Virus record (IMG/VR): IMGVR_UViG_648276656_000002
Coordinates: 1-9,963 of that record
Length of the DNA: 9,963 nt
Strand: one strand, 5' to 3'
Origin: a virus
Taxonomy: Duplodnaviria > Heunggongvirae > Uroviricota > Caudoviricetes
The notes under the pieces were generated by a model. It had not been told where the DNA came from. It searched no databases and saw only the letters and a list, made by a program, of their open reading frames with translations. The translations under genes and the position numbers were made by a program. Positions 1-9,963 of the stretch are shown here, piece by piece (position 1 is the first letter of the stretch; the number at the start of each line of letters is the position of its first letter).

Positions 1-309
1 CGCAAGGCAGAACGAATCGACTATGAATCCTTCCTGAACGCCTACAACACCGAAGTCGGTGACAGACTGCCACACGCTGTTGCGGTCAACGAGAAACGCA
101 AACGTCGCCTGAAGAAAATCATTCCGCAACTGAAAACGCCAAACGTGGACGGTTTCAGAGCGTATGTCAGGGCGTTTGTGCATCAGGCCAAGCCGTTTTA
201 CTTCGGAGACAACGACACTGGCTGGACGGCAGATTTTGATTACCTGCTGAGGGAAGATTCGTTAACGGGAGTACGGGAAGGGAAGTTTGCAGACAGGGGG
301 ATTGCATGA
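1..309 (+). CDS. Replication initiation protein (O-like), C-terminal fragment; 5' end lies outside the window
   Basis: Frame 1 is open from the window edge to TGA 307-309. The stop overlaps the helicase ATG (ATGA at 306-309), the coupled initiator/helicase arrangement of P22-like replication modules. Identity rests on position and general character only. Confidence 0.5.
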
Positions 310-1682
310 GACAGGATATCGAAGCGAGCGTTATCGGTGGCTTGCTGATTGGTGGATTAACACCAACCGCCAGCGACGTTCTGGCAACGCTGGAGCCGGA
401 AGCGTTTTCAATTCCGCTCTACCGGAAAGCCTTCGAAGTTATCCGCAAGCAGGCGAGAAACAGAAACCTAATCGACGCGCTGATGGTTGCCGAGGCGTGC
501 GGAGAGGAGCATTTCACGTCAATCCTGATGACCAGCAAAAACTGCCCGAGTGCCGCAAACCTGAAGGGATATGCCGGAATGGTCGCGGATAACTATCACC
601 GCCGTCTGGTGCTGGAAATCATGGATGAAATGCGTGAACCAATTCAGAGCGGAACCATCGACGCATCGAGTCAGGCGATGGATGAGCTTGTAAAGCGTCT
701 TTCAGCCATCAGAAAGCCCCGTGACGAGGTTAAACCGGTACGGTTAGGGGAAATCATCACCGACTACACTGACACGCTTGACAGGCGTCTGAGGAACGGA
801 GAAGAGTCAGATACCCTGAAGACCGGAATCGAAGAACTTGATGCCATCACCGGAGGGATGAACGCGGAAGACCTGGTGATAATCGCTGCTCGTCCTGGTA
901 TGGGGAAAACCGAACTGGCGCTGAAGATTGCCGAAGGCGTTGCAAGCCGCGTTATTCCTGGTTCTGACGTCCGGCGCGGAGTGTTGATTTTCTCGATGGA
1001 AATGAGCGCATTGCAGATTGCAGAGCGAAGCATTGCCAACGCCGGGAGGATGTCGGTTAGCGTACTGCGAAATCCTGCATCGATGGATGACGAAGGCTGG
1101 GCGCGTGTTGCTAACGGCATGAGTCAGCTTGCAGATTTGGATGTATGGGTAGTCGATGCCTCGCGGTTATCGGTAGAAGAAATTCGCTCAATCGCAGAGC
1201 GGCACAAACAGGAAAATCCAAACCTGTCACTCATCATGGCGGATTATCTTGGCCTGATTGAGAAGCCGAAAGCAGACCGCAACGACCTCGCAATTGCTCA
1301 CATCTCAGGAAGCCTGAAGGCGATGGCGAAAGACCTGAAAACGCCAGTTATATCCCTAAGTCAGCTTTCGCGCGATGTTGAGAAGCGACCAAATAAACGC
1401 CCGACAAACGCAGATTTGCGTGATTCAGGAAGCATTGAACAGGACGCAGACTCAATCATCATGCTCTATCGGGAAGCGGTATATGACGAGAACAGTAGCG
1501 CCGCGCCATTTGCTGAAATCATTGTGACGAAAAACCGTTTTGGCTCGCTTGGTACGGTTTACCAGCGGTTCTGCAACGGACACTTTGTTGCATGTGACCA
1601 GGATGAAGCCAGACAGATTTGCACAGCATCAAATGCACCTGCTGCGCGTGGCAGACGATATGCACAAGGGGCTGACGTATGA
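306..1682 (+). CDS. DnaB-family replicative DNA helicase (phage P22 gene 12-like)
   Basis: 458-aa ORF with Walker A ARPGMGKT at nt 888-911 and a DnaB-like N-terminal region. Shine-Dalgarno AGGGGG at 294-299. Stop overlaps the next ORF start (ATGA 1679-1682). Confidence 0.9.
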
Positions 1683-1762
1683 CCATCTACATCACTGAGC
1701 TGATAGCAGGCCTGCTGGTAATCGCAGGCCTTTTTATTTGGGGGAGGGTAAATCGTGGCTGA
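1679..1762 (+). CDS. Small hydrophobic peptide, 27 aa ([27 protein letters not shown]), hypothetical
   Basis: ATG overlaps the helicase stop (ATGA). One predicted transmembrane helix followed by a basic tail. Below the ORF-track length cutoff; found by manual reading. Confidence 0.3.
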
Positions 1763-1961
1763 GTTAATTTTCTCTGCATTGAGGATTCTCGGTGCTATGT
1801 GGATGGTGGCGACGTTCATTGTTGTTGCCAGCAGTTTTGTCCGGTTGGTAGGCGAAGGTAAAGACCTGGTGGGTGTGCTTTTCGGTAGCATTTTCCTGTG
1901 GGTGATTATCGGTGTTATGCCTGTTGTCGTAGCAAAAGTGGCGTGGCGTTTTGTGAGTTGA
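1755..1961 (+). CDS. Small membrane protein, 68 aa, two predicted transmembrane helices, hypothetical
   Basis: GTG start at 1755 preceded by GGGAGG at 1741-1746 with 8-nt spacing. Overlaps the 27-aa ORF by 8 nt. Strongly hydrophobic with two roughly 20-residue apolar segments. Confidence 0.5.
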   Translation: MAELIFSALRILGAMWMVATFIVVASSFVRLVGEGKDLVGVLFGSIFLWVIIGVMPVVVAKVAWRFVS

Positions 1962-1968
1962 GGTAACG

Positions 1969-2415
1969 ATGAAGCAAATATACATGCTTCGCAACGAAGC
2001 AATCAGAAATAACGCCATAGACGCAATACTCTCACTTCCCATCGACGACAAGTCACCTCATGAAGTCCACGTTAGAGAACCCAAACGCAGCAAAGCGCAG
2101 AATGACCGTATGTGGCCGATGCTGAACGATGTTTCGCGTCAGGTGCTATGGCATGGTCAACGGCTGGCGCCGGAAGACTGGAAAGACCTGTTCACTGCCC
2201 TGTGGCTTAAGACCAAAAAACTGGAGCAACGAAGTGTGCCTGGTATCGATGGTGGCGTTGTCATGCTTGGCGTGCGTACCAGCAAAATGCGAAAGGCCAG
2301 CATGACTGAGCTTATCGAAATCATGTTCTGGTTCGGCTCAGAGCGCAACGTGCGATGGAGTGATGACTCCCGGCGAGAGTATGAATGGTCACAACGAAAA
2401 GGGAAGGCTGCATGA
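1969..2415 (+). CDS. ninB: NinB (Orf-family recombination mediator)
   Basis: 148 aa. Motifs NDRMWPMLNDVSRQV and WHGQRL match the lambda NinB/Orf family as I remember it. GAGG ribosome-binding site directly upstream. Stop overlaps the next start (ATGA 2412-2415). Confidence 0.9.
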   Translation: MKQIYMLRNEAIRNNAIDAILSLPIDDKSPHEVHVREPKRSKAQNDRMWPMLNDVSRQVLWHGQRLAPEDWKDLFTALWLKTKKLEQRSVPGIDGGVVMLGVRTSKMRKASMTELIEIMFWFGSERNVRWSDDSRREYEWSQRKGKAA

Positions 2416-2939
2416 CTATCAAATCAAATACGCCAGCACACGACAAGGACTGCTGGCAAACGCCGCTTTGGCTTTTTGATGCACTGGATATTGAGTTTGG
2501 ATTCTGGCTGGATTCGGCAGCGAGCGACAAAAATGCTCTGTGTGCTCACTGGCTAACTGAGGCCGACGACGCGCTCAATTCTGAGTGGGTAAGCCACGGT
2601 GCAATCTGGAATAACCCACCGTACAGCAATATCAGGCCGTGGGTGGAAAAAGCCGCTGAGCAGTGCATACAACAACGACAGACGGTAGTGATGCTTGTGC
2701 CAGAGGATATGTCTGTCGGATGGTTCAGCAAGGCTCTGGAGAGTGTTGACGAAGTTCGCATCATCACTGATGGACGGATTAATTTTATCGAACCATCGAC
2801 AGGGCTGGAGAAGAAGGGAAACAGCAAAGGCTCAATGCTGCTGATTTGGCGACCGTTCATCAGTCCTCGACGGATGTTTACCACCGTATCCAAAGCGGCA
2901 TTGATGGCGATCGGGCAGGGCGTCAGGAGGGCTGCATGA
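2412..2939 (+). CDS. Phage Dam-family DNA N6-adenine methyltransferase (orphan)
   Basis: Catalytic NPPY motif within IWNNPPYSN, and N-terminal CWQTPLWLF typical of the small phage N6-adenine methyltransferase family. Start chosen at ATG 2412 (ATGA coupling with ninB) rather than the in-frame ATG at 2385. No adjacent restriction endonuclease gene. Confidence 0.85.
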
Positions 2940-3118
2940 GACGACAGCGACGAAGTATCACCGACATCATCTGCGAAAACTGCAAATACCTTCCAACGAA
3001 ACGCTCCAGAAATAAACGCAAGCCAATCCCAAAAGAATCTGACGTAAAAACCTTCAACTACACGGCTCACCTGTGGGATATCCGGTGGCTAAGACATCGT
3101 GCGAGGAATACAAGGTGA
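2936..3118 (+). CDS. ninE: NinE
   Basis: 60-aa ORF starting [23 protein letters not shown], matching lambda NinE from memory. ATG 2936 overlaps the methyltransferase stop. The ORF track gives a longer upstream in-frame extension that I regard as an artefact. Confidence 0.8.
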
Positions 3119-3285
3119 TTGACCCAAATCGAAGTTACGAACAAGAAAGCGTCGAGCGGGCTTTAACGTGCGCTAACTGCGGTCAGAAGCTGCATGTGCT
3201 GGAAGTTCACGTGTGCGCCGATTGCTGCGCAGAACTGATGAGCGATCCGAATAGCTCAATGTACGAGGAAGAAGACGATGAATGA
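3115..3285 (+). CDS. ninF: NinF
   Basis: Core sequence [47 protein letters not shown] matches lambda NinF from memory. Start proposed at GTG 3115 (GTGA overlap with the ninE stop, GAGG at 3103-3106). The ORF-track start at 3073 is also GTG and would add 14 residues with no counterpart. Confidence 0.75.
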
Positions 3286-4000
3286 GTTAATAAATGGCAA
3301 TGCCATCAAAATGACAAGCATTGAAATCGCTGAGTTGGTGGGAAGTCGTCCAGATAACGTAAAAATATCAATAGAGCGCCTGGCTAAATCTGGAGTTATT
3401 CAACTTCCTGCATTGCAGGTTTTCGAAAAAATCAATAACTTAGGACTGCGCCGTAGTGTCGAGGCTTACGTCTTCGAAGGCGAACAAGGTAAGCGCGACA
3501 GCATTATTGTCGTTGCCCAGTTGTCGCCGGAATTCACCGCTCGCCTTGTTGACCGTTGGCGAGAGCTTGAAGAAGCTGCGGTTAATATCCCCAAAACGTT
3601 ACCGGAAGCGTTGCGCCTTGCTGCTGATCTTGCTGAGCAGAAAATGCAACTGGAAAACCAGCTCGCAATTGCCGCACCTAAAGTTGAGTTTGCCGATCGC
3701 GTTGGCGAGGCCAGCGGAATTTTGATTGGAAACTTTGCAAAGGTTGTCGGTATTGGTCCAAACAAACTGTTTGCGTGGATGCGCGATCACAAAATCCTTA
3801 TTGCTTCAGGTTCCCGGCGCAATGTGCCAATGCAGGAATATATGGATCTCGGCTATTTCACAGTGAAAGAAACAGCGGTCAACACAAATCACGGAATACA
3901 GATATCGTTCACCACAAAAATCACCGGGCGTGGTCAACAGTGGCTGACCAGAAAGCTGCTCGATAACGGAATGCTGAAAGTAACAGGGGAGGCTGCTTAA
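3278..4000 (+). CDS. Phage antirepressor-like protein (N-terminal Rha/AntA-like DNA-binding region, C-terminal KilAC/ANT-type domain)
   Basis: 240 aa. N-terminus TSIEIAELVGSRPDNVKISIERL resembles the HTH signature of Rha/antirepressor N-domains. C-terminus (KVVGIGPNKLFAWMRDHKIL ... QEYMDLGYFTVKE ... GRGQQWL) resembles the KilAC domain. GAGG 3265-3268 precedes ATG 3278; an alternative start is ATG 3311. Confidence 0.7.
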   Translation: MNELINGNAIKMTSIEIAELVGSRPDNVKISIERLAKSGVIQLPALQVFEKINNLGLRRSVEAYVFEGEQGKRDSIIVVAQLSPEFTARLVDRWRELEEAAVNIPKTLPEALRLAADLAEQKMQLENQLAIAAPKVEFADRVGEASGILIGNFAKVVGIGPNKLFAWMRDHKILIASGSRRNVPMQEYMDLGYFTVKETAVNTNHGIQISFTTKITGRGQQWLTRKLLDNGMLKVTGEAA

Positions 4001-4290
4001 TGGCTAATCTACGCAAAGAAGCACGCGGCAGAGAATGCCAGGTACGTATTTACGGCGTATGCAATGGTAATCCTGAAACTACAGTTCTGGCACATTACCG
4101 GATGGCTGGAATTTGCGGAACGGGAATGAAGCCTGACGACCTGATCGGCGCATGGGCTTGTAGCGCGTGTCACGATGAAATCGACCGACGCACCCATAAT
4201 CTCGACAACAAAGACGCCAGACTTTACCACCTCGAAGGCGTGATCAGGACGCAGGCGATACTACTGAAGGAGGGGAAGATTAAGCCATGA
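4000..4290 (+). CDS. ybcO: YbcO-like DUF1364 protein (putative metal-binding nuclease)
   Basis: 96 aa. MANLRKEARGRECQVRIYGVCNGNPETTVLAH ... CSACHDEIDRR matches E. coli DLP12 YbcO from memory. Cys/His cluster present. TAATG start overlap with the preceding gene and ATGA overlap with rusA. Confidence 0.8.
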   Translation: MANLRKEARGRECQVRIYGVCNGNPETTVLAHYRMAGICGTGMKPDDLIGAWACSACHDEIDRRTHNLDNKDARLYHLEGVIRTQAILLKEGKIKP

Positions 4291-4649
4291 ACGAATATCA
4301 GTTTGTGCTTCCATACCCGCCGTCGGTGAATACCTACTGGCGAAGACGGGGAAGCCAATACTACATCAGCGATAAAGGCCAGAAATACCGAAAAGACGTT
4401 CAGCAAATCATCCGCCAACTTAAGTTAGACATTTTCACCAAATCACGACTCCGCATCAAAGTAATCGCAGACGTTCCGGACTCCCGCCGCCGCGACCTCG
4501 ACAACATCCTGAAAGGTTTACTCGACTCCCTTATCCACGCCGGATTTGCGGAAGACGACGAGCAATTCGATGACATTCGCGTAATTCGTGGTGTGAAAGT
4601 ACCAGGTGGAAGGCTTGGAATAAAAATCACCGAACTGGAGAACGCATGA
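4287..4649 (+). CDS. rusA: RusA-family Holliday junction resolvase
   Basis: 120 aa, the same length as E. coli RusA. Contains the DSRRRDLDNILKGLLDSL motif with catalytic Asp residues in the family's RRRDLDN context. Located directly after ybcO as in DLP12-type prophages. Confidence 0.9.
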   Translation: MNEYQFVLPYPPSVNTYWRRRGSQYYISDKGQKYRKDVQQIIRQLKLDIFTKSRLRIKVIADVPDSRRRDLDNILKGLLDSLIHAGFAEDDEQFDDIRVIRGVKVPGGRLGIKITELENA

Positions 4650-4834
4650 ACGCCACAATTCAAACGATACCAGAGCTTCTTATCCAGACACGAGGCAATC
4701 AGACCGAAGTGGCAAGGATGCTTTCCTGCGCAAGAGGAACAGTGCTCAAGTACAACCGAGACAGCAAAGGCGAGCGTCACGTAATAGTTAACGGCGTCCT
4801 GATGGTCAAACAGGGCAAAAGGGGAAGGCCATGA
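4646..4834 (+). CDS. ninH: NinH-like small DNA-binding protein
   Basis: 62 aa. GNQTEVARMLSCARGTVLKY ... VIVNGVLMV matches the lambda NinH HTH region from memory. ATGA overlaps at both ends (4646-4649 and 4831-4834). Confidence 0.75.
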   Translation: MNATIQTIPELLIQTRGNQTEVARMLSCARGTVLKYNRDSKGERHVIVNGVLMVKQGKRGRP

Positions 4835-5454
4835 GACTCGAAAGCGTAGCTAAATTTCATTCGCCAAAAAGCCCGATGATGAGCGACTCACCACGGGCTA
4901 CGGCTTCTGACTCTCTTTCCGGTACTGATGTGATGGCTGCTATGGGGATGGCGCAATCACAAGCCGGATTCGGAATGGCTGCATTCTGCGGTAAGCATGA
5001 ACTCAGCCAGAACGACAAACAAAAGGCTATCAACTATCTGATGCAATTTGCACACAAGGTATCGGGGAAATACCGTGGCGTTGCAAAGCTTGAAGGAAAT
5101 ACTAAGGCAAAGGTACTGCAAGTACTCGCAACATTCGCTTATGCGGATTATTGCCGTAGTGCCGCGACGCCGGGCGCAAGATGCAGAGATTGCCACGGTA
5201 CAGGTCGTGCGGTTGATATAGCAAAAACAGAGCAGTGGGGGAGAGTTGTTGAGAAAGAGTGCGGAAGATGCAAAGGCGTCGGTTATTCAAGGATGCCAGC
5301 AAGCGCCGCATATCGCGCTGTAACGATGCTAATCCCCAACCTTACCCAACCCACCTGGTCACGCACTGTTAAGCCGCTGTATGACGCTCTGGTGGTGCAA
5401 TGTCACAAAGAAGAGTCAATCGCAGACAACATTTTGAATGCGGTCACACGTTAG
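4831..5454 (+). CDS. Q: Late-gene antiterminator Q (lambda-type)
   Basis: 207 aa. The whole sequence (MRLESVAKFHSPKSPMMSDSPRATASD ... zinc-binding CRDCHGTGR ... CGRCKG) matches lambda Q as I remember it. Followed by a lambda-like PR'/qut. Confidence 0.95.
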   Translation: MRLESVAKFHSPKSPMMSDSPRATASDSLSGTDVMAAMGMAQSQAGFGMAAFCGKHELSQNDKQKAINYLMQFAHKVSGKYRGVAKLEGNTKAKVLQVLATFAYADYCRSAATPGARCRDCHGTGRAVDIAKTEQWGRVVEKECGRCKGVGYSRMPASAAYRAVTMLIPNLTQPTWSRTVKPLYDALVVQCHKEESIADNILNAVTR

Positions 5455-5496
5455 CAGCATGATTGCCACGGATGGCAACATATTAACGGCATAATA

Positions 5497-5525
5497 TTGA
5501 CTTTTTGAATAAAGTTGGGTAAATT
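5497..5525 (+). promoter_or_regulatory. Late promoter PR' with overlapping Q-utilisation (qut) site
   Basis: -35 TTGACT at 5497-5502, 17-bp spacer, -10 TAAATT at 5520-5525. Sits 43 bp downstream of the Q stop as in lambda. Near-consensus sigma70 elements. Confidence 0.8.
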
Positions 5526-5531
5526 TGACCC

Positions 5532-5725
5532 AACGATGGGTTAATTCGCTCGTTGTGGTAGTGAGATGAAAAGAGGCGGCGCTTACTACCGATTCCGCCT
5601 AGTTGGTCACTTCGACGTATCGTCTGGAACTCCAACCATCGCAGGCTGAGAGGTCTGCAAAATGCAATCCCGAAACAGTTCGCAGGTAATAGTTAGAGCC
5701 TGCATAACGGTTTCGGGATTTTTTA
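5532..5725 (+). ncRNA. PR' leader transcript (lambda 6S RNA equivalent), ending at tR'
   Basis: Runs from the predicted start about 7 nt downstream of the -10 to the tR' hairpin and U-tract. The sequence closely matches my memory of the lambda 6S region. The 5' end is approximate. Confidence 0.6.
5666..5725 (+). terminator. tR' intrinsic terminator
   Basis: Long-range stem AATCCCGAAAC (5666-5676) pairing with GTTTCGGGATT (5710-5720), with internal structure, followed by a T-run at 5719-5724. Confidence 0.8.
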
Positions 5726-5859
5726 TATCTGTGCAACAGGTAAGAGCATTGAACCCGCAGACCTCGCGGAATTGGTGAAAGGTGCCGCGCAGTGCTCTTA
5801 TCGTTGTGGTGAAGCTCAATGGCGAGCTAGCAGATAGGCGACAGTGAAAATACTAGTCA

Positions 5860-5934
5860 TGTAGCTGACCGCCGCGCGTACTGCAATCGGCAGCGCACCG
5901 ATGGAAGCCGGTTCGATTCCGGCCGCCACAACCC
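5860..5934 (+). other. tRNA-like remnant (canonical T-arm, 5-bp anticodon-like stem, degenerate D-arm, no CCA)
   Basis: T-stem GCCGG (5907-5911), T-loop TTCGATT (5912-5918), T-stem CCGGC (5919-5923); the 11-mer GGTTCGATTCC is the classic T-psi-C signature. Upstream 5-bp stem ATCGG (5886-5890) pairs with CCGAT (5898-5902) but its loop CAGCGCA lacks U33. An acceptor-like pairing 5860-5866 with 5924-5930 gives only 5 of 7 base pairs. Confidence 0.35.
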
Positions 5935-6021
5935 AAACTGAGCCGTAGCCACTGGCTATCCTGAATTCATCAGTGATAGTTACGCTGCTGCCTTCTACAC
6001 ATGATCTTCGTGAAAGCGGGT

Positions 6022-6056
6022 GGCAGGAGGTCGCGCTAACAACCTCCTGCCGTTTT
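6022..6056 (+). other. Perfect 10-bp hairpin upstream of S (possible RNA structure or weak terminator)
   Basis: GGCAGGAGGT (6022-6031) pairs with ACCTCCTGCC (6042-6051) around a 10-nt loop, followed by GTTTT. Confidence 0.35.
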
Positions 6057-6176
6057 GCCCGTGCATATCGGTCACGAACAAATCTGATTACTAAACACAG
6101 TAGCCTGGATTTGTTCTATCAGTAATCGACCTTATTCCTAATTAAATAGAGCAAATCCCCTTATTGGGGGTAAGAC

Positions 6177-6500
6177 ATGAAGATGCCAGAAAAACATGAC
6201 CTGTTAGCCGCGATTCTCGCGGCAAAGGAACAAGGCATCGGGGCAATCCTTGCGTTTGCAATGGCGTACCTTCGCGGCAGATATAATGGCGGTGCGTTTA
6301 CAAAAACAGTAATCGACGCAACGATGTGCGCCATTATCGCCTGGTTCATTCGTGACCTTCTCGACTTCGCTGGACTAAGTAGCAATCTCGCTTATATAAC
6401 GAGCGTGTTCATCGGCTACATCGGTACTGACTCGATTGGTTCGCTTATCAAACGCTTCGCTGCTAAAAAAGCCGGAGTAGAAGATGGTGGAAATCAATAA
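6177..6500 (+). CDS. S: Holin S (class I, dual-start antiholin/holin)
   Basis: 107 aa, [22 protein letters not shown] ..., matching lambda S from memory. The Met1-Lys2-Met3 dual-start motif is present (ATG AAG ATG at 6177-6185). GGGGG ribosome-binding site upstream. Three transmembrane segments. Confidence 0.95.
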
Positions 6501-6960
6501 TCAACGTAAGGCGTTCCTCGATATGCTGGCGTGGTCAGAGGGAACTGATAACGGACGTCAAAAAACCAGAAATCATGGTTATGACGTCATTGTTGGCGGA
6601 GAGCTATTCACTGATTACTCCGATCACCCTCGCAAACTTGTCACGCTAAACCCCAAACTCAAATCAACAGCCGCAGGACGTTACCAGCTTCTTTCCCGTT
6701 GGTGGGATGCCTACCGCAAGCAGCTTGGCCTGAAAGACTTCTCTCCGAAAAGTCAGGACGCTGTGGCATTGCAGCAGATTAAGGAGCGTGGCGCTTTGCC
6801 GATGATTGATCGCGGTGATATCCGTCAGGCAATCGACCGTTGCAGCAATATCTGGGCTTCACTGCCGGGTGCTGGTTATGGCCAGTTCGAGCATAAGGCT
6901 GACAGCCTGATTGCAAAATTCAAAGAAGCAGGCGGAACGGTCAGAGAGGTTGAGGTATGA
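6484..6960 (+). CDS. R: Endolysin R (lambda-type lytic transglycosylase)
   Basis: 158 aa, [35 protein letters not shown] ..., matching lambda R from memory. Start overlaps the S 3' end; stop overlaps the Rz start (ATGA 6957-6960). Confidence 0.95.
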
Positions 6961-7394
6961 GCAGAGTCACCGCGATTATTTCCGCTCTGGTTATCTGCAT
7001 CATCGTCTGCCTGTCATGGGCTGTTAATCATTACCGTGATAACGCCATCGCCTACAAAGAGCAGCGCGACAAAGCCGCATCCATCATCGCTGACATGCAG
7101 AAGCGTCAACGTGATATAGCAGAACTAGACGCCAGATACACAAAGGAGCTTGCTGATGCTAACGCGACTATCGAAAGTCTCCGTGCTGATGTTTCTGCTG
7201 GGCGTAAGCGCCTGCAAGTCGCCGCCACCTGTGCAAAGTCAACGACCGGAGCCAGCAGCATGGGCGATGGAGAAAGCCCAAGACTTACAGCAGATGCTGA
7301 ACTCAATTATTACCGTCTACGAAGCGGAATCGACAGGATAACCGCGCAGGTTAACTACCTGCAGGAGTACATCAGGACTCAGTGCCTGAAATAA
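6957..7394 (+). CDS. Rz: Rz (i-spanin, inner-membrane subunit)
   Basis: 145 aa. The N-terminal transmembrane region [31 protein letters not shown] matches lambda Rz from memory; the periplasmic coiled-coil part diverges from lambda. Confidence 0.9.
7156..7341 (+). CDS. Rz1: Rz1 (o-spanin, outer-membrane lipoprotein) embedded in the +1 frame of Rz
   Basis: ATG 7156 preceded by AAGGAG at 7143-7148. Signal peptide ending in the lipobox-like VSAC with the Cys lipidation site, followed by a proline-rich mature region ([13 protein letters not shown]). The ORF-track start at 7150 is a TTG two codons upstream. Confidence 0.8.
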
Positions 7395-7425
7395 TTTTTT
7401 TGCAAATCACAAAGTCTATTTAATG

Positions 7426-7449
7426 AGCCTCGCGATGCGGGGCTTTTTT
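7426..7449 (+). terminator. Rho-independent terminator downstream of the lysis cassette
   Basis: GC-rich stem GCCTCGC (7427-7433) pairing with GCGGGGC (7437-7443), including one G-U pair, around loop GAT, followed by TTTTTT (7444-7449). Confidence 0.7.
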
Positions 7450-7598
7450 ACATCTGAATTTCACAGCGCATCTCACGCGCATATTACATCACCCGAGCCT
7501 TTCAGAAAGTTGAGCCTGAGAACTGCCGTATATGGTGGCGACCATCTCGGGGCGGCTTTTCTGTGAGACAGGCTCACTTTCTAAAAGGTAAAGACGCT

Positions 7599-8117
7599 AT
7601 GAATCATCAATTGGCTAATCTCGATTTCCGGGACATGGTGGTTGTTTCTGGTGATCGCGTGATCACAACCTCCCGCAAGGTAGCAGCTTACTTCGACAAG
7701 CAGCATCACCACATCATTCAGAAAATCGAAAAGCTAGACTGTTCGGATGAATTTCTAACCAGCAACTTTTCGCGGGTTACCTATGAACACAAGGGTAATC
7801 AGTATGTTGAATATGAAATTTCCAAAGACGGTGCGATGTACATCATCATGTCGTTTACCGGCAAAAAAGCTGCCGCCATCAAAGAGGCGTTTATCAAAGC
7901 ATTTAATTGGATGCGTGACAGGCTGATGGAGATGGCTCACTCATACCAAAGAGAGCACAACGAGTTAATGCTGGAGTTCATGAAGGAAAAGGATGTTGCC
8001 AGTATGTCAGGACGCTTGCTGAACCGCTGGGGCAGGATCAAAAAACCGCAACTCATAGCAAGAATCAAAAGGCTTGAGCAGCAGGCGCAAATATCGATCC
8101 CCGGACTGCCAAAGTGA
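7599..8117 (+). CDS. rha: Rha-family phage regulatory protein
   Basis: Start chosen at ATG 7599 (AAGG ribosome-binding site upstream); the ORF-track start at 7563 is GTG. Rha-family signature: VVVSGDRVITTSRKVAAYFDKQHHHIIQKIEKL ... MSFTGKKAAAIKEAFIKAFNWM. Position between lysis genes and terminase as in P22. Confidence 0.8.
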   Translation: MNHQLANLDFRDMVVVSGDRVITTSRKVAAYFDKQHHHIIQKIEKLDCSDEFLTSNFSRVTYEHKGNQYVEYEISKDGAMYIIMSFTGKKAAAIKEAFIKAFNWMRDRLMEMAHSYQREHNELMLEFMKEKDVASMSGRLLNRWGRIKKPQLIARIKRLEQQAQISIPGLPK

Positions 8118-8210
8118 CCATTCCAAAGCCCATCTACGGGTGGGCTTGATAATGAAACCGTGATTTACATCCCCACAATCCGGGTATGTAAAAGATAGTT
8201 CAGGCGAGAA

Positions 8211-8228
8211 CAGATTTAACTAAATCTG
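8211..8228. repeat. Perfect 8-bp inverted repeat with 2-bp spacer (CAGATTTA-AC-TAAATCTG)
   Basis: Read directly from the sequence; lies in the 350-bp non-coding region between rha and the 80-aa ORF. Confidence 0.5.
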
Positions 8229-8469
8229 TGCACCACCAGTTACGGCAGTACCACGAAGCAACCCAAGCCAGTAAGTGGGGAAATAACACTGGCAGCCACT
8301 GAAAGATGAACCTCCAGCCTTATGGCAAAAAAGATTCTTTGTGGTGGCGGACTGATGGAAAGACATCGGTTATTGCAGAGGCCATTCAATGAGTGGTCTC
8401 GACAATGGCTTATACCCTGCACGGGATAACTTAACTGATATCCCTTTTAACGGATAAACGGAGCCAACA

Positions 8470-8712
8470 ATGGCAGAGATTATTCCCATGACTGAAGAAC
8501 AGAAATTCCAGCTAGAGATTTACAAACTGGTCATGAACCAGAACGCAGCAGCAGAGGAAGCATTTCAGTTCATTGGTACTGACGAGCTGAAGCTTGAGCT
8601 ATTCAAAATTCACTTCCAGTCAGGCGGCGCTAATTCGGATATCACGACCCGCACTATCGAAGCGGTGCGTAAATCGAAGGAAGCGTTAGACCTGTTCACT
8701 ACCGGAGCATAA
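8470..8712 (+). CDS. Hypothetical protein, 80 aa (orf80-like ORF preceding the small terminase)
   Basis: ATG 8470 preceded by GGAG at 8460-8463. Acidic, predicted helical, no recognisable motif. Conserved position upstream of terS in P22-like phages as I recall. Confidence 0.55.
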   Translation: MAEIIPMTEEQKFQLEIYKLVMNQNAAAEEAFQFIGTDELKLELFKIHFQSGGANSDITTRTIEAVRKSKEALDLFTTGA

Positions 8713-8791
8713 ACATGGCAACTCAAGGTTTCGACAACCCATCCAAATTCCGCGATGAATGGGATAAGCAAGCAGAAGGGAAATAATCAAT

Positions 8792-9217
8792 ATGGCGACT
8801 GAGAAAAAGAACGTCGGTCGCCCTTCGGATTACCTGCCGGAGGTGGCTGATGATATCTGTGCGCTGCTTGCCTCCGGGGAAAGTCTGGTTAAGGTTTGCA
8901 AGCGCCCCGGCATGCCAGCAAAGGCTACTGTATTTCGCTGGCTGTCAGAGCATGACGAATTTAGAGACAAGTACGCGAAGGCAACTGAGGCACGAGCTGA
9001 TTCTATTTTCGAAGAGATATTCGAAATTGCTGACAATGCGATTCCAGATGCTGCTGAGGTGGCAAAGGCAAGACTTCGCGTTGATACCCGCAAATGGGCG
9101 CTGGCCCGAATGAATCCACGTAAGTATGGCGACAAGGTAACTAATGAGCTTGTCGGCAAAGACGGCGGCGCAATCCAGATTGAAACATCACCGATGAGCA
9201 CTCTATTCGGAAAATGA
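8792..9217 (+). CDS. Terminase small subunit (Sf6 gp1-like)
   Basis: 141 aa. N-terminal HTH-like region [43 protein letters not shown], then a conserved helical core [17 protein letters not shown] ... [16 protein letters not shown]. Stop overlaps the large-subunit start (ATGA 9214-9217). Confidence 0.85.
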
Positions 9218-9936
9218 CCTCGATTAATCCTATCTTTGAACCGTTCATTGAGGCGCATCGCTACAAAGTCGCCAAAGGCGGTCGAGGTAGCGGTAAATCA
9301 TGGGCAATTGCGAGGCTGCTTGTTGAAGCGGCGCGTCGGCAGCCGGTGCGCATCCTCTGTGCTCGTGAACTGCAAAACAGTATCAGTGATTCGGTAATCC
9401 GGCTGCTTGAAGATACCATCGAGCGTGAAGGGTATTCAGCTGAGTTTGAAATTCAGCGTTCAATGATTCGTCATCTCGGAACGAATGCTGAATTCATGTT
9501 CTACGGCATCAAAAACAACCCGACGAAGATTAAATCGCTCGAAGGTATTGATATCTGCTGGGTGGAAGAAGCGGAAGCGGTAACGAAGGAATCATGGGAT
9601 ATCCTGATCCCAACCATCCGCAAGCCATTTTCCGAAATATGGGTGAGCTTCAACCCGAAAAACATCCTCGACGATACCTATCAGCGATTCGTAGTAAACC
9701 CTCCCGATGATATTTGTCTGCTGACGGTGAACTACACCGACAACCCGCACTTTCCTGAAGTTCTCCGTCTGGAGATGGAAGAGTGTAAACGCAGAAACCC
9801 GACACTGTATCGTCACATCTGGCTTGGTGAGCCAGTAAGCGCAAGTGATATGGCAATCATCAAACGTGAATGGCTTGAAGCTGCAACTGATGCGCACAAG
9901 CAACTCGGATGGAAAGCGAAGGGTGCGGTTGTTTGA
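9214..9936 (+). CDS. Terminase large subunit, N-terminal ATPase domain only (apparently truncated at codon 240)
   Basis: Walker A GGRGSGKS at nt 9277-9300, Walker B-like DICWVEEAE, and an SFNP coupling-type motif. The ORF ends at TGA 9934-9936 with no nuclease domain. Confidence 0.85.
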
Positions 9937-9963
9937 AGTGGTCAACAAAAACTGGCCACCGAG
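9934..9963. mobile_element. Possible terminal inverted repeat of an IS3-family insertion sequence (IS911-like); continues beyond the window
   Basis: The terminase frame stops exactly where the sequence becomes TGAAGTGGTCAACAAAAACTGGCCACCGAG, which begins with the 5'-TG typical of IS3-family ends and resembles my recollection of an IS911 end. Recollection only; unverified. Confidence 0.3.

Follow-up and report, generated by a model that had tools for sequence, protein, structure and literature searches.

The ninA/tR2 block and a 68-codon accessory gene where the replication and nin genes of a lambdoid phage meet

The stretch of DNA that follows the replicative helicase gene in the 9,963-nucleotide phage sequence analysed here (the window) is very probably a standard lambdoid replication/nin boundary, consisting of a conserved ninA/tR2 junction block and an independent accessory gene, orf68. 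By sequence match, the first of the two small open reading frames found there, of 27 codons, is ninA, and it carries the phage lambda tR2 intrinsic terminator within it. The second, of 68 codons, encodes an exact member of PHROG 1165, which on profile searches is a narrow enterobacterial prophage family. The region is thus mostly ordinary and already known, ninA being a long-known lambdoid frame and orf68 a catalogued, uncharacterised gene. An earlier note, made from the letters of the sequence, had held that neither frame could be assigned to a known family, and this did not survive comparison with profile collections, since the first frame fell to ninA (PHROG 5907) and the second to PHROG 1165. 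For annotation, the lesson is that a short hydrophobic ORF at a lambdoid replication/nin junction should be read first as tR2 plus the historical ninA frame, before a membrane toxin is considered.

Layout of the junction

The gene order, all on the plus strand, is helicase, ninA/tR2 block, orf68, ninB and onward to Q. The DnaB-type replicative helicase gene (positions 306 to 1682; PHROG 19) matched Pfam DnaB_C with E=9.5e-78 and the DnaB N-terminal domain with E=4.5e-13. Its TGA (1680-1682) is overlapped by the ATG of ninA as ATGA (1679-1682). The ninA frame (1679 to 1762) ends at TGA 1760-1762, inside the first three codons of orf68 (1755 to 1961; GTG 1755, TGA 1961), so that the two frames share 8 nt (1755-1762). 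Both overlaps are as the earlier note had described them. Seven nt past the orf68 stop begins the recombination mediator gene ninB (orf), at 1969 to 2415 (Pfam NinB, E=1.7e-48). The downstream context is that of a typical nin region followed by a late region, with Dam, NinF, an antirepressor, YbcO, RusA, NinH, Q, holin and Rz. The Q gene lies at 4831-5454, and a holin/endolysin/Rz cassette, which includes the phage's own PF05106 holin, lies at 6177-7394.

The tR2 terminator and the conserved junction block

The terminator scan identified an intrinsic (Rho-independent) terminator on the plus strand at 1708 to 1739. Its stem of 8 bp (1708-1715/1724-1731), with six G-C pairs, encloses a loop of 8 nt (1716-1723), and the U-tract TTTTATTT directly follows the 3' arm and continues through 1739. 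This terminator inside the 27-codon frame was absent from the earlier note. All 32 nt of the hairpin and U-tract (32/32) matched the stretch that separates ren from ninB in lambda, and every one of these columns was invariant in an alignment with lambda NC_001416, phage 21 and Nil3. The same sequence carries the GenBank feature 'terminator tR2' in HK620 (AF335538, 12330..12362) and in Nil3 (AM051322, 26..57), the 32-nt core was found in more than 119 viral contigs, and the sequence also serves as the terminator cassette in standard in vitro transcription templates. Folding of the hairpin alone gave -15.1 kcal/mol. The 61-nt segment around the hairpin folded no better than its shuffles (z = -0.78), and an Rfam gathering scan of the entire window returned no family, tR2 included. 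Since the shuffle energy test was null, the terminator call rests on identity with lambda tR2 and on the hairpin/U-tract architecture. In lambda, tR2 terminates E. coli RNA polymerase with an in vivo efficiency of ~0.9 at maximum (Li et al. 2015, PMC4824070), and N-type antitermination overrides it.

Compared with lambda, the leader and the Shine-Dalgarno sequence (SD) that flank tR2 are nearly identical, and the terminator occupies the same place, at the end of the replication module and the start of the nin genes in the rightward early operon. In contrast, the gene 5' of tR2 is a DnaB-type helicase here and ren in lambda, and the gene 3' of it is orf68 here and ninB in lambda. Two A-to-G differences (1703 and 1707) just 5' of the stem produce the rarer Ala10 allele of ninA in the window. 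The lambda nin5 deletion removes tR2.

The terminator is part of a junction block of ~69 bp (1679 to 1747), in which the leader ATGACCATCTACATCACTGAG is followed by a brief variable linker, then by the tR2 hairpin with its U-tract, and then by the SD that serves the following gene. Copies with few or no differences were seen in lambda, phage 21, Nil3, mEp213, HK620, HK630, SPN9CC and TL-2011a, with unrelated flanks, and this ~70-bp ninA/tR2/SD unit stays near-identical although no fewer than eight unrelated genes precede it and no fewer than eight genes follow it. Across 147 distinct contexts conservation began and ended sharply, at -29 and about +40 counted from the hairpin, and the 21-nt leader was conserved though it lies outside the hairpin. 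An ATG overlapping the upstream TGA was seen in 126 of 131 distinct contexts, and the ninA stop overlapped the following start in most downstream contexts observed, while five of the 131 lacked the ATG and yet kept the hairpin. The SD of the block serves whichever gene comes after tR2. In the window this SD, GGGGGAGGG (1740 to 1748), stands 6 nt 5' of the orf68 GTG, and its calculated duplex with the anti-SD, at -11.8 kcal/mol, is stronger than those of ninA (-6.8) and ninB (-7.4) and bears out the strong ribosome-binding site that had been proposed for the 68-codon frame. The slot just after tR2, which houses accessory genes, is hypervariable among lambdoid phages, and the mosaic genes around the block agree with the earlier description of this junction as variable between them. 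The block was sought between renD and emrE in the E. coli K-12 prophage DLP12 and is absent there, and DLP12 YlcH was rejected as a NinA.

Comparison of alleles indicates that the RNA structure of tR2 is under selection. Phages of the HK97/HK446/CUS-3 type carry the same leader and a T-run at the same place with another stem (AGGGGCTATT/AGTAGCCCCT), and one variant of this HK97-type stem shows a double change from T-A to C-G. Among canonical tR2 copies, all three stem substitutions (3/3) give G-U wobble pairs. In phages with an HNH endonuclease gene inserted in ninA, the hairpin and orf68 are both intact.

In the working that we propose for the region, RNA of the ninA/tR2 block would form the tR2 hairpin and U-tract, and polymerase arriving from the early rightward promoter without an antiterminator would stop there. 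Expression of the genes from orf68 and ninB through Q would have to await antitermination, making them delayed-early. We infer this dependence from relatives of the window phage, since its own promoter, nut site and N gene lie outside the window; phiv205-1 carries N. A terminator between the helicase and the downstream genes argues against simple co-expression of the two sides. On read-through transcripts, ribosomes that finish the helicase at its TGA could restart at the overlapping ninA ATG, melt the hairpin, and come to a stop at the ninA TGA, next to the orf68 GTG and its strong SD. Such a relay would continue the arrangement of the nin region, which Kroger and Hobom reportedly regarded as a 'chain of interlinked genes'.

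The ninA reading frame

The PHROG 5907 profile covers residues 1-26 of the 27 encoded by the first frame (E=1.9e-17), and the equivalent ORF is annotated 'ninA' or 'NinA' in phage 21, Nil3, HK620, SPN9CC and HK630. The T10 variant of the peptide is the UniProt 'NinA protein'; the exact Ala10 variant was absent from the protein collection, and DNA coding for the ninA peptide was found in 421 phage records. The NinA frames of lambdoid phages (phage 21 CAB39987, HK620 AAK28874, HK630 YP_007112589) have the same ATGA-type start overlap, the HK630 peptide is identical to that of the window at 26 of 27 residues, and in SPN9CC the frame shares the same 8 nt with the 68-codon ORF that follows it. The C-terminal tail of NinA reads RVNRG where the downstream gene is of the orf68 type, as here, and RGKS where it is ninB. 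A single segment of the 27-mer had a Kyte-Doolittle window mean above 1.6, in line with the single hydrophobic helix proposed earlier, and most of this hydrophobic stretch is encoded by the stem, loop and U-tract of tR2. A search of the literature on NinA found no function for it.

The ninA frame is probably translated, as judged from the SD that precedes it in eight contexts and from the active start of lambda NinA. Behind eight unrelated upstream genes an SD at the right spacing precedes ninA, each in the top 0.2-8% of background. The lambda NinA start has been described as 'not weak', mutation of the NinA RBS or AUG restored expression of an upstream reporter, and NinA translation cut the efficiency of lambda tR2 by only ~10%, with a maximum near 0.9 (Li et al. 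2015, PMC4824070).

These start signals weigh heavily against reading the 27-codon frame as an untranslated by-product that runs across the terminator and owes its conservation to tR2 and the downstream SD alone. The ends of eight unrelated upstream genes all hold an SD-like sequence at the correct distance (combined Fisher probability ~5e-8), and the lambda initiation site is used according to mutational evidence (PMC4824070). The ninA start overlaps the stop before it, the ninA stop usually overlaps the start behind it, and the conserved leader lies outside the hairpin. A by-product would nevertheless account for a block that is near-invariant at synonymous sites when the adjacent orf68 drops to 41-60% amino-acid identity, for the five contexts that keep the hairpin without an ATG, and for the frequent omission of the ninA ORF by curated pipelines; moreover, a GC-rich stem followed by a U-tract naturally reads as Ala, Gly, Leu, Phe and Ile. 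We give this explanation a very slim chance.

That NinA is instead a functional single-pass membrane micro-protein, acting at the membrane in lytic growth, with the terminator lying inside a true coding sequence (dual coding), appears possible but doubtful. It would fit the SD before the ATG in the eight upstream contexts and the activity of the lambda start (PMC4824070), as well as the form of the peptide, for the lambda-, HK97- and HNH-insert versions all consist of MTIYITE, LI(T/A)G, 10-13 hydrophobic residues and a polar/basic tail. The three independent sequences that follow the leader all encode hydrophobic stretches; none of the dinucleotide shuffles of the lambda segment reached its hydropathy, and for the remaining two versions the fractions that did so were 0.12 and 0.09. 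Variable sites in ninA numbered 7/3/12 at codon positions 1/2/3, a bias that is only suggestive (chi-square p ~0.06) and comes from few alleles, and the transitions in the stem that preserve G-U pairing fall on third positions, so that the constraints on RNA and peptide are inseparable. The non-synonymous changes in ninA are conservative (I>V, T>S, L>I, T>A), and leader alleles showed 8 synonymous against 7 conservative non-synonymous changes, but in three sequences a change in the loop produces L13Q, midway along the putative helix, and the C-terminal tail varies with the downstream gene. Further evidence against a functional peptide is that an HNH gene interrupts ninA throughout one group of Stx phages, that PGAP leaves the frame uncalled, and that the nin region is entirely dispensable in lambda (PMC10695390). 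Selection at the level of the peptide is favoured by some of the sequence data, and a reading that puts the terminator first does not need it.

A broader proposal, which we consider unlikely, is that ninA is a truly dual-coding element, under selection for translation as the SD in every upstream context would show, that it could act as a sensor because its frame has no stop codon on transcripts terminated at tR2, and that the block, being so conserved, is a homing site for the HNH endonuclease. If ninA were such a sensor, terminated transcripts would become non-stop messages and be broken down after recruiting tmRNA, which would lower expression of the replication genes, and on antiterminated transcripts the ribosome would complete ninA and pass on to the gene behind it. 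The hydrophobic product of 25-34 amino acids may, additionally or instead, be a functional membrane micro-protein. A ninA start kept translatable across contexts despite a working terminator would offer a compact natural case for the study of ribosome-terminator interplay and non-stop decay.

The 68-codon gene behind the terminator

The second frame, orf68, is a genuine gene. Its family contains 189 clusters, nearly all of exactly 68 amino acids, and 111 of the 120 homologues listed have exactly this length. The median dN/dS was ~0.33, entropy by codon position was 0.37/0.25/0.50, and 20 residues were invariant. Conservation of the reading frame in related phages, which the earlier note had put forward as a check, was clear for orf68, the sense frame being open in 52 of 52 intact alleles. 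Antisense frames were broken in 12 to 52 of the 52, and a 147-codon antisense ORF (1559..2002) was rejected for this reason. We also rejected a shorter version starting at an ATG (Met15), as given in the HK630 and phiv205-1 records, because the N-terminal 14 residues are conserved with Ala8 invariant, the SD precedes the GTG, and SPN9CC carries an ATG in place of this GTG.

Two segments of the 68-mer had a Kyte-Doolittle window mean above 1.6, and AlphaFold2 modelled it as a helical hairpin (helices 2-33 and 38-67, pLDDT 89.8), which together with the dN/dS sustains the two-helix membrane protein suggested in the earlier note. The product would be a small helical hairpin of the inner membrane, with a likely N-in/C-in topology that places the conserved G-K-D turn outside and the basic aromatic AKxAWRF tail inside. 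Searches of Pfam, NCBIfam and PADLOC with both peptides gave no match, and Foldseek comparison of the orf68 model with BFVD returned only generic helical hairpins (best E = 1.0). The literature on the 68-amino-acid protein yielded no function, and many records list the PHROG 1165 product as a hypothetical protein ('MULTISPECIES: hypothetical protein [Enterobacteriaceae]').

The earlier note had likened both peptides to membrane-targeting toxins, superinfection-exclusion proteins or host-modulating peptides, ideas that found no support in these family searches, in the promoter scan or in the fold. That orf68 should encode a toxin aimed at the membrane, form holin-like pores or act in superinfection exclusion is quite improbable. 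Its size and two-helix topology do resemble those of class II holins and small exclusion/immunity proteins, the conserved G13, W16, G44, W49, G53 and P56 fit helix-helix packing or oligomerisation, and the gene occupies an accessory-gene slot. Class II holins and pinholins such as S21 of phage 21 are about 68-71 amino acids long with two TMDs. Like these pinholins, orf68 encodes a two-helix membrane hairpin of similar length, but it has no sequence or profile similarity to them and no holin Pfam match, its C-terminal tail is short with no dual-start motif, and its place is among the delayed-early nin genes, 4.2 kb before the actual lysis cassette, in which the phage already has a canonical holin, endolysin and Rz; we do not class it as a holin. 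Nor do we class it with superinfection-exclusion or defence proteins, as it matched no such family and has no promoter-like site: a scan from the helicase to ninB, which as a promoter scan is weak evidence, found none. Exclusion by a lysogen requires that the gene be expressed while the prophage is repressed, and this is unlikely for a gene downstream of tR2 with no promoter-like site close by. Type I toxins of the Hok/TisB/Ibs kind are small, hydrophobic and accompanied by an overlapping antisense RNA and by translational repression; the scan found no antisense promoter-like site, and no antisense RNA or antitoxin partner was evident. Most likely, orf68 encodes a dispensable accessory protein of the lytic phase that acts on a target in the host membrane.

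The PHROG 1165 profile matched orf68 over 68 of 68 positions (E=6.5e-36), and a profile search of 1.84 billion representatives returned 15 matches only, each a small member of this family or a fragment of one. Length, start and position after tR2 are shared with HK75, HK629, HK630, HK022, Stx2 phage 86, mEp213 and SPN9CC. The family has two N-terminal allele types, that of the window and that of HK620/mEp213, joined to a common C-terminal third. In all 80 loci retrieved via orf68 (80/80), tR2 lay directly 5' of the gene. Distant relatives of 63-66 amino acids keep the pattern W..F..G.D..F.W..G..P..AK.AW; one of them follows the replication module in a different lambdoid-like phage, with no terminator before it in the one context examined, which suggests that orf68 is not obligatorily linked to tR2.

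Both ORFs recur in hundreds of phages and prophages, and orf68 is a widespread gene for a small membrane protein. A protein identical to that of the window was found on 802 contigs. Of 5426 complete E. coli genomes, 2026 matched the region, and 536 contained the whole segment from the end of the helicase through ninA and orf68 to the start of ninB.

The ninA frame and the tR2 terminator

The DnaB-type helicase gene (Pfam DnaB_C, E=9.5e-78) ends at position 1682 on the + strand and is followed on that strand by a 27-aa ORF (ATG 1679 to TGA 1762), whose start overlaps the helicase stop as ATGA, by a 68-aa ORF, orf68 (GTG 1755 to 1961), whose GTG lies 8 nt ahead of the stop of the 27-aa ORF, and by ninB from 1969 (Pfam NinB, E=1.7e-48). 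The SD of orf68, GGGGGAGGG, occupies 1740-1748 (+), with an anti-SD duplex of -11.8 kcal/mol. An earlier note had described the two overlapping small ORFs as hydrophobic; both are present with those overlaps, and both products are hydrophobic.

A terminator scan placed a hairpin inside the 27-aa ORF: an 8-bp stem (6 G-C pairs; 1708-1715/1724-1731) closing an 8-nt loop, then TTTTATTT. The block was aligned from the window, lambda, phage 21, Nil3 and mEp213, and the same ~69 bp, from the ATG to GGGGGAG, were found in all five, with hairpin and U-tract invariant. Upstream of the block, lambda and phage 21 have ren and the window has the helicase, and the downstream genes differ as well. Compared with lambda, the window block shows just two A-to-G changes, immediately 5' of the stem, and has other neighbours. 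The GenBank record of HK620 labels 'ninA' (12302..12385) and 'terminator tR2' (12330..12362), that of Nil3 has 'NinA' and 'tR2' on the equivalent bases, and 'NinA' is named in those of phage 21, SPN9CC and HK630. The peptide matches PHROG 5907 (E=1.9e-17), and UniProt lists its Thr10 variant as 'NinA protein'. Standard templates for in vitro transcription use the tR2 hairpin as their terminator cassette. Since the alignment, the GenBank names, PHROG 5907, the UniProt name and the identity of the hairpin agree, we assign the ORF to ninA, the frame historically counted in the 'chain of interlinked genes' (cited in PMC8022706). A folding-energy test of the hairpin region was not significant (z = -0.78) and Rfam held no model for the terminator; the putative terminator is therefore assigned from identity to lambda tR2 together with terminator architecture. 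The central hydrophobic stretch of NinA (11 aa) is the translated stem, loop and U-tract of tR2.

Conservation of the block and translation of ninA

The peptide-coding DNA of ninA was found in 421 phage records and the exact 32-nt core in more than 119 viral contigs. Across 147 distinct contexts, conservation steps up sharply at -29 from the hairpin, where the ATG lies, and drops ~40 nt past the hairpin start. In 131 distinct contexts the block adjoins at least eight unrelated upstream gene ends and is followed by at least eight different genes, including ninB, orf68 and a 108-aa protein. The slot directly 3' of the U-tract (loci L090-L208) is likewise occupied by eight or more unrelated genes: ninB, orf68, the 108-aa protein, whose N-terminus has a TM helix, and ORFs of 92, 71/75, 65, 90 and 60 aa. 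The start of the slot gene and the ninA stop overlap in most of the contexts, as ATGA, as GTGA or by 8 nt.

HK97/HK446/CUS-3-type phages retain the 30-nt leader, but their hairpin is another one, AGGGGCTATT...AGTAGCCCCT, and a T-run occupies the equivalent place; one variant of this hairpin has a T-A to C-G double change. In canonical copies, three of three stem substitutions yield G-U wobble pairs. In TL-2011a-like Stx phages a gene for a 203-aa HNH endonuclease interrupts ninA just 5' of the stem and leaves hairpin and orf68 intact. The alternative hairpin, the wobble-only stem changes and the hairpin kept beside the HNH insert point to selection on RNA structure.

The second ninA type (HK97 gp56-like, 32 aa) occurs at 601..699 of L210 (HK446) and in mEp506 (L209) and CUS-3 (L211), with the AGGGGCTATT/AGTAGCCCCT hairpin and T-run; its next gene is a Cys-rich 70-aa ORF, not orf68. 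The HNH insert was seen in IMGVR_UViG_2778261660_000008 (L280, 7530..8278), TL-2011a (JQ011316) and two E. coli genome matches (H166 and H174). It enters the block between ...CTAATAGCAGG and GGCCTGCTGG..., leaving a 34-aa chimeric ORF besides the tR2 hairpin and orf68, and the ultra-conserved block looks like an HNH homing site.

The ninA ATG overlaps a TGA in 126 of the 131 contexts, and an SD-like element with 6-8 nt spacing precedes it in all eight unrelated upstream coding ends. Anti-SD duplex energies of these eight ends rank in the top 0.2-8% against random positions in the same loci (Fisher combination, p ~5e-8). In constructs of Li et al. (2015), tR2 was preceded by 48 bp of natural lambda sequence that includes the NinA initiation site; expression of the upstream reporter was halved and was restored by RBS or AUG mutation, a loss ascribed to non-stop translation on terminated transcripts, while tR2 efficiency was only about 10% lower with NinA translation (PMC4824070). 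Thus ninA is probably translated.

Whether the NinA peptide itself matters is a separate question, on which the evidence is divided. Its variable sites number 7/3/12 at codon positions 1/2/3 and its non-synonymous alleles are few and conservative, which would fit a selected peptide, but the numbers are small and the wobble-preserving stem changes fall on third positions. Three independent sequences 3' of the shared leader all encode hydrophobic stretches; against this, a loop change gives L13Q, the C-terminal tail varies with the downstream gene, and the ORF is split in HNH-carrying phages.

The orf68 family

The full length of orf68 aligns with PHROG 1165 (E=6.5e-36), and the gene was found in 107 phage records, each time at the same position 3' of tR2; SPN9CC has the same 8-nt overlap as the window. 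The exact protein is on 802 contigs, named 'MULTISPECIES hypothetical protein', and homologues form 189 clusters at 90% identity, nearly all exactly 68 aa, from Escherichia, Shigella and Salmonella. We extracted 54 distinct alleles, 52 of them intact. The start is GTG in 52 of the 54 and ATG at the same place in one (SPN9CC type). Pairwise comparison gives a median dN/dS of 0.33, and the three codon positions have entropies of 0.37/0.25/0.50. In each of the 52 intact alleles the sense frame stays open. A 147-aa antisense ORF at 1559..2002 (-) extends over the end of the helicase gene, ninA, orf68 and the beginning of ninB, and shares its third codon positions with orf68; it was rejected as spurious because 12 to 52 of the 52 alleles show interruptions in the antisense frames.

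Twenty residues are invariant, among them G13, W16, the G35-K36-D37 turn, G44, W49, G53, P56 and the AKxAWRF tail. An AlphaFold2 model predicts two helices (2-33 and 38-67; pLDDT 89.8). The dN/dS value, the open frame and these helices bear out the two-helix membrane gene of the earlier note, and orf68 is a real gene with no assigned function. The alleles are mosaic: in 1755..1961, compared with HK620, mEp213 and SPN9CC, two divergent N-terminal types (about 40-60% identity) join a near-identical C-terminal third, with a breakpoint near codon 48.

A profile search of 1.84 billion representatives returned just 15 matches, four of them distant relatives of 63-66 aa with the same pattern, one of which is encoded 3' of the replication genes in a different lambdoid-like phage and has no tR2. 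The family thus appears narrow and positionally conserved, but not bound to tR2. The toxin and exclusion ideas previously raised for orf68, and a holin role, found no support, as no Pfam, NCBIfam or PADLOC model matched and a fold search gave no significant match. The positive-inside rule makes an N-in/C-in topology most likely, and the best-supported role is that of a dispensable lytic-phase accessory membrane protein.

Part of the region has a match in 2026 of 5426 complete E. coli genomes, and the entire helicase-end/ninA/orf68/ninB-start segment in 536; PGAP lists orf68 as hypothetical and leaves ninA uncalled. ninA and its terminator are textbook lambda features, and orf68 is a hypothetical family catalogued before. 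Three points remain of interest: the signs that every context keeps ninA translatable, the insertion of an HNH gene into the block, and the function of orf68.

Transcription of the region and the rest of the window

The block combines tR2, ninA and an SD for whichever gene comes next; orf68 encodes a membrane hairpin. In lambda, tR2 stops unmodified polymerase (PMC4824070), and the nin region with Q needs N antitermination and is dispensable (PMC10695390; PMC4824070). Early rightward transcripts of the window phage would likewise stop at about 1737-1739 unless antiterminated, so that orf68, ninB and the genes through Q would be delayed-early. On read-through RNA, ribosomes coming off the helicase would restart at 1679, traverse the hairpin and halt at 1760-1762, close to where orf68 has its SD and GTG. 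There are 25 nt between the helicase stop and the hairpin; since a ribosome more than about 27 nt away no longer blocks hairpin formation in the model of Li et al. (PMC4824070), the leader may double as a spacer. A scan found no promoter-like site near orf68.

The rest of the window is typical of lambdoid nin and late regions (Dam methylase, NinF, KilAC antirepressor, YbcO, RusA, NinH, Q, holin, lysozyme, Rz). No tRNA genes were found in the 720-bp gap from Q to holin. Directly 3' of Q (4831-5454) is TTGACT-17-TAAATT (5497..5525), and downstream of it, at about 5670..5730, a CCGAAAC...GTTTCGGG hairpin with a T-run; the two look like the pR' late promoter and tR' terminator of lambda-type phages. 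The strongest terminator-like site of the window, a 9-bp stem with 6 G-C pairs followed by TTTTACATCT, lies at 7425..7445 (+), shortly past the Rz gene (6957-7394).

Follow-up and report, generated by a model that had tools for sequence, protein, structure and literature searches.

The lambdoid phage gene roi downstream of ninF contains a candidate operator that covaries with the predicted recognition helix of its own product

Gene order around roi and the slot downstream of ninF

The analysed window is a 9,963-nt stretch of viral DNA (IMGVR_UViG_648276656_000002:1-9963), given as one strand, 5' to 3'. Taken as a whole, its closest matches are P22-like and lambdoid phages (Kapi1, Gally, HK97 and CUS-3). 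A string of plus-strand genes runs through its nin region, beginning with Pfam matches to NinB and a Dam methylase and continuing with ninE (2936-3118; Pfam NinE PF05322, E=2.1e-43) and ninF (3115-3285; Pfam NinF PF05810). The gene under study, roi (3278-4000), follows directly and encodes a predicted two-domain DNA-binding regulator of 240 aa, assigned from the ORF listing, identity to the HK022 and HK97 proteins, synteny and PHROG 63. Downstream lie ybcO (4000-4290; DUF1364, a putative nuclease homologous to HK97 gp66; Pfam YbcO PF07102, E=1.8e-44; PHROG 131), the Holliday-junction resolvase gene rusA (4287-4649; Pfam RusA PF05866, NCBIfam PRK09786), ninH (4646-4834; Pfam Phage_NinH) and the gene for antiterminator Q (4831-5454; Pfam Antiterm).

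Adjacent genes are joined by overlapping stop and start codons. Translation of ninF probably begins at the GTG at 3115, which overlaps the ninE stop as GTGA; the longest ninF ORF opens at 3073, the PHROG 672 match starts at residue 14 of that ORF, and a tblastn search with the 56-aa version of NinF found a match in 227 phage records. The roi ATG at 3278 sits 8 nt within the end of ninF (ATGAATGA; ninF stop TGA at 3283-3285), the roi stop TAA (3998-4000) and the ybcO ATG at 4000 have one base in common (TAATG), and ybcO and rusA overlap as ATGA at 4287. Both the 240-aa gene at 3278-4000 and its coupling to ninF and ybcO through overlapping starts and stops, as described in the first-pass annotation of this DNA, are thus borne out. 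No sigma-70-like promoter was predicted between 2800 and 4400, either internal to roi or flanking it, and the searches returned no Rfam family match and no tRNA. Since stops and starts overlap from ninE to Q, with ninH and Q closing the translationally coupled string to which roi belongs, and since no promoter is predicted in 2800-4400, roi is most likely transcribed with the delayed-early operon.

The slot downstream of ninF is occupied by different genes in different phages. We surveyed 80 IMG/VR loci, a biased sample in that their ninF alleles are those closest to the allele of the window, and found roi beginning at the ninF stop in 42/80 and ninG in 24/80; the remaining loci carry an HNH-like 188-aa gene (4/80) or, in about 10 cases, unrelated ORFs of 70-114 aa followed by ybcO-rusA. 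The search of phage records returned the same alternatives after ninF, namely roi, ninG, or ninX followed by ninG. Ubiquity at the ninF-ybcO junction would make the gene core, and the comparison shows that roi is not universal there. Several cassettes alternate downstream of ninF, and roi is one of them, an accessory gene that is neither universal nor rare. The earlier view of the gene as cargo rather than core therefore stands as far as the mosaic occupancy of the slot goes, but the gene is an ordinary, long-recognised and common roi, present in 1046 of 5426 complete E. coli genomes (~19%) with up to 4 copies per genome, and not an unusual insertion. Natural knock-outs also occur: one roi allele has a premature stop, and IS629 insertions in roi of O157 Stx2a phages have been described as further examples.

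Identity and domain architecture of Roi

The DNA from 2900 to 4400 is 92-95% identical to HK140, HK97, HK75, HK620, HK633, HK542 and HK022, and is found at the same identity in mEpX1, Kapi1, CUS-3, Gally and many Stx phages. The matching phage records annotate the gene as roi, "DNA-binding protein Roi", and roi occupies the equivalent position in the annotations of HK022, HK97, HK620, HK140, H-19B, CUS-3 and many Stx phages. At the protein level, the window product matches HK022 Roi over its full length (218/241 residues identical, 90%; E=2e-160), HK97 Roi gp65 at 89% amino acid identity and PHROG 63, labelled "anti-repressor Ant" (E=1.6e-96). The gene order ninE-ninF-roi-gp66(ybcO)-rusA-ninH-Q is common to the window, HK022 and HK97, and the same neighbours surround roi in 64 of 80 IMG/VR roi loci, the remainder mostly being cut at the locus end. 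On identity and synteny, the flagged ORF is the roi gene of lambdoid phages, and its product belongs to the Roi orthologue group. This identity is already known, as the gene was named in 1996, when it was first described in phage HK022 (Clerget & Boccard, J Bacteriol 178:4077), and is annotated in dozens of reference phages. Papers that cite the 1996 work refer to Roi as a DNA-binding protein affecting lytic growth, and HK022 roi is described as blocking lytic growth in an IHF-deficient host.

The C-terminal part of Roi (aa 126-228; 3653-3961) is an ANT/KilAC domain, with matches to Pfam PF03374 and to PHROG 9438 and 130. In a Pfam scan at E<=0.01, PF03374 scored 112.8 bits against a cut-off of 25.3 (E=1.3e-32) and covered profile positions 1-106 of 108, so that the KilAC C-terminus proposed on first reading passed the domain check comfortably. 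Evidence for a Rha-type, MerR-like winged helix-turn-helix at the N-terminus (aa 12-99; 3311-3574) is of another kind. The match of the window protein to PF09669 (Phage_pRha) reaches 20.9 bits, below the cut-off of 29.9, yet it spans the whole profile (1-91) over aa 12-99. PF09669 is carried by sibling alleles 91-93% identical to the window Roi and, among 120 listed distant homologues, by nearly all, and the parts of the PHROG 63 profile that match Roi and the Rha protein encoded in the window overlap. The siblings, PHROG 63 and a MerR-like fold model thus give the Rha assignment of this allele indirect support, and membership of the Rha family holds by homology although the allele's own Pfam score misses the threshold. 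The Rha-like N-terminus of the first-pass annotation survives in this indirect form.

Structural comparison adds to this picture. The AF2 model predicts that Roi is a two-domain protein in which long helices join the N-domain to the KilAC domain, and its N-domain resembles MerR-like winged helices. A first AF2 run, on a shallow MSA of 30 sequences at least 88% identical, gave a pLDDT of 39.6 and was excluded from the fold search. A sequence search of the PDB with Roi returned nothing meaningful (best E=0.35), Foldseek against the PDB returned nothing significant (best E=0.011), and the Pfam scan at E<=0.01 gave no MerR or MerR_1 match in Roi, only ANT and Phage_pRha. Homologues from Yersinia, Pantoea, Serratia and Buttiauxella carry the Roi-type N-module fused to an unrelated C-domain.

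A hypervariable patch holding a dyad and an IHF motif

Variation in roi is concentrated in a short part of the gene. Over 92 distinct roi DNA alleles, conservation is 94-99% in the first 60 nt and in the final two-thirds of the gene, and the KilAC columns are nearly invariant (>94-98% identical). Between these conserved parts lies a hypervariable "specificity patch" (aa 21-66; 3338-3475), delimited by the HK022/HK97 DNA alignment, the conservation of the 92 alleles and 32 patch haplotypes. Otherwise near-identical E. coli alleles fall into at least 5 sharply different classes within this patch, and the window allele is of class D (GSRPDNVKISIERLAKSGVIQLPALQVFEK...). The patch encodes the predicted recognition helix (aa 25-38; 3350-3391), which is a helix in the AF2 model and is further singled out by contingency tables and adjusted mutual information, together with the first wing strands. 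It also holds a dyad and an IHF motif.

The dyad is a perfect 13-bp palindrome, CCTGCA-T-TGCAGG (3407-3419, unstranded), that covers codons 44-48 and is a candidate Roi operator. Its conservation was assessed in 235 distinct N-domain coding sequences from loci L001-L414, which collapse to 116 distinct local regions. A scan of genome contigs had yielded only 12 loci, and two scans of viral contigs, one with full Roi and one with an N-domain alignment headed by the window sequence, yielded close alleles only; the sequence diversity of the sample comes from scans seeded with diverged homologues. The homologous position scores at least 5/6 as a dyad in 106 of the 116 non-redundant sequences and 6/6 in 52, and elsewhere in these coding regions such scores occur at 0.42% of positions (28,474 positions combined). 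More than 30 different palindromes are found there, with compensated changes, among them GCGCCGTTGGCGC, CCTCAAATTGAGG, CCCCCAATGGGGG, CCACCATTGGTGG, GCTCAAATTGAGC, CCACAGACTGTGG and CAGCCGCTGGCTG. The consensus is CCnCCA-N-TGGnGG, with variation concentrated at three pairs, and the encoded tetrapeptide shifts along with the DNA (PALQ, PQIE, PPMV, APLA, PPLV, AQIE and others). Because palindromes and tetrapeptides vary while the symmetry stays, a constraint on the nucleic acid shapes the protein.

Within a single genome this signal does not stand out. The window contains 11 perfect dyads against roughly 10 expected, a chance frequency, so the signal is visible only across genomes. The perfect class-specific dyad itself is present as a single copy inside roi in the window, in the 40.7-kb HK022 genome and, as the class-D form, in a 40.7-kb stretch over the E. 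coli W444 prophage. A regulon search for extra operator copies found none in the window and none in the complete class-D prophage; at one mismatch, the HK022 genome has 7 dyad matches against 2 expected. Another perfect dyad in roi, ATGGCAATGCCAT (3294-3306), was considered as a second operator and rejected, since it is invariant across the specificity classes and perfect dyads occur in the window at chance frequency.

The IHF consensus match AATCAATAACTTA (pattern WATCAANNNNTTR; 3430-3442, plus strand) lies 10 nt downstream of the dyad and is the only match in the window. HK022 roi has a WATCAANNNNTTR match at the homologous position, and the other two matches in the HK022 genome are in or next to the annotated attP. 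Three codons of the motif, I52 (ATC), N53 (AAT) and L55 (TTA), are invariant across 5 diverged classes, compared with only 1-2 of the 13-14 other codons for conserved amino acids in the patch (hypergeometric p ~0.007-0.015); with its synonymous codons frozen in this way, the motif is constrained at the DNA level. The spacing between dyad and motif is exactly 10 nt in 126 of the 129 sequences that have the motif. Judged from these comparative patterns, the dyad and, in this lineage, the IHF motif are selected at the DNA level within roi.

Covariation between the predicted recognition helix and the dyad

The variable residues of the predicted helix and the variable pairs of the dyad change together. 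Contingency tables from 161 distinct proteins with their DNA show that residues 27, 30 and 34, spaced i, i+3 and i+7 on the predicted recognition helix, track dyad pairs 3/11, 4/10 and 5/9, respectively, in a nearly deterministic manner, each predicting its own pair only. At residue 27, Asn goes with T:A (70/73), Asp with G:C (50/51), Lys with C (20/21) and Ser with A:T (15/16) at pair 3/11. Arg or Gln at residue 30 goes with C:G at pair 4/10 (138/143), and Ile or Val with G:C (16/17). At residue 34, Arg is associated with C:G at pair 5/9 in 108 of 110 sequences and Thr, Asp, Ser, His or Cys with A:T in 49 of 50. Asn-A, Lys-G, Asp-C and Arg-G are the usual amino acid-base pairings, and these are the contacts that the Roi covariation would imply.

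Several observations bear on the origin of this correlation. Dyad position 3 coincides with the third base at codon 44, a four-fold-degenerate site in 160 sequences, and still varies with residue 27 (chi-square p=6.6e-87, uncorrected for phylogeny); coevolution at the protein level cannot explain a correlation with such a site. Simple linkage is disfavoured as well, since the adjusted mutual information with the dyad is 0.71 for residue 27 and 0.24-0.42 for the nearer variable residues 42, 43 and 49-51. E. coli classes with identical flanks still follow the residue-base code. Furthermore, a protein-only prediction from residue 27 to residue 47 held on independent, diverse Proteobacterial homologues, with Asn followed by Glu or Gln in 77/77, Ser by Val in 26/27, Lys by Gly or Val in 16/16 and Asp by Ala in 3/3.

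On balance, we lean slightly towards a broader reading in which the roi N-domain and its operator form self-contained "specificity cassettes" with a modular residue-base code. A stretch of about 130 bp, encoding the helix and wing and containing the operator and, in some lineages, the IHF site, may be inherited and swapped as one unit. There may be at least 18 dyad core classes across Proteobacteria, in which residue 27 specifies pair 3, residue 30 pair 4 and residue 34 pair 5. The literature searched, to which the original 1996 Roi paper did not belong, contained no description of a Roi operator code or of the cassette idea, and both may be new.

A putative Roi-IHF complex and alternative readings

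We consider it likely that roi is an accessory delayed-early gene whose product binds the intragenic dyad and, together with IHF, forms a complex inside roi. Roi would bind the 13-bp dyad at 3407-3419 within its own coding sequence, probably as a dimer, and in each half-site helix residues 27, 30 and 34 would read base pairs 3, 4 and 5, respectively. The consensus at 3430-3442, 10 bp downstream, would in this lineage be occupied by IHF to give a Roi-IHF-DNA complex that may control Roi abundance and perhaps how much transcription proceeds towards Q, through an autoregulatory or roadblock outcome. The abstract of the original work on HK022 is said to place the Roi site inside its own gene, closely linked to an IHF site, and Roi binding was reportedly stabilised by IHF. 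An intragenic complex of this kind would explain the block to lytic growth exerted by HK022 roi when IHF is missing. The Rha proteins of phi80 and P22 (orf201), members of PF09669, are described as impairing the growth of phages when the host is IHF-deficient, and their genes as being under IHF regulation (Mozola & Friedman 1985; Henthorn & Friedman 1995). If IHF were lost, the control exerted by Roi and IHF together would be upset, which would also fit this Rha phenotype.

A function of the KilAC domain on host proteins is compatible with this explanation of the N-domain. Roi could be a dual regulator like AriS, with the N-domain acting on phage DNA and the KilAC domain acting on a host protein and so damping the SOS response, RecA having been suggested as the target; we regard this as possible but unlikely. 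AriS-like proteins combine a constant KilAC domain with alternating AntA/B, Bro-N or pRha N-domains (PMC9043618), and Roi, with its pRha N-domain and C-terminal ANT/KilAC domain, has exactly this architecture and falls within the AriS-like definition. On its own, the ANT/KilAC domain is sufficient to inhibit SOS in Listeria (Azulay et al. 2022, PMC9043618), and fusion of the Roi N-module to a different C-domain elsewhere is as expected for separable functions. However, the AriS evidence comes from Firmicutes proteins that are distant relatives of Roi, and the SOS effect required over-expression and was absent at the native level (PMC9043618).

It is improbable that the dyad is instead a hairpin in mRNA or single-stranded DNA, acting on translation or stability, with the residue-27/47 correlation arising from protein coevolution and linkage. 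The innermost pair is often G-T, so that a 5-bp stem with a 3-nt loop can be read, the RNAfold minimum-energy structure includes the dyad hairpin, and stem covariation alone cannot separate RNA pairing from DNA symmetry. The form of the variation nevertheless speaks against a hairpin. Across pairs 1-5, G-T wobbles account for only 2 of the 29 non-Watson-Crick cells, where about 5 would be expected at random, and some switches between dyads are transversions that have no wobble intermediate. The local fold is unexceptional (z=-1.7, matched by 12 of 200 shuffles), and the dyad keeps its defined consensus, with variation mostly at three pairs. The one-to-one mapping of these three pairs on helix residues, with canonical pairings, would be a coincidence under an RNA model. 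Earlier biochemistry, moreover, is said to have located the Roi site within roi.

That Roi is a true antirepressor, which inactivates a CI-type repressor of its own phage or of a co-resident prophage and thereby tilts the decision between lysis and lysogeny, is quite improbable: this suggestion of the first-pass annotation found no direct support and derives only from a family name (Pfam "Phage antirepressor protein KilAC domain"; PHROG 63 "anti-repressor Ant"). The P1/P7 antirepressors Ant1/Ant2 do carry the KilAC domain (PMC9043618), and up to four roi copies in one E. coli genome make cross-talk between prophages conceivable, but we found no experiment that links Roi to a repressor, the sources name it a DNA-binding protein, and the AriS study calls the function of the KilAC domain unclear and saw SOS inhibition and no repressor binding (PMC9043618). 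An antirepressor facing diverse repressors would be expected to vary at its repressor-binding surface; the variable part of Roi is the DNA-binding helix that tracks the dyad, and its KilAC domain is nearly invariant. From its position in the delayed-early operon, roi would also be transcribed only after repression has been lifted. The database labels "anti-repressor Ant" and "phage antirepressor KilAC domain-containing protein" are a habit of annotation and not a result, and what is known or can be inferred points to Roi as a site-specific DNA-binding regulator linked to IHF.

Recognising the flagged gene matters little in itself, being a rediscovery of roi. The relationship between Roi and its candidate operator, if confirmed, would offer a directly testable recognition code and potentially orthogonal repressor/operator pairs. 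If the cassette reading is true, Roi-type N-domains and their operators would constitute a naturally occurring library of orthogonal winged-helix/operator pairs, in which a nucleic-acid constraint dictates amino acids of a protein's own DNA-binding domain. An operator inside roi would also give a concrete starting point for a long-standing problem, the toxicity of Roi and Rha proteins when IHF is missing.

Comparison with known systems

The closest known system is HK022 Roi, which has 241 aa compared with 240 aa in the window, is identical in the C-terminal two-thirds and has the same flanking genes. Its gene contains an IHF consensus at the homologous intragenic position and the same dyad core (CTGCA-T-TGCAG) as the window. 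The two differ in the patch at residues 22-65, which is of class C in HK022 (ESRHSNVKVSIDRL...) and of class D in the window, and in the outermost pair of the dyad, which is mismatched in HK022, whereas the window dyad is a perfect 6-1-6.

The Rha proteins of phi80 and P22 have an N-domain related to that of Roi at the profile level. The window encodes a Rha protein of its own (7563-8117), which has a C-terminal ORF11CD3 domain, not KilAC, and whose gene lies in the late region, as opposed to the nin region for roi. BLASTP between the N-domains of Roi and the window Rha detected no similarity, and the window rha gene (7563-8117) has no equivalent intragenic dyad and no IHF consensus. AriS of Listeria phage phi10403S differs in having an AntA/AntB N-domain and a Firmicutes origin, and no intragenic operator has been described for it. 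The MerR-type winged helix-turn-helix proteins (MerR/BmrR/TipAL, RacA, GlnR/TnrA, pSK1 Par and excisionases) resemble the Roi N-domain in fold only. The candidate site of Roi is inside the coding region, not in a promoter spacer, and Roi has a KilAC domain instead of an effector-binding domain.

P1 Ant1 and KilA, the founding KilAC proteins, have the C-terminal KilAC domain in common with Roi and differ in their N-domains (AntA and KilA-N); the original HK022 abstract reportedly noted the similarity of the C-terminal half of Roi to both. It is the P1 Ant system, and not Roi, for which antirepressor activity has been demonstrated.

Results and discussion

The N-terminal module of Roi is not confined to proteins that end in KilAC. 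In loci L168–L174 from Yersinia, Pantoea, Buttiauxella, and Serratia genomes, exemplified by the gene at positions 1501–2208 of L170, KilAC gives way to an unrelated domain at the C-terminus, about 130 aa long and with the pattern …RGSVPxGWxGYS…PKMGIFQ…. These fusions retain the intragenic dyad (the candidate Roi operator) within the N-terminal module, and often the IHF motif as well. Yersinia vastinensis (L169) carries a tandem pair of Roi-N paralogues, in which a truncated copy of 108 aa (1501–1827) lies immediately upstream of, and overlaps, a full-length copy (1824–2534). Neither the dyad nor the IHF motif is present in the 108-aa copy. The full-length copy keeps the IHF motif; the homologous dyad position scores only 4/6, and a 5-2-5 dyad, ACAAA-GG-TTTGT, lies about 6 nt downstream of that position.

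The candidate operator is not the only palindrome inside the window's roi. A second perfect 6-1-6 palindrome, ATGGCAATGCCAT, occupies 3294–3306 (codons 6–10), within a 5′ segment of roi that is nearly invariant among E. coli alleles, and stays constant across specificity classes. Because perfect dyads reach only chance frequency in the window, this palindrome may be without meaning. The spacer that separates the dyad from the IHF motif, GTTTTCGAAAAA (3419–3430), has a core, TTTTCGAAAA, that is itself a perfect palindrome. Spacer and core are common to patch classes B and D, which are defined by the variable residues of Roi, and related strings such as TTTCCGAAAG, ATTTCGAAGAA, and TCGCCGAAAG stand at the spacer position in other lineages.

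The window contains a second Rha-family regulator on the plus strand (7563–8117), combining a Phage_pRha N-terminal domain (83.9 bits) with an ORF11CD3 C-terminal domain and flanked by lysis genes on one side and the terminase on the other. This gene was searched for the IHF consensus and for a dyad placed comparably to the one in roi, and has neither. Members of both the Rha and Roi families have been reported to be toxic in hosts deficient in IHF, and the phage therefore carries two genes of families with this property.

Published transcription data are available for Gally, a close relative of the window's phage. When the Gally prophage was followed in macrophages, antisense transcripts were reported to span the region from Q back to roi, and the sense levels of roi and rha were unchanged (PMC9928086). 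The antisense transcripts could be linked to the intragenic Roi-IHF candidate site. Natural inactivation of roi is also documented: in allele a59 (L146), a TAA at about codon 50 ends the reading frame prematurely, and IS629 has been reported within roi in Stx2a phages of O157:H7 that belong to sequence types PST1-3 and PST1-6. Thus, roi is dispensable in nature.

A roi 99% identical to the window's gene occurs on a 3.9-kb contig labeled "MAG: Bacillota bacterium" (L163, JAEZCC010000011.1), which most likely represents phage DNA from E. coli that was assigned to a Bacillota MAG by a binning error.

Two further stretches lie on either side of roi. Q is separated from the holin gene by about 720 bp (5455–6176) that contain no long plus-strand ORF and presumably comprise the late promoter with its leader. 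At this interval, the class-D prophage of E. coli W444 (L416) carries tRNA-Asn and tRNA-Thr; no tRNA was found in the window. On the other side, the DnaB-like helicase gene is followed, ahead of ninB, by a strongly hydrophobic 68-aa ORF (1755–1961, plus strand), and this ORF differs from the small genes that HK022 and HK97 carry at the same position.

Follow-up and report, generated by a model that had tools for sequence, protein, structure and literature searches.

A probable tRNA-mimic RNA element in the untranslated leaders of lambdoid and unrelated phages

Locus and architecture of the element

The stretch of DNA analysed in the present work (the window; all 9,963 nucleotides) covers the late-control and lysis region of a lambdoid phage. 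In addition to the features listed here, it contains endolysin R and Rz.

4831–5454: gene Q
5497–5525: pR'-like promoter
5667–5726, + strand: hairpin and T-run of the terminator tR', identical in lambda, E212, mEp506 and Kapi1
5742–5799, + strand: hairpin P0 (AAGAGCATTG...CAGTGCTCTT), upstream of the element (folding z = -3.3)
5803–5932, + strand: the element described in this work, 130 nt
6177–6500: gene for the holin S

The terminator tR' forms the left edge of a variable cassette, as similarity among the compared phages ends right after it, and in matches of the interval from Q to S to 257 phage records both flanks are conserved and the middle varies. Past tR', some 85 further bases of the window, to about 5813, can still be aligned with E212 and, less closely, with lambda, and at the right-hand junction AACTGAGCCGTAGCC (window 5936 onward) the window, lambda, E212, mEp506 and Kapi1 can all be aligned again. 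The 3' end of the element lies 245 nt before S. The stem of P0 is common to lambda and Skate while its interior differs, and P0 may be part of the cassette of the element.

Stx phages carry a cargo of tRNA genes (ileZ-argN-argO) in the late leader. The view of the earlier note, that the interval between Q and S is a slot for tRNA cargo, is borne out by alignment with lambdoid phages: the tR'-to-holin slot of mEp506 and Kapi1 holds intact genes for tRNA-Asn(GTT) and tRNA-Thr(TGT), in a cassette that ends at the same junction as the window element, and phages L and Sf6 are reported to have tRNAs at the 5' end of their late operons (phage L paper).

Our analyses indicate that the feature which the earlier note had read as a degenerate tRNA-like sequence from 5860 onward is part of a larger, five-helix cloverleaf. 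Its parts in the window, together with their conservation among 42 distinct variants of the element (curated alignment A4), are as follows.

5803–5811, + strand: 5' strand of the acceptor-like stem, GTTGTGGTG, pairing with 5924–5932
5805–5811: 5' strand of its 7-bp core, TGTGGTG; the core is universal, and the outer 2 bp are usually, not always, paired
5812–5813, + strand: AA connector at the site of tRNA nucleotides 8–9, invariant in the 42 variants
5814–5827, + strand: D-arm GCTC-AATGGC-GAGC with the GG of a tRNA-type D-loop, stem 100% paired
5830–5884, + strand: extra arm P3-P4, tipped by ACTAGT
5830–5833, + strand: 5' strand of the P3 stem, GCAG, pairing with 5881–5884
5834–5836, + strand: internal-loop ATA, nearly invariant
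5837–5873, + strand: long arm P4, GGCG-a-CAGT, apical loop, GCTG-ac-CGCC
5852–5857, + strand: self-complementary apical hexamer ACTAGT, a candidate site of kissing-loop dimerisation
5874–5880, + strand: unpaired GCGCGTA (bulge or internal loop), nearly invariant
5881–5884, + strand: 3' strand of the P3 stem, CTGC, covarying with 5830–5833
5886–5902, + strand: hairpin 2, ATCGG-CAGCGCA-CCGAT, the anticodon arm of the earlier note
5903–5906, + strand: GGAA connector, GGRA in all variants
5907–5923, + strand: T-arm GCCGG-TTCGATT-CCGGC, with compensatory changes at 3 of 5 pairs
5924–5930: 3' strand of the acceptor core, CGCCACA, with one G-U pair in the core
5924–5932, + strand: 3' strand of the acceptor-like stem, CGCCACAAC, directly 3' of the T-stem

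Several of the claims made earlier for this locus hold. The T-arm is present as described (GCCGG at 5907–5911, TTCGATT at 5912–5918 and CCGGC at 5919–5923), and its 11-mer GGTTCGATTCC (5910–5920) is indeed unlikely to have arisen by chance, since it is the sole match in the window even with one mismatch, shuffled sequences give 0.17, and our own arithmetic puts the exact-match expectation in the window at about 0.005. The 5-bp anticodon-like stem (ATCGG at 5886–5890, CCGAT at 5898–5902) is likewise real, and its 7-nt loop CAGCGCA is without U33 as reported. The statements about the 5' half have to be revised, because the boundaries were too narrow: the proposed interval takes in just the 3' 55% of the element and misses the true 5' half 57 nt upstream, position 5860 falls within the apical loop of the extra arm, and the segments taken for the acceptor (5860–5866) and the D-arm (5867–5885) are the 3' half of that arm. 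In place of a degenerate D-arm there is the one at 5814–5827, and in place of an acceptor stem with 5 of 7 pairs the strands at 5803–5811 and 5924–5932 pair at 9 of 9 positions, one of them G-U. A CCA, stated to be absent, is found at 5933–5935 after the 9-bp stem; it is conserved only in some lineages, not family-wide. Under relaxed settings (-ps80) ARAGORN does return the tRNA-Arg(gcg) model of the earlier note (5860–5933), but it also produces spurious calls on the reverse strand, and for this reason the call carries little weight. The broader proposal of a tRNA-like or tRNA-derived motif that is not due to chance is upheld.

Distribution, covariation and genomic contexts

A blastn search with 5790–5940 identified the element in 92 GenBank phage records. 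The copies in HK75 and a few E. coli phages are 99–100% identical to the query, those in Salmonella siphophages of the Skate, seszw, Akira and INT55 type are 94–96% identical and lie in a completely different genomic context, and more distant copies occur in gmqsjt-1 (81%), Pantoea phage PdC23 (79%) and the P22-like BIS08P22 (73%). A study of genome-reduced seszw phage targeted CDSs, and the element is intergenic. Among 5426 complete E. coli genomes the element is present in 340 (about 6%), with no RefSeq annotation beneath any of these matches; a query with a divergent subtype (E ≤ 1e-10) matched 161 E. coli genomes, some of which overlap the first set, with most matches 60–80% identical and again with no annotation beneath them. 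Two pattern scans of IMG/VR yielded over 100 contigs with about 70 distinct variants, and a third viral scan, keyed on GAGCTAG...GCGCGTA, gave no new variants. When genome contigs were scanned with a loose gapped pattern, one of the at least 120 loci listed was real (Superficieibacter electus) and the rest were chance matches. All confirmed copies with a recorded host or source come from Enterobacterales or their phages, a taxonomic range that is poorly sampled; the IMG/VR contigs come without host information. We found no description of the element in the literature, and it may be among the roughly 10,000 unnamed candidates for structured viral RNAs that were catalogued in 2023 (PMC10690425).

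The cloverleaf was recovered by RNAalifold from 64 variants, and its pairs were counted, for one explicit structure, in the 42 variants of alignment A4. In these variants 96.2% of the cells are paired, compared with 83.6% in shuffles and 32–47% in slid controls, double changes are found at 23 of the 40 pairs, and the covariation score is 0.364, as against 0.147 in shuffles (reached by none of 500) and 0.035–0.093 in slid controls; owing to the kinship among the variants the shuffle statistics overstate significance, and the slid controls, which are fairer, still separate cleanly. The variants were also partly harvested with patterns that contain fixed motifs, so that the apparent conservation of those motifs is inflated; the scored helices are free of the harvest patterns except for D-stem positions 1 and 5 or its 3' strand and, in the first harvest, the stem of hairpin 2, whose covariation rests on second-harvest variants in which the stem was not fixed.

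Covariation is seen in every helix that varies. The acceptor stem has compensatory changes at 5 of its 9 pairs in the 42 variants (pair 2 is U-A, G-C or A-U, and pair 7 is G-C or A-U), P3 occurs as GCA/TGC, GGG/CCC or AGTGT/ACACT, and P4 shows double changes at 9 of 10 pairs and runs as an uninterrupted 10-bp helix in some variants other than that of the window. The stem of hairpin 2 changes between ATCGG/CCGAT, ATCAG/CTGAT, ATTGG/CCAAT and ATAGG/CCTAT around a loop with the consensus YWNCGCA. The D-arm and the T-loop are more constant in the same 42 variants, the GG of the D-loop and the T-loop TTCGAYT being invariant and change in the D-stem being limited to one C-G to U-G. Many of the pairs are G-U, which on the other strand would be A-C, and hence the + strand is the RNA. 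There is no ORF across the element on either strand, and the alignment carries single-base indels. The folding energy of the window copy is unremarkable (z = -1.8). Because its helices are kept by compensatory substitutions, the structure of this RNA is under purifying selection and is not in decay.

Hairpin 2 and the unpaired ATA, GCGCGTA, CGCA and GGAA are nearly invariant, and there is consequently no covariation signal on the proposed tertiary contacts. For a pseudoknot between the GCGCG bulge and the GCGC of the hairpin-2 loop, both partners are near-invariant and the few variant copies (L053, BIS08P22, L077) are without covariation. Invariance of this degree in the unpaired motifs would point to a defined tertiary fold or to a particular partner.

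The genomic surroundings of the element were compared at 123 loci. At 62 of these it lies between co-oriented Q and holin genes, which belong to four families of Q (phrog_943, phrog_127, phrog_753 and lambda type) and at least three families of holin (lambda S, phrog_198 and phrog_217), and at 18 further loci between cI and an N-like antiterminator; untranslated leaders host it in 80 of the 123 loci, and its orientation is always with transcription. Three settings can be distinguished, viz. the late leader of pR', the leader of pL after nutL and before N, and a position upstream of tRNAs in a separate RNA operon. The second is exemplified by BIS08P22, where a promoter-like TTGAAA-16-TATACT (pL) and a boxB-like hairpin (AGGCTGAAAAGCCT) precede the element; a Shine-Dalgarno sequence (AGGAGG) comes next, and N starts 19 nt after the element. 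In the copies in N leaders CTTTGG/CCAAAG lengthens the basal stem to about 15 bp, and an upstream CCAAAG is an alternative partner for the CTTTGG. The third setting is that of the Skate-like phages, in which the neighbouring protein genes are on the opposite strand. There, two promoter-like sites and a P0-like hairpin come before the element, and a spacer of about 100 nt, tRNA-Ile/Met and a terminator-like hairpin come after it, with an additional tRNA-Arg in gmqsjt-1. The Skate-like arrangement amounts to a dedicated RNA operon. At 23 of the 123 loci a gene for an HNH endonuclease (phrog_99) is located no more than 2.5 kb away, and homing endonucleases are found near the Skate-type copies, among them those of seszw and Akira, and near the copies in BIS08P22 and PdC23. 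Their proximity, for which the tRNA cluster of T4 with its nearby segB offers a parallel, suggests a possible route of movement of the cassette.

The leader positions raise the question of whether the element acts only in cis, controlling processing, stability or translation of the message without any trans product, in analogy with the RNase III hairpin in the N leader of lambda. At least 9 loci in which some 20 nt, including a Shine-Dalgarno sequence, separate the element from the start of N, other variants that are also directly followed by such a sequence, the prevalence of untranslated leaders and the alternative partner of CTTTGG, which hints at a switch, are all consistent with this explanation. 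It accounts less well for the Skate-like copies, which precede tRNA while the protein genes lie on the opposite strand, and for the window copy with its distance of 245 nt to S; moreover, a processing site alone needs neither an invariant hairpin-2 loop and bulges nor a covarying palindrome. We therefore regard an exclusively cis-acting element as a serious but rather unlikely explanation.

Comparison with tRNAs and other structured RNAs

The element shares with tRNAs a 7-bp acceptor stem that closes the cloverleaf, a D-arm with G18 and G19, and a T-arm with the loop bases that correspond to T54-psi55-C56 and A58. The 7-nt loop of hairpin 2 has neither U33 nor a purine at position 37: CAGCGCA places A33 and C37 there, as do nearly all of the variants, U33 being found in one only (L144). 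Position 8 is A, not U. The discriminator is not conserved, since A, C or T can follow the 7-bp stem, and neither is the CCA, the triplet past this site being CCC, CAC, TCA or ACA; some lineages have A-CCA after the stem, and in some, including the window, CCA follows in the 9-bp register. To our knowledge, the 3' CCA is encoded in all tRNA genes of E. coli. With its default settings ARAGORN called no tRNA in the window and none in the 42 variants, and in intron mode it called 3 of the 42 as tRNA-Arg with inconsistent models. Since it is without U33, a purine at 37, a conserved discriminator and a conserved CCA, the element is not a decoding tRNA.

The threshold of the Rfam tRNA model RF00005 is passed only by the copy from PdC23, which scores 37.4 bits against a gathering score of 29. 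The model takes P3 for the anticodon stem, finds a 45-nt insert where the loop would be and makes hairpin 2 the long variable arm, and it is this alignment on which a class II layout rests. Alternatively, hairpin 2 may correspond to a normal anticodon arm and the 4-nt GGAA to the variable loop, P3-P4 being in that case an insertion at the junction of D-arm and anticodon arm. Like class II tRNAs (Ser, Leu, Sec), the element has a 7-bp acceptor core, a two-nucleotide connector, a 4-bp D-arm with GG, a T-arm with TTCGAYT and an extra hairpin that lies between the site of the anticodon stem and the T-arm; unlike them, it is 130 nt long, carries in the place of the anticodon loop an internal loop and a helix that reaches 10 bp at most and bears a 14–20 nt apical loop, has AA at positions 8–9, and is closed by a stem of usually 9 bp or more.

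The next explanation to be considered is a genuine tRNA of non-canonical form, either of class II or carrying an intron-like insert and similar to tRNA-Arg or tRNA-Ser, that is aminoacylated and takes part in translation. The RF00005 score for PdC23, the three intron-mode calls, the annotation of a part of the element as tRNA-Ser by one depositor, the GCG or UCG at the anticodon position of the hairpin-2 loop in the variants examined and the single variant with U33 speak for it. Against these stand A33, C37, A8, the variable discriminator, the lack of a conserved CCA in either the 7-bp or the 9-bp register, the default ARAGORN result (0 of 42) and the circumstance that a class II reading leaves no anticodon loop; we also know of no bacterial mechanism for removing a 45–55 nt insert of such a kind. 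A functional tRNA is for these reasons very improbable.

A cmscan search of 5400–6250 with Rfam 15 (E up to 10) gave only sub-threshold matches to tmRNA, the best of them at 20.2 bits against a gathering score of 47, with 59 nt of the window aligned to the 3' T-arm and acceptor and 316 model positions skipped. No tRNA match was listed for the window, one lower overlap of the same clan (below 20.2 bits) having been left out, no Y RNA match occurred at E up to 10, and the tmRNA mode of ARAGORN (-m) found none in the window. The resemblance to tmRNA (RF00023) lies in the acceptor and T-arm and in a long helix that extends from the position of the anticodon arm, whereas the phage element is without a tag ORF and a pseudoknot series and has a true D-arm.

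The YrlA RNAs, which are non-coding RNAs of about 100–130 nt with conserved D- and T-arms that are modified by tRNA enzymes, also imitate tRNA by means of these arms, and M. smegmatis YrlA is cleaved by RNase P because of its 7-bp acceptor (PMC4201824). They differ from the phage element in being circularly permuted, with an 'acceptor' that a loop closes, and in ending in a Ro60-binding stem, where the ends of the phage element form the acceptor stem, and in being encoded beside rsr; the phage element has genes for Q, holin, N, cI or tRNA as its neighbours, and none for Ro60.

Phage T4 encodes two small stable RNAs beside its tRNA genes and segB, viz. the species 1 and 2 RNAs (rnaC and rnaD; 139 and 119 nt), and the 3' end of rnaC is a T-arm, CCGGG-TTCGAAT-CCCGG. 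They resemble the element in being small RNAs and in their proximity to tRNA genes and a homing endonuclease, and rnaC also in its T-arm. Homology was rejected for both on the basis of the family covariance model R1, which also gives weak matches to genuine tRNAs: with rnaC it scores 14.1 bits (E = 0.04) over the T-arm only, below its scores on real tRNAs, and with rnaD it finds only short fragments the size of a T-arm or hairpin, at most 5.9 bits. The fillers of the corresponding interval in lambda and E212 were likewise rejected as homologs, their R1 scores of only 11.6 and 14.9 bits coming from the shared closing stem. The tRNA cargo of lambdoid phages (Asn and Thr in mEp506, Kapi1 and Sf6; Asn and Leu in L) likewise lies in the slot from tR' to the lysis genes and has its right junction in common with the element, but it consists of canonical tRNAs of 75–77 nt that are called by ARAGORN, which the element is not. 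No Rfam family reaches threshold on the window, and on these comparisons the element appears to represent an undescribed RNA family of the tRNA-mimic kind.

The palindromic loop and the proposed function

The apical loop of P4 is 14–20 nt long, and at one aligned position it contains a hexamer that is self-complementary in all 42 variants. Seven such hexamers are found (ACTAGT, TCTAGA, GCTAGC, TCGCGA, ACCGGT, TCCGGA and TCTGGA), the last of which is self-complementary only as RNA (UCUGGA), by means of G-U pairs. A pseudoknot between the CTAG at 5827–5830 and the CTAG of the apical loop was rejected, as the 5' GAGCTAG is the same in variants whose hexamer is TCGCGA, ACCGGT or TCCGGA. Because adjacent bases cannot pair within one molecule, and because no covariation links the hexamer to the upstream CTAG, what the hexamer most simply suggests is an intermolecular kissing-loop homodimer. 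The dimerisation initiation site (DIS) of HIV-1 is a self-complementary stretch of 6 nt, flanked by purines in a hairpin loop, that differs from lineage to lineage and stays palindromic. The phage element shares with the DIS a lineage-variable self-complementary loop hexamer; it differs in organism, RNA and context, and its dimerisation is a prediction from sequence.

Palindromes of this kind could also be read at the DNA level, the element being a target of recombination or homing endonucleases, an att-like site or a binding palindrome with no function as RNA. The hexamers are indeed DNA palindromes, the cassette is bounded by conserved sequence in mosaic genomes, and HNH or homing endonuclease genes lie near many of the loci, including the 23 counted above. 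A DNA element is nevertheless difficult to reconcile with covariation that follows the pairing rules of RNA with frequent strand-specific G-U pairs, with a hexamer (TCTGGA) that is palindromic as RNA only, or with a constant orientation to transcription, and seven different palindromes would not be tolerable for a DNA-binding dimer; we consider this explanation highly unlikely. The least probable of all, in our estimation, is the proposal of the earlier note that a decayed tRNA marks a former or alternative cargo site: the slot is that of intact tRNAs in related phages, the loop is without U33 and ARAGORN calls the sequence in relaxed mode only, but the pairing-blind substitution expected of a pseudogene is contradicted by 96.2% paired cells and 23 double-change pairs in a 130 nt element with compensatory changes in every variable helix, a conserved and covarying extra arm, intact D-arm, T-arm and acceptor stem, and 73–95% identity across unrelated phage types and genomic positions.

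In view of these observations, we consider it probable that the RNA encoded at 5803–5932 is a functional mimic of tRNA from a family not described before, and that the locus is neither a tRNA gene nor its remnant. Transcribed within the leaders, the element would adopt an L-shape through an elbow of D-loop and T-loop, and host enzymes that handle tRNA would recognise the stack of acceptor and T-arm together with this elbow. The processing of YrlA serves as a precedent from which RNase P cleavage and modification by the host would be expected for the element. The RNA may be cut by RNase P at the acceptor stem or, where the basal stem reaches about 15 bp, by RNase III, and such processing would release a stable RNA, set the 5' end of the downstream message, or both. 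The N leader of lambda carries an RNase III hairpin, for which RNase III cleavage of the element would stand in. Cleavage by RNase P may be hindered by a stem that is as a rule 2 bp longer than a tRNA acceptor and reaches about 15 bp in the N leaders.

Two copies could pair by their palindromic loops to form a homodimer, and the mimic would act as a decoy or a partner of a factor that recognises tRNA, or as a module for processing and stability in cis. The most specific version of the tRNA-mimic reading, in which a homodimerising mimic is processed by the host from the pL and pR' leaders, acts in trans as a decoy or inhibitor of a host factor that recognises the shape of tRNA, and spreads among unrelated phages as a mobile cassette, perhaps together with HNH genes, is offered here only tentatively, as it is doubtful that all of its parts are correct. 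The targets that come to mind for such a decoy are a tRNA-targeting immune nuclease or toxin, or an enzyme that processes or modifies tRNA. If the element is a processed tRNA mimic, it would add one more family to the few tRNA mimics of bacteria and phages (tmRNA, YrlA and the T4 species 1 and 2 RNAs), with dimerisation as an unusual feature.

A structured RNA with covariation support, absent from the annotation of RefSeq and of GenBank phage records and from Rfam, thus sits in the N and late leaders of lambdoid phages, which have been studied heavily, and the covariance model R1 could correct annotation in hundreds of prophages. Mis-annotations over the element also occur in places, in the form of a 'polyubiquitin' CDS or a 58-nt 'tRNA-Ser'.

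Fillers of the tR'-S slot in lambda and E212

The variable interval between tR' and the holin gene S, which the tRNA-shaped element occupies in the window, is filled by other sequences in lambda and in phage E212:

lambda 44857-44945 (locus L002, 1848-1936): lambda filler of the tR'-S slot
E212 (locus L001), 1849-1972: E212 filler of the tR'-S slot

Both fillers are unrelated to the element, yet the 9-bp closing stem is retained in both. The lambda version of this stem (GTTGTGCTG/CAGCACAAC) carries a compensatory change from G:C to C:G, and the E212 filler, upon folding, forms the same five-helix junction without the tRNA-type loops. The tR'-S spacer of lambda itself may contain a reduced relative of the tRNA-shaped RNA.

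Helices flanking the element

Additional helices are found on either side of the element, both in the window and in the copies located just before the start of the N gene:

window 5742-5799: hairpin P0, directly 5' of the element, with a 10-bp stem (AAGAGCATTG/CAGTGCTCTT)
window 6022-6059: strong GC hairpin (GGCAGGAGGT...AACCTCCTGCCGTTTTGCC) followed by TTTTG
BIS08P22 (locus L008), 1483-1498 and 1633-1638: CTTTGG and its possible partners in an N-leader copy (likewise in loci L200, L014, and L139)

The 10-bp stem of P0 (folding z of -3.3) is kept in lambda and in phage Skate (L011, approximately 1431-1512), and its 38-55 nt interior is wholly different between the window, lambda, and Skate. 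P0 and the element may belong to the same RNA cassette. The 5' flank of the element in the window (5792-5799) and its homologs reads TGCTCTT(A/T). This stretch resembles the boxA consensus known from nut sites and rrn leaders, and it doubles as the 3' side of the P0 stem. The GC hairpin, which lies in conserved leader sequence downstream of the cassette and ahead of S, is also present in lambda and looks like an intrinsic terminator within the Q-antiterminated leader.

In the N-leader copies, the CTTTGG that immediately precedes the acceptor stem could pair in two ways, viz. with an upstream CCAAAG, giving a local hairpin, or with a CCAAAG 3' of the element, which would lengthen the basal stem to about 15 bp and leave one A bulged. 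These alternative pairings beside the N ribosome-binding site may represent a structural switch or a helix of a size suited to RNase III.

Genes and RNAs adjoining the element

Genes for HNH or homing endonucleases adjoin the element in 23 of the 123 loci (e.g., L088, L019, and L069), and further such neighbours are located as follows:

L268, 1-433: HNH/homing endonuclease
phage Akira (L009), 2394-2885: HNH/homing endonuclease
BIS08P22 (L008), 2090-2590: HNH/homing endonuclease

This adjacency, which resembles that of segB in the T4 tRNA cluster, recurs in phages that are otherwise unrelated to one another and may explain the horizontal spread of the element.

Other RNAs also lie beside homologous copies. 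In the late leader of the Stx-like Escherichia phage PhiR5_2, the element is directly followed by an array (L010, 1792-2470) in which STnc100, an sRNA family of Rfam, occurs three times in tandem (138.7, 30, and 129.9 bits). The tRNA downstream of the element in Skate (L011, 1744-1820) and gmqsjt-1 (L007, 1746-1822) is called tRNA-Ile by ARAGORN, and its anticodon is given as AAT, an uncommon one among bacteria; the anticodon of its Akira ortholog (L009, 1744-1820) is CAT.

The element in public records

The element is retained in all of the matched genome-reduced seszw mutants (MZ3752xx-MZ3753xx; smallest 35,993 bp), which says little about its essentiality because the CRISPR reduction targeted CDSs only. 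In other records it is wrongly annotated:

ON470589.1 20004-20154 and ON470594.1 21081-21231 (two E. coli phages): 'polyubiquitin-A' CDS over the element
PQ186186.1 21833-21890 (Salmonella phage vB_CECAV_048): truncated 58-nt 'tRNA-Ser' on the element
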